Positions 1 to 64,000 of a stretch of 64,000 nucleotides of DNA are shown here, in pieces. The position numbers and the translations under genes were made by a program. The number at the start of each line of letters is the position of its first letter. The stretch's first letter is position 1. The notes below the pieces were generated by a model. That model had not been told where the DNA came from. It saw only the letters and a list, made by a program, of their open reading frames with translations, and made no database searches. This DNA comes from Escherichia coli (GTDB lineage: Bacteria > Pseudomonadota > Gammaproteobacteria > Enterobacterales > Enterobacteriaceae), in the NCBI RefSeq assembly GCF_030013595.1, contig NZ_CP122770.1. One strand, written 5' to 3'.

Positions 1-29953: not shown

Positions 29954-30925
29954 TAGTCACACCACCTTTCATTTTTATCATTCCCATGACTAAATCAAAC
30001 TGCGGGGATGAGCTCAGATAAAAGCGCTCATCAGGAACCTTAGTCAGGTTCTTCACAGCCTCGGCCACAATTTCAGCCCCACCACCAACACACATTACAT
30101 GTGTATAGTCGGTGAAACGGCTGATGACATCATTAACTCGTTTAATAAGCAACTTCTGCCGTTCATTGATAACATTAATGATAGACTCACGCTGTTCAGC
30201 ATTATAAATGCGACGGGAAAGGTAGTCAGGTTCATTACGGTGCACAATGATATTGTCAGCCTGGAATGAGCTCACTCTTGTATTAGCATGTACAGCCATC
30301 TGTTCCTTAACCCCGGATGTAATCAGGGACACGCCGATATTTGGATCACACCAGGTTTTTGTAATCCCTGTCATTTTGCTACGAACATGCGACACATCAA
30401 GAGTTGTACCACCGAGATCTACGATCAAAAGGGATTCATCATCCTCAAGCCCCGCAAGAACACTGAAACCAGCGGGAATACTTTCAGGAAGAACGGAAAC
30501 ACTGCGAATAACAAATGCATCACTCCCCTGCACCCGTACTTCACGCATCACATTTTTTTCTTTCTTTCAATGTTTTGCTTATTTTTCTGATTGTTGGCGT
30601 CAAGGTATTCAGAGATCGGCAATGTGACGATGACATCAACAGGCTGCGCTTTCAGGCCGGTCTGCTGTAGCGCATGCTGAATGGCCACAACATTCACATC
30701 ACTGTACTGATAGCGTGTTTCAGTCGTTACGACAGCATCAGCACTTAATGGATCAAATGAAAACTTCTCGCCGTCGATCTCGTAATTAGCCGGGGCAGCA
30801 TCATCCAGTAAACTAAAAGACCATTCCGGTTTAAAGCTGTTAGGGCTGATTAACGTTTTCACGTCACCATCCTCCAACCAGGCAAGTTTAATGTTGGTAG
30901 AACCATCATCAATAAAGATTTTCAT
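29946..30925 (-). pseudogene. parM: parM/stbA actin-like partition ATPase, split by frameshift at an A7 tract (~30551-30560)
   Basis: N-part [14 protein letters not shown]...NIERKKKM and C-part ...PESIPAG...GGTTLD...GGGAE both match ParM in different frames. Confidence 0.7.
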
Positions 30926-30994
30926 AACCAGTCTCCGTTGCTCATAAACAAATAGAAAAAACAAACATGCTTCATACATGCAATGTATATTCAA

Positions 30995-31330
30995 TTATAA
31001 TGAAAAAACGGTCTTTCTGAAAGGACAAATGCAACATAAAAACACGATAAATTGCATGTACATTGTACACACAACTTTAAGACCAGAGGAAATCATAGAT
31101 ACAAAAACATTATGAAGGTTATATGTGATACATAAATGCAATATAAAAACATCGTGGACATCATGGTTCAGGTTAGGGGAAAAGGAATGAAATGGTGAAA
31201 CTGAGAGGAAAGGAAAGCGGTGACGAATCATGTCACCATAAACAGAAAGATGTCTAATGGGGACTCTTTAGGTACGTGAAGAATCCCCATAACGCATTTA
31301 AAAGACACACATCAGATACCCTTAAGGTAT
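30995..31330. promoter_or_regulatory. Candidate parC-like centromere/promoter upstream of parM
   Basis: AT-rich; direct repeats aaatgcaa(c/t)ataaaaaca; palindrome gatacccttaaggtatc near 31303-31322. Confidence 0.4.
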
Positions 31331-31338
31331 CCGATAGT

Positions 31339-31647
31339 TTATTGACCTATTGCACCATCACGTTCAAGCTTCTCTCTTATAGCCTCAATAATATATGAGC
31401 TAAAATCCAGAGATGTTTTACTGGTCGCTTTAAGTTCCGCATGAGCTTCAAAATACGACAGCGGTATGGCCTTAAGATTCTTAGCCTTCGTCCTGGCAGC
31501 CACGGGACGACCTGAAACTTCCTCTGCACCTTCATTTGGCTGAGACGGGGCTGTTGCTGTTACGGCAGAAGAAGAAGTTTGTAATCTGGCAGAATCCACC
31601 AGGTTTTTCAGTTTTTCAGCCTGTGCACTAAATTTCGCTTTGCTCAT
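31339..31647 (-). CDS. parB: ParG/CopG-like ribbon-helix-helix centromere-binding protein
   Basis: 102 aa; unstructured N-terminus, C-terminal RHH-like LDFSSYIIEAIREKLERD; downstream of parA. Confidence 0.55.
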   Translation of the reverse strand: MSKAKFSAQAEKLKNLVDSARLQTSSSAVTATAPSQPNEGAEEVSGRPVAARTKAKNLKAIPLSYFEAHAELKATSKTSLDFSSYIIEAIREKLERDGAIGQ

Positions 31648-31733
31648 GAGATAACCCAGGATGTTTGTTAGATACTTAAAAGATATCCATTAAAAGCCCA
31701 AAGGATACTATATGGATACCCAATAGACACACC

Positions 31734-32378
31734 TTACTGTTTGTTATTTTCAATCAGATGATTGATTTCTTCGATCAGGGCAATAACTTCCTTACCTCCT
31801 GCCGAATAGCGCCCATGAACAGACTCAGTGATTCCCATCCCAGTCTCAATGACATCCTCAAATTCTGCACGAGCAGAAATGCGGCTCTTCATCAGCTTCA
31901 GATGTTTGAACGATGGCAGGATTGCATCAAGCTTAGGGAATTTCTTCTTGTTAGGATTAACTTTACAGAGATACAGGTGAGCAGTTATATCGGTCCCCAT
32001 GATAGAGCTGATTTCGTCCAGTACTCCATCAAAATGCATCAAACCAATACGTTCAGTCAGGGAGTCTTTTGAAGGGACAATAACGCAGTCTGCAAAGGCA
32101 ATCGCAGTACGGGTAAGATCTGAGTCAAATCCCCCACAGTCAATAAGTAACGTCTTATCGCTGTTCTTGTAGGGAGTCATAATTTCGATTAACTCATCCA
32201 CTGTTTTGGGTACTTTCACGGAAATTTCTTTTCCTTCAGGTCTCAGCCCCAGAATGATAGAAAGCCCGGTATGAGTATCCAGATCAACTGTATCAGACTT
32301 CATTTCACCAACAATGTTTACGGATGAAGTTGTCTTACCCACACCACCTTTGGGATGCGTATTAGCAATAACAGGCAT
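31734..32378 (-). CDS. parA: ParA-type Walker ATPase (small, type Ib partition)
   Basis: Walker A KGGVGKTT; ATG at 32378 with GGAGAT RBS. Confidence 0.8.
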   Translation of the reverse strand: MPVIANTHPKGGVGKTTSSVNIVGEMKSDTVDLDTHTGLSIILGLRPEGKEISVKVPKTVDELIEIMTPYKNSDKTLLIDCGGFDSDLTRTAIAFADCVIVPSKDSLTERIGLMHFDGVLDEISSIMGTDITAHLYLCKVNPNKKKFPKLDAILPSFKHLKLMKSRISARAEFEDVIETGMGITESVHGRYSAGGKEVIALIEEINHLIENNKQ

Positions 32379-32429
32379 AGTGTATCTCCAGAATCCACAT
32401 GTAATACCCATAAAGCCCCCATAAGACAC

Positions 32430-32538
32430 CTTTCGGATATCCAAGAGGTACTCAATAGATGTTTTTTTACTCTATACCGGTCCTGCATGTCAACAGAATA
32501 TGAAATACCGATAATATATCCATGAGATATCCGAAAGG
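32430..32538. promoter_or_regulatory. 13-bp perfect inverted repeats (cctttcggatatc / gatatccgaaagg) upstream of parA
   Basis: Direct reading; arms ~85 bp apart. Confidence 0.4.
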
Positions 32539-32557
32539 GATTTAAAAAAGTCAGAGC

Positions 32558-33337
32558 TTATGGAATTCTTTTGAGCATAGACACCGCATCGGACTCAGGC
32601 ATCGAAAACTGCACCCGGTGCCGTGCAGCCACATCCAGTGCAAACACCTTCGTGTAGACCTCCGTTGAGCTGATGGACTTATGCCCCATCAGACTCTGCA
32701 GGACCTTCAGCGGTATACCGGCATACAGCATATGCATCGCATAGGAATGGCGGAACGTATGTGGCGTGACCGGGACAGAGAACGTCACACCATCAGCGGC
32801 AGCGGCGGCAACCGCCTCCCCAATCCAGGTCCTGACCGTTCTGTCCGTCACTTCCCAGATCCGCGCTTTCTCTGTCCTGCCTGTTCGTTTATTACGCCGT
32901 TCCATGGGGATTTTCAGTGTGGCCACCATCGTCTGCAGCTGGCTGACGTACCAGGCGTCGGAGAGCGGAACCAGCCGGTGAGTCTGCTGACCGGCGGGCA
33001 TTCTTCCTGCCGTCCTGGCGGCTTTTTCGGTCCGCTGCTTCAGAGTGGCCAGCTGCACAAACGGATACGGAGGCGTGAGCGAAAAATCCCCCCGCGTCAG
33101 CGCCAGTGCTTCATTAATGCGCGCACCGGTGTTCCACAGTGTGGCCAGCAGCATCTTGCGGCGCAGATCCGGGACGTAATGGAGCAGGGCGCTCACTTCA
33201 GGGGCCAGCAGGTATTTTGGCAGTTCATCATGAACCATCGACATCTGGCGGAGTGCCAGCGCTGCCGGATAATCGATGGCAACAGGAAGCTGAGCGGCAT
33301 CCCGGGCATGGTGGATCGGTGCCGGCAGGTGCTGCAT
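32558..33337 (-). CDS. Tyrosine site-specific recombinase (XerD/ResD-like, likely multimer resolvase)
   Basis: C-terminal HTFRHSYAMHM...LMGH...EVYT catalytic motif block; start inferred at MQHLP. Confidence 0.8.
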   Translation of the reverse strand: MQHLPAPIHHARDAAQLPVAIDYPAALALRQMSMVHDELPKYLLAPEVSALLHYVPDLRRKMLLATLWNTGARINEALALTRGDFSLTPPYPFVQLATLKQRTEKAARTAGRMPAGQQTHRLVPLSDAWYVSQLQTMVATLKIPMERRNKRTGRTEKARIWEVTDRTVRTWIGEAVAAAAADGVTFSVPVTPHTFRHSYAMHMLYAGIPLKVLQSLMGHKSISSTEVYTKVFALDVAARHRVQFSMPESDAVSMLKRIP

Positions 33338-33338
33338 A

Positions 33339-33752
33339 TCAGTGTTCACTCCACGGGGAAACGTCGGGCAGTTTTTCCACAACCCGGTACTTTCCCGGAT
33401 AACGGAGCTGGTTACCGCCACGCGTCCAGACGGTGACAACAAAACCCCCGCCCTGGTTGTTTTCGGGGAGCAGGCGATCGCACTGCTCACTCAGCATGTG
33501 GATCACGAACGGCGCATCGCTGCCGTCTTCAAATACCAGTTCCAGCGCATCGCGGCCATCCAGCGTTCCCTTACTGATGATGACGTACTCAGCCCCCCGC
33601 ATCTCCCTGAGTAAATGTTTTGCCGCATCCGGGACAAGCAGCCTGGCTGCGCCGGCATTCCAGCTTAGGTAGACATATCCGGCCTGCGCCTGTACAGACT
33701 GCCAGTAATCCGTTCCGGCGACAGCCTGACCTTCATTCTCAATAAAAAACAT
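33339..33752 (-). CDS. Hypothetical protein upstream of recombinase (137 aa from MFFIENEG)
   Basis: ORF abutting recombinase start; no family recognised. Confidence 0.4.
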   Translation of the reverse strand: MFFIENEGQAVAGTDYWQSVQAQAGYVYLSWNAGAARLLVPDAAKHLLREMRGAEYVIISKGTLDGRDALELVFEDGSDAPFVIHMLSEQCDRLLPENNQGGGFVVTVWTRGGNQLRYPGKYRVVEKLPDVSPWSEH

Positions 33753-34029
33753 GGGTGACTCCTTTTTTCTTTTCCGGGCAGGGACGGTCATGCGATAACG
33801 TCATCCGTCATCACTGCCCTTACCGTCACGCCGTCTGATAACATCATGCCGTTATCATCATCACCATGATAACAAGCATCCATATAACCACGCCGTTAAA
33901 TTACCGGAGAGCCGCTTCCGTCAGATCCGACTTTCCTGAATATCACAACTTTCCGGAAGTGTATCACGCTGAGGAAATAATCATATCGCTGTTTTCCGCC
34001 CCTGCGCGGCGCATCACAGGTCAGGGAGA

Positions 34030-34300
34030 TGACACAACATATAGTGTCATCAGCAGCTGAATCAGGCACCACATGTTGTGCTGACGGGAGGTGGCGTTGT
34101 GTGGGGGGAGTGGGAGATCCGTCTCCGCCGGAAACCGGATCTGCGCGGCGGGAAACGGGCAAACGATATGATAATTAAGCAACACACATAAAATCATATC
34201 AGATATGATTTTCATCGTTAAAAATTAAACAATATCTGATATTATCAGAAATCAGGAGCACACAAATCATGCAGGATATGATTTTTACCTGTCAGAACAT
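34030..34300. promoter_or_regulatory. Cluster of palindromic boxes in divergent intergenic region
   Basis: gatgacacaacatatagtgtcatc; aaaatcatatcagatatgatttt; aatatctgatatt; recurring ATCAGATATGAT half-sites. Confidence 0.45.
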
Positions 34301-34320
34301 TATCAGATGGAGCGTGCAGG

Positions 34321-34578
34321 ATGGATCAGGAAATGACGTTTTCACTCAGCTATGAACAACTGACCCGGTTTGCGGAAAAACGCATCCGGGAATGCAATCT
34401 GGACAGCCAGGGCGCGATTTATCTCTGCGAGTCAGCCAAAGCCGGAGCCGTGCTGATCTTCTGGCATGAACTGGCCATAAATGGCTATGCCTCAATGAAT
34501 GCCATAAAGAGACAGGAGCTCATTGACGCCGACTTTCAGCGCCTCAGAAACCTCATCTGGCCGGAGGATGACAGGTAA
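34321..34578 (+). CDS. Hypothetical protein (85 aa), first gene of two-gene operon
   Basis: Stop overlaps next start (TAATG). Confidence 0.45.
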   Translation: MDQEMTFSLSYEQLTRFAEKRIRECNLDSQGAIYLCESAKAGAVLIFWHELAINGYASMNAIKRQELIDADFQRLRNLIWPEDDR

Positions 34579-35168
34579 TGACCCAGAGCCGCCGACCGTC
34601 GCCACTGCAGCGGAGAGTGCTGATTGTGCTGGCTGCCCTTGACGAAAAACGGCCGGGTCCCGTGCTGACGCGGGACCTGGAACGGGTGCTGGAGCGAAGC
34701 GGGGAAGCCCCGGTCTACGGGCCAAACCTGCGCGCCTCCTGCCGTCGTCTGGAGAATGCCGGCTGGCTGCGTACCCTGCGCGCTCCGAACCTGCAGCTGG
34801 CAGTGGAGCTGACGGACGCCGGCCGGGCCGTGGCACAGCCTCTGCTGCTGGCAGAACAGGACCGCCTCCGGGCAGAACAGCGTGCGGCAGAAGTCGTCGT
34901 ACTGCCGCTGGTCCCGGCAGCAGGTCTGCCCGCAGACGGCACTTCTGCCACTGATCTGGCGGTGGAGCTGAACGGCATGACGTATCAGGCCTGCCGTGGG
35001 GATTTTGTGGTACGTCTCGACGGCAGCACCTGTCTGCAGTTATGGAATAAAGAAGGCAGGGTGGTACGCCTGGAGGGCGATCCGCTGGAAGTGGCGCAGT
35101 GGCTGCAGGCCTGTCACGATGCCGGAATGGAGGTTCGTGTACAGGTTAATGAAAGCGTCACCCCGTAA
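34578..35168 (+). CDS. Hypothetical protein with N-terminal winged-helix-like region (196 aa)
   Basis: GC-rich ORF; N-terminus LQRRVLIVLAALDEKRPGPVLTRDLERVLERSG suggests wHTH. Confidence 0.45.
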   Translation: MTQSRRPSPLQRRVLIVLAALDEKRPGPVLTRDLERVLERSGEAPVYGPNLRASCRRLENAGWLRTLRAPNLQLAVELTDAGRAVAQPLLLAEQDRLRAEQRAAEVVVLPLVPAAGLPADGTSATDLAVELNGMTYQACRGDFVVRLDGSTCLQLWNKEGRVVRLEGDPLEVAQWLQACHDAGMEVRVQVNESVTP

Positions 35169-35495
35169 AAACATACCAGCACGGTTTACACGTTATCCCA
35201 TGGTGGCAGCAGGTTAACTTTCCTGCGCCACCAGTGGAAAGAGGCCATGAGCAGTCCGAACAAAAAACCACCCGTGATACTTATAATAATGGCCTCACCT
35301 GCCACCATTCCTGACGGCCCCCAGTAGATAAACCACATTGCACATCCCCAGGAAATGCCCCATAAGCTCCCCATCAACAGCGTGACCTGCCAGAACGGCA
35401 TAAAGGGTAATGGCGGAAGCCGGATACCCAGCCGCCAGAGAATACGCAGAAGAGGAGGGGCATAAGTAAGCGGCTCGCCAGAACCGTATTGATAT

Positions 35496-37067
35496 TTACT
35501 GAGAGGTCAGATCAACTTTCCAGGGCAACAGATCGCGTACCCGGTTTGCCGGCCAATCCTGGATATGCTCAATGACGTAACGCAGCCATTTTTCTGGTTC
35601 CACATTGTTCAGACGGCATGTGCCGATCAGCGAGTACAACACCGCCGCATGTTCGCCACCGCTGTCGGAACCCGCGAAGAGCCAGTTTTTCCGGCCTACG
35701 GCCACTCCCCGTAAGGCGTTCTCTGCGATGTTGTTGTCGATTTCCACCCAGCCATTACTGCAGTACACGTTCAGGGCCTCCCACTGTTTCAGCAGGTATG
35801 CGAACGCTTTTGCCGTATCCGAGTGACGCGACAGTGTTTTCATCTGTTCCTGTATCCAGTCATACAGTGACTGCATCAGTGGAGCCGCTCTGGCTTTTCT
35901 TGCTGCCAGACGCTGTTCTGCTGAACATCCCCGGACTTCTGCCTCGATGACATACAGTTCACCGATACGCTGCAGGGCTTCCGTGGTGATGTCGGTTGGC
36001 ACTCTTGCATGCACATCGTGGATTTTTCTCCGGGCATGGGCCATACACGCGGCTTCCGTTATTCTGCCGGATTCGTATAACGCCCGGTAACCACCGTAAG
36101 CATCTGCCTGAAGCACACCGCTGTAACCGGCCAGGTGATTCTGTGGATGGATACCTTTCCGGTCCGGGCTGTACGCGAACCAGACCGCCGGGGGCATCTG
36201 TGAACCGGCGTTACGGTCATCACGGACATAGACCCACAGCCGGGCAGTTCTTGTTTTACCACTGCCCGGCTCCTGGACCGGAACGGGGATATCATCCGCA
36301 TGGACTTTACCGGGCATCAGCACATACTGGCGCAGCACGTCATACAGCGGCTCCAGCAGTTCAGCAACGGCACCGGTCCAGCGCCCCAGCGTGGCGCGGC
36401 TCAGTTCCACGCCCTGACGAAGGTATATTTCTGACTGGCGGTATAACGGCAGATGGTCTGCATACTTCCCGGTGACGATATGAGCCAGAAGCCCCGCTCC
36501 GGCATAACTGCGTGCAATGGGTTTTGAAGGTACTGGTGCCTGCACGATATGGTCGCACCGGCAACAGGCCAGTTTCGGACGTTGTGTTTCGATAACCTTA
36601 AAAGCGCTGCTGATAAGCTCCAGTTGCTCTGACACATCACACCCCAGAGGACTGAGGTCACCACCACAGGCCGGGCAGCATTCCTCTTCCGGCCGGATGA
36701 CCCGGGTTTCACGGGGAAGTGAGGCCGGTAACGGCTTACGGGCTGAAGACTGGCGCAGGGCGGATGGCAGTACCGGGTCATATTGCTCATCCAGCGTTTC
36801 CGCCATTTCTTCCTGAAGTGCGCTGATTCGCTCCTGGGCTTCCTGTATCTGCCGTTCGGTTTTAGCGCGAAGTTTTTCTGAGCTTTTACCGAACTGCATG
36901 CGCTGCAGTTTCGCAACCAGCGCCTTCAGCCGGTTGATTTCGGAAGCATAAGCCGCCACCCGCTGTGAGAGCAGGCGGTTGTATTTCGCCATCTGGCGGA
37001 TGGTGTCCTGTTGCGTCTGCAACAGTGCCCGCAGGCGGGCATTCTCATGAGCAAGTGAGGTGTCCAT
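35496..37067 (-). CDS. IS66-family transposase TnpC
   Basis: 523 aa; coiled-coil N-terminus, CxxC zinc motifs, DDE region. Confidence 0.9.
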
Positions 37068-37086
37068 ATCCTCACTTTACAACGGG

Positions 37087-37434
37087 TTATATGCGGATGC
37101 CAGCGCGTTCCGTTCGTTTCGGGTGCTTCCAGTCGATGCCTTCGAGAAGCATGGACAACTGAGCCGGAGTAAGGTGAACCTTTCCATCGCGGGTGACCGG
37201 CCAGACGAAGCGGCCCCGCTCCAGGCGTTTGGTGAAGAGGCACAGTCCGTCACTGTCAGCCCACAGCACTTTTATCTGGTCACCCCGGCGTCCGCGGAAG
37301 ATGAACAGATGCCCGGAGAACGGGTCATCCTTCAGGACGTTCTGAACTTTTGAGGCCAGGCCGTTAAAGCCATTTCGCATATCGGTGATACCGGCAACCA
37401 GCCAGATACGCGAACCGGCAGGGAGAGATATCAT
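37087..37434 (-). CDS. IS66 Orf2
   Basis: 115 aa; LFIFRGRRGDQIKVLWADSDGLCLFTKRLERGRF typical of IS66 Orf2. Confidence 0.85.
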   Translation of the reverse strand: MISLPAGSRIWLVAGITDMRNGFNGLASKVQNVLKDDPFSGHLFIFRGRRGDQIKVLWADSDGLCLFTKRLERGRFVWPVTRDGKVHLTPAQLSMLLEGIDWKHPKRTERAGIRI

Positions 37435-38084
37435 CAGTGGCTGCTCCCTTTCATTTCGCGGATAAGTGTCTGTAATAACGCCGGTGTCAGTTCACCTTTC
37501 AGCCTGAGAGTTCCGGCCGGCAGAACCAGCTCGCAGCACAGACTGTCTGGCAGTGTATTTATCTGTTCAGGTATCTGCACTGGTGCCGGGATTTTATTAT
37601 CCGGCTCCGGAGTTAACGTCACGGGAAGTAGCGATGTTTCATGTTCGCCGGGCGGTTGCAGGCCACCGTTACGCCAGAGATGCCGCCAGTTAAAGAGCAG
37701 GTTATCGTTAATTCCATTCTCTCGAGCTATTTGTGCGACACAAGCACCGGGTAAAAGAGTTTGCTGAACCAGTCTCCATTTAAACTCCGGTGAAAATCGG
37801 TTCCGGCGGGGTTTCTCTGCTTTCACAGGCTGAGTCACGGTCGGGGCTGAAGGGTATCGCCCCGGGAAAAGAGCCCGGGCCAGTTGCCCGCAGGAATATT
37901 CACCGGAAAGAGGCCAGTCAGTGAATACCTGGTGAAATCGCCTCACCAGAGAAAAAATGGCGGTTTTGCTGACACCGGTCTGCGCAGAAATGCGCGGGTA
38001 CGACAGTGACTCGTCAAATCTCAGCTGTAGCACACGCAGGATCAATTCCGGATTGTCTGCCAGTACCGCTTTTCGTGCATTCAT
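37434..38084 (-). CDS. IS66 Orf1 (HTH accessory protein)
   Basis: 216 aa immediately upstream of Orf2 with overlapping stop/start. Confidence 0.8.
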   Translation of the reverse strand: MNARKAVLADNPELILRVLQLRFDESLSYPRISAQTGVSKTAIFSLVRRFHQVFTDWPLSGEYSCGQLARALFPGRYPSAPTVTQPVKAEKPRRNRFSPEFKWRLVQQTLLPGACVAQIARENGINDNLLFNWRHLWRNGGLQPPGEHETSLLPVTLTPEPDNKIPAPVQIPEQINTLPDSLCCELVLPAGTLRLKGELTPALLQTLIREMKGSSH

Positions 38085-38373
38085 CTTAAATGTCCCTTTA
38101 CTGCGAAAATGGACATTAGTATCGGAAACAGGAAAGGGAGGCGAAAGACGGTTTAAATGAGACGGTTACGGGCATAATTGCTCCGCCACATCTTTTTGCT
38201 GTCCATCAGGGCAATGGCCCGGGCTTTTTTCTGCTCAAAGGTCACAGGAGCACCTCCGTTCCATGATGTAAACGTGACACAGCTTATTGTTATTGATTAT
38301 TATTATCATGCTGTGGTTGTGTTGTCATGCATCAGTACACTGACAAAAGTGCAAAAGAAAGGAAAACAGGCAG

Positions 38374-38709
38374 ATGAACAGAAAATATTATTTTAATAAT
38401 ATGTGGTGGGGATGGGTGACGGGGGGATATATGCTGTATATGTCATGGGATTATGATTTTAAATACAGATTACTGTTCTGGTGTATTTCTCTCTGCGGAA
38501 TGGTTTTGTATCCGGTTGCAAAATGGTATATTGAAGATACAGCTCTGAAATTTACCCGGCCTGATTTCTGGAACAGCGGTTTTTTTGCTGATACACCTGG
38601 GAAAATGGGATTGCTTGCTGTTTATACGGGTACTGTTTTCATATTATCTCTTCCGTTAAGTATGATATATATTCTTTCTGTTATTATAAAAAGGCTGTCT
38701 GTAAGATAG
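38374..38709 (+). CDS. imm: Colicin Ia immunity protein (inner-membrane)
   Basis: 111 aa, Trp-rich hydrophobic; convergent with colicin gene as in colicin Ia/Ib loci. Confidence 0.8.
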   Translation: MNRKYYFNNMWWGWVTGGYMLYMSWDYDFKYRLLFWCISLCGMVLYPVAKWYIEDTALKFTRPDFWNSGFFADTPGKMGLLAVYTGTVFILSLPLSMIYILSVIIKRLSVR

Positions 38710-38730
38710 ACAGCCTGTCTTATATTTTAT

Positions 38731-40611
38731 TTAAATACCCCAGAACTTATTCGCTTTTTCCACAAGCGATTCATCAATCAGCGCACCGGTGACAGCCATC
38801 AGTAAACCATACCCGATAATGCCTAAAGCGCTTCCGGTAAGAATACTGAAGACCAGTGCAACAAGAGCCGTTGCGGCATTGCCTGCTATAATGGCTTCTG
38901 TTTTAACAAAAAGAGGACGCCAGTTCTCTGTCCGGACAGCCTTACCAAACTCAGTGATCCAGTCAGCAAGACTTGTAAATTTTCCTGCATATCCCAGTCC
39001 CCGACTGAATCTGTTCAGATTAGACGATATATCAGACAGCTTCACAGACTCAAGGGCTGCGGCAATCGCTGCACGATCTTTTGCATTAATTTTTTTGTTA
39101 ATGTCAGCCCGGTACTTTTCATACGTTTTTAATGCCTCTTCAACATTACGTATTTTCTTCCCTTTAGCCTGCCCGGCCATCTCTCTGGCTAACTGCTCAG
39201 CTTTTGCACCATATTTTTCTGAAACTGATTTCAGGAACTCTGTTGTGAAATTAATTGCGTCTTTCGTTGCCTTCAGTTCATCCTGTTTTCTTTTCTCTTC
39301 CGCTATCTTCTGATTGATGCCGGCAAGCTGGTTACGGATATTCTCTTTTTCCTTCAACAGGGCATTAAGAGCGTCATTTGCATGCTTTTGCTCATTTGTT
39401 CTGGCACTGAGGTTATTTCTCGCCGAATTTACCGCAGATTCAGCAGAGGTGATTTTATTTCTGGCATCAAGCAATCGTTGCCGTAACTTATCCCATTCAG
39501 CAACTTCAGCATTATAAATTTTCTTGTCACCTTCCACATCCTCTGTCACCACCGGATTCCGGTCATTCAGAATATTGCGTTTATAATCCAGACCGGAATG
39601 GGTCAGAAGATAATTCAGGTTTGCACGGTTATCGATGACTGCGCTGGTTGTGATTTTTATCGTACCGGCAAATCTCGGATCACCGCTCACAACAATAGAA
39701 TGATTTGTTGATGAACGCCCCGGGAATTTTTCAGGGGAAACTATCGTTTTGCCGTCAGGCGTGTTTTTCTGTTGCGTCAGCTGTTGTTCAGCTCTGGTTA
39801 ATGCATTACGGGCCGTGTTAAGCGATTCCGTCACTGAACTGAGTTTATTCCGGGCCTCTGAAATGGCCCTGTCATTCCGTGTCTGCTGCCCGAGCAGACG
39901 GGCCTGTTGTGCATCAAGAACGGCAAGGGCTGCCCCGCCATTTTTTTCCAGCTCTGACAACCGCGTGTCCAGAATACCTTTTCTGCGCTCGTATTCAGCA
40001 AGCATATCAGCGGCCTTCTTGTCTGCGTTCTGCGCATCCTTCTGCCGTTTTTCAGCCTGTTCGATTAACGACCTGGCCTCCCGGGGAGATATACGAAGAG
40101 AATCAGCATCAGCAAACAGCATCCGGCTCTCTGTATGCAGCCGGAGGGCATCATATCCGGCGATTTCAGTACGGAATCCGTATTCTCTCAGCTCTGCCTG
40201 CAGGAGTCTGAACTCCTGTCGTGTAATATCAGCGGCATCTGCGTTTCCGGCACGGAGTGTTTTCAGTGTGTTTTCATCTTTTTCCCTTGCAGCAATCGCC
40301 GCAGAGAGGCGTTTTCCGGCTTCAGTACGCTTATTCTCATTCTCTTTCTGCTGCGCGCTGAGCGTGTTTTTGTACGCTGTGATTTCCTTGTCCCTTTTTT
40401 CGATATCACTTCGGGTTGGGGAATCATCAACCCACTCGTTTCCGCCCCAGATGGTTTTGTTCCCGAAGGAACTCCATGCAGGCGGGGTACCATGAAAGAC
40501 ATCGACACGTGGAGGGTTTACATAAATATCAACGGCCATAATTTCATGGCCATCTGAATCATACCCCAGCGATTCTGCACCGGGATTTGTAATACGTACA
40601 GGGTCAGACAT
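38731..40611 (-). CDS. cia: Colicin Ia (pore-forming; Ia/Ib family)
   Basis: 626 aa from MSDPVRITNPGAESLGYDSDGHEIMAVDIY; C-terminal hydrophobic hairpin; Ia versus Ib call from immunity length and C-terminus, from recall. Confidence 0.8.
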   Translation of the reverse strand: MSDPVRITNPGAESLGYDSDGHEIMAVDIYVNPPRVDVFHGTPPAWSSFGNKTIWGGNEWVDDSPTRSDIEKRDKEITAYKNTLSAQQKENENKRTEAGKRLSAAIAAREKDENTLKTLRAGNADAADITRQEFRLLQAELREYGFRTEIAGYDALRLHTESRMLFADADSLRISPREARSLIEQAEKRQKDAQNADKKAADMLAEYERRKGILDTRLSELEKNGGAALAVLDAQQARLLGQQTRNDRAISEARNKLSSVTESLNTARNALTRAEQQLTQQKNTPDGKTIVSPEKFPGRSSTNHSIVVSGDPRFAGTIKITTSAVIDNRANLNYLLTHSGLDYKRNILNDRNPVVTEDVEGDKKIYNAEVAEWDKLRQRLLDARNKITSAESAVNSARNNLSARTNEQKHANDALNALLKEKENIRNQLAGINQKIAEEKRKQDELKATKDAINFTTEFLKSVSEKYGAKAEQLAREMAGQAKGKKIRNVEEALKTYEKYRADINKKINAKDRAAIAAALESVKLSDISSNLNRFSRGLGYAGKFTSLADWITEFGKAVRTENWRPLFVKTEAIIAGNAATALVALVFSILTGSALGIIGYGLLMAVTGALIDESLVEKANKFWGI

Positions 40612-40650
40612 TCGGTATCTCCTTCATCCTCTGAGGAAAACAAATGAATT

Positions 40651-40682
40651 AACTGCTTACGCATATGGATACATATACAGTA
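40651..40682 (-). promoter_or_regulatory. Putative overlapping LexA boxes and promoter of colicin gene
   Basis: Minus strand TACTGTATATGTATCCATATGCGTAAGCAGTT downstream of TTGACA-like hexamer; halves degenerate. Confidence 0.5.
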
Positions 40683-40889
40683 TTAATTTATTAAGGAGAA
40701 AATGGCATGTCAAGATTTGATGATAGTGATTATCATTAACATGAAGTGATGTTACACCGTTCAGAAAGCCTGCTGACGCTGTGGCAGCATCACAGTCTGG
40801 GTATTCTCTGGTGCAATACAAAAACCGGACTTTCCCGTAACAACAGACAATGTTACGGGAAAAGTTACAGAACTGAGCCACAAAATATC

Positions 40890-42305
40890 TCAGTACCTGA
40901 GATGCATAAAAACACCGTACATATGTTTCTTAAAAGGGGGATGATCGTTATCCAGCCATTTCGGTGGATCGGTATGCAGAACACCAATCTGCTTCATGCC
41001 GGTATGCTGCCTGGATTTTCTCGCGCAGTAATCACTGTCTTCATATCCCATCGTTTCGATGACCACTCTGGCCGTCTTTCCGTCAGGAGCCCTTGCTGTG
41101 ACAATGAAATCCGGCAGTACATATTTCTTTTCACCATTAACATAAACTTCTGTATCAAACAGGGGCCTTTCCAGACTTAATTCCGGCGTACCTGGCTTTC
41201 TTTTAAGCCAGCTGGCCACATTCAGAAGAGCAGTGAGCGTGTTTCGTTCCAGTTTGCTGTCCACAGGCACCGGACATGTCAGTTGATAAAGAGCATGAGC
41301 ATACCCTTCACTGCAGATGATTCTGCCATCGGCACTCCGGCAAAAAGCAAGAATAACCCAGTAAGGGGGACGTATTCCGCCCTGCGCTTCACCATTAATA
41401 CTGATCCCCCGCACAGGTCTGATGACCTGAATATTACCGTTCGCCCAGTGAATTTCCACAGCATCACGACAGATGTGCTGCGCCATAAAAATCTGAAAGA
41501 ACATATGCTTTCTTCTGGCAGGCCAGTGTCGTTCTGAATTCTCCAGCGTTTCCATTAACCGCTCCTGAGACCTTTCAGACATTCCTGGCCGGAAATGGAT
41601 AATTTCAGATAAGGCTCTTCCCCGAATATACTCCTGCTGTAGTGTAACCTGCCGTATGGCATCAAGACACTCACGATAATTAGTCCGGATACGGGGATTA
41701 GCCAGGGAATCCAGTTTATTCAGCCCTGCATCTTCAATAAGCGACAGGAGTAAACGGCCAAGGCGCGGACGTTTCTTGCGAACGGAGGAGCGCTCACCAT
41801 TATGGTAAGCAGAGCGGGCCTGCAGTCTGATAACAGAATTACTGTCATCAGGTGGTAAAAAGTTTCTGTAATTTATACGGGTGCTAACGGGATGCCGGCT
41901 TGCTCCGAAGGATGTTTCCTCTTCATTTCCGGATAACTGACGATACATGGGGCATTCAGGTGCATGCTCATGATTAAAACTGGACAGATAAAGAGTACCC
42001 GTATTGTTTTTAAGAGCAGCAAAATTCATGGCCGGCGAATCTCCCGGAATACAGTCACACTGTAACCATGCATCATACTCACGCATTTCCCGGAGAAGAG
42101 CATTGGCCAGGTTATGTTGTGCCATGGTTGCTGGCCTTTTCAGTCCACAGACCGTCTTTACTGCAGTCTCTTCCTCACTGCTAAGCTCCCGAATCACTTT
42201 GCCCCGGGGATTCTTCTTTACAAGTATCATTGGCATAATGAAAGCACTCCTTATGTACATGCTTAAACAGTAAGTAAAATATACAAAGAACCCCCCATGA
42301 AACAA
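40890..42305 (-). CDS. Large conserved hypothetical protein (possibly DUF1173-like); start likely internal (MPMILVKK)
   Basis: 471-aa ORF; C-terminal YVLPDFIVT...VVIETMGYEDSDY block. Confidence 0.5.
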   Translation of the reverse strand: MFHGGFFVYFTYCLSMYIRSAFIMPMILVKKNPRGKVIRELSSEEETAVKTVCGLKRPATMAQHNLANALLREMREYDAWLQCDCIPGDSPAMNFAALKNNTGTLYLSSFNHEHAPECPMYRQLSGNEEETSFGASRHPVSTRINYRNFLPPDDSNSVIRLQARSAYHNGERSSVRKKRPRLGRLLLSLIEDAGLNKLDSLANPRIRTNYRECLDAIRQVTLQQEYIRGRALSEIIHFRPGMSERSQERLMETLENSERHWPARRKHMFFQIFMAQHICRDAVEIHWANGNIQVIRPVRGISINGEAQGGIRPPYWVILAFCRSADGRIICSEGYAHALYQLTCPVPVDSKLERNTLTALLNVASWLKRKPGTPELSLERPLFDTEVYVNGEKKYVLPDFIVTARAPDGKTARVVIETMGYEDSDYCARKSRQHTGMKQIGVLHTDPPKWLDNDHPPFKKHMYGVFMHLRY

Positions 42306-42589
42306 AGGCAGAGATGAACTGTGCGCCCCGATATCTTCTTCTGATATCCTTTCAAATGAATTGTTTTTATTTATATCATGACAACATTAAAGTGAGAGAA
42401 TATATCAACCATGTTTCTGTCAGGGTTCAGTAGAATATCAATTCGACTGTCACGCCATAACTGTAACTACCTCGAGTATAAATATTCAGAGAATGGACTT
42501 ATTAGCCATGAAAAATCACCTGATGGGAAATTTACTAATTTATGGATTGTGATATTATTAAAGAGTAAAACCAGCCAGCCGAGGTATTT

Positions 42590-43183
42590 ATGGGAAAAAA
42601 TCAGGAAGAAAGGAAAACTCCCGTCATTGTGGTGAAAAAACGTCGTACTTTTTCGCCACCGTCCTTATCCGAAAAAACAGATATTATCGCACCTGTATTT
42701 ACTGAACAGACGGCAGAATCAGCCCCCGCCGGAATAAATTCATCTGCCGTCGAAACACATATCCCCGAAGCGCCAGCCAGGAAGAAGAAAAAGAAAAGAC
42801 ACCGTTTTCCACGTCCCTCCCACTGGACCCGTGAGTATACTCACGAGTGCGTGGAAAAAATAAAGGCCCTGTTTCCTCATCTTCGTGCTGAAGGTGGTGG
42901 ATTTATTCCCCTGAAAATTGGCATAAGCAATGATATTTCGGCATTTCTGGCAGAAAGCCCGGATACAGAACTGTCCATGGACGAATGGTTCTGTGCAGTG
43001 TCCTGCATCACCTCCCGCCGCGTATATCTGCAGCGGACCTCTGTCGCCGGCGTCCCTCGTTATGGGCTGGATGGTCATCCCGATGGGCAGGTCTCAGAAA
43101 CTGAAGCACAGAGTGCTGTTCAAAGACTGGCGATAATAGAACAACGGTGGCTCAGGATGAAGGAACGGCAGACTGAGCAATAA
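42590..43183 (+). CDS. ProQ/FinO-domain RNA-binding protein
   Basis: 197 aa; basic N-terminus, FinO-like central region; assignment from recall. Confidence 0.55.
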   Translation: MGKNQEERKTPVIVVKKRRTFSPPSLSEKTDIIAPVFTEQTAESAPAGINSSAVETHIPEAPARKKKKKRHRFPRPSHWTREYTHECVEKIKALFPHLRAEGGGFIPLKIGISNDISAFLAESPDTELSMDEWFCAVSCITSRRVYLQRTSVAGVPRYGLDGHPDGQVSETEAQSAVQRLAIIEQRWLRMKERQTEQ

Positions 43184-43464
43184 ACATTTCAGATAACATC
43201 ATGACATTGTGTATCAGAGTCTGCTTACAGACTCATGGATGCCACCAAAGGCTCATCAGATGTAAGGCAGAAGCGACGTAACTGCCTTTTGAAAGGAAAA
43301 AAGCGACCGCAAGGATGCAATGGATATCTGCCGCATACTGAAATAAAGTAACAAAAAAATCACCACAATCACGGGGGCTTCCTTCCTGTACTCAGGCCAT
43401 ACCCCCCGCACGTATAAATTTCTCAATCAACAATACAATAAAACTGTGAATAATATCATCATGA

Positions 43465-44331
43465 TTAACGCATAATTACCCGTGATTCTTTCCTGGTAAC
43501 GTAAGTACAGTTATCCGGAACCTCCTCCATAATAAAAGACATGGCTCCAATTTTTACATTACTGCCTATTTTTACGTTAAGCCCGATAATACACGTATGG
43601 GCACCGATATCGACATTATCACCAATAACGATATAATTCTCTCTGCTGTCAGATTCCTTTTCGCCAATGGTCGTATTCTGCCGTATAATCACATTCTCAC
43701 CGATTTTTACATTTCCGTGAATGACGACGCCTGAATGGTGGGGCAGCACGAGGCCTTTACCAATCTGCGCCCCCAGACCAATATCACATCCATACTTTGC
43801 CATAAGCGCATTTTTTATCTTGATCGCACATTTTCGTTGTTTTTTATTCCCCGATATATACATTTCATTAGCCAGGCGCCACCACAGAAGAAAACCTCTC
43901 TGCCTCTGCATACCGTTCCTGATAAGCCGGTGAAAAACAAACTTATCCCGCATGATAACTTCTGCTTTCCAGTATTCCAGAAGATGACGTTTTTTTCCTG
44001 AAAATAAAAACGTGCCAATATGGAAATAAGAAATCGGATTTTTTATCAACATACGCAAATTTTTAGAAAACAATGAATACAGATGTATTTTATATACACA
44101 GATAAAACCGCGCAACAGACATAAATATGACAGTAGCAATGAAAAAGCAGAGAGTGTGGGTGATACAGAAAAGTAACTGTCAGACATTAAATCTGATGCA
44201 TCGATAAACAGACGCCCCAGCAGATGCACCTGTAATGCAACGATTTTGCCGTGTCTGCTACAGAAGTAATACACAAATTTCCGGGGATTCTGCCTTAGCA
44301 TTTTGATATATTCAGATACGGTAAATCTCAC
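43465..44331 (-). CDS. Hexapeptide-repeat acyltransferase (CysE/WcaB-like) with hydrophobic N-terminal region
   Basis: C-terminal LbH repeats (GVVIHGNVKIGENVIIRQN...IGDNVDIGAH...NVKIGSNVKIGAMS); AT-rich. Confidence 0.75.
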   Translation of the reverse strand: MRFTVSEYIKMLRQNPRKFVYYFCSRHGKIVALQVHLLGRLFIDASDLMSDSYFSVSPTLSAFSLLLSYLCLLRGFICVYKIHLYSLFSKNLRMLIKNPISYFHIGTFLFSGKKRHLLEYWKAEVIMRDKFVFHRLIRNGMQRQRGFLLWWRLANEMYISGNKKQRKCAIKIKNALMAKYGCDIGLGAQIGKGLVLPHHSGVVIHGNVKIGENVIIRQNTTIGEKESDSRENYIVIGDNVDIGAHTCIIGLNVKIGSNVKIGAMSFIMEEVPDNCTYVTRKESRVIMR

Positions 44332-44351
44332 TTTAGATGGACTAAGGACTT

Positions 44352-44693
44352 ATGATATTTACAAAATTTCAATCTCTGACCCACAAGATAGATACAATGA
44401 TTATTCATGATATTAAACGGGAGATGCCATTGAAATACGGGTTATACAGGGTGGCCAAATGGTTTGCCTGGCTCGCCCACACAGGAATTTTTTGTACCTT
44501 TATTATATATATAGGGTTTTCCATCATCACTCAGCACGCCGGCCAGGAACTACCGGAGACGTTTAAACATGGATTCGCCTTGACTTTCTGTTCATTTGCA
44601 ACAGCAGCTCTGGTCAGCCAGTGGATCGGAGGCGGATTGCATAGCAAACTGGAAGAAAGAATTCGGATGAAGTGGCAGAACCACGCTCACTGA
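44352..44693 (+). CDS. Possible small membrane protein (start uncertain)
   Basis: 113-aa ORF with two hydrophobic segments; AT-rich. Confidence 0.3.
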   Translation: MIFTKFQSLTHKIDTMIIHDIKREMPLKYGLYRVAKWFAWLAHTGIFCTFIIYIGFSIITQHAGQELPETFKHGFALTFCSFATAALVSQWIGGGLHSKLEERIRMKWQNHAH

Positions 44694-44728
44694 CAGGATC
44701 ACCCGGTCAGTGCACAGAGGGCGGGTGG

Positions 44729-44800
44729 CGAAGACTCCGGTGACTGCTCCCCGCCCGCATTGGGCGAGGATTCTCGGCGGTTCTTCGCTGACTGCACCAT
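44729..44800. repeat. Third copy of hairpin motif with flanks matching both ends of the tnpB locus
   Basis: gtgactgctccccgcccgcattgggcgaggattctcggcggttcttcgctga: left part matches 13701-13717, right part matches 15007-15042. Confidence 0.6.
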
Positions 44801-44888
44801 ACCTCCCAGACAAGACTGTTCGGAATATATCGCTCTTACTGGGGGAGCAGTAAACTAAAAATGAAAAGTATTATTCCTGACTGGAATT

Positions 44889-45170
44889 TTATGGCCACTT
44901 CTGTGCGGTATGCAACACGCGCAGGACATACACTTTTCCCCACTGGCTGTCGACCTCATAAACCAGAACAAAATGGGGGTGAATAACCAGTTCCCGGGTT
45001 CCTTCCACACGACCGTTGCGACCTTTATACGGCTGCCCGGCCAGGCTGCTGGCTGAATAACCAATCCGTTCGTCCAGTTCAATGGCGGCCATCAGGTTCT
45101 GCTCCGCAATGTACTCACGAATGCGCTTCCTGTCCTGGCTGGCCAGCATGGTCCAGAATATCTCCATCAT
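44889..45170 (-). CDS. RelE/ParE-family toxin
   Basis: 93-aa ORF overlapping upstream antitoxin ORF by 4 nt. Confidence 0.7.
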   Translation of the reverse strand: MMEIFWTMLASQDRKRIREYIAEQNLMAAIELDERIGYSASSLAGQPYKGRNGRVEGTRELVIHPHFVLVYEVDSQWGKVYVLRVLHTAQKWP

Positions 45171-45436
45171 TTATCGGAAACCTTCCTGCTCATTTCATCC
45201 CGCCATGCAGCGGCAGAAGATTCGACCATGTCATGGGGAAGCACATCGCCGCGCTCGAGTTGCTGACGTCCTGCCGCAACCTGGTCACGGAACCAGGTAT
45301 TATGCTGCCGTTCAACGGTCTGGCGCATAAAATCCCGAATTAACTGAGAGCCATTACGGTCCATGCTTTTTGCAGCGGCCATAAAAGCATCCTTCAGTTC
45401 AGCGTCGATTCTTAAACTCATATTAACCTGTGCCAT
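45167..45436 (-). CDS. RelB/DinJ-family antitoxin
   Basis: 89 aa, RHH-like N-terminus (MAQVNMSLRIDAELKDAFMAAAK). Confidence 0.7.
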   Translation of the reverse strand: MAQVNMSLRIDAELKDAFMAAAKSMDRNGSQLIRDFMRQTVERQHNTWFRDQVAAGRQQLERGDVLPHDMVESSAAAWRDEMSRKVSDK

Positions 45437-45799
45437 TTATCACCTCGTCATTACTACGTATATACACAGTATATAACGATTCAGATATCGTCACCAGGAT
45501 ATGCCGCGCCAGCGGCATGGAAGGCGGCACGCTGTGGTTACATGTGATACCGGAGTAAAACCGCCGAAGCCCGGCGTCAGCCGGTACTGATTGATAGATT
45601 TCACCTTACCCATCCCCAGCCCTGCTAAGCCATACCCGCTTTCAGCCATGAGACAGTTTCTGTGCGCGGTCGGAGTGGTCCCGACGAGGGTTTACCCGAA
45701 GTCGGGGCGTATCTCCGCGTTAGCGGGCCGTGAGGGCCGCTTACGAGCGTGTACTGAGGACTTCCAGCCAGAAGACTGGCAGCGATGACAATGTAGTTA

Positions 45800-46340
45800 C
45801 AACATTCATAATTAAAAGCGATGTTGTTCCCGCCCTTCGGGCGGGGGCGGCCTCGCTTTTCAGTTATGAGGGGTGGGCACGGTGCTGCGTTTGTGTGGTG
45901 TTTTTTATTCCTGATGTTTTCGCGGTGGTTTCAGAACGGTGAGGTTCGGGGCCCGCGCGTTAGCGTGGGAGGTGCTTTTAGATTCTGAGCGGCGCGGCCT
46001 TGGCCGCTGCAAGCGAAGGCCTCTTTGTGTTTGTTCACGGTGGTTTCAGAGATAAAGACTTTCCCTGCGGCGAAGCAACGCAGGGGATTAAATAATGGGG
46101 TTAAGACTATATTGCAGGTTTGCTGTTTCAGGTTTGCAGCTTCTTAAAGTTTTTTGTTTGCGGATTTATGTGGATAACTGAAACAACGTGGCCACGTTCT
46201 GATGACTGATGCGTGGTTTTATGGGCAGATATGCCCCTCTGAGGGGATTTAAGGTGATTACTGCGGATTTTGGGCTGAGCGGAACCAGCGCCGAAAGCCC
46301 CGGAGGGGCTGGTGATGATTCAGTGCTGAGGGAATGGTGC
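45800..46340. other. Candidate replication origin region downstream of repZ
   Basis: Position as in IncI/IncB replicons; GC hairpins cccgcccttcgggcggg and cggcgcggccttggccgctg; no coding signal. Confidence 0.4.
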
Positions 46341-46343
46341 TGT

Positions 46344-47375
46344 CTAGTGCGGCGGTGGGGCAGCCAGCGTCAGTTCAAGCTGACGCAACTCCCTGATGGC
46401 CAGTCGCTTCAGATGGTCATCGGAACAAAAATAGGCTTCATCCGGCGGCAGACGCTTCCTGAGATATTCTGCCATCTCATGAATCTGCTGGTCGGCAGGC
46501 AGTTTCTTCAGGCGTCTGGCGCGCTTACTGGCTGCTGCTTTCGCACGACGGTGTTTCAGCGCATCCTGACTGCGCTGCAGATACCAGCGTTTTCTGGCCG
46601 CATGTACGGAGATATCTTCATCCTCACGCAGAACACCTTCCCGAATGAGCTGCTGGCGGATTTCACTTTCACGCAGTCGTTTCTGCTGCTGTTCGTGAAG
46701 TTTTACCATGTCGACGCCCAGCATCTGCCAGCCTGCCGGTGTTATCCAGACGTAACGAGGCAGACGCTGGCGGGTTTCACGGTCCCACAGGGTTTCATCT
46801 GAAACACCCAGCACACCAAAACGTACCTGTTCGGCCAGCAAACGGGAAAGGCGGGAGACCGTCACTTCCAGTTCCGGAATAACCTTCCCCTTGCTGTCTT
46901 TCGGGCTGATTTCTCTGGCCAGACGGGAAACACTCATGCCTACGGTATGTGTGCCCGCATCACTGAAGCTGACCAGAACCGGCCAGACGGCATCGAGGAG
47001 GCGTTGTTTTTCCGGACGGAAAGCATATTTGCGACCGGCATACGTTCGTTTCTGCACGTAAAAAGGATGCAGAGACATGTGCATGCGCAGGCTCTGCTCG
47101 CCGGTCACCGGGTCCTTTTTCACCAGACGGTTGTAGGCGTGCCCGAGCTGCCCGCTCAGCGCCTTATAGCGCTCAGGACGATACCAGGACGGATTTTCGC
47201 ATTTGGGTTTGGTGGAGTGCTCACCACGACGACGCTTCGTGCGCTTCCTTTCCGGTTCAACCAGGAAAGTGGTCGCCCTTCCCGCTTCATAGTCTTCCCA
47301 GAAACGGATCTGCTCTTCGGGTGCTAACTGACTCCAGTGTACTGCGTTATATGGAGTATTCTTCAGACCTGCCAC
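46344..47375 (-). CDS. repZ: RepZ replication initiator (IncI1/IncB RepA family)
   Basis: 343 aa from GTG at 47375 lying within end of repY; track ORF extends 15 codons upstream. Confidence 0.85.
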   Translation of the reverse strand: MAGLKNTPYNAVHWSQLAPEEQIRFWEDYEAGRATTFLVEPERKRTKRRRGEHSTKPKCENPSWYRPERYKALSGQLGHAYNRLVKKDPVTGEQSLRMHMSLHPFYVQKRTYAGRKYAFRPEKQRLLDAVWPVLVSFSDAGTHTVGMSVSRLAREISPKDSKGKVIPELEVTVSRLSRLLAEQVRFGVLGVSDETLWDRETRQRLPRYVWITPAGWQMLGVDMVKLHEQQQKRLRESEIRQQLIREGVLREDEDISVHAARKRWYLQRSQDALKHRRAKAAASKRARRLKKLPADQQIHEMAEYLRKRLPPDEAYFCSDDHLKRLAIRELRQLELTLAAPPPH

Positions 47376-47452
47376 AAGCTGTCGCTTATGGCGGAGCGAT
47401 TGTGCCGTGTATTTATACACTGCACAGGGTTGAATCTCTGGTACGGTTTCAT
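47363..47452 (-). CDS. repY: RepY leader peptide (29 codons) coupled to repZ translation
   Basis: ATG at 47452, stop at 47363 overlapping repZ start; MKPYQRFNPVQCINTRHNRSAISDSLWQV. Confidence 0.65.
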   Translation of the reverse strand: MKPYQRFNPVQCINTRHNRSAISDSLWQV

Positions 47453-47464
47453 TATACTTTACCC

Positions 47465-47536
47465 GTATTCTGTGAGGCCCCCACTATCTTTCGTCGTTCC
47501 GCCAAGTTCGTAAGAAAGATAGTGGGGGTTTTCCTT
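47465..47536 (+). ncRNA. inc: Inc antisense RNA (copy-number control), approximate
   Basis: 14-bp perfect stem (47476-47491 / 47515-47528), loop with CCGCCAA (mRNA loop UUGGCGG), T-rich tail on plus strand. Confidence 0.55.
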
Positions 47537-47815
47537 TTATGGCTTCCGGAACATCTTCAGTCTTCTGACTTACTGCCCGTACATGCCATCTCTCCTGAAT
47601 GCCTTATGGCGCATTCTGCCGTCCGGCTTTCGCCGGTTTGCTCCACAGAGTGCCACTCTCTGCACAGCTAATAACAGCCGAAATATACCCGCTTTACGTT
47701 AATTTGAAAAGCATTACAACGATCTCTTCTCTTCCAGTGCCTCCTCACTGATACCTCTAATAAGTTAATCTTGACCTACGTCAAAAAAATAAAATCTATT
47801 TTTAAAAGCAGATTT

Positions 47816-47973
47816 TTCTGCTTTAGATCTTTCTTTTGGATTAAAAGATCGACTTTTGTCCTACTCACGATCATTTATCTTACAACCGATCTACCTAACA
47901 GAATAATATTCTGTTTTAATGCAATTAAACGATCTAAATAACCTTTAAAAAATCATTTTGTAGATCATTCGAT
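47816..47973. promoter_or_regulatory. Cluster of seven GATC sites in AT-rich region between replicon and traA
   Basis: GATC at 47816, 47837, 47869, 47888, 47931, 47963, 47970. Confidence 0.5.
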
Positions 47974-48527
47974 CGTAAATAGAATAATTCTTAGATGATA
48001 AAACCATTTGTTACACAACCCGCCAATTGTGTAACAACAGCCTCTACAAGAGCATATTTGTTCATATGTTCGTCAGAACTGCGGATTGTCTGGACGAGGG
48101 TCAGACACCGTTTCGTGCATATGGACCAGCATGTTCGAACGCCACAAAGCAGAAGCATCATGCCTGGATCGCTTCGGCGCGGAGCGTTAAGTTTTGACGC
48201 TTTTTTGTATGTTTTTTAAGCTGTTAGTTGACTCGGTGCGTTATACTAAGTACCCTTTACTGGTCACAGGCAAAACTGTGATCGGGCGTAGGAACCCGCG
48301 TAGTCATCGTCGGCGCAGAAGTTAATTTCTTCATTTGGCGTCGTTTTTTGCCATACCATAAAGACAGGAACTTGTATTTCTTGTCGTCATCTATGGTAGC
48401 TCAGGCGGGGCAGGCATTAGCCTGGCCGGTTTCCGATGACGCCGGTATTCCTACCCCCGTCTGGGCTATCACCAATGAGCGTAGGAACTCGGTGATAGCG
48501 TTTTTAGTTGTCATCGGAGACCTTTGC

Positions 48528-48816
48528 TATGTCACCTCAACTGATACAGAAACTCCCGGCCATCACTCTGTTGGAAGGCATGTTTCCCGAGCTATCAACA
48601 AACCAGCTTAAAGTCTGCGTTTTTTACGCAATGGGTGTTCCTTACGACGCCATTGCTCAGAACTGTCGGCTTTCTCCCGAAACGGTACGAACCTACCTGA
48701 AGCGAAGCCTGAAGAATTTAAATCTGGAAGGATATGATGCACTTCGCTCTGCTGTGCTGATGCGAACTTTCGTTTTCATGATTAGCAATACAGCTAAAGA
48801 AAACGAAAAAATGTGA
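48528..48816 (+). CDS. traA: TraA-like LuxR/GerE-type HTH regulator
   Basis: ATG at 48528 with GGAGA RBS; C-terminal HTH (LSTNQLKVCVFYAMGVPYDAIAQNCRLSPETVRTYLKRSLKNL). Confidence 0.55.
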
Positions 48817-59851: not shown

Positions 59852-60466
59852 ATGTTAATCCAAAATATTGATGTTAACGCTCTGAAGAAAAATGAGAAAG
59901 AAACGTCTCATGACAAAGGCTGGGGTATTATGGAACAGGGTGCAATAGCACTTGTTGTAATTATCGTACTTGCCCTTGTTTTTGGTGGATTGTATATGTT
60001 GCGTTCACGAACCGGTGTGGCAAATGAAAGTTCGAACATACAGACAATCATCACAAGTACTCAGGGGCTGCTAAAAGGTAGCGATGGATATACGTTTACC
60101 AGTGGAGCCAAAATGACGGGTGCTCTCATTCAGATGGGTGGCGTACCCAAGACCATGACAGTGCGTGGTACTCCATCATCAGGTACAGCAACGCTCTATA
60201 ACTCATGGGGCGGTGCCGTAACTGTTGCTCCGGCTTCAACATCAGGTTTCAACAATGGTTTTACCGTCACCTATGAAAAAGTCCCACAGGATGCCTGTAT
60301 CCAGATTGCCACACAAATCAGTCGTACTGGTTTAACTAACGGTATTACCCTGAACAGTACGACTCACAATGATGGAAAAGTCACTACTGAAGAAGCCAGT
60401 GCGCAATGCACAGCTGATAATGGCAGCACCGGTACAAACAAACTAATCTTCACCATCAATGGCTAA
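59852..60466 (+). CDS. pilS: PilS type IVb prepilin (major pilin)
   Basis: 204 aa; leader then hydrophobic GAIALVVIIVLALVFGGLYML. Confidence 0.8.
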   Translation: MLIQNIDVNALKKNEKETSHDKGWGIMEQGAIALVVIIVLALVFGGLYMLRSRTGVANESSNIQTIITSTQGLLKGSDGYTFTSGAKMTGALIQMGGVPKTMTVRGTPSSGTATLYNSWGGAVTVAPASTSGFNNGFTVTYEKVPQDACIQIATQISRTGLTNGITLNSTTHNDGKVTTEEASAQCTADNGSTGTNKLIFTING

Positions 60467-60475
60467 GGAGTTTTA

Positions 60476-61036
60476 ATGTCCGGGGGTAAAGTGCCCCTCA
60501 GACTTATTTCATTAATCCTGCTTTGTTCTCTTATTTATCCCGCCCGAGCTTCATACATCGCCCCCAAACAAATCTGGACTAACAAGTGGGACAATTGCTT
60601 TGCCGCCGCCGGCGCACGCTATCAAATTGAACCATTATTGTTGAAGGCCATTTCTGCCGGGGAATCTTCATTGAAGCCGGGCGCAATTAACATAAATAAG
60701 GACAGAAAAACAGGCAAAGCCAGTAGTACGGATTATGGGTTGATGCAAATAAACTCAACCCATATTCCAAAGCTTATAAAGATGGGCGTAATCAAAAAGT
60801 CTGAGGATTTAATTACCAAACCATGTCTTAATATCCATATAGGAAGCTGGATACTGGCAAGACATTTTCAGATATGTGGCGTCAGCTGGAATTGCCTTGG
60901 ATCATACAATGCCGGATTCCGTAAGGACAGACATGAAACAAGAGAGCAATATGCTAATAAAGTATGGAGAATTTATCGTGACATGAAAGGGATATGCCTT
61001 CCCGGGCAGGGAGGCAGACAATGCAGACAATCGTAG
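60476..61036 (+). CDS. pilT: PilT lytic transglycosylase
   Basis: 186 aa; signal peptide; SLT motif AISAGESS. Confidence 0.8.
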   Translation: MSGGKVPLRLISLILLCSLIYPARASYIAPKQIWTNKWDNCFAAAGARYQIEPLLLKAISAGESSLKPGAININKDRKTGKASSTDYGLMQINSTHIPKLIKMGVIKKSEDLITKPCLNIHIGSWILARHFQICGVSWNCLGSYNAGFRKDRHETREQYANKVWRIYRDMKGICLPGQGGRQCRQS

Positions 61037-61677
61037 GCATAAGTCTCTCCCCTGTTTATATCCTCCCATTGATGTTCATATTTTCCATTATTGGACGAAC
61101 TCTGTTATTCAGAGTTCGTTATTTTTTATCTGATACAGAACATCTCTGGTATAAGACACACACTGCAGTTCTGTCAGGAATATGGCTATATAGTATAGCT
61201 GTGGCATTAATTATTTTATCGCCATCCCAACTTCTCTACCGTATTCATGCTGTTCTTATTCTTTCGTTCATGCTGCAAATGGCAGTAACGGATGCACTAA
61301 CAGGCCTCTTACCGGGTACATTCACCAGGCGTTTTTTAATCGCTGGAATATTATCACAAATCACAACTGATATATGGTGGCTCCGTGCAACAGAAATTGT
61401 CTCTGCCGCAATTGTCTTATTCTGTCTGCATAAACTGGTTAACCGCCATCGTCTTAATATTGGCACAGGAGACCTGTGGCTTATTGCAGGTATTACCGCA
61501 TGGTCAGGGCTATATAACGCCATATGGAGTGTGTTGCTGGGCGCAGGAGGATTTGTCTTATGGCATTCAACATGGTGCATAAAAGGACATAAAGAAGGCC
61601 CACTGGGTCCATGGCTGTGTCTTGGCCATGTCCTTTTGCTACTGGATAATCTTTATCAACCACTATGGGTAATCTGA
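61021..61677 (+). CDS. pilU: PilU prepilin peptidase
   Basis: 218 aa from ATG at 61021; multi-TM. Confidence 0.75.
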
Positions 61678-63101
61678 TGAAAAAATATGACCGAGGCTGG
61701 GCATCGCTGGAAATTGGCGCGGCTTTATTGATTGTTATGATCATAGTTGCCTGGGGAGCAGGCATATGGCAGGACTATTTAAAAACCAAAGGTTGGCAGG
61801 CTGAAGCTCGTCTTGTCAGCAACTGGGCCAGTGCAGCCCGCTCTTATATAGGGAAAAACTACACAACTCTCCAGGCAAGTAGTACCACATCAACCCCTGC
61901 CGTTATCACGACAACCATGCTGAAAAATACCGGCTTTTTGTCCAGCGGCTTTATTGAGACAAACAGCGAGGGGCAGCGGTTACAGGCATATGTAGTTCGA
62001 AACGCCCAAAACCCGGAATTACTACAGGCAATGGTTGTATCCAGTGGTGGCACCCCTTATCCAGTGAAAGCACTTATCCAGATGGCTAAGGATATTACCA
62101 CTGGTCTTGGTGGATATATCCAGGACGGCAAAACAGCCACAGGTGCATTACGTTCCTGGTCAGTAGCTTTAAGTAATTATGGTGCCAAAAGCGGTAACGG
62201 GCATATTGCCGTACTGTTATCGACAGATGAACTTAGTGGTGCAGCAGAGGACACTGATCGTCTTTACAGATTCCAGGTCAATGGTCGCCCTGACTTAAAC
62301 AAAATGCACACGGCCATTGATATGGGATCAAATAACCTGAATAACATTGGGGCAGTAAATGCCCAGACTGGTAATTTCAGCGGCAATGTGAATGGTGTAA
62401 ATGGCACTTTCAGCGGTCAGGTAAAAGGCAATAGCGGAAACTTTGACGTAAATGTCACCGCTGGCGGTGATATCAGAAGTAATAATGGTTGGTTAATTAC
62501 TCGTAACAGCAAAGGCTGGCTCAATGAAACTCACGGTGGCGGATTTTATATGTCCGACGGATCATGGGTTCGAAGTGTAAACAACAAGGGCATCTATACC
62601 GGCGGTCAGGTGAAAGGCGGTACTGTTCGGGCTGATGGTCGCCTTTATACTGGTGAATACTTACAACTGGAAAGAACTGCCGTTGCTGGCGCATCATGTT
62701 CGCCTAACGGCCTTGTAGGCCGCGATAATACAGGGGCAATACTTTCGTGCCAATCCGGTACGTGGAAGACTTCTGGTTCGCTCAATGGTTCTTACACAAA
62801 CTTAGGTTCACATAGAGGTTCATTCTCAGGGCGGAATTCAGGGGGCAGTACATTGTTTATTTATGCATCTGGAGGTAATGGAGGATCTGCCGGAGGTGCA
62901 TGTGCAAATACATCCCGACTGCAGGGATATGTTGGTGGGACGCTAATTAGCGTGAATGCCAGTAATAACCCTGCATATGGAAAAACAGCCTTTATCAGCT
63001 TTGCTGTACCTGCAGGTACTTCCTATCAGATAACATCCTATCCAACAGAAAATACATCATGTGGTGCCGGGGTATTTTCAGTATTTGGATATCAAACTTA
63101 A
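61665..63101 (+). CDS. pilV: PilV minor pilin/adhesin with shufflon-encoded C-terminus (start may be ATG 61677)
   Basis: Prepilin-like N-terminus; first sfx repeat inside ORF at 62747-62765; Gly-rich variable C-terminus. Confidence 0.85.
62747..62765 (+). repeat. Shufflon 19-bp recombination repeat (sfx) 1
   Basis: gtgccaatccggtacgtgg. Confidence 0.85.
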
Positions 63102-63300
63102 TTGAGCGTTACACACGACGCAATACAACCTGTCTTATGCTCGTATTTGTACCATTTGCGTGAACCTGCTGGGCTCTCAACTACCTGGCAGTAGTGGGCA
63201 TCCTCTGCGTTGCCCACTCTGGCAATGGCACAGAAGTCGAATTGCCCCAGATAACCTGTGGTGGAAAGCTGAGTAACTTTGAGTTTTCCACCTATTGTCC

Positions 63301-63319
63301 CCACGTACCGGATTGGCAC
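63301..63319 (-). repeat. Shufflon sfx repeat 2 (inverted)
   Basis: Reverse complement identical to repeat 1. Confidence 0.85.
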
Positions 63320-63327
63320 GTAGGCCA

Positions 63328-63346
63328 GTGCCAATCCGGTCGGTGG
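63328..63346 (+). repeat. Shufflon sfx repeat 3
   Basis: gtgccaatccggtcggtgg (2 mismatches to repeat 1). Confidence 0.8.
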
Positions 63347-63801
63347 TCAGGGGGTAATAAAATTAATTACTCAGCATGTAATTGGTACAAATCATCCGTA
63401 GCAATGAATCACTTTATCGGCGGTAAGAGTGGTGGTTCGATCTATTACAAGCCGATTCAATGTCCGACTGGATACATTATGACTGGAACACGCATGTACG
63501 GTATTGGTGATGGTGTTGATGAGGAACATGTCGATGCCTACTGTTGCCCCTTTAATTAAGCTCCAGCACCAGGAAGATTGAGGCATGTGACTGATATGGT
63601 CCCACCAGACTCATAATTTCCCCAAGCATAATTACTCACATACCAAACGTTGTTTTGGTCGGAATATACCTGTTGAAAACCACCAAAGGGTGAGCCATTC
63701 AGGTAAGTCCATGAGCAATATGCATGGACCCCGAGCCTTAAATTACGAGTGTTTTTAGCTATGTTGTAGGTCTGCGTTGTGAATTGAATTTTAGGAGCGC
63801 C

Positions 63802-63820
63802 CCAGGTACCGGATTGGCAC
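63802..63820 (-). repeat. Shufflon sfx repeat 4 (inverted)
   Basis: Reverse complement gtgccaatccggtacctgg; followed by same spacer gtaggccag. Confidence 0.8.
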
Positions 63821-64000
63821 GTAGGCCAGCAGCGCCAGCAATTTAATCTCAGTTCTGACACGCGACGACATAACTACATTTTCCGGTTAAATCAGCTCTA
63901 AATGTCCCTTTATGGAAATTGTATTCATCATAAAAACCACATTTAACAATTCGATTTGCATCATAAGTTGCAACTGATCCTGCAAAGTAATTCGGCTTCC

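What the first reader, a model, noticed from the sequence alone, without database searches (positions are those of the whole stretch)
35186..38245. IS66 insertion with gggcataa target duplications splits a small membrane-protein gene
The element (35466-38169) has three IS66-type ORFs and imperfect GTAA-starting inverted repeats flanked by identical 8-mers. Removing it and one duplication copy restores an ORF from GTG 38245 (GGAGG RBS) through the 71-aa minus ORF, giving a ~116-aa Trp-rich membrane protein next to the colicin immunity gene. Its loss could matter if it contributes to exclusion, abortive infection or immunity.
Basis: seen in the sequence. Interest (0 to 1): 0.45.

Follow-up and report, generated by a model that had tools for sequence, protein, structure and literature searches.

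The report
IS679 insertion splitting a DUF6404 gene
A common 2.7-kb jumping gene (IS679, IS66 family) has recently landed inside a small membrane-protein gene of unknown function next to the colicin Ia immunity gene of an IncI1 plasmid, which is an ordinary gene knock-out.

Summary
Window 35466-38169 is a complete 2,704-bp IS66-family element on the minus strand. It carries tnpA, tnpB and tnpC, has imperfect GTAA-starting terminal repeats, and is flanked by a perfect 8-bp duplication (GGGCATAA).

Removing the element and one duplication copy restores a 115-codon ORF that matches Pfam DUF6404 end to end. About 8 kb of the excised window is then 100.000% identical, without gaps, to an uninterrupted plasmid contig in public data.

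The element is IS679 or a very close isoform. Its TnpC is 98% identical to a protein that NCBI's annotation pipeline (PGAP) names IS679-family. Identical copies sit at eight other sites, each with its own 8-bp duplication.

This exact insertion was found in no PLSDB plasmid and in none of 5,426 complete E. coli genomes, so it is probably recent and private to this plasmid.

The split gene encodes a predicted two-helix inner-membrane protein. The family occurs on plasmids, prophages and genomic islands, and no function is known for it. I found no link to colicin immunity, to known defence systems, or to IbfA, the known IncI1 abortive-infection protein. The neighbouring immunity gene and its promoter are untouched.

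Verdict: real, well explained and routine. Interest is low.

The parts
35466..38169 (-). Complete IS679-like insertion sequence of the IS66 family, 2,704 bp, with its genes on the minus strand.
   Evidence: Boundaries come from the TSDs and the terminal repeats. More than 15 PLSDB plasmids hold 100% identical full-length copies. It is about 98% identical, with the same ends, to a chromosomal copy whose TnpC PGAP names 'IS66-like element IS679 family transposase'. There is no second copy in the window.
38170..38177 (.). Target-site duplication copy GGGCATAA at the tnpA-proximal end.
   Evidence: The 8-bp TSD is the rule in 9 other copies.
35458..35465 (.). Target-site duplication copy GGGCATAA at the tnpC-proximal end.
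38148..38169 (-). Terminal inverted repeat next to tnpA (GTAACCGTCTCATTTAAACCGT on the minus strand).
   Evidence: It matches the other end at 15 of 22 positions. The end is identical in 8 other copies.
35466..35487 (+). Terminal inverted repeat next to tnpC (GTAAGCGGCTCGCCAGAACCGT).
   Evidence: The end is identical in 9 other copies.
37434..38084 (-). tnpA, 216 aa, helix-turn-helix accessory protein.
   Evidence: Pfam HTH_Tnp_1, E 7.5e-17. In 100% identical copies of the element, the ORF at these coordinates is annotated as WP_000993956.1, 'IS66-like element accessory protein TnpA'.
37087..37434 (-). tnpB, 115 aa, IS66 Orf2-type accessory protein. Its start overlaps the tnpA stop (ATGA).
   Evidence: Pfam TnpB_IS66, E 2.8e-40.
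35496..37067 (-). tnpC, 523 aa, DDE transposase.
   Evidence: Pfam DDE_Tnp_IS66 (E 9.5e-104), zf-IS66, LZ_Tnp_IS66 and DDE_Tnp_IS66_C. It matches a PGAP 'IS679 family transposase' at 512 of 523 residues.
38170..38245 (-). 5' fragment of the split DUF6404 gene: GTG start, codons 1-25 and 1 nt. It now reads into the IS as a 30-aa ORF (38245-38153) ending in RNRLI.
35186..35457 (-). 3' fragment of the split DUF6404 gene: codons 26-115 and the stop. The longest remaining ORF is 71 aa from ATG 35401. It holds both predicted membrane helices but has no Shine-Dalgarno sequence.
   Evidence: The helices are at residues 47-71 and 78-106 in the model and show as hydropathy peaks. The 71-aa product is not on record in any public assembly searched.
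38246..38373 (.). Intact divergent control region between the DUF6404 gene and the colicin Ia immunity gene. The RBS GGAGG lies on the minus strand at 38257-38253. Promoter-like sites face both ways.
   Evidence: minus strand ATGACA-18-AATAAT at 38328-38299, plus strand GTGACA-18-TATTAT at 38274-38303. These are consensus matches only. Sequence.
38374..38709 (+). Context: colicin Ia immunity gene, 111 aa, not touched by the insertion.
   Evidence: Pfam Microcin/colicin E1 immunity. Annotated 'colicin 1A immunity protein' at the matching place in related plasmids.

Best explanation
What happened. A copy of IS679, or a very close isoform of it (IS66 family), transposed into an IncI1 colicin-Ia plasmid. 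It landed within codons 24-26 of a 115-codon gene for a DUF6404 protein. A staggered 8-bp cut followed by repair produced the GGGCATAA duplication.

Effect on the gene.
- The 5' part is a 25-codon stub that runs into the IS. It still has its promoter and RBS.
- The 3' part is 90 codons with no promoter, no RBS and no upstream in-frame start.
- The result is a null allele. This step is inferred from the sequence.

The intact protein. It is predicted to be a small inner-membrane protein. It has a basic cytoplasmic N-terminal helical region with PP motifs and two membrane helices joined by a 6-residue loop. A basic cytoplasmic tail ends in a conserved LPxW motif. Its function is unknown. My best guess, which is inference only, is an accessory 'moron'-type membrane function of mobile elements, such as exclusion of incoming DNA or phage. 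I do not think it acts in colicin immunity.

Timing and side effects. The insertion is recent. It leaves the divergently transcribed immunity gene and the colicin gene intact.
For: Shown:
- Exact ends, TSD and inverted repeats.
- IS66-type TnpA, TnpB and TnpC.
- Ten independent copies each have a perfect 8-bp TSD at the same ends and at unrelated target sequences.
- 100% identical copies occur in many plasmids.
- TnpC is 98% identical to a PGAP-named IS679-family transposase.
- The excised ORF hits DUF6404 at positions 2-114 of 115, E 5.9e-36.
- The exact 115-aa protein is on record intact, with the same neighbours.
- The excised window is 100.000% identical to L025 over 7,989 bp with no gaps. 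L026 and L027 are also 100% identical, over 7,748 and 7,492 bp.
- The junction is absent from 72,556 PLSDB plasmids (best coverage 82%, which is the IS alone).
- The junction is absent from 5,426 complete E. coli genomes (no place covers 80% or more).
- No in-frame start lies upstream of ATG 35401 in the 3' part.

Protein architecture:
- AlphaFold2 model with pLDDT 97.2, helices at 3-16, 21-24, 27-34, 47-71 and 78-106.
- Hydropathy, and 9 Lys/Arg before the first membrane helix.
- The family is real: 762 clusters at 50% identity, with conserved motifs.
Against: Nothing contradicts the insertion itself.

The functional part is weak:
- No paper in the library mentions DUF6404.
- There is no PADLOC hit, and the PHROG match has unknown function.
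- There is no fold match in PDB or BFVD.
- No conserved gene partner appears across contexts.

The gene may matter little. It is frameshifted in the archetype plasmid ColIb-P9. Many truncated or chimeric alleles exist.

Naming the element IS679 rests on a PGAP label on a 98%-identical relative and on my recollection that IS679 is 2,704 bp (Han et al. 2001, J Bacteriol 183:4296; not readable here). The ISfinder reference could not be compared.
Confidence: 0.93

Rival explanations
1. The insertion is real but has no consequence. On this view the DUF6404 gene is a dispensable, often decayed passenger, so splitting it is selectively neutral.
For: The ColIb-P9 copy is frameshifted near codon 89 and is missing from the protein table. 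Many high-identity truncated or chimeric alleles appear among database clusters. The gene has no conserved partner and no known function.
Against: The exact intact allele is widespread (128 index blocks). The family has 762 clusters at 50% identity, with conserved motifs, and a very confident fold prediction. Both argue for a protein kept by selection in many elements. Many 'partial' database entries may simply be contig ends.
Confidence: 0.35
2. The 71-aa remnant (35401-35186) is still made, by read-through from tnpC or from an outward promoter of the IS. It keeps both membrane helices, so the gene would be only partly inactivated or changed in function.
For: The remnant ORF has the same orientation as the IS genes. 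It retains helices 47-71 and 78-106 and the C-terminal LPxW motif.
Against: No Shine-Dalgarno sequence lies before ATG 35401 (the upstream sequence is ccattacccttt). A hairpin at 35486-35471 lies in the IS end, though it is only a weak terminator-like match. The remnant lacks the conserved 44-residue N-terminal region. No promoter-like site was found facing out of the IS.
Confidence: 0.07
3. The junctions are an assembly artefact, with IS reads wrongly placed into the plasmid.
For: ISs with many identical copies are a common source of misassembly. The source reads are not available.
Against: A misassembly would not create a perfect 8-bp duplication of the target exactly at both true IS ends, with the flanks otherwise 100% identical to an empty site.
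Confidence: 0.02

Closest known systems
IS679 (IS66 family), first described on plasmid pB171 of enteropathogenic E. coli (Han et al. 2001, J Bacteriol 183:4296; cited from my own knowledge and from the reference list of PMC12115866)
   Same: It is 2,704 bp long (from memory of that paper). It has the tnpA-tnpB-tnpC order, GTAA-starting imperfect terminal repeats and 8-bp target duplications. TnpA and TnpB carry the same protein accessions as in a PGAP-labelled IS679-family copy, and TnpC is 98% identical to it.
   Different: TnpC differs at 11 of 523 residues from the PGAP-labelled copy. The nucleotide differences cluster in the 3' half of tnpC. PGAP gives this exact TnpC (WP_000381442.1) only the generic name 'IS66 family transposase'. 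A direct comparison with the ISfinder reference was not possible.
ISCro1 and other enterobacterial IS66-family elements
   Same: They share the family architecture. Some E. coli copies with about 93% identity over the element end are labelled ISCro1 family.
   Different: Their identity is lower than that of the IS679-labelled copy (about 93% against 99.5% over the same end).
Pfam DUF6404 (PF19942) / PHROG 31022
   Same: The reconstructed protein matches the whole model (2-114 of 115, 123.8 bits against a cut-off of 27.6). It also matches phrog_31022, E 9e-38.
   Different: Nothing structural differs; here the gene is simply interrupted. No function is assigned to the family.
Colicin Ia/E1-type immunity proteins (PF03526), the neighbouring gene
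   Same: Both are small inner-membrane proteins of about 111-115 aa, encoded side by side on colicin plasmids.
   Different: There is no sequence match (only DUF6404 was hit). DUF6404 has two rather than three predicted membrane helices. Homologues occur in prophages and chromosomal islands without any colicin gene.
IbfA of R64/pUA1135, the characterised IncI1 abortive-infection protein
   Same: It is an accessory gene in a variable region of an IncI1 plasmid.
   Different: IbfA is a 518-aa ATPase-TOPRIM protein homologous to the HEC-04 defence system (PMC12111858). It is unrelated in size and in domain make-up (DUF6404 hit only its own Pfam model and nothing in PADLOC).

Membership tests
IS66 family insertion sequence | Three consecutive ORFs, tnpA (HTH), tnpB (IS66 Orf2) and tnpC (DDE transposase with zinc finger and leucine zipper). 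| tested here: met
   Pfam hits HTH_Tnp_1, TnpB_IS66 and DDE_Tnp_IS66 plus zf-IS66, LZ_Tnp_IS66 and IS66_C, all above their cut-offs. tnpA and tnpB overlap in ATGA.
IS66 family insertion sequence | 8-bp direct target-site duplication. | tested here: met
   GGGCATAA lies at both ends. Nine other copies each have their own perfect 8-bp TSD.
IS66 family insertion sequence | Imperfect terminal inverted repeats of about 20-30 bp that start with GTAA. | tested here: met
   The ends match at 15 of 22 positions and both start with GTAA.
IS66 family insertion sequence | Transposition activity. | not testable with these tools
   The only support is indirect. Copies 100% identical to this one sit at 8 other sites in different plasmids. 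An empty site 100% identical to the flanks exists.
IS679 (as a named element) | At least 95% nucleotide identity, or at least 98% transposase identity, to the ISfinder IS679 reference (ISfinder's isoform rule, from my own knowledge). | tested here: inconclusive
   The reference sequence (pB171) is not in the collections. As a proxy, TnpC is 98% identical and the DNA about 98% identical to a copy that PGAP names 'IS679 family'.
DUF6404 (PF19942) | A full-length match to the family HMM above the gathering score. | tested here: met
   123.8 bits against a cut-off of 27.6, residues 2-114 on model positions 2-114 of 115. The match applies only to the in-silico repaired ORF.
Colicin immunity protein (PF03526) | A match to the immunity-protein HMM. 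| tested here: not met
   The DUF6404 protein gave no such hit at E <= 0.01, while the neighbouring 111-aa ORF did.
Known anti-phage defence systems (PADLOC-DB v2) | A match to any defence-protein model. | tested here: not met
   No family matched at E <= 1.
   Rfam PK-repZ, 194 bits. TraI/MobA(P) relaxase, TrbC, PilN and a pilus-assembly ATPase. The order 85-aa ORF, 196-aa ORF, DUF6404, imm, colicin is the same as in ColIb-P9, which PLSDB types as IncI1/B/O.

The most novel reading that the evidence does not exclude
DUF6404 proteins could be a widespread family of small membrane proteins, carried by mobile elements, that exclude or abort incoming phage or DNA, or otherwise modulate the cell envelope. 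On that reading this plasmid would be a natural knock-out whose host is more open to phage or plasmid entry than hosts of sibling plasmids.

The only support is positional. Homologues sit in the 'moron' slot beside the Arc/antirepressor immunity module of two Xenorhabdus prophages, one of them next to an Mrr-type nuclease. Others lie in Klebsiella phage records and in H-NS-marked islands of Salmonella.
Probability: 0.12. Interest if true: 0.5.

Novelty: already known. Interest (0 to 1): 0.12.

Why it matters
It matters little. The finding is a textbook IS insertion and serves mainly as an annotation note. The two ORF fragments (30 aa and 71 aa) should be annotated as one DUF6404 pseudogene interrupted by IS679.

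The insertion could serve as a lineage marker for this plasmid, because the junction was not found in PLSDB or in complete E. coli genomes.

The one open question it touches is what DUF6404 does. The family has about 760 clusters at 50% identity, is predicted with very high confidence, and has never been studied. An isogenic pair already exists in nature: this plasmid, and sibling plasmids that are 100% identical over the 8 kb compared. That pair would allow a cheap phenotype test.

Tried and rejected
1. Target-site preference. The TSD here (GGGCATAA) resembles that of the chromosomal IS679-family copy in L002 (AGGCATAC), which suggested a preferred target. Eight more copies have unrelated, mostly AT-rich TSDs. 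I rejected the idea as coincidence.

2. A link to the classical ColIb/R64 abortive-infection genes. IbfA of R64/pUA1135 is a 518-aa ATPase-TOPRIM protein located elsewhere (PMC12111858), so it is not this gene. The ColIb ibfA/ibfB paper of 1982 could not be read. I therefore could not exclude that the classical ColIb ibf loci map near here.

3. A conserved gene partner for DUF6404. The neighbours differ in every context: a beta-propeller-like 453-aa ORF in Klebsiella, an Mrr nuclease or coiled-coil ORFs in Xenorhabdus prophages, and Sel1-repeat proteins in Salmonella. There is no operon logic.

4. Fold comparison. The AlphaFold2 model is excellent (pLDDT 97), but Foldseek found nothing with E <= 0.001 in PDB or BFVD. 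The afdb50 library was not available.

5. The pB171 reference for IS679 (NC_002142, AB024946) and the Han et al. 2001 paper are not held.

6. A composite transposon or a second IS copy. There is none in the window.

7. Three ORFs of equal length (197 aa) at 42590, 46209 and 51324 looked like a repeat. Their sequences are unrelated.
Full report
**Observation**

I read 34900-38500 and listed the ORFs on both strands.

- The element runs from 35466 to 38169 and is 2,704 bp long.
- The 8-mer GGGCATAA lies at 35458-35465 and at 38170-38177, directly against both ends.
- These are its only two + strand occurrences in the 64-kb window.
- A given 8-mer is expected about once per strand in 64 kb. Two copies placed exactly at both ends of a mobile element is a chance of about 1.5e-5.
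- The ends are GTAAGCGGCTCGCCAGAACCGT and, on the other strand, GTAACCGTCTCATTTAAACCGT. They match at 15 of 22 positions and both start with GTAA.

**The element**

The three minus-strand ORFs all hit IS66-family Pfam models well above their cut-offs.

| ORF | Coordinates (minus strand) | Length | Pfam hits |
|---|---|---|---|
| tnpA | 38084-37434 | 216 aa | HTH_Tnp_1 |
| tnpB | 37434-37087 | 115 aa | TnpB_IS66 |
| tnpC | 37067-35496 | 523 aa | DDE_Tnp_IS66, zf-IS66, LZ_Tnp_IS66, DDE_Tnp_IS66_C |

Copies elsewhere:

- A megablast against PLSDB found 2,743 plasmids with related sequence. At least 15 hold 100% identical full-length copies, mostly in pig and cattle E. coli.
- A chromosomal copy in E. 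coli 10035776-3 (L002) has the same ends and about 98% nucleotide identity.
- PGAP names that copy's transposase 'IS66-like element IS679 family transposase'. Our TnpC matches it at 512 of 523 residues.
- In the 100% identical plasmid copies of this element, TnpA and TnpB carry the same protein accessions as in L002.

The published IS679 is 2,704 bp long and makes 8-bp duplications. That is my recollection of Han et al. 2001, which is listed in the references of PMC12115866 but is not readable here. The pB171 reference is not in the collections. I therefore call the element IS679 or a close isoform.

I took the flanks of eight 100% identical plasmid copies and of L002. Every copy has a perfect 8-bp duplication at the same two ends. 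The ten targets, read in the IS gene orientation, are:

- TTATGCCC (this window)
- TTTCTTTT
- TAAATTAT
- AGAAGAAT
- GCAGTAAT
- ATTTACAG
- ATCTGGAA
- ATTATTTT
- CCTGAAAG
- GTATGCCT (L002)

This fixes the boundaries. It also shows an element that is actively spreading and has no target consensus. There is no second copy in the window.

**The interrupted gene**

Deleting 35466-38177 joins GTG 38245 to the stop at 35186 in one frame. The result is 115 aa with 10 Trp.

- The GTG is preceded by GGAGG with a 7-nt spacer (sequence).
- The repaired protein matches Pfam DUF6404 from residue 2 to 114 of a 115-position model (E 5.9e-36, 123.8 bits against a cut-off of 27.6).
- It also matches phrog_31022, which has unknown function.
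- A 609-bp empty-site query found 2,829 plasmids. Of these, 2,011 cover 80% or more of it. They are annotated 'DUF6404 family protein' next to 'colicin 1A immunity protein'.

The decisive test was an exact look-up of the repaired protein.

- The exact 115-aa sequence is on record intact in 128 index blocks. It lies on 85-89-kb contigs with the same neighbours: a yagA-like gene, colicin Ia, imm, DUF6404, the 196-aa ORF and the 85-aa ORF.
- The excised window (31500-35465 joined to 38178-42200, 7,989 bp) is 100.000% identical, without gaps, to L025 (GCA_007361625.1).
- It is also 100% identical to L026 over 7,748 bp and to L027 over 7,492 bp. One search showed that these rows belong to separate loci held in one file.

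This is the signature of a precise and recent transposition.

The insertion allele itself was not found anywhere:

- No PLSDB plasmid covers more than the IS part of a 3.3-kb query across both junctions.
- None of 5,426 complete E. coli genomes holds the left junction.
- The 71-aa remnant product is not on record.

**Consequences**

- The 5' stub keeps its promoter-like site, RBS and 25 native codons. It then reads five IS codons (RNRLI) to a stop, giving the 30-aa ORF at 38245-38153.
- The 3' part has no in-frame start before ATG 35401, and no Shine-Dalgarno sequence precedes that ATG.
- I therefore infer a null allele.
- The divergent control region 38246-38373 is untouched. It holds promoter-like sites on both strands.
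- The immunity gene (38374-38709) and the colicin Ia gene (40611-38731) are also untouched, so colicin production and immunity should not change. This too is inferred.
- Transcription from the DUF6404 promoter now enters tnpA and could raise IS expression. This is speculation.

**What DUF6404 might be**

- No paper in the library mentions it.
- An exhaustive HMMER search found 762 clusters at 50% identity with E <= 0.001. Nearly all are stand-alone proteins of 110-125 aa.
- An alignment of 52 members shows these conserved features: an N-terminal helix, PP and PPP motifs, two hydrophobic helices, a basic stretch, and a C-terminal LPxW with an invariant Trp.
- AlphaFold2 gives pLDDT 97.2 and pTM 0.84, with helices at 3-16, 21-24, 27-34, 47-71 and 78-106.
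- Hydropathy and charge suggest that both termini lie in the cytoplasm. There are 9 Lys/Arg before the first membrane helix, the loop is GPSGMV, and RRK follows the second helix.
- Foldseek found nothing significant in PDB or BFVD, and PADLOC found nothing.

Homologues at 50-62% identity lie in accessory positions with changing neighbours:

- A Klebsiella chromosomal islet (L004).
- Two Xenorhabdus prophages, directly beside the divergent Arc/antirepressor module. One copy sits next to an Mrr-type nuclease (L008, L016).
- Salmonella islands with an H-NS-like gene and a Sel1-repeat gene (L009-L014).
- A locus that resembles a plasmid leading region (L015).
- Two Klebsiella phage records.

They fit an accessory membrane function carried by mobile elements. 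They do not identify what that function is.

Two further points:

- The known IncI1 abortive-infection gene ibfA encodes a 518-aa ATPase-TOPRIM protein and is unrelated (PMC12111858).
- The gene may be dispensable. The ColIb-P9 copy is frameshifted, and many truncated or chimeric alleles exist.

**Context**

The window is an IncI1-type plasmid.

- Rfam finds PK-repZ at 47388-47536.
- NCBIfam finds TrbC, a MobP-type relaxase, a ParB-like protein, UmuC/ImpB, PilN and a pilus-assembly ATPase.
- The closest PLSDB backbones are 86-91-kb Salmonella and E. coli plasmids at about 98.9% identity over 8.5 kb.
- The public draft assemblies are identical over the 8 kb compared.

**Verdict**

The element is a known IS, the gene belongs to a known family of unknown function, and the event is an ordinary recent insertion. 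Interest is low. The only residual value is that nature has provided an isogenic knock-out of an unstudied, widespread small membrane protein.

Noticed in passing
window 19706-22004 (+), ORF 20256-21923: A complete-looking group II intron lies in the plasmid leading region. Rfam matches group-II-D1D4-7 at 19706-19855 and Intron_gpII at 21928-22004. The 555-aa ORF matches the group II reverse transcriptase/maturase model (E 3e-115). A paper notes that one E. coli intron (E.c.I3) homes into IS679 (PMC3522654). This intron is not inside the IS679 copy here.
   Followed up: partly
window 48389-48476 (+): An Rfam C4 antisense RNA match (77.5 bits, gathering score 45) lies about 1 kb from the repZ control region. 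This is the P1/P7-type immunity RNA family, here on an IncI1 plasmid. I did not examine its neighbours.
   Followed up: no
window 12120-12613 vs 19158-19655; 13303-13656 vs 23292-23644; 9210-9538 vs 12116-12441: Dispersed direct repeats of 330-500 bp at 82-94% identity lie in the leading region. One copy ends about 50 bp before the group II intron. They may be the single-strand promoter or initiation repeats known from leading regions. I did not test that.
   Followed up: no
L003 (ColIb-P9, NC_002122) 10658-10978: The DUF6404 gene of the archetype plasmid ColIb-P9 is frameshifted near codon 89, in a run of G. It gives a 106-aa product with a foreign tail. Its locus tag is missing from the protein table, which suggests that it is annotated as a pseudogene. 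This could be a real mutation or an old sequencing error.
   Followed up: partly
L008 5001-5351 and L016 5001-5351 (Xenorhabdus chromosomes): DUF6404 homologues (55-58% identical) sit in prophages, immediately beside a divergent pair of Arc-family repressor genes followed by antirepressor genes. In phage P22, as I recall, this is where accessory genes such as sieA lie. In L008 the upstream neighbour is an Mrr-type nuclease that hits PADLOC models (ZorD nuclease domain, type IV restriction).
   Followed up: partly
L011 5417-6553 and L012 5398-6417 (Salmonella contigs): In two different Salmonella islands the gene directly downstream of DUF6404 encodes a Sel1-repeat protein (378 and 339 aa; Pfam Sel1 E 1e-93 and 4e-83). 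An H-NS-like gene lies nearby in L012 (and in L009, L010), but not in L011.
   Followed up: no
L028 1-450 and 742-1356: A sibling plasmid with the intact DUF6404 allele carries a different IS66-family element (TnpB_IS66 and a 126-aa HTH_Tnp_1 ORF) just upstream of a shortened yagA-like gene (204 instead of 448 aa). IS66-family elements have therefore hit this plasmid region more than once.
   Followed up: no
window 34321-35168 (+) versus 38374-38709 (+): Composition changes sharply around the finding. The 196-aa ORF is 65% G+C, the DUF6404 gene is 53%, the immunity gene is 36% and the whole window is 51%. The 85-aa ORF has no family hit. The 196-aa ORF has only weak ones (phrog_19460, and a marginal JetA-like match). 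The two ORFs travel with DUF6404 and imm on both IncI1 and IncFIB plasmids.
   Followed up: no
PLSDB hits H1-H15; L017-L024: Copies 100% identical to this IS lie on IncI1, IncI-gamma/K1, IncF and IncHI2 plasmids, mostly from pig and cattle E. coli in China, Belgium and France, each at a different site. This suggests a recent burst of the IS variant in livestock-associated E. coli.
   Followed up: partly

Follow-up and report, generated by a model that had tools for sequence, protein, structure and literature searches.

We analysed a 64,000-nucleotide (nt) stretch of Escherichia coli DNA (contig NZ_CP122770.1 of assembly GCF_030013595.1; the whole stretch is called the window below). The mechanical list of open reading frames (ORFs) contains a minus-strand ORF of 471 codons that runs from a TTG start at 42305 to 40890 and that the initial annotation described as an uncharacterized protein of about 450 residues. 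This ORF is yagA of the IncI1/I-gamma plasmids. IncI1/I-gamma plasmids from Salmonella and E. coli contain exactly the same DNA (100% identity), and in an identical plasmid in RefSeq a 1,347-nt gene corresponding to 40890-42236 is annotated as 'protein YagA' (WP_032082920.1). It is not a chance ORF, because 535 protein clusters match it and full-length relatives can be traced to about 20% identity. Translation most likely begins with the ATG at 42236-42234 rather than with the TTG, because the RefSeq annotation begins there, an AAGGAG Shine–Dalgarno sequence (42252-42247) lies 10 nt upstream, and the homologue alignments start at the Met encoded by this codon. Thus, the protein is real and comprises 448 residues, close to the size first given, with a corrected start; the 23 codons that precede this start in the mechanical ORF are probably not translated.

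As initially described, yagA is located between colicin and FinO-like genes: the colicin Ia gene lies downstream together with its immunity gene, and the ProQ/FinO gene fopA/yafB is divergent from yagA (Table 1). A terminator-like hairpin, formed by a perfect 12-nt inverted repeat (40831-40842 and 40851-40862), stands between yagA and the colicin Ia promoter. The repZ pseudoknot, 5 kb from yagA, confirms an I-complex replicon. No paralogue of yagA was found in the window. We detected no LexA-box-like site in the 354-bp region upstream of yagA, and SOS control of the gene was therefore rejected. Elsewhere in the window, a perfect LexA-box-like palindrome (CTGTATATGCATACAG) is present at 27540-27555, and CTGT-N8-ACAG sites with at most one mismatch are over-represented across the window (56 observed versus 23 expected).

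Three further features flank this region. A high-GC block (0.55-0.59) at about 35496-38084 on the minus strand, adjoining the colicin Ia immunity gene, is an IS66-family element encoding a DDE_Tnp_IS66 transposase (523 residues), a TnpB_IS66 protein (115 residues) and an HTH transposase protein (216 residues), and is missing from one otherwise identical plasmid region. A low-GC stretch contains a minus-strand gene (43465-44331) for a hexapeptide-repeat acetyltransferase (serine O-acetyltransferase/EpsC-like, E = 1e-24); the RefSeq product is shorter, with 196 residues in the same frame, and the longer N-terminal ORF may be spurious. A YacA/YacB (RelE/ParE-type) toxin–antitoxin pair (44889-45436, minus strand) lies between the acetyltransferase gene and repZ.

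Table 1 Features of the yagA locus and segments of its product (window coordinates)
Feature	Position	Strand	Basis
Colicin Ia gene	38731-40611	-	
Terminator-like hairpin 3' of the yagA stop codon	40830-40863	-	Terminator scan: 13 pairs and T run
yagA coding sequence (448 residues and stop), most likely extent	40890-42236	-	ORF list; RefSeq annotation of identical sequence; homologue alignments
Restriction-endonuclease-like (Bax1/DUF790-type) nuclease domain, C-terminal, residues 322-415	40992-41273	-	
Motif II P375-D376-F377, motif III E394-T-M-G397 and start of the Y403...K407 helix	41028-41123	-	Conservation; AfBax1 alignment
Motif I D326-S-K-L-E330-R331	41244-41261	-	S327 and E330 invariant; colinear with Bax1-family structures
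Middle region, residues 150-321: conserved basic stretch and helix (PxLxRxLxxLLxxAGLN), then beta-rich domain	41274-41789	-	
Putative N-terminal zinc site W57-x2-C60-x-C62...H91-x3-C95	41952-42068	-	Conservation in 67 sequences
5' extension of the mechanical ORF from TTG, probably untranslated	42237-42305	-	Outside family alignment and RefSeq annotation; includes AAGGAG 42247-42252
fopA/yafB, ProQ/FinO gene	42590-43183	+	
repZ pseudoknot	47388-47536		

YagA relatives were sought exhaustively with HMMER among 1.84 billion representative proteins (E ≤ 1e-3) and found in 535 representative clusters, many of them full-length at 430-460 residues. When 67 full-length members, with 19-57% identity to YagA, were aligned, two conserved blocks emerged, an N-terminal Cys/His motif and a C-terminal nuclease series. 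In the N-terminal block, spaced C60-x-C62-x28-H91-x3-C95 in YagA, C60, C62 and H91 are kept in all 67 sequences, C95 in 64 and W57 in 62. The alignment supports this CCHC motif well as a conserved feature, and its four residues are predicted to bind a metal ion. The middle domain that follows gave weak OB-fold-like matches, and no modified-base reader domain was recognized in YagA.

The C-terminal series comprises D326-S327-x2-E330-R331, K357-P358, P375-D376-F377, E394-x-M-G397 and Y403-x3-K407, in which S327, E330 and P358 are invariant and each of the other named residues is kept in at least 58 of the 67 sequences. The acidic metal-binding positions of the PD-(D/E)xK superfamily are present (E330 in 67, D376 in 66 and E394 in 65 members), as are G397 (66), Y403 (65) and K407 (66). 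Position 357 is Lys in 66 members and Arg in the present YagA. The canonical Lys of the (D/E)xK motif is absent, with M396 in its place (Met in 60 of 67); K407, near-invariant on the helix after motif III and aligned with a conserved Bax1 Lys, may stand in for it. These conserved positions support well the assignment of a restriction-endonuclease-like domain with a Bax1-type metal site. The initial annotation had singled out the segment YVLPDFIVT...VVIETMGYEDSDY, which corresponds to residues 372-403 (41028-41123), as a possible degenerate nuclease-like core. The segment indeed contains motifs II and III of a PD-(D/E)xK domain of the Bax1/DUF790 type, but the suggestion of degeneracy did not hold, as the acidic residues are conserved family-wide and M396 is no sign of decay, because Bax1 has no canonical Lys either. 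Nor did we find the outcome that would have spoken against a defence or accessory nuclease, a known backbone function in a protein whose catalytic residues are not conserved; here they are conserved.

The relationship to Bax1 emerged from profiles. Single-sequence scans of YagA against Pfam, NCBIfam, PADLOC and PHROGs returned nothing above threshold: Pfam DUF790 (PF05626) reached 10.4 bits (E = 0.26), below its gathering threshold of 28.8 bits, NCBIfam gave only a weak match to a restriction-endonuclease family, no PADLOC-DB v2 model matched at E ≤ 1 and no PHROG matched; a single-sequence phmmer search of the PDB yielded only noise. Among the 67 family members, 23 individually matched DUF790 at E ≤ 0.01 (best, 2.2e-5). 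When a profile built from the full alignment was run against every PDB sequence, only Bax1-family endonucleases matched (best, 6P66_B, E = 0.0026). With a profile of the C-terminal domain, the five best matches among solved structures were all of the Bax1 family (best, E = 7e-4), and the only further match, a marginal one (E = 0.39), lay outside it. Fold searches with YagA returned restriction-endonuclease-like nucleases, with Bax1 as the best Foldseek match.

YagA and Bax1 (DUF790/PF05626; PDB 6P66, 6P4F, 6P4O, 6P4W and 8GY8) share the same three colinear motifs, DSxLE, PD-F and v-E-x-x-G...Y...K, and both lack the canonical (D/E)xK Lys. In the profile alignments, P375-D376 of YagA correspond to P304-D305 of AfBax1, E394 to E318, and Y403 and K407 to the conserved Bax1 Tyr and Lys. 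The DSxLE motif, which scores poorly alone, is colinear with 'DSSLER' and 'DSSVEE' in 8gy8_A and 6p4o_B, about 30 residues before PD, and E330 is probably the counterpart of AfBax1 E275. The proposed metal site of Bax1, within a VRR-Nuc-like restriction-endonuclease fold, consists of E275, D305 and E318, and the Sulfolobus enzyme no longer cleaves when it carries the D301A mutation (PMC7293015). From this biochemistry and the conservation described above, YagA is probably an active DNA endonuclease. The likeness is, however, confined to about 45-130 residues, and we found no counterpart in YagA of the XPB-binding domain at the N-terminus of Bax1 or of its Cas2-like domain. Moreover, Bax1 functions in archaeal repair and requires a helicase partner, whereas yagA stands alone in bacterial plasmids and islands. 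We identified no XPB-type helicase gene beside yagA or at about 25 homologue loci, where many neighbouring ORFs carry no Pfam label, and a Bax1-like helicase partner for YagA was rejected on this ground.

The architecture of YagA is identical to that of DUF1173 (PF06666), analysed in 2010 by Laganeckas, Margelevicius and Venclovas as bacterial proteins of about 400 residues without an assigned function, carrying a CysXCysXnHisX3-5Cys zinc motif at the N-terminus and, at the C-terminus, a PD-(D/E)XK-related domain with a link to DUF790 (PMC3045609); DUF790 had itself been placed in the superfamily via T7 endonuclease I, archaeal Holliday-junction resolvases and DUF1064 (PMC1189080). UniRef applies the name 'DUF1173 family protein' to several rhizobial relatives and to one relative that shares 53% identity with YagA. 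PF06666 did not match YagA even at E ≤ 1 and matched 2 of the 67 family members at E ≤ 0.01. In a public protein collection, P0151, a protein 99% identical to YagA, has a precomputed match to Pfam PF27227 'Endonuc-like_C' (PF27227.1), and the same label is precomputed there on nearly all full-length relatives, the rhizobial clade included. A profile search of 5.8 billion proteins and a search started from a Rhizobium homologue revealed no new domain fusions and no PF06666 label. The fold assignment itself is thus not new, and PF27227 names a fold rather than a function. What our alignment adds is that the YagA clade retains the full set of Bax1-type catalytic motifs: a PD-(D/E)XK active-site signature was reported to be lacking in DUF1173 (PMC3045609), whereas the YagA family keeps the Glu, Asp, Glu and helix Lys almost throughout. 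VRR-Nuc/FAN1, Hjc/Hje, TnsA and the nuclease domains of Can2/Card1 and Cap4 share no detectable sequence similarity with YagA and differ from it in their accessory domains; YagA carries no CARF or SAVED sensor, and a resolvase-type dimer cannot be inferred. A literature search found no functional study of YagA.

The YagA family is limited to plasmids and genomic islands. A tblastn search located YagA in 1,441 plasmid records, 1,282 of them conjugative, with hosts including Escherichia, Salmonella, Shigella, Enterobacter, Serratia, Rhizobium, Sphingomonas and Yersinia, and found no match in 50,697 phage genomes. We scanned genomes with 14 closer YagA sequences and surveyed gene neighbourhoods at 20 non-redundant loci and in four annotated plasmids. 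In every surveyed locus the homologue stands alone, and neither a helicase nor any conserved partner accompanies it. At about 15 of 22 loci a replication or partition gene lies within a few kilobases; the genes that recur near homologues belong to the maintenance core, namely ParA with a small partner gene (nine loci), Rep3 initiators (seven), IncFII RepA (one), ResD-like tyrosine recombinases (eight) and UmuC/ImpB-like genes (six), and in the annotated plasmids SopAB, ParAB or StbB. At one Pectobacterium locus (L007) the homologue lies 48 nt downstream of Rep3, at three others it lies between parA and rep3, and in pENTE01 and a Serratia plasmid it comes just after SopAB or ParAB. At another locus (L008) it belongs to the cargo of an integrase island, beside smpB, with an AAA_5 gene and, 5 kb away, the only DNA methylase gene seen near a homologue; no methyltransferase, the partner expected in a Type II restriction–modification system, flanks yagA in the window or the homologue at most loci.

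Ten neighbours of homologues in other elements were compared with defence models, and two matched: AbiTii, 14 nt upstream of the homologue in Ewingella (L013, 6431-7321), and the PADLOC candidate PDC-S67, directly downstream in Pectobacterium (L007, 3017-3640); the other eight gave no match. A distant ProQ/FinO gene follows a 33%-identical homologue on the same strand of a metagenome contig (L002, 3007-3540), and at a further locus (L018, 12513-12872) 3.4 kb separates such a gene from a truncated homologue. A functional pairing of YagA with FinO/ProQ was rejected, and the linkage is probably a coincidence among backbone genes, because such a gene is absent from most loci. The colicin/FinO neighbourhood, first taken as a functional clue, holds true for IncI1 plasmids but is specific to them and is not a general feature of the family.

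The gene is common yet dispensable on IncI1-type plasmids, which supports its description as accessory. Some 1,190 plasmid records carry yagA at ≥80% identity, compared with 1,600-1,855 that carry an I-complex replicon; roughly two thirds of I-complex plasmids thus have the gene and about a third lack it. It is also often disrupted without harm to the plasmid, in agreement with the accessory role proposed at the outset. Matches covering less than 80% of YagA account for 283 of the 1,441 plasmid matches (about 20%), and the homologue is frameshifted or truncated at 5 of 15 genome loci. In one IncI plasmid record, ISEcp1-blaCMY-2-blc-sugE is inserted at about YagA residue 295, and a similar ISEcp1-blaCTX-M-55 insertion in yagA has been described (PMC4541600). 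Two IncI1 yagA alleles gave a dN/dS of 0.53, based on 17 differences, too few to be informative; none falls in residues 325-415.

Collectively, these results lead us to propose, with a probability of roughly 60%, that YagA is a stand-alone metal-dependent endonuclease of plasmids and genomic islands, probably structure-selective and with an accessory role. The C-terminal 125 or so residues form the PD-(D/E)xK domain, its DSxxE, PD and ExxG...Y...K motifs being colinear with those of Bax1. E330, D376 and E394 would bind Mg2+ or Mn2+ for cleavage of the phosphodiester bond, and K407, or the residue at position 357, could supply the Lys that the canonical site lacks. Choice of the DNA substrate probably falls to the zinc module together with the beta-rich middle domain. 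That substrate is more likely to be a structure or state of DNA (branched, single-stranded, flapped or modified) than a plain sequence, because the nearest relatives (Bax1, Hjc/Hje, VRR-Nuc, TnsA and T7 endonuclease I-like DUF790) recognize structure and because no methyltransferase accompanies the gene. The gene occupies the replication, partition and resolution region without being required for replication or transfer, and the likely targets of its product are DNA intermediates or foreign competitor DNA.

Which of these DNAs would be cut is a matter on which the neighbourhoods point in different directions. One possible, though doubtful, role is that of a single-gene defence or competition nuclease, cutting the DNA of phages or rival plasmids, either modified DNA, as Type IV-like enzymes do, or the incoming single strand of conjugation. 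A solitary nuclease without a methyltransferase on mobile elements would suit this role, and its frequent loss and disruption are what fluctuating selection predicts. In IncI1 plasmids yagA lies in the variable repZ–resD region, here also with colicin Ia and the YacAB pair, and in other IncI1 plasmids the same region contains phage-inhibition genes (PMC8004404); AbiTii and PDC-S67 adjoin homologues, and the integrase-island homologue travels with a methylase and an AAA_5 gene. However, a Col-type plasmid with the genes up to yagA but without ibfA leaves the phage type unchanged (PMC8004404), and phage genomes contain no copies although prophages often carry defence genes. Defence-related genes make up only two of the ten tested neighbours; genes for replication, partition and resolution, not defence islands, are the most consistent surroundings, and YagA itself matches no PADLOC or PHROG model and has no recognizable modified-base reader. 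The same prevalence of replication and partition genes instead favours a structure-specific maintenance nuclease that processes the plasmid's own replication and recombination intermediates (junctions, flaps and multimers) alongside Rep, ParAB and the ResD recombinase, a reading we hold just as tentatively. It accords with the structure-specificity of the nearest nuclease relatives (Bax1, Hjc, VRR-Nuc and T7 endonuclease I-like), with the hint of single-stranded DNA binding in the OB-fold-like matches, and with the term 'plasmid stability region' that has been applied, without data, to yafA-yafB-yagA (PMC4541600). Yet natural IncI plasmids persist with yagA broken by resistance-gene insertions, about a third of I-complex plasmids do without it, and it forms no conserved operon with any maintenance gene. 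In addition, a saturating transposon screen (TraDIS) of the I-complex plasmid pMS7163B, which may or may not carry yagA, found only the replicon and parAB to be needed for maintenance (PMC10286972).

That the nuclease-like domain is catalytically dead, leaving YagA as only a DNA- or RNA-binding or regulatory protein, is improbable. The published description of DUF1173 without an active-site signature (PMC3045609), the missing canonical Lys at M396, the Arg at position 357 of the present YagA and the RNA-chaperone neighbour, with ProQ/FinO genes recurring near two homologues, would all fit such a protein. By contrast, among sequences otherwise only 19-57% identical, E330 never varies and D376, E394, Y403 and K407 hardly ever do, the same motif set, likewise without the canonical Lys, is catalytically active in Bax1, and the ProQ/FinO neighbour is missing from most loci. 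A bolder version of the proposed endonuclease, which we consider unlikely, would make YagA/PF27227 (at least 535 clusters in Alpha-, Beta- and Gammaproteobacteria) an unrecognized class of solitary nucleases specific to plasmids and genomic islands, combining a CCHC zinc module, possibly an OB-like single-stranded-DNA-binding domain and a Bax1-type active site to target the DNA of rival mobile elements, such as single-stranded intermediates of conjugative transfer or phage replication structures. If true, it would be a new single-gene system of inter-element conflict lodged in the plasmid maintenance region.

Because the fold assignment was already known (DUF1173 in 2010 and PF27227), the interest of the result is modest. 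Nevertheless, yagA lies in the backbone of a resistance-plasmid family that ranks among the most important, and blaCMY-2 and blaCTX-M transposition units frequently insert into the gene. A product that is probably an active nuclease rather than inert filler provides a testable reason why disruption of yagA might alter plasmid behaviour, possibly in competition with other elements, DNA processing or host cost, and a widespread proteobacterial plasmid family gains a concrete catalytic hypothesis with named residues.

Three further sequences were also noted. A 13.8-kb sequence (L027, GCA_964510215.1) encodes a 22%-identical YagA relative beside a PDDEXK_1 (Cas4/RecB-like) gene, with split ribonucleotide reductase genes and many small ORFs; the surroundings resemble those of a phage or plasmid, although the phage genome collection gave no match. 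In Devosia pacifica, an 863-residue ORF (L024, 5715-8306) has only the PDF...ExxG region in common with YagA (residues 367-402; E = 7e-4 in the candidate set) and may be a different, larger protein with the same nuclease module. Finally, an 8.2-kb contig from a metagenome-assembled genome (MAG) labelled 'Collinsella sp.' (L009, JAIJJM010000080.1) carries yagA and fopA essentially identical to those of IncI1 plasmids and is almost certainly a mis-binned enterobacterial plasmid fragment.

What the first reader, a model, noticed from the sequence alone, without database searches (positions are those of the whole stretch)
43184..44810. AT-rich islet with a hexapeptide acyltransferase carrying an atypical hydrophobic N-terminal region
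The 288-aa protein has a clear C-terminal left-handed beta-helix but an N-terminal ~150 residues with a probable TM-like stretch, in a markedly AT-rich segment between the FinO-like gene and relBE, next to a small putative membrane protein and the hairpin element at 44729-44800. Composition and context suggest acquired cargo; such enzymes can modify surface polysaccharide, antibiotics or toxins.
Basis: partly seen in the sequence, partly recalled or inferred. Interest (0 to 1): 0.5.

Follow-up and report, generated by a model that had tools for sequence, protein, structure and literature searches.

The report
Accessory plasmid acetyltransferase, over-extended ORF
The AT-rich segment is real accessory cargo on an IncI-type plasmid, but its gene is an ordinary 195-residue soluble CysE-like acetyltransferase already annotated on many plasmids, and the 'hydrophobic N-terminus' is untranslated leader read through from an upstream GTG.

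Summary
The sequence features are real. The segment is AT-rich (GC 0.40 against 0.51 for the window), lies between the FinO-like gene and yacAB (relBE), and holds a hexapeptide-repeat ORF, a small hydrophobic ORF and a hairpin.

The 288-aa protein is not real. None of the 101 aligned homologues starts upstream of Met94. The upstream ORF length varies among close relatives (288, 243, 216, 195 aa). The upstream DNA carries indels and shows no third-codon-position bias. RefSeq aa. The TM-like stretch (residues 59-82) lies entirely in this non-coding leader.

The 195-aa protein folds confidently (pLDDT 95.5) into five helices plus a left-handed beta-helix, and CysE is its closest solved fold. The catalytic His and acidic residue are conserved. 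The CysE serine-binding residues, the CysK-binding tail and the family score cut-offs are not met.

It is accessory, not backbone. ColIb-P9 carries four other genes at this position. The CDS is in 173 plasmid records, against 1,442 with the adjacent FinO-like gene.

Relatives (PHROG 2154, function unknown) sit beside tail-fibre assembly genes in 69 of 80 viral contigs. My best guess, which is inferred, is acetylation of a surface-glycan precursor that changes phage receptors. Interest is low.

The parts
43219..44889 (.). Variable (accessory) segment of 1,671 bp. It replaces the yacC-yafA block (exonuclease plus three hypotheticals, about 2.7 kb) of ColIb-P9-type IncI1 plasmids.
   Evidence: blastn against a typical IncI1 plasmid: homology ends at 43218 and resumes at 44890. 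Gene tables of L002 and ColIb-P9.
43465..44052 (-). Acetyltransferase gene, 195 aa. Soluble CysE-like hexapeptide-repeat (left-handed beta-helix) enzyme; RefSeq WP_024189984 'serine acetyltransferase'; PHROG 2154.
   Evidence: PGAP call in a 100% identical plasmid. Homologue N-termini align at this Met. Third-position substitution bias and no indels. AF2 pLDDT 95.5. CysE is the top fold match. PHROG 2154, E = 2.1e-63.
44053..44331 (-). Non-coding 5' leader and promoter region. Read in frame from GTG 44331 it gives the spurious 93-residue N-terminal extension, including the 'TM-like' residues 59-82.
   Evidence: ORF length differs in relatives: 195 (L004), 216 (L003), 243 (L015). Large unaligned block (about 42-76 columns, depending on the sequence pair) and small gaps in the DNA alignment. 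Substitutions 5/4/3 and 8/11/20 by codon position, with 7-10 gap columns. Hydropathy.
44104..44178 (.). 75-bp stretch shared at 93.5% with most IncI1 plasmids. Both of its edges are recombination breakpoints in different lineages. It is probably a remnant of the acetyltransferase upstream region.
   Evidence: It is the only part of the segment found in about 500 plasmids.
44352..44693 (+). Small ORF with a hydrophobic segment, 113 aa from ATG 44352 (preceded by AAGGA) or 98 aa from ATG 44397 (PGAP, WP_001419651). Orphan; coding status uncertain.
   Evidence: Only close relatives exist, all in enterobacterial plasmids. The ORF stays open without indels, but substitutions are not third-position biased: 6/9/6 and 15/7/13.
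44725..44792 (.). Imperfect GC-rich hairpin just 3' of yacB (minus strand) and 3' of the small ORF (plus strand). Its core (44747-44801) is repeated downstream of psiA at 14998-15052.
   Evidence: Folding z-scores -2.9 and -2.5. Repeat copies. No terminator-like site was found by the scan.
42590..43183 (+). Left flank: FinO/ProQ-family gene (yafB), backbone.
   Evidence: Present in 1,442 plasmid records.
44889..45436 (-). Right flank: yacB (RelE-type toxin) and yacA (RelB-type antitoxin), backbone.

Best explanation
The locus is a 1.67-kb accessory segment in the variable repZ-proximal region of an IncI-complex plasmid. Its main gene encodes a 195-residue cytoplasmic acetyl-CoA-dependent acetyltransferase. 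The protein has five N-terminal helices and a left-handed beta-helix, in effect a shortened CysE. It keeps the catalytic His and acidic residue but lacks CysE's serine-binding residues and CysK-binding tail. The 288-aa ORF with a 'transmembrane' N-terminus is a reading artefact: the open frame happens to continue through the AT-rich 5' leader up to a GTG. The gene belongs to a mobile single-gene family (PHROG 2154) that rides on plasmids and, far more often, on temperate phages, usually right next to the tail-fibre assembly gene. The most likely function is inferred, not shown: O-acetylation of a sugar acceptor in a surface-glycan pathway (O-antigen, core, capsule or colanic-acid type). That would change the cell surface seen by phages or other agents, as known prophage acetyltransferases do. 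Sub-confidences: gene model and fold about 0.9; accessory status about 0.9; acceptor is not serine about 0.7; surface-glycan or phage-receptor role about 0.35.
For: Gene model: all 101 aligned homologues start at residues 1-32 of the 195-aa form and none starts upstream; median length is 191. Apart from two long gene calls on near-identical DNA (P0001, P0002), hits cover no more than 68% of the 288-aa query. In relatives the maximal ORF is 195, 216 or 243 aa. Substitutions by codon position in the CDS are 9/4/27, 2/0/11 and 2/0/7 with no gaps. In the extension they are 8/11/20, 5/4/3 and 11/9/12 with 7-13 gap columns. PGAP annotates 195 aa. Fold: AF2 pLDDT 95.5, pTM 0.89, helices at 6-87 followed by beta-helix turns. 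The top 50 Foldseek PDB hits are all CysE (TM about 0.7, 22-28% identity). phmmer against PDB finds CysE at E = 6e-17. Catalysis: His105 is kept in 101 of 102 sequences and Asp/Glu90 in 102 of 102. Not CysE: NCBIfam scores are below the cut-offs (CysE 75.6 against 210.65; PRK11132 59.3 against 397; EpsC 86.8 against 150; WcaB 56 against 195). No SATase_N domain in Pfam. At the CysE 'DH' and 'RH' positions the protein has Pro-His and Asn-Tyr, and both the Pro and the Asn-Tyr positions vary across the family. Accessory status. Phage linkage: PHROG 2154 at 2.1e-63. Prophage contexts. Phage genomes. 69 of 80 IMG/VR loci, and 11 of 15 clusters at 90% identity, have a tfa homologue within 1.5 kb. 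In Photorhabdus the gene sits with LPS-type glycosyltransferase and sulfatase-family genes beside tail fibres. Literature: this IncI1 region is known to hold phage-inhibition genes (PMC8004404). Prophage acetyltransferases have been associated with capsule type (PMC13123978).
Against: No member of this subfamily has a tested function. Papers that mention it say its role is unknown (PMC9603915; PMC6456863). There is no PADLOC match. The plasmid copy has no tail-fibre gene nearby. The position next to tfa may only reflect the usual 'moron' site at the end of late operons. No glycan-pathway partner genes accompany the plasmid copy. No Shine-Dalgarno sequence is evident before ATG 44052, and the promoter scan found no consensus site upstream, so expression is unproven. 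The assignment of CysE substrate-binding residues rests on my knowledge of the E. coli and H. influenzae structures, not on a test here.
Confidence: 0.6

Rival explanations
1. One reading: a 288-aa acyltransferase with an N-terminal membrane anchor, translated from GTG 44331.
For: The ORF is open for 288 codons. Residues 59-82 have a Kyte-Doolittle mean above 1.6. Some automatic gene callers produced 278- and 269-aa versions (P0001, P0002).
Against: No homologue has the extension. ORF length varies among close relatives. The extension has indels and no codon-position bias. The 195-aa form folds completely on its own. PGAP aa.
Confidence: 0.03
2. A true serine O-acetyltransferase (a plasmid or phage CysE paralogue, possibly insensitive to feedback) that raises O-acetylserine and cysteine supply.
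For: RefSeq names it 'serine acetyltransferase'. CysE is the closest solved fold and sequence. The catalytic dyad is kept.
Against: Scores are far below the CysE equivalog cut-offs. The residues aligned to the CysE serine-binding Asp and Arg-His are Pro and Asn-Tyr and are not conserved in the family. There is no C-terminal Ile tail (Ile in 4 of 102 sequences). Instead the family has its own invariant Gln125-Asn126 motif.
Confidence: 0.12
3. A xenobiotic, antibiotic or toxin-modifying acetyltransferase (of the Vat, CatB or NodL/LacA/Maa type).
For: It belongs to the hexapeptide superfamily. It sits on resistance-associated plasmids. There are weak LacA and Maa hits (22.6 bits; PDB E of 1e-5 to 6e-4).
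Against: None of the 25 NCBIfam families shown is a Vat or CatB family. The nearest relatives are CysE-, EpsC- and WcaB-type. PLSDB lists no predicted resistance gene under the match. The tail-fibre linkage in phages is hard to explain this way.
Confidence: 0.06
4. An intracellular single-gene anti-phage or anti-competitor defence that acetylates a phage component or a metabolite rather than a surface glycan.
For: It lies in the IncI1 repZ-rfsF variable region, which holds ibfA and pifA. In phages it sits at cargo sites beside tfa or int. It is a single gene and is widely mobile.
Against: No PADLOC hit. It is not mentioned in the P2/P4 hotspot or functional-selection papers. No sensor or effector partner is present.
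Confidence: 0.1
5. A passenger gene with no current function on the plasmid, i.e. a remnant of an older insertion.
For: Truncated copies exist (L018/L019 keep only the first 163 nt; partial hits). No Shine-Dalgarno or consensus promoter was found.
Against: The ORF is intact in at least 173 plasmid records. Third-position substitutions outnumber the others (27 of 40 against L004) and there are no indels.
Confidence: 0.08

Closest known systems
CysE serine O-acetyltransferase (e.g. PDB 6WYE/7RA4, 1T3D, 1SSQ)
   Same: Left-handed beta-helix with a preceding helical domain. Best structural match (TM about 0.7) and best sequence match in PDB. The catalytic His and the acidic partner align.
   Different: About 80 residues shorter: it lacks the first part of the N-domain and the C-terminal tail. 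It is below the TIGR01172 and PRK11132 cut-offs. The serine-binding Asp and Arg-His positions are not kept. It is carried by plasmids and phages, not in a cys context.
Short CysE-like polysaccharide acetyltransferases: EpsC (NF041874) and WcaB (TIGR04016, colanic acid)
   Same: Similar size class (the EpsC and WcaB models are 146-168 positions; this protein is 195 aa). EpsC is the best NCBIfam hit (E = 1.3e-24, model positions 30-158 of 168). Some RefSeq records even name close alleles 'colanic acid biosynthesis acetyltransferase'.
   Different: Scores are well below both cut-offs (86.8 against 150; 56 against 195). It is not in an EPS or wca cluster. It has its own conserved motifs: WWRLANE, RQNTTIG, GAMSF.
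NeuO, the K1 polysialic-acid O-acetyltransferase of prophage CUS-3 (from my own knowledge, not tested here)
   Same: A hexapeptide-repeat acetyltransferase carried by a temperate phage beside its receptor-binding tail gene, which modifies the surface glycan. This is the functional analogy I propose.
   Different: NeuO belongs to the LacA/Maa/NodL branch and did not appear among PDB sequence hits at E <= 0.001. It is phase-variable through 5' heptanucleotide repeats; I saw no such repeats in this gene when reading the sequence (no tandem-repeat search was run).
PHROG 2154 (phage protein family of unknown function)
   Same: Full-length match, E = 2.1e-63, residues 20-193 against model positions 5-179 of 185. 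This is the family it actually belongs to.
   Different: The plasmid clade is only 44-61% identical to the phage members retrieved and is not next to tail genes.

Membership tests
Hexapeptide-repeat (left-handed beta-helix) acyltransferase superfamily | Tandem hexapeptide repeats detectable by profile | tested here: met
   Pfam Hexapep PF00132, i-E = 5.2e-05, with further weaker repeats.
Hexapeptide-repeat (left-handed beta-helix) acyltransferase superfamily | Left-handed beta-helix fold | tested here: met
   AF2 model with pLDDT 95.5 and short beta-strands from about residue 90 to 185. The top 50 Foldseek PDB hits listed are all CysE, which is a left-handed beta-helix enzyme.
Hexapeptide-repeat (left-handed beta-helix) acyltransferase superfamily | Conserved catalytic histidine (general base) | tested here: met
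   His105 in 101 of 102 family members; it aligns with the His of the CysE 'DH' motif.
CysE serine O-acetyltransferase | Score at or above the curated equivalog cut-off | tested here: not met
   TIGR01172: 75.6 against 210.65. NF008349: 59.3 against 397.
CysE serine O-acetyltransferase | N-terminal SATase_N helical domain | tested here: not met
   No such Pfam hit. Only five helices (residues 6-87) are present; alignments to CysE structures span 161-208 columns of chains 232-309 residues long.
CysE serine O-acetyltransferase | Serine-binding residues (Asp before the catalytic His; Arg-His in the loop; E. coli Asp157, Arg192, His193, numbering from my knowledge) | tested here: not met
   By alignment with the N. 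gonorrhoeae and soybean enzymes the positions are Pro104 and Asn139-Tyr140, and they vary across the family.
CysE serine O-acetyltransferase | C-terminal tail ending in Ile that binds CysK | tested here: not met
   The protein ends ...RVIMR. The last residue is Ile in only 4 of 102 homologues.
CysE serine O-acetyltransferase | Serine O-acetyltransferase activity or cysE complementation | not testable with these tools
   Needs an enzyme assay or genetics.
WcaB / EpsC polysaccharide acetyltransferases | Score at or above the curated cut-off | tested here: not met
   EpsC: 86.8 against 150. WcaB: 56.1-56.3 against about 195.
WcaB / EpsC polysaccharide acetyltransferases | Location in an exopolysaccharide gene cluster | tested here: not met
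   The neighbours are a FinO-like gene, a small ORF and yacAB. Homologues lie in prophages and plasmids.
Vat / xenobiotic acetyltransferases | Profile match to a Vat, CatB or XAT family | tested here: not met
   None among the 25 NCBIfam families shown, of 28 found. The PDB hits are CysE, LacA, Maa and GlmU only.
PHROG 2154 | Full-length significant profile match | tested here: met
   E = 2.1e-63, 214 bits, model positions 5-179 of 185.
Known anti-phage defence systems (PADLOC-DB 2.0) | Match to any defence-protein model | tested here: not met
   No family matched at E <= 1 for the acetyltransferase, the small ORF or YagA.
   The hydrophobic stretch at residues 59-82 lies in the non-conserved, indel-bearing leader.

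The most novel reading that the evidence does not exclude
PHROG 2154 enzymes are a self-contained, horizontally mobile 'receptor-editing' module. On this reading, a mini-CysE has been retargeted from serine to a sugar or lipid-linked glycan. Temperate phages would carry it next to their tail-fibre cassette to acetylate the matching receptor in the lysogen. IncI, IncK and IncF plasmids would have captured it into their phage-inhibition variable region as a single-gene phage-exclusion or serotype-modifying determinant.
Probability: 0.25. Interest if true: 0.5.

Novelty: already known. Interest (0 to 1): 0.17.

Why it matters
As found, it matters little. The gene is already annotated (WP_024189984) on more than 170 plasmids and belongs to an existing phage protein family, and the unusual feature that drew attention is an ORF-calling artefact. 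Two points have practical value. First, some automatic gene callers still emit 243- to 278-aa versions with a false membrane anchor. Second, the RefSeq names 'serine acetyltransferase' and 'colanic acid biosynthesis acetyltransferase' are probably both wrong for this subfamily. The family's consistent position beside tail-fibre assembly genes in several phage types, together with its capture by plasmids, gives a cheap and testable hypothesis. If these enzymes acetylate a phage receptor, they would be a widespread and overlooked determinant of phage host range and of serotype or phage-type conversion in E. coli and Salmonella.

Tried and rejected
1. Transmembrane N-terminus: rejected (see the gene model).
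2. True CysE: rejected on family cut-offs, substrate residues and the missing tail.
3. Known defence system: no PADLOC hit, and no mention in the P2/P4 hotspot or E. coli functional-selection papers.
4. Literature on the exact proteins: no paper cites WP_024189984, WP_000905839, WP_062893098 or WP_001419651. A search for 'IncI1' plus 'serine acetyltransferase' gave only unrelated cysE mentions and the P1-like JL22 note.
5. Transposon or IS-type cassette: no flanking direct or terminal inverted repeats of note. The boundaries look like homologous-recombination mosaics.
6. Two-gene system with the small ORF: rejected as obligatory. L003 and L004 carry the acetyltransferase alone, L018/L019 carry the small ORF with only a 5' stump of the acetyltransferase, and no phage locus checked has the small ORF.
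7. Promoter and terminator: the consensus scan found nothing upstream of ATG 44052 and no intrinsic terminator. A hand-picked TTGCGC-17-TAAAAT at about 44086-44114(-) is only 3/6 + 5/6 and is not claimed.
8. Rfam: no RNA family in 43-45 kb.
9. Remnant tail-fibre genes beside the plasmid copy: none.
Full report
WHAT IS THERE. The window is an IncI-complex plasmid. It is 99.97% identical over window 40001-47420 (100% over the finding's 1,627 bp) to Salmonella plasmid NZ_CP030234, which is typed IncI-gamma/K1, MOBP, MPF_I. The local gene order is as follows.
- yagA, 40890-42305(-)
- FinO/ProQ-like yafB, 42590-43183(+)
- a hexapeptide-repeat ORF, 43465-44331(-)
- a small hydrophobic ORF, 44352/44397-44693(+)
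- yacB/yacA relBE-type toxin-antitoxin, 44889-45436(-)
- repZ, 46344-47420(-), with its PK-repZ pseudoknot

The AT-richness is real. GC of 43219-44400 is 0.398 against 0.507 for the window, which places it in the lowest 1% of 1.2-kb windows. Two other places in the window, near 30.8 and 51 kb, are as low.

THE 288-AA PROTEIN IS AN ARTEFACT. The 288-codon ORF is simply the longest open frame, from a GTG at 44331. Five lines of evidence place the real start at ATG 44052, giving 195 aa.
- Homologue lengths. A search of 5.8 billion proteins gave 444 relatives. Apart from two long gene calls on near-identical DNA, they are about 160-220 aa and cover no more than 68% of the 288-aa query.
- Homologue starts. 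In a 102-sequence alignment no homologue begins upstream of Met94 of the ORF. Their starts fall at residues 1-32 of the 195-aa form, and the median length is 191.
- ORF length in relatives. The homologous plasmid genes have maximal ORFs of exactly 195 aa (IncFIB plasmid L004, about 87-88% nt identity), 216 aa (IncK2/Z plasmid L003) and 243 aa (L015). The extension is therefore not maintained.
- Substitution pattern. The upstream DNA alignment shows a large unaligned block (about 42-76 columns, depending on the sequence pair) and other gaps. By codon position, substitutions in the CDS are 9/4/27, 2/0/11 and 2/0/7 with no gaps. In the extension they are 8/11/20, 5/4/3 and 11/9/12 with 7-13 gap columns.
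- Annotation. PGAP annotates 195 aa in every record inspected.

The only strongly hydrophobic stretch, residues 59-82 of the ORF, lies wholly in this leader.

WHAT KIND OF ENZYME. The 195-aa protein, modelled with its family alignment, gives pLDDT 95.5 and pTM 0.89. It has five helices (residues 6-87) followed by a left-handed beta-helix.

All of the top 50 Foldseek PDB hits are serine acetyltransferases (TM about 0.7, 22-28% identity). phmmer against PDB agrees, finding CysE at E = 6e-17.

The catalytic His (His105, 101 of 102 sequences) and the acidic partner (Asp/Glu90, 102 of 102) are conserved. It is nevertheless not a CysE by the tests I could run.
- It scores 75.6 against a 210.65 cut-off for TIGR01172, and 59.3 against 397 for PRK11132.
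- Pfam finds no SATase_N domain.
- The residues aligned to CysE's substrate-binding Asp (before the His) and Arg-His are Pro104 and Asn139-Tyr140, and they vary in the family. The role of those CysE residues is from my knowledge of the E. coli and H. influenzae structures.
- There is no C-terminal Ile tail.

EpsC (86.8 against 150) and WcaB (56 against 195) also fail. No Vat or XAT family appears among the 25 families shown. The family has its own invariant motifs: WWRLANE, RQNTTIG and GAMSF. The one full-length membership that holds is PHROG 2154, of unknown function (E = 2.1e-63).

ACCESSORY, NOT BACKBONE. Compared with a typical IncI1 plasmid and with the reference ColIb-P9, homology stops at 43218 and resumes at 44890. 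Those plasmids carry a 3'-5' exonuclease gene and three hypotheticals in between. They share only 75 bp (44104-44178, 93.5%) with this segment, and that stretch lies in the acetyltransferase's upstream region.

Both edges of the 75 bp are breakpoints in different lineages. L003 matches the window to its left and ColIb-P9-type sequence to its right. This fits mosaicism by homologous recombination. No IS-like repeats flank the segment.

The counts are as follows.
- The whole 1,627 bp is in 84 plasmid records.
- The CDS is in 173 records.
- The neighbouring FinO-like gene is in 1,442 records.
- Among 5,426 complete E. coli genomes, 158 carry the CDS, and 177 of 178 places are on plasmids.

The hosts are IncI-gamma/K1, IncK2/Z, IncFIB (near tsh) and perC-carrying plasmids. 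A published comparison of IncI1 plasmids describes this repZ-to-rfsF region as the variable part that separates 'Delta' from 'Col' plasmids and holds the phage-inhibition genes ibfA and pifA (PMC8004404).

THE FAMILY LIVES MAINLY ON PHAGES. Relatives at 44-61% identity are cargo genes in the following settings.
- Prophages with P2-type tail modules, between the gpU-type gene and the tail-fibre assembly gene.
- Lambda-like prophages, after J, stf and tfa.
- Other myovirus prophages, at the prophage end.
- Sequenced P1-like, P2-like, Citrobacter and Hafnia phages.

IMG/VR holds 142 viral contigs with a relative. Of the best 80, 69 have a tfa homologue within 1.5 kb, almost always just downstream and convergent. 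After de-replication at 90% identity, 11 of 15 clusters show this.

In Photorhabdus the gene lies with a family-25 glycosyltransferase gene and a sulfatase-family gene beside tail fibres. Papers that noticed such genes call the role unknown (PMC9603915) or list them as 'fitness' cargo (PMC6456863). The plasmid copy has no tail gene remnants beside it.

HOW IT MOST LIKELY WORKS.
- Shown: a soluble CysE-fold acetyltransferase with an intact catalytic dyad, under purifying selection, mobile as a single gene.
- Inferred: it uses acetyl-CoA, as the whole superfamily does.
- Inferred: it acts on an acceptor other than serine, because the substrate residues differ.
- Inferred: given its tie to tail-fibre cassettes and to a plasmid region that collects phage-inhibition genes, it probably O-acetylates a sugar in a surface-glycan pathway and so alters a phage receptor or antigen. 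This would be analogous to prophage NeuO, a comparison from my own knowledge.

I put this last step at about 0.35. The rivals are a true SAT (0.12), an intracellular defence (0.10), a functionless passenger (0.08), a xenobiotic acetyltransferase (0.06) and the 288-aa membrane protein (0.03).

THE NEIGHBOURS IN THE SEGMENT. The small ORF has only close relatives (78-100% identity), all in enterobacterial plasmids, and no family match. It stays open without indels in three lineages. Its substitutions are spread evenly over codon positions (6/9/6 and 15/7/13), so its coding status is uncertain. ATG 44352 has an AAGGA three bases upstream, and PGAP prefers ATG 44397. It is not an obligatory partner of the acetyltransferase.

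The hairpin at 44725-44792 folds better than shuffles (z = -2.9 and -2.5). It has no T-run, and the scan calls no terminator. Its core recurs at 87% identity just 3' of psiA in this window and in many IncI plasmids. A 3'-end stem-loop for the minus-strand genes yacB and psiA is plausible but untested.

VERDICT. The gene is already annotated and belongs to an existing, functionally uncharacterised family. Interest is low (0.17). The only lead worth keeping is the family's tail-fibre linkage.

Noticed in passing
window 19706-22004: A group II intron. Rfam finds D1-D4-7 at 19706-19855 and domain V/VI at 21928-22004, with a 555-aa ORF (20256-21923) between them. It lies among leading-region-type genes (psiA at 15048-15767).
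   Followed up: no
window 48389-48476 (+): Full-length match to the C4 antisense RNA family (RF01695, 77.5 bits against a gathering score of 45), known from P1/P7 immunity. It lies about 1 kb beyond repZ on an IncI plasmid, and small ORFs follow at 48508-48816 and 49237-49791.
   Followed up: no
window 14998-15052 and 13700-13735, against 44747-44801: The GC-rich stem-loop core of the hairpin next to yacB is a dispersed repeat. An 87% copy lies just 3' of psiA and a weaker one lies at 13.7 kb. The psiA copy is seen in many IncI1 plasmids.
   Followed up: partly
window 44104-44178: A 75-bp island conserved at 93.5% in about 500 IncI plasmids that otherwise have unrelated DNA on both sides. Both edges are recombination breakpoints in different lineages. 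It may be a remnant of an ancestral acetyltransferase cassette or a preferred crossover site.
   Followed up: partly
window 32558-33490 (-) and locus L011 7577-8353: A tyrosine recombinase ORF in the window is 88% identical (245 aa aligned) to the 'phage integrase' next to a 67%-identical acetyltransferase homologue (P0010) on a Salmonella contig that also carries MazE/PIN and TacA/GNAT toxin-antitoxin modules. That contig is therefore probably a plasmid too.
   Followed up: no
window 38374-40611: Colicin Ia-type gene (38731-40611, -) with its immunity gene (38374-38709, +), as annotated in the identical plasmid. This makes the window a 'Col'-type IncI plasmid in the sense of PMC8004404.
   Followed up: no
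locus L024 (ColIb-P9) 12224-13225: ColIb-P9 carries a DUF4238-domain gene a few kb beyond the colicin locus. From memory, a DUF4238 protein is among the antiviral systems of P2/P4 hotspots. I did not check whether the window has a counterpart.
   Followed up: no
loci L018/L019 4546-5569: On urease-carrying E. coli and Salmonella contigs, the small ORF (78% aa identity) sits next to a truncated ParE/RelE-type gene and a 5' stump of the acetyltransferase. This is a decayed copy of the same module in a different setting.
   Followed up: partly

Follow-up and report, generated by a model that had tools for sequence, protein, structure and literature searches.

The segment at positions 46344-47536 of the window (the whole stretch of 64,000 nucleotides of Escherichia coli DNA that was analyzed) is almost certainly the replication and copy-number control unit of an IncI1 (I-alpha) conjugative plasmid, working as it does in ColIb-P9. 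The system is a classic, experimentally characterized one, and its mechanism yields nothing new here; a refinement is that here an I1-alpha control region precedes an initiator whose body resembles that of R621a (IncI-gamma). Its genetic context fits an IncI1-type conjugative plasmid, with traABC, pil genes, a shufflon, yagA, and yacAB. The DNA of the module is common to thousands of sequenced plasmids (2,750 matching plasmid records); the whole 1.85-kb replicon is matched at an identity of at least 99% by 34 plasmid records, and a Rep protein at least 99% identical is encoded by 570. The features of the module and of its neighborhood are collected in Table 1.

Table 1. Features of the replication module and associated elements (positions are those of the window)
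Feature	Position	Strand	Description or basis
FopA/YafB-like ProQ/FinO-domain protein gene	42590..43183	+	Pfam PF04352, 48.9 bits
Perfect DnaA box TTATCCACA	46169..46177	-	Pattern and composition; putative part of the origin
repZ (PGAP name repA), replication initiator	46344..47375	-	Begins at GTG 47375; 343 codons; last base of the stop codon at 46344
repY leader peptide ORF	47363..47452	-	29 codons plus TGA, in a different frame from repZ
Structure III hairpin	47363..47399	-	Predicted fold
PK-repZ (RF01087), pseudoknot of the repZ regulatory region	47388..47536	-	Rfam match, full length
Hairpin predicted within repY, lying between structures I and III	47401..47426	-	Inverted repeat and folds
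Inc antisense RNA gene	47430..47538	+	Promoter-like site, hairpin 47478-47528, U-rich tail 47529-47538
Structure I of rep mRNA (Inc RNA target)	47478..47528	-	Inverted repeat, folds, PK-repZ structure line
Candidate rep mRNA promoter TTTTCA-17-TATATT	47682..47710	-	Consensus scan only

The sequence elements of the module, their geometry, their predicted folds, and their identity to the model system can be read directly from this DNA. Comparison with Rfam returned a match to PK-repZ over model positions 1-150 of 150, with a score of 194.5 bits (gathering score, 44) and an E value of 4.4e-46. Furthermore, alignment with R64 (NC_005014) and ColIb-P9 (NC_002122), the comparison that the original prediction had proposed as its check, revealed base-for-base identity from 47635 to 47260; over the longer interval 47720..47280, differences were found only at 47657 and 47636, far upstream. 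ColIb-P9 and R64 thus share with the present plasmid the same Inc RNA, UUGGCG loop, repY, CGCC element, hairpin III, and GUG, as well as the same lengths of repY (29 codons) and repZ (343 codons) and the same 13-nt overlap between them.

The original prediction described a perfect 14-bp hairpin with a CCGCCAA loop and a T-rich tail on the plus strand, and interpreted it as the antisense Inc RNA. The hairpin is present and its arms (47478-47492 and 47514-47528) are 100% complementary; however, the stem comprises 15 bp, with 21 nt between the arms. CCGCCAA occupies the center of this 21-nt apical part of the plus-strand hairpin, but in the predicted fold a C-G pair closes a terminal loop of six nucleotides, CGCCAA. 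The corresponding apical loop of structure I, which lies upstream of repY, is 5'-UUGGCG-3' (47505..47500) when read on the mRNA strand, with GGCG at 47503..47500. The T-rich tail was confirmed as TTTTCCTTTT at 47529-47538, directly after the plus-strand hairpin. The assignment to Inc RNA is in line with the identity of the segment 47455-47545 to ColIb-P9 and with a promoter-like site, TTGAAT-17-TATACT (47430-47458), which was found by a promoter scan to precede the hairpin on the plus strand. Only two promoter-like sites were detected in 47300-47800, compared with 0.6 on average in shuffled sequences. The plus-strand RNA folds with a predicted free energy of -32.9 kcal/mol (z = -6.4), and none of 200 shuffled sequences was as stable. 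We estimate that the 5' end of the Inc RNA lies at about 47456-47466; the best fit of the nucleotide numbers used in FopA probing (G46, U53, C54, U56, and A57) places +1 near 47456, which is inside the predicted -10 hexamer. The Inc hairpin was not flagged in a terminator scan that permits loops of 3 to 8 nt only, which is a limit of the tool and not evidence of absence. Judged by its identity to the model system, the Inc RNA would be transcribed here, repress repZ, and confer incompatibility with IncI1 plasmids.

The start of repZ was mapped using NZ_CP044960, a 99.9%-identical plasmid with PGAP annotation, whose annotated initiator start corresponds to the GTG at 47375 and yields 343 codons. 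The mechanically derived repZ ORF (47420..46344, GTG start, 358 amino acids) is 15 codons too long, exactly the over-extension that had been predicted from the sequence. Rather than pointing to a different start, the geometry of pESBL and the published account of GUG initiation (PMC4705826) agree with the PGAP position: in the IncI1 plasmid pESBL, RepY spans 36448-36537 and RepZ spans 36525-37556, again a 13-nt overlap (PMC4288162), and rep translation in ColIb-P9 and its relatives begins at GUG, with the GUG and a weak Shine-Dalgarno sequence of ColIb-P9-type rep genes being masked by stable secondary structure (Asano review, PMC4705826). The repY ORF has the 29 codons originally proposed and encodes MKPYQRFNPVQCINTRHNRSAISDSLWQV; its DNA is identical in ColIb-P9 and R64. 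Its stop codon (47365-47363) ends 10 nt past the last base of the repZ GTG, also as claimed, so that repY and repZ overlap by 13 nt. In pESBL, transposon insertions in repY are rare (PMC4288162).

The original prediction also held that this arrangement implies translational coupling and a pseudoknot-type switch, a reading now supported by the identity to ColIb-P9 and R64, the PK-repZ match, and the predicted folds of the leader. In structure III, CCGCCAUAAGC is predicted to pair with GCUUGUGGC(A)GG, burying both the CGCC element (47393..47390) and the repZ GUG (47375..47373), with CGCC pairing to the GUGGC(A)G region and the repY UGA (47365..47363) located at the base of the hairpin. The CGCC is separated from the repZ GTG by 14 nt, so the element expected near the repZ ribosome-binding site is in place, and the leader folding suggested as a second check gave the anticipated picture, with CGCC paired in the hairpin that masks GUG and GGCG exposed in loop I. 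The minus-strand segment 47430..47355 folds with a predicted -31.0 kcal/mol (z = -4.2), and the 206-nt leader folds into the same three hairpins (z = -5.5); in both cases, none of 200 shuffled sequences was as stable. The hairpin inside repY is presumably "structure II" of the ColIb-P9 literature. Read from the sequence, the complementarity of GGCG in loop I to CGCC can be extended to 7 bp (UGGCGGA with UCCGCCA). The predicted pairings are further supported because R621a keeps one stem pair of structure I through a change on both sides (47521/47485), and because the IncB system, modeled in Rfam as PK-repBA, has pseudoknot partners that differ in sequence, namely, UUGGCCGG (UUGGCcGG in the loop) and CCGGCC (distal).

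Because the control sequence is identical and the PK-repZ match is full length, the mechanism described for ColIb-P9, comprising leader-peptide coupling, a CGCC/GGCG pseudoknot, and competition by Inc kissing (PMC4705826), would apply here by analogy with experiments on that identical sequence. The minus-strand rep mRNA would carry repY and repZ, with hairpin III locking the weak repZ ribosome-binding site, the GUG, and the CGCC. A ribosome translating repY and terminating at the UGA at the base of hairpin III would open this hairpin; the freed CGCC could then pair with GGCG in the loop of hairpin I, and the resulting pseudoknot would hold the repZ start (Shine-Dalgarno sequence and GUG) open for the ribosome to reinitiate at GUG. 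The Inc RNA, a constitutive plus-strand antisense transcript, would track plasmid copy number in its concentration. Its CGCCAA loop would kiss the UUGGCG loop and block the pseudoknot directly, and an extended Inc duplex would later cover the repY ribosome-binding site (Shine-Dalgarno sequence), so that repY, too, is switched off. The pairing of Inc is probably sped up by a FopA-type chaperone with a FinO domain, whose gene lies at a distance of 3.2 kb.

Several related systems share this logic. The IncB plasmid pMU720 (repBA/RNAI) and the IncL/M plasmid pMU604 belong to the same class, with an antisense RNA, a leader peptide, and a pseudoknot-dependent rep gene that starts at GUG (PMC4705826); the IncB model PK-repBA (RF01089) falls just below threshold on the present sequence (41 bits versus 45). 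In pESBL-EA11, an IncI1 plasmid of E. coli O104:H4, the lengths of RepY and RepZ and the 13-nt overlap are the same, as judged from the published table, and so is the traA-Hft-repY arrangement; RepZ of that plasmid was reported to be 95.6% identical to RepZ of R64, which is close to the 95% identity to ColIb-P9 RepZ found here (PMC4288162).

Two readings that do without a pseudoknot switch were weighed against the ColIb-P9-type mechanism. In the first, the module would be a CopA/tap/repA system of the IncFII (R1) type that relies on simple translational coupling with no activating pseudoknot. R1 indeed works by a shared logic of antisense RNA, leader peptide, and coupled rep gene: CopA likewise inhibits translation of the leader peptide, to which rep translation is coupled. 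The R1 CopA-tap-repA system is not known to use an activating pseudoknot. A CopA-like match (RF00042) was detected on the plus strand, and Pfam IncFII_repA reaches nearly its threshold on RepZ (22.7 versus 22.9). However, the CopA match is weak, at 38.2 bits far short of the gathering score, which is 60, as against 194.5 bits for PK-repZ; moreover, the module has both the GGCG/CGCC pair and hairpin III, and its sequence matches ColIb-P9 exactly, a plasmid whose need for the pseudoknot has been demonstrated (PMC4705826). We consequently rejected this reading as highly improbable. According to the other, the hairpin would do no more than terminate transcription, or be a palindrome that arose by chance, and the 29-codon ORF preceding rep would be equally fortuitous, as short ORFs are plentiful in the mechanical ORF list. 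That the elements lie far beyond chance follows from the PK-repZ E value of 4.4e-46 and from the folding z-scores of -4.2 to -6.4, with 0 of 200 shuffled sequences as stable in each case; the identical sequence in the model plasmids and the scarcity of transposon insertions in repY of pESBL (PMC4288162) argue in the same direction. The chance reading is effectively refuted, and we give it practically no weight.

A more specific question concerns which member of the I complex the replicon represents. RepZ is 99% identical (339/343) to RepA of R621a, an IncI-gamma plasmid whose replicon has the same gene layout, but only 95% identical to RepZ of ColIb-P9 (325/343; 18 substitutions), with the substitutions clustering in 47160-46760 and 46560-46460. 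In a sliding comparison with 100-base segments, the segment 47560-47461 had no differences from R64 and nine from R621a; the leader and the beginning of repZ were of I1-alpha type, whereas 47160-46760 and 46560-46460 were of R621a type. The exchange point of this mosaic appears, from the aligned sequences, to lie around 47260-47160. RepZ is R621a-like and the Inc RNA is that of I1-alpha, and the replicon is therefore a common recombinant one. The designation "IncI-type" given in the original prediction can thus be made more precise, as far as the sequence indicates: the Inc determinant is I1-alpha, and RepZ is of the R621a (I-gamma) type.

It could be argued from the same data that the replicon is functionally IncI-gamma (R621a type) and compatible with R64 and ColIb-P9. 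The near identity of RepZ to R621a RepA, the middle of repZ (47160-46760), which is much nearer to R621a than to R64, and the MOB-suite label IncI-gamma/K1 for the 99.9%-identical plasmid NZ_CP044960 all favor that view. The MOB-suite label, however, is explained by the R621a-like RepZ, even though the Inc determinant is I1-alpha. In this family, it is the antisense RNA that sets incompatibility (PMC4705826; PMC10286972). Here, the Inc RNA matches that of ColIb-P9 in every base, whereas the Inc RNA/structure I region of R621a differs from it at eight positions in the stem and apical region, and between 47635 and 47260 the leader shows no difference from those of R64 and ColIb-P9. An I-gamma-type Inc RNA sequence was not encountered in the module, and the incompatibility determinant is that of I1-alpha. 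A functionally IncI-gamma replicon is thus very unlikely, although somewhat less so than the two readings above. Within the preferred reading, an I1-alpha-controlled replicon, copy number and origin recognition may nevertheless follow R621a; such R621a-like quantitative behavior is possible because the body of RepZ is of the R621a and not of the ColIb-P9 type.

The module had been called complete. All of the elements listed for it are indeed present, but the candidate rep promoter, the putative origin, and the fopA-like gene lie outside 46344-47536. The DnaA box TTATCCACA is located about 170 bp downstream of repZ in a stretch of 39% G+C, the expected place for an origin; judged by pattern and composition, the box is probably part of one. 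Further downstream, CTGAAACCACCG was noted by eye twice, at about 45920-45935 and 46030-46045. The FopA-like protein is 91% identical to the ProQ/FinO family protein of ColIb-P9. FopA binds Inc and makes Inc-repZ pairing about sevenfold faster in vitro (PMC7491321). Because FopA is a reported chaperone of the Inc RNA, the fopA-like gene would, by analogy, belong functionally with the copy-control module in spite of the 3.2 kb between them.

Other observations concern the wider neighborhood. The interval 47701-48000, which has a G+C content of 22 to 33% and separates the candidate rep promoter from the Hft/traA region, contains eight GATC (Dam) sites, compared with one per 460 bp window-wide and never more than four in other 300-bp stretches; one conceivable role is Dam/SeqA-dependent control of rep or tra transcription. 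A gene for a ParE-family toxin (93 amino acids, Pfam PF05016) and an overlapping upstream gene of 89 amino acids at 44889-45436 on the minus strand correspond to the yacA/yacB toxin-antitoxin pair, which annotations of related plasmids place downstream of rep. Rfam matches to group II intron domains were also found on the plus strand at 19706-19855 and 21928-22004 (D1-D4-7, 121.7 bits; Intron_gpII, 55.2 bits), and this pattern of matches points to the putative insertion of a group II intron, about 2.3 kb long, into the plasmid.

Upstream of traA, a full-length Rfam match to C4 antisense RNA (RF01695) was detected at 48389-48476 on the plus strand (77.5 bits versus 45), 53 nt upstream of the traA start codon (ATG 48529). 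Its second inner hairpin has a loop (48428-48441) that shows 14 nt of complementarity (12 Watson-Crick and 2 G-U pairs) to 48509-48522, a stretch that includes the traA Shine-Dalgarno sequence GGAG. For a further unpaired segment, UUCCUAC (48448-54), there are two complementary GUAGGAA sites, one downstream (48481-87) and the other upstream (48288-94). These complementarities were obtained by a direct search for complementary stretches; duplex folding against the flanks unfolds the whole RNA. We take the layout to resemble that of the c4 system of phage P1 immI; a literature search found no paper linking C4 to IncI plasmids. The C4-like RNA falls inside the published Hft region of pESBL, in which transposon insertions derepress traA about 50-fold and deletion of the whole region abolishes traA expression (PMC4288162; PMC5801416). 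Over 48200-48850, exactly three sites set the derepressed R64-drd11 apart from the window, ColIb-P9, and R621a. The first, 48400, falls within the stem of the C4-like RNA, and the second, 48490, lies 14 nt beyond that RNA on its 3' side; the third, 48703, turns traA codon 59 from CGA into TGA. These sites fit the three drd11-specific changes previously described as X1 to X3, of which X3 truncates TraA (PMC5801416).

For the module itself, the value of the analysis is one of annotation only. The repZ start is fixed at GTG 47375 (343 rather than 358 amino acids), and repY and the Inc RNA gene are added, both of which are omitted by automatic pipelines (the PGAP-derived table of NZ_CP044960 lists repA only). 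The plasmid should behave as IncI1 despite a Rep-based typing as IncI-gamma/K1. The chimeric pattern itself is seen in the sequence; any functional or evolutionary significance beyond that already appreciated is speculative. It is possible, but we consider it doubtful, that such wider significance attaches to this natural recombinant, whose I-gamma initiator is under an I1-alpha cassette (Inc RNA, repY, pseudoknot, and the first ~40 codons of repZ). Rep-protein-based and Inc-RNA-based typing tools disagree on such plasmids, and if the wider significance is real, a cassette swap, rather than point mutation, could let plasmids of the I complex change their incompatibility while keeping a matched initiator and origin.

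Follow-up and report, generated by a model that had tools for sequence, protein, structure and literature searches.

A conserved cluster of Dam sites in helical phase with a candidate Lrp palindrome between the rep and transfer-regulator genes of I-complex plasmids

Plasmids of the IncI1, IncK, IncB/O and IncI2 groups are leading carriers of ESBL, AmpC and mcr-1 genes, and of what controls their copy number and their competence for transfer, the antisense Inc RNA, TraB/TraC, Hft and Fnr are the known pieces. One such plasmid has, in the DNA that separates its replication gene from its transfer regulators, a dense group of GATC tetramers, the targets of Dam, and the question raised by this locus is what keeps these sites in place, which proteins read them and which of the two neighbours they serve. 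This element goes unmentioned in the searchable literature on I-complex genetics, two saturating transposon studies among it, and no IncI1 methylome evidence for protected or non-methylated GATCs was found there.

A GATC cluster around a palindrome between repZ and traA

The window (the whole 64-kb stretch of DNA analysed here) is the backbone of an IncI1/Igamma plasmid, and the segment tested is 100% identical to the Salmonella plasmid pPNCS007087.3. The original prediction held that seven GATC sites fall within about 160 bp between the replicon control region and traA, at a density far above chance for AT-rich DNA, and the number, the density and the placement were all borne out (Table 1). 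The seven sites span 149 bp of DNA with 28% GC, at neighbour spacings of 21, 22, 19, 43, 32 and 8 bp. Local base composition predicts 0.37 GATCs for this stretch, and when 139 sites were placed at random, at least seven fell within 160 bp in 2 of 5000 trials. Counting GATCs over the whole window, the check that accompanied the prediction, makes the cluster stand out more: 139 were observed against 257 +/- 15 expected from dinucleotide shuffles, a roughly two-fold depletion that is plasmid-wide, and the next-densest 160-bp windows in the 64 kb hold three GATCs at most. GATC is absent across 44701-47306, 2.6 kb that comprise the origin and most of repZ, and a GATC-free rep/ori stretch is likewise present in the IncB/O and IncK relatives; CTAG occurs three times in the window.

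Table 1. Positions of the features around the GATC cluster, numbered along the window
Feature	Position	Strand	Remarks
repZ	47375 to 46344	(-)	
repZ pseudoknot leader	47388-47536	(-)	Rfam
Antisense Inc RNA	47443-47536	(+)	CopA-like Rfam match, under gathering score
Predicted rep (RepZ mRNA) promoter	47682..47710	(-)	TTTTCA-17-TATATT; conserved in IncB/O/K
Eighth GATC	47721..47724		ACGATC context; 11 bp upstream of predicted rep -35
FNR/CRP-type palindrome TTGACCTACGTCAA	47771..47784		T-run before it; unique in window
G+C-poor hairpin AAAGCAGATTTTTCTGCTTT	47805..47824		Terminator-like on both strands; rep-proximal cluster edge
GATC cluster, seven Dam targets	47826..47974		Starts at 47826, 47847, 47869, 47888, 47931, 47963, 47971
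ACGATC motif	47867..47872; 47929-47934; 47719-47724; 47971-47976	(+); (+); (+); (-)	
Perfect Lrp consensus match CAGAATATTATTCTG	47899..47913	(-)	15/15 to YAGHAWATTWTDCTR; 13/13 to AGAATwwwATTCT
Perfect 11-bp inverted repeat	48008..48037		TTGTTACACAA N8 TTGTGTAACAA; terminator-like (-); tra-side module boundary
a1/b1 target of C4 RNA	48250-48302	(+)	
C4 antisense RNA, P1-type (RF01695)	48389-48476	(+)	77.5 bits vs gathering score 45
traA	48529-48816		Right of cluster, followed by NusG-like traB and traC

Four of the eight local GATCs (those of the cluster and one close to the predicted rep promoter, the latter not kept in the B/O/K relatives) stand in an ACGATC context, against 13 of the 131 elsewhere in the window (Fisher p=0.008). 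Sites 47869 and 47971 are 102 bp apart in inverted orientation, and sites 47826 and 47931 are 105 bp apart. As a repeat search of the cluster turned up short similarities centred on GATC but no longer repeat unit, iterons and a centromere were rejected as readings of it.

The cluster encircles a 19-bp palindrome (47897-47915) whose core matches the Lrp consensus at every position, and this is the only zero-mismatch occurrence of that consensus in the 64-kb window. Both forms of the E. coli Lrp consensus to which it was compared are quoted in PMC5554404. By sequence match, the core of the palindrome is a candidate Lrp site, with the reservation that an AT-rich palindrome can fit an AT-rich consensus and not be bound in vivo. 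Comparison with the consensus sequences of LexA, ArgR, Fur and OxyR led to the rejection of these four readings, as the spacing or the orientation of the half-sites is wrong; Lrp alone fits perfectly. A single site matching the Lrp consensus at 11 or more of 15 positions (47958-47972) overlaps the flanking GATCs, and the others lie outside such sites. Weak Lrp-like sites in the flanks do not exceed those of the most AT-rich control windows, and a periodic array of them at 31-bp steps found no support in the scan. The G+C-poor hairpin at the rep-proximal edge is also a 13/15 Lrp-like match, 93 bp from the main palindrome.

The module made up of palindrome and cluster lies 115-265 bp upstream of the predicted rep promoter, and the genes annotated within +/-3 kb of it are yacA, repA, traA, NusG-family traB, traC and pilI. 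On its other side, the inverted repeat that bounds it is kept in IncI1, K2/Z and pESI plasmids, and in IncI1 this places a terminator-like hairpin between the module and the traA promoter. Each arm of the repeat is also a one-mismatch DnaA box (TGTTACACA). The cluster had been described as upstream of traA, which is right for the order of the genes but not for their adjacency, as the traA promoter and a cassette with a C4-type RNA lie 270-420 bp away. This cassette, which the original prediction did not include, is the Hft region of the literature and stands between the cluster and traA. Prediction of sigma-70 promoters on the tra-regulator side gave signals too weak to be assigned in such AT-rich DNA.

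Two functions already located in this region were considered for the cluster. The RepZ-dependent origin lies downstream of repZ at about 46090-46180 (-), where a DnaA box (exact, at 46169-46177 (-)), GCAAAC repeats and TCTTAA are found and GATC is not, and an oriV downstream of repA has been described for the I-complex (PMC10286972). Coordinates of plasmid pESBL (x) were converted to window coordinates (w) as w = 83900 - x, a mapping checked on traA, hp1 and repZ. Hft (NC_018659 35394-35663, 270 bp) thereby falls on 48237-48506, exactly the C4 cassette with its a1/b1 target, and the cluster corresponds to pESBL 35926-36074. With the origin downstream of repZ and Hft mapped to the C4 cassette, the cluster is neither the RepZ origin nor Hft.

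Conservation and helical phasing of the module

The upstream regions of RepZ relatives, chosen over a range of 99% to 33% identity, were compared. The palindrome with four to seven GATCs was found upstream of rep in IncI1, Igamma, K, K2/Z, B/O, I2 and pESI plasmids and in a diverged L006-type lineage, which comprises plasmids of Salmonella, Citrobacter, Hafnia and Apirhabdus (RepA about 72% in L006). Rep and a transfer-regulator gene are divergent in every lineage, the regulator being mostly of the NusG family and of the CaiF/GrlA family in IncI2, and the spacer between them holds 6-11 GATCs where 2-4 are expected, an excess that is significant in nearly every lineage examined. The locus of each relative contains one match to the Lrp consensus with no more than one mismatch, always in the middle of its GATCs, and the palindrome variants differ mostly at degenerate positions of the consensus. 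The order of the elements is the same throughout, with two or three GATCs before the palindrome and three or four after it, even though the lineages are no longer joined by blastn.

Conservation within lineages is concentrated in the tetramer. None of the six GATCs varies in the L006-type family, whose members are 67-92% identical, and the spacing of the six is the same in all of them; invariance is thereby 6/6 for GATC as against 16% of tetramers, and variable columns number 0/24 in GATCs and 62/136 elsewhere (p=2e-6). The corresponding counts are 0/28 and 16/147 for IncI1/K2Z/pESI (p=0.05) and 1/8 and 32/78 for B/O/K. Beyond the tetramer, the sequences that flank the GATCs differ both within and between lineages. 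Neither palindrome nor cluster is present in replicons with a CopB, RepB or RepC gene upstream of rep (IncFII types, IncL/M, pYV), nor in a hybrid replicon that joins an I-type RepA body to an upstream gene of the CopB/RepB/RepC type; the module occupies the slot that copB/repC genes hold in these related replicons.

The seven GATCs of the cluster keep phase with one another (period 10.4-10.5 bp; R=0.86 and p=0.002 at 10.5 bp), and GATCs are in phase at this period in two lineages whose spacings differ. They are also in register with the palindrome: across four architectures, in which the actual positions differ, the GATC centres lie at half-integer helical turns from its dyad (V=0.75, P about 8e-5, 11 distinct positions, best period 10.4 bp), and among 33 tetramers GATC ranks first for phase-locking to the dyad. 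We consider it very probable that the module is a real cis-element, under selection and acting at the level of duplex DNA. To the Dam/SeqA-responsive look ascribed to the cluster at the outset, the comparative data have added purifying selection on the GATC tetramers and their placement on one face of the helix, both to be expected of an element that responds to Dam or SeqA.

A possible Lrp/Dam switch and its rivals

A tetramer that is kept alone while its flanks diverge, on a plasmid that otherwise avoids it, points to readers of GATC itself, that is Dam, SeqA or MutH. SeqA is reported to bind hemimethylated GATCs that are clustered on one helix face and a few helical turns apart (PMC2691817). 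Phase-locking of these tetramers to a perfect Lrp match points to an Lrp-nucleated complex on the face where the major grooves and methyl groups of the GATCs are exposed. From tetramer-only conservation together with phase-locking to the dyad, we propose that the module may be a Dam-sensitive, Lrp-nucleated nucleoprotein switch, also bound by SeqA when hemimethylated, and placed in the control region common to the divergent rep and tra-regulator promoters of I-complex plasmids. This proposal is tentative, with a probability that we put at roughly 0.45.

In such a switch, host Lrp would nucleate at the consensus palindrome and then spread or wrap over the flanking DNA with its seven GATCs, whose major grooves, and with them the N6-methyl groups, would face the protein if Lrp contacts the palindrome in the manner of a typical helix-turn-helix dimer. 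Full methylation should disfavour the Lrp complex. Hemimethylation, whether it follows vegetative replication or the synthesis of the complementary strand upon conjugative entry, would open a time window in which Lrp competes with SeqA, can assemble and may block re-methylation, and the outcome would be an altered activity of nearby promoters, that of rep, which lies at a constant distance of about 200 bp, and/or that of the tra-regulator operon. The sequences show the elements, their conservation, their phasing and the consensus match, and from these we infer occupancy by Lrp and SeqA, sensitivity to methylation and the output promoter. If the proposal is true, the module adds to rep/tra control a further layer, coupled to the host and responsive to replication and nutrition, and is a candidate for transitory derepression after conjugative entry. 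Unlikely, in our estimate, is a bistable version of the switch resembling pap, in which Lrp would lock alternative, heritable methylation patterns of the four to seven GATCs, and replication or entry by conjugation would reset them. Were it to hold, the pattern would decide in which host cells, or from which copies of the plasmid, the transfer regulators are expressed and/or the rep promoter fires, it would provide a molecular basis for transient high-frequency transfer in newly infected IncI hosts, and nutritional state (through Lrp), replication and transfer would be linked across the whole I-complex.

The distances between the module and its neighbours bear on which promoter it serves. From the centre of the palindrome, the rep ATG is 531-536 bp away in I1, B/O, K and I2, the rep -10 is 219 bp away in I1, B/O and K, and the FNR/CRP-type palindrome (TTGAY-N4-nTCA) is 120-122 bp away in I1, B/O, K and the L006-type lineage, whereas the divergent regulator gene lies at anything from 167 to 623 bp. 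As the distances are constant on the rep side and variable on the tra side, the module is anchored architecturally to the rep side. Against this anchoring, the FNR-like site, all seven GATCs and the palindrome are found beside traABC in pESI-type plasmids, where the IncI1 rep is lost. Judging by analogy with pap, both divergent promoters could be served. In the pESI-type megaplasmids of Salmonella Infantis (CP113991.1, 2950-3000), an apparent Tn1721-type inverted repeat joins the IncI1 DNA at window position 47731; these plasmids keep the C4 cassette and traABC at 99.5% identity, without the IncI1 rep promoter and repZ.

Published genetics touches the module at several points. Expression of pil and transfer of pESI depend on Fnr (PMC5013300), and because pESI keeps the FNR-like site, 47771-47784 is a candidate direct target of Fnr, for which no convincing promoter geometry was seen around it. 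The same palindrome is FNR-like (TTGA..TCAA) in I1, B/O and K and CRP-like (GTGA..TCAC) in Hafnia. Against the proposed switch, the published pESI study found that deletion of lrp produced no significant change in pilV mRNA (in LB under microaerobic conditions, given there as data not shown), and that deletions of fnr and traB did change it. Also against it, in TnSeq of pESBL insertions inside Hft alone were enriched for transfer and those in the flanking DNA with the cluster were not, nor was the cluster region reported as needed for maintenance; in TraDIS of an IncB/O/K/Z plasmid, the replicon and parAB were the sole maintenance units reported and the module region was not discussed. The placement of most flanking GATCs outside Lrp-like sites and the remoteness of the traA promoter in IncI1, beyond a terminator-like hairpin, weigh in the same direction.

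The main rival to an Lrp/Dam switch is sequestration by SeqA alone, whereby the phased GATCs, hemimethylated after replication of the plasmid, would recruit a SeqA filament. The filament would transiently cover the region of the rep promoter or change its shape and so impose an eclipse, much as oriC and the dnaA promoter are sequestered, and the palindrome would bind another factor or be incidental. Placement on one helix face and spacings that are mostly three turns or less (21, 22, 19, 32 and 8 bp) fit the preference of SeqA, and the constant spacing from the rep ATG and promoter, set against the variable one from the tra regulator, the copB/repC position of the module and the lack of GATC in rep and ori themselves all count in its favour. 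SeqA alone, however, leaves both the phase-locking to the dyad and the co-conserved Lrp consensus unexplained; moreover, the cluster lies at a distance from the rep promoter and not over it, and pESI retains the module without the IncI1 rep. To our knowledge, the eclipse of the related R1 replicon is independent of Dam and SeqA, which also counts against this reading, and we consider it unlikely. An improbable explanation is that GATC is kept as part of the recognition motif of a protein that has nothing to do with Dam, be it a regulator encoded by the plasmid (TraB/TraC, for instance) or a further host factor. A transfer-regulator gene always adjoins the module, NusG-like in most lineages and CaiF/GrlA-like in IncI2, and some sites share partial contexts (ACGATC and GATCTTTT), but the invariance of the tetramer amid variable flanks calls for readers with 4-bp specificity, such as Dam, SeqA and MutH, and GATC is otherwise avoided on the plasmid.

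We attach very little probability to a replication-related element of single-stranded or unwinding DNA, be it a secondary origin, oriC-like 13-mers with GATC, a hairpin of the ssi/Frpo type or a structured RNA. One site does resemble the oriC 13-mer (GATCTTTCTTTTG), and the IncI1 sequence folds better than its shuffles (z -5.5 as rep-sense RNA, z -3.4 for the + strand as DNA), also with a null that holds the GATCs and the palindrome fixed (z -3.6). Against this, the RepZ origin and its sequence elements are elsewhere, no DnaA box with up to one mismatch occurs inside the cluster, no Rfam family matches it, and the module persists without rep in pESI. Under the same fixed null the folding score falls from its IncI1 value to -2.1 in K2/Z, -1.3 in B/O, -1.1 in I2 and about 0 in the L006-type lineage, and as the excess is not conserved outside IncI1 a structured RNA or ssDNA element was rejected. 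Inverted repeats specific to IncI1 (47822-47987) pair the GATC arms 47971/47869, 47963/47931 and 47847/47826; this pairing is absent from other lineages, and a single strand folded in this manner would hold duplex GATCs. Least credible of all is a chance accumulation or a neutral relic without function: the DNA is AT-rich and intergenic and two transposon screens reported no phenotype, but the density, the invariance, the phasing and the recurrence across lineages unconnected by blastn all speak against it.

Relation to known systems and to the Hft locus

The closest likeness of the proposed Lrp/Dam switch is to pap, where Lrp acts with two GATCs 102 bp apart (GATC1028/GATC1130) between divergent promoters. 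Both loci have Lrp site(s), here a candidate by sequence match, together with Dam GATCs between divergent promoters, and the 102-bp and 105-bp pairs of the cluster, as well as the ACGATC and CGATCTTTT contexts in the module, recall the pap arrangement. Unlike pap, the module has seven GATCs (four to seven across lineages) in place of two, and one central consensus Lrp site in place of two triplets of weak sites; most of its GATCs are not inside consensus-like Lrp sites, and it is flanked by a plasmid initiator and transfer regulators and not by fimbrial genes. No product of the PapI/FaeA or PapB type is annotated within +/-3 kb.

A second parallel is traJ of the Salmonella virulence plasmid, which is repressed by Dam. 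Work of Camacho and Casadesus from 2002 and 2005 reportedly established a part for Lrp in the control of pSLT traJ, with Lrp sites in its upstream activating sequence of which one contains a GATC, and the strand-specific detail of the effect of hemimethylation. The context of a transfer regulator, the combination of Lrp with Dam and a hemimethylated state after replication that is proposed to be permissive are common to both, and this is the logic by which the original prediction coupled transfer-gene expression to hemimethylation. The pSLT system, however, is F-like and of the MPF_F family, shares no sequence homology with the module and has a single GATC where a phased cluster is found here, and the IncI1 module is anchored to rep and parted from the tra regulators by the C4/Hft cassette.

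The SeqA clusters of oriC and of the dnaA promoter likewise present dense GATCs on the same face near the promoter of an initiator gene, and SeqA should bind the module when it is hemimethylated. The module differs from them in lying away from the origin, which is free of GATC, and upstream of its promoter, and in having in addition a palindrome that fits the Lrp consensus. The pac site of phage P1, in which seven GATC hexamers (TGATCA/G) are arranged 4 + 3 over about 160 bp within the terminase gene and cleavage is controlled by Dam, also came into consideration, as the module too has seven GATCs within about 150 bp, four on one side of a central segment and three on the other, and a P1-type C4 RNA 400 bp away. 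Nevertheless, TGATC is found at 2 of the 7 module sites on either strand, and there is no terminase gene or packaging context but a non-coding stretch of plasmid backbone conserved with rep; as the hexamers do not match, a pac-like site was rejected. By its sequence, the logic of the module would be akin to that of known Lrp/Dam and SeqA systems and its anatomy appears to be new, combining one central Lrp consensus, four to seven phase-locked GATCs, a rep/tra-regulator context and the lack of a PapI-type partner nearby.

The assignment of Hft to the C4 cassette offers a reading of earlier transfer phenotypes. In pESBL and R64, transposon insertions or the drd11 substitutions in Hft raise transfer about 20-fold, and the enrichment of insertions in pESBL is bimodal, at the two ends of Hft, which fits the layout of a target followed by an antisense RNA. 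Neither of the pESBL papers mentions C4, and their authors only suspected an sRNA/Hfq involvement. The superspreader phenotype could be the loss of an antisense brake on traA similar to P1 immI. Insertion in Hft also doubles the copy number, with repZ mRNA and Hft-repZ transcripts unchanged (PMC4288162). The DNA spanned by this coupling, between the tra-regulatory region and replication, includes the GATC/Lrp module.

In IncB/O, IncK and L006-type plasmids, a NusG-family traB homologue adjoins the module and there is neither traA nor a C4 cassette, so that the IncI1 segment from about 48060 to 49237 looks inserted. This segment (C4 RNA, the hp1/ash ORF and traA) has the appearance of an insertion of phage-type immunity circuitry, and the order rep, module, traB looks like the older arrangement, which would have preceded that insertion in IncI1.

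On the far side of repZ, about 300 bp beyond the RepZ origin, we noticed a core, ATGTTGTAAC at 45796-45805 (-) within tatgAATGTTGTAACTACa, which we take to be Tus/Ter-like, as by inspection it agrees at about 14 of 16 positions with the Ter consensus. Ter sites adjoin the origins of R1 and R100 in a comparable manner.

Follow-up and report, generated by a model that had tools for sequence, protein, structure and literature searches.

Does the shufflon of an IncI1-type plasmid lack a single base that silences one of its alternative pilus adhesins, or is the base missing from the deposited sequence alone? The question arose at the 3' end of pilV in a 64,000-nt stretch of an Escherichia coli plasmid (contig NZ_CP122770.1), hereafter the window. 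PilV is the tip adhesin of the thin type IVb pilus, which is used for liquid mating. It is established in the literature that the tyrosine recombinase Rci acts on head-to-head sfx sites and that every inversion joins another partial ORF to the constant 363 codons of pilV, thereby altering the LPS-binding tip adhesin. The original prediction held that one of these endings was out of frame by one base at a G4 tract, owing either to genuine inactivation or to a homopolymer error. This either/or proved to be the right framing, and the population evidence leans toward error.

The window contains four copies of the invariant 13-mer GTGCCAATCCGGT, starting at 62747 (+), 63307 (-), 63328 (+), and 63808 (-), against 0.16 copies expected by chance; four copies were reached in none of 100 shuffles. 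An sfx site consists of a 12-bp variable left arm, a 7-bp core, and a 12-bp conserved right arm (PMC11852207). Over the 19 bp formed by the conserved arm and the core, the four sites make up two head-to-head inverted pairs, all perfect, and their sequences are those of the R64 sites. The shufflons of R64 (NC_005014), ColIb-P9 (NC_002122), and about 20 other IncI1 plasmids were compared, each sfx being named after the exon into which it leads, and the start-to-start spacings of complete, well-assembled shufflons, 555 (A), 474 (C), 506 (B), 329 (D), and 27 nt between segments, were taken as canonical. R64, ColIb-P9, and 15 other plasmids showed 555/27/474/506/329, and the window showed 554/27/474. 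Among the convergent partial ORFs that continue the pilV frame through an sfx, A, C, and C' are in frame, the tail of D' is present, and A' is shifted by -1; at the amino acid level, A, C, C', and as much of D' as is visible do not differ from R64. Positions 62747-64000 contain the beginning of an IncI1 shufflon of the canonical R64 type at the 3' end of pilV; segments A and C are complete, and segment D is present for its first 180 nt. The expectation that four sfx repeats bound at least two invertible segments was borne out by the two inverted pairs around A and C. The R64 shufflon has four segments and seven sfx sites, with two exons each in A, B, and C and one in D (PMC5430464). Public plasmids show nearly identical segments in a wide range of orders and orientations, which is indirect evidence that such segments invert and permute. 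The shufflon system, its recombinase, its sites, and the receptors of the adhesins are already known, and nothing about them is new here.

In its current PilVA form, pilV runs from 61665 to 63101 on the plus strand and encodes 478 aa from the first ATG, or 474 aa from the R64-equivalent start at 61677. Residues 37-365 matched Pfam Shufflon_N (PF04917; E = 6e-185), and near-identical records are annotated as shufflon-system pilus tip adhesin PilV. A search of NCBIfam (release 20) matched no model to PilV, although PGAP uses the name, and Pfam Shufflon_N alone detected the protein. The constant region (Shufflon_N) extends to 62765 on the plus strand and ends in the sfx-encoded CQSG(T/R)W. There the sfx of exon A (62747-62765, plus strand), composed of the 12-bp conserved right arm GTGCCAATCCGG followed by the 7-bp core TACGTGG, lies within the pilV frame as CQSGTW and leads into exon A (62766-63101, plus strand; KTSGSLNG...FGYQT-stop), which is identical in amino acids to R64 A and is the ending currently expressed. 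In segment A (62766-63300; R64 segment A), the plus strand encodes exon A and the minus strand exon A'. The body of A' (63098-63300, minus strand; ..TIGGKLKVTQLST...CVTLN-stop) is in the -1 frame relative to pilV here, and its sfx (63301-63319, minus strand) is a perfect inverted copy of the 62747-62765 site, the pair being 100% complementary over 20 nt. An 8-bp spacer, GTAGGCCA, follows at 63320-63327 and yields the canonical 27-nt start-to-start spacing.

Segment C (63347-63801; 100% identical to CP126935) lies between the sfx of exon C (GTGCCAATCCGGTCGGTGG; 63328-63346, plus strand) and that of exon C' (GTGCCAATCCGGTACCTGG; 63802-63820, minus strand), both of which match the repeat. Exon C occupies 63347-63559 on the plus strand (SGGNKINY...CCPFN-stop) and exon C' 63556-63801 on the minus strand (GAPKIQF...LPGAGA-stop). 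As predicted, this second segment is in frame in both orientations, giving CQSGRWSGGNKINY...CCPFN-stop (+) and ...PGAGA-stop (-), each identical to the R64 counterpart. The stop codons of A and A' overlap in the palindrome TTAA at 63098-63101, and those of C and C' do likewise at 63556-63559; hence no non-coding DNA separates the two exons of either segment. Segment D begins with its sfx-less end at 63821 and continues to 64000 (minus strand; 99.5% identical to the R64 D segment). The last 49 codons and stop of D' (63849-63998, minus strand; KPNYFAGS...VVACQN-stop) equal the R64 D' C-terminus, and the exon runs on to the window end. In all relatives, the sfx sites of C' and D' are spaced 329 nt apart, and by homology the sfx of D' is expected about 130 nt past the window end. 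The further repeat had been predicted to be degenerate, a point that did not hold, as D owns a single normal sfx; a candidate degenerate sfx at 63829-63850 was rejected because this end of D is free of sfx in every reference. The gene rci directly follows the last sfx in most fetched relatives, the few exceptions having an insertion sequence in the stretch fetched (e.g., pSC2014238-90k and pHV114), and by homology it should lie just beyond the window end. In pHV114 (NZ_KM377238) and NZ_CP101371, ISEcp1 and the IS66-family ISEc8 were seen immediately distal to the segments, truncating the shufflon.

Reading the minus strand through the sfx at 63301-63319 gave CQSGTW-GQ-stop, exactly the ending foreseen for an inverted segment 1, and the long Cys-containing ORF (GTIGGKLKVTQLST...) was indeed present one frame off. 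The plus-strand CCCC (G4 on the minus strand) had been placed correctly to the base at 63299-63302, where the references have C5 (G5) or CCTCC (GGAGG). Positions 63301-63302 are the last two bases of the core and 63299-63300 the first bases of the variable left arm; the conserved 19-bp part of the sfx is intact, and the left arm is displaced by one base. After the A' sfx, R64, ColIb-P9, p15A44, and the C227-11 plasmid carry GGGACAAT, read as TGC CAA TCC GGT ACG TGG GGG ACA ATA, with five G where the window has four, and the R64-type A' reads CQSGTW-GTIGGKLKV... over 73 codons. The junction in the window, TGG-GGA-CAA-TAG, is one base short of the TGG-GGG-ACA or TGG-AGG-ACA found in about 1,080 public plasmids. 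Because this base is missing, inversion of segment A would yield PilV truncated to ...CQSGTWGQ-stop. The frame is restored by one added G, as had been proposed, and also by one added A, either of which recovers the 73-codon A' exon.

Another reading is that segment 1 can by nature be used in only one orientation, as D is in R64, and R64-type shufflons do contain one such segment (PMC5430464). Yet the reverse exon A' is unbroken over its 73 codons in R64, ColIb-P9, and more than 1,000 further plasmids, and the receptor of PilVA' has been defined (PMC10654706). The original prediction had named one-sidedness in reference shufflons as the observation that would count against it, and these roughly 1,080 in-frame plasmids show the opposite. 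With segment A two-sided in all references, we ruled out a naturally one-sided segment 1, a reading that we consider next to inconceivable.

The A' exon of the window differs from that of R64 by one Met-to-Val change (63217C; R64 has T). Only six plasmids in PLSDB carry 63217C (e.g., CP071443, CP055101, and CP093082), all with GGAGG and all in frame; in the rest of segment A they are not identical to the window, and their pil region diverges from it by 1%. Since these nearest A' haplotypes carry GGAGG, the base lost from the window may be an A rather than a G, and if the ancestor was GGAGG, the loss would not be a pure miscall of homopolymer length. The pairing of 63217C with G4 was absent from public records, so the deletion is private to the window sequence. 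Segment A of the window has the appearance of a haplotype mosaic.

The junction was surveyed with allele-specific megablast queries of 44 nt, each 28-mer seed of which covered the whole tract. In PLSDB, the first variable codon of A' is naturally dimorphic: about 796 records have GGG (Gly; G5) and about 285 have AGG (Arg; GGAGG), and either allele keeps A' in frame. GGAGG, read as W-R-T..., accounts for about 26% of alleles, and the Arg allele interrupts the homopolymer. G4 was found in 39 PLSDB records, 25 of them exact and the rest with further nearby differences; its share is thus about 3% of public A'-bearing plasmids, the other 97% keeping A' in frame. Among the complete E. coli genomes of RefSeq, 13 exact G4 records and eight with extra differences were found. 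As an internal control, we used the G5 tract inside exon A (62841-62845), which is intact in the window. This tract was G4 in 44 PLSDB records, a frequency about equal to that of the A' junction, and 21 of the 39 records with G4 at the junction carried both deletions, against 1.5 expected (Fisher p = 2e-22). These double deletions indicate that single-base deletions here mostly belong to particular assemblies rather than to plasmid lineages. When 14 G4 records were inspected, ten had other shufflon indels or misassembly (a second, exon-A G5-to-G4 change, A4-to-A3, short B or C segments, up to eight deletions in G/C runs, and chimeric joins), and four were clean. In the inspected G5 and GGAGG records, the sole departures in spacing were CP147060, with a longer natural A allele, and CP178657, with a variant distal arrangement. 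Many deposited IncI1 shufflons carry artefactual frameshifts and a truncated PilV annotation (e.g., CP023376; PilV of 422 aa). NZ_CP023534.1 (FDAARGOS_403 plasmid, 108,679 bp) has two A' junctions, one G5 (13284) and one G4 (103699), which suggests that its shufflon was duplicated or misassembled as deposited.

The length polymorphism between G4 and G5 in public records might be taken for a programmed slipped-strand switch, a phase-variable layer on top of the shufflon that toggles A' independently of inversion, the more so as two near-identical plasmids from one study are one base apart (CP023376, 92,420 bp; CP023365, 92,421 bp). Known contingency tracts are far longer than 4-5 nt, which is the whole length of this tract. 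Furthermore, about a quarter of the in-frame alleles are interrupted as GGAGG, and records with G4 tend to have lost bases from unrelated homopolymers as well; CP023376 is one of them, with its control tract also shortened. What we found is not a long homopolymer that varies within clones independently of sequencing quality, and phase variation at this tract is very improbable.

We favor a consensus error as the probable, though far from certain, origin of the missing base. A polishing or consensus slip would have occurred at the inversion breakpoint, in a region that is heterogeneous within the sequenced culture, and the plasmid would in truth keep an intact A'. On either reading, C, C', and D' are intact and PilVA is the form currently expressed. 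The in-frame A' of all six plasmids with 63217C also speaks for an error. Shufflon heterogeneity has been documented to defeat error-correction software (PMC5430464), and the clustering of G4 in error-prone records fits this published warning about heterogeneity and consensus correction. Selection adds slight weight: A' is a generalist adhesin, the loss of which should be selected against, and neutral fixation is made less likely by that functional importance and by the intact frame seen in 97% of records. A search of the literature turned up neither A' frameshifts nor homopolymer problems peculiar to IncI1 shufflons. Against an error, no window-private indel was found over 44890-62765 (about 18 kb) relative to three close relatives, all large backbone genes are full length, and both other G5 tracts of the visible shufflon (62841-62845 and 63350-63354) are intact. 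These three observations mean that the assembly is not generally error-laden, so that a genuine deletion stays plausible.

Such a deletion would be a private, recent 1-nt loss, arising by slippage from G5 or by removal of the A from GGAGG, and would inactivate A'. Apart from the clean state of the window elsewhere, it draws on the four clean public records, E. albertii p3RM9974, S. sonnei pFORC11.2, S. Kentucky pN18S1563-2, and Salmonella pSC2014238-90k, in which G4 is the sole shufflon anomaly; their hosts are unrelated, all four have G4 in the expressed position, and a genuine deletion at this tract may therefore exist in nature. For p3RM9974 (NZ_CP043268), neither pilN nor pilL is listed, and the annotation shows an IS2 transposase where pilN should be; its thin-pilus operon may be decaying, and G4 there could be genuine. 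The shufflon of p3RM9974 retains just two segments, A and B, and its pilV continues into A' (G4). In addition, PGAP labels pilV as frameshifted where A' (G4) sits in the expressed position, and the left-arm sequence has been reported to affect the inversion rate (PMC11852207). If the deletion is genuine, the one-base shift of the left arm might slightly alter the frequency of Rci inversion. However, G4 is as frequent here as at the control tract and co-occurs with it massively, a pattern that fits a technology error rather than selection or lineage; no relative combines 63217C with G4, and A' is in frame in nearly all records. We therefore hold a genuine loss to be possible but doubtful. It could also be imagined that the G5 tract spanning core and left arm is a real, recurrent mutational hot spot that switches off PilVA', for example to avoid self-recognition or aggregation of donors, with the window and the four clean G4 plasmids as independent instances; this extension of the idea is speculative and unlikely.

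The consequences of a genuine deletion would be limited. PilVA' of TP114 binds the conserved inner-core Hep-alpha(1-3)-Hep-4-phosphate and allows transfer to recipients of each of the five E. coli core types, and the R64 homologues are reported to share the receptors of TP114 PilV (PMC10654706); the C-terminal domain of PilV is required for transfer in broth (PMC9045228). If the deletion is genuine, six functional PilV endings would be left, and inversion of segment A would be an off (PilV-null) state with a 365-aa PilV devoid of the adhesin domain. The broad-range inner-core adhesin PilVA' would be gone, mating in liquid or in the gut would be lower for cells in the off state, and spread in these settings would be modestly narrower or slower. 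The practical lesson concerns database records: because the frameshifts are concentrated in error-prone assemblies and fall at G5 tracts and at an inversion breakpoint, single-base frameshifts in shufflon exons of deposited IncI1 plasmids need to be checked against reads before they are interpreted as biology. As a textbook system of I-complex plasmids, the locus otherwise has little discovery value.

Comparison with known systems places the window close to R64 (IncI1; NC_005014/AP005147; pilV, segments A-D, seven sfx, and rci). The cores are the same (TACGTGG for A and A', TCGGTGG for C, and TACCTGG for C'), as are the segment lengths and the 8-bp spacers, whereas the window lacks one base at the boundary of core and left arm in A', carries the Met-to-Val change (63217C) in A', has the order A-C-D in place of another order deposited for R64, and is only about 93-97% identical to R64 in the pil backbone. 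The shufflon of pESBL-EA11 and the E. coli O104:H4 C227-11 IncI1 plasmid (NZ_CP011336, NC_018659) is 99.8% identical over 62700-64000 and shares A-C-D', but it has G5 at the A' junction and spans 1,302 nt where the window spans 1,301 nt. This shufflon has been described as apparently intact and rearranging (PMC4288162). The B' sfx of NZ_CP011336 (4460-4478 of the fetched fragment) reads GTGCCAATCCGGGACGTGG, with a T-to-G change at the first core position and an A-type core, unlike B' of other plasmids. The IncI2 plasmids R721 and TP114 follow the same principle, with homologous A, A', C, C', B', and D' exons, but differ in variants of the sfx right arm, in their segment sets (a BD fusion in R721 and an extra D exon in TP114), and in the plasmid backbone. 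IncI1 records with a frameshifted pilV (e.g., pEC1515-1, pFORC_081_1, and pCVM22462) have the same G4 at the A' junction; most of them carry extra homopolymer deletions or misassemblies in the shufflon, whereas the window has none.

Upstream of pilV, ORFs have the exact R64 lengths for pilL, M, N, O, P, Q, S, T, and U, and the window also carries trbABC, nikAB, and a 626-aa ORF of colicin size, which together identify it as about 64 kb of an IncI1-complex plasmid. No identical relative was found in PLSDB or in RefSeq complete E. coli genomes, the best matches being 99.8% for the shufflon, 99.3-99.8% for the pil region, and about 98% at most for the first 25 kb. For that first 25 kb, the best PLSDB match is E. 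albertii p3RM9974, itself a G4 record. The leading region contains a 555-aa ORF (20256-21923, plus strand), and plasmids that match positions 1-25000 annotate a group II intron reverse transcriptase/maturase (ltrA) in that stretch. The ATG of a 402-aa ORF, equal in length to R64 trbA, falls exactly at the window start (1-1209), and the record was probably rotated to begin at trbA.
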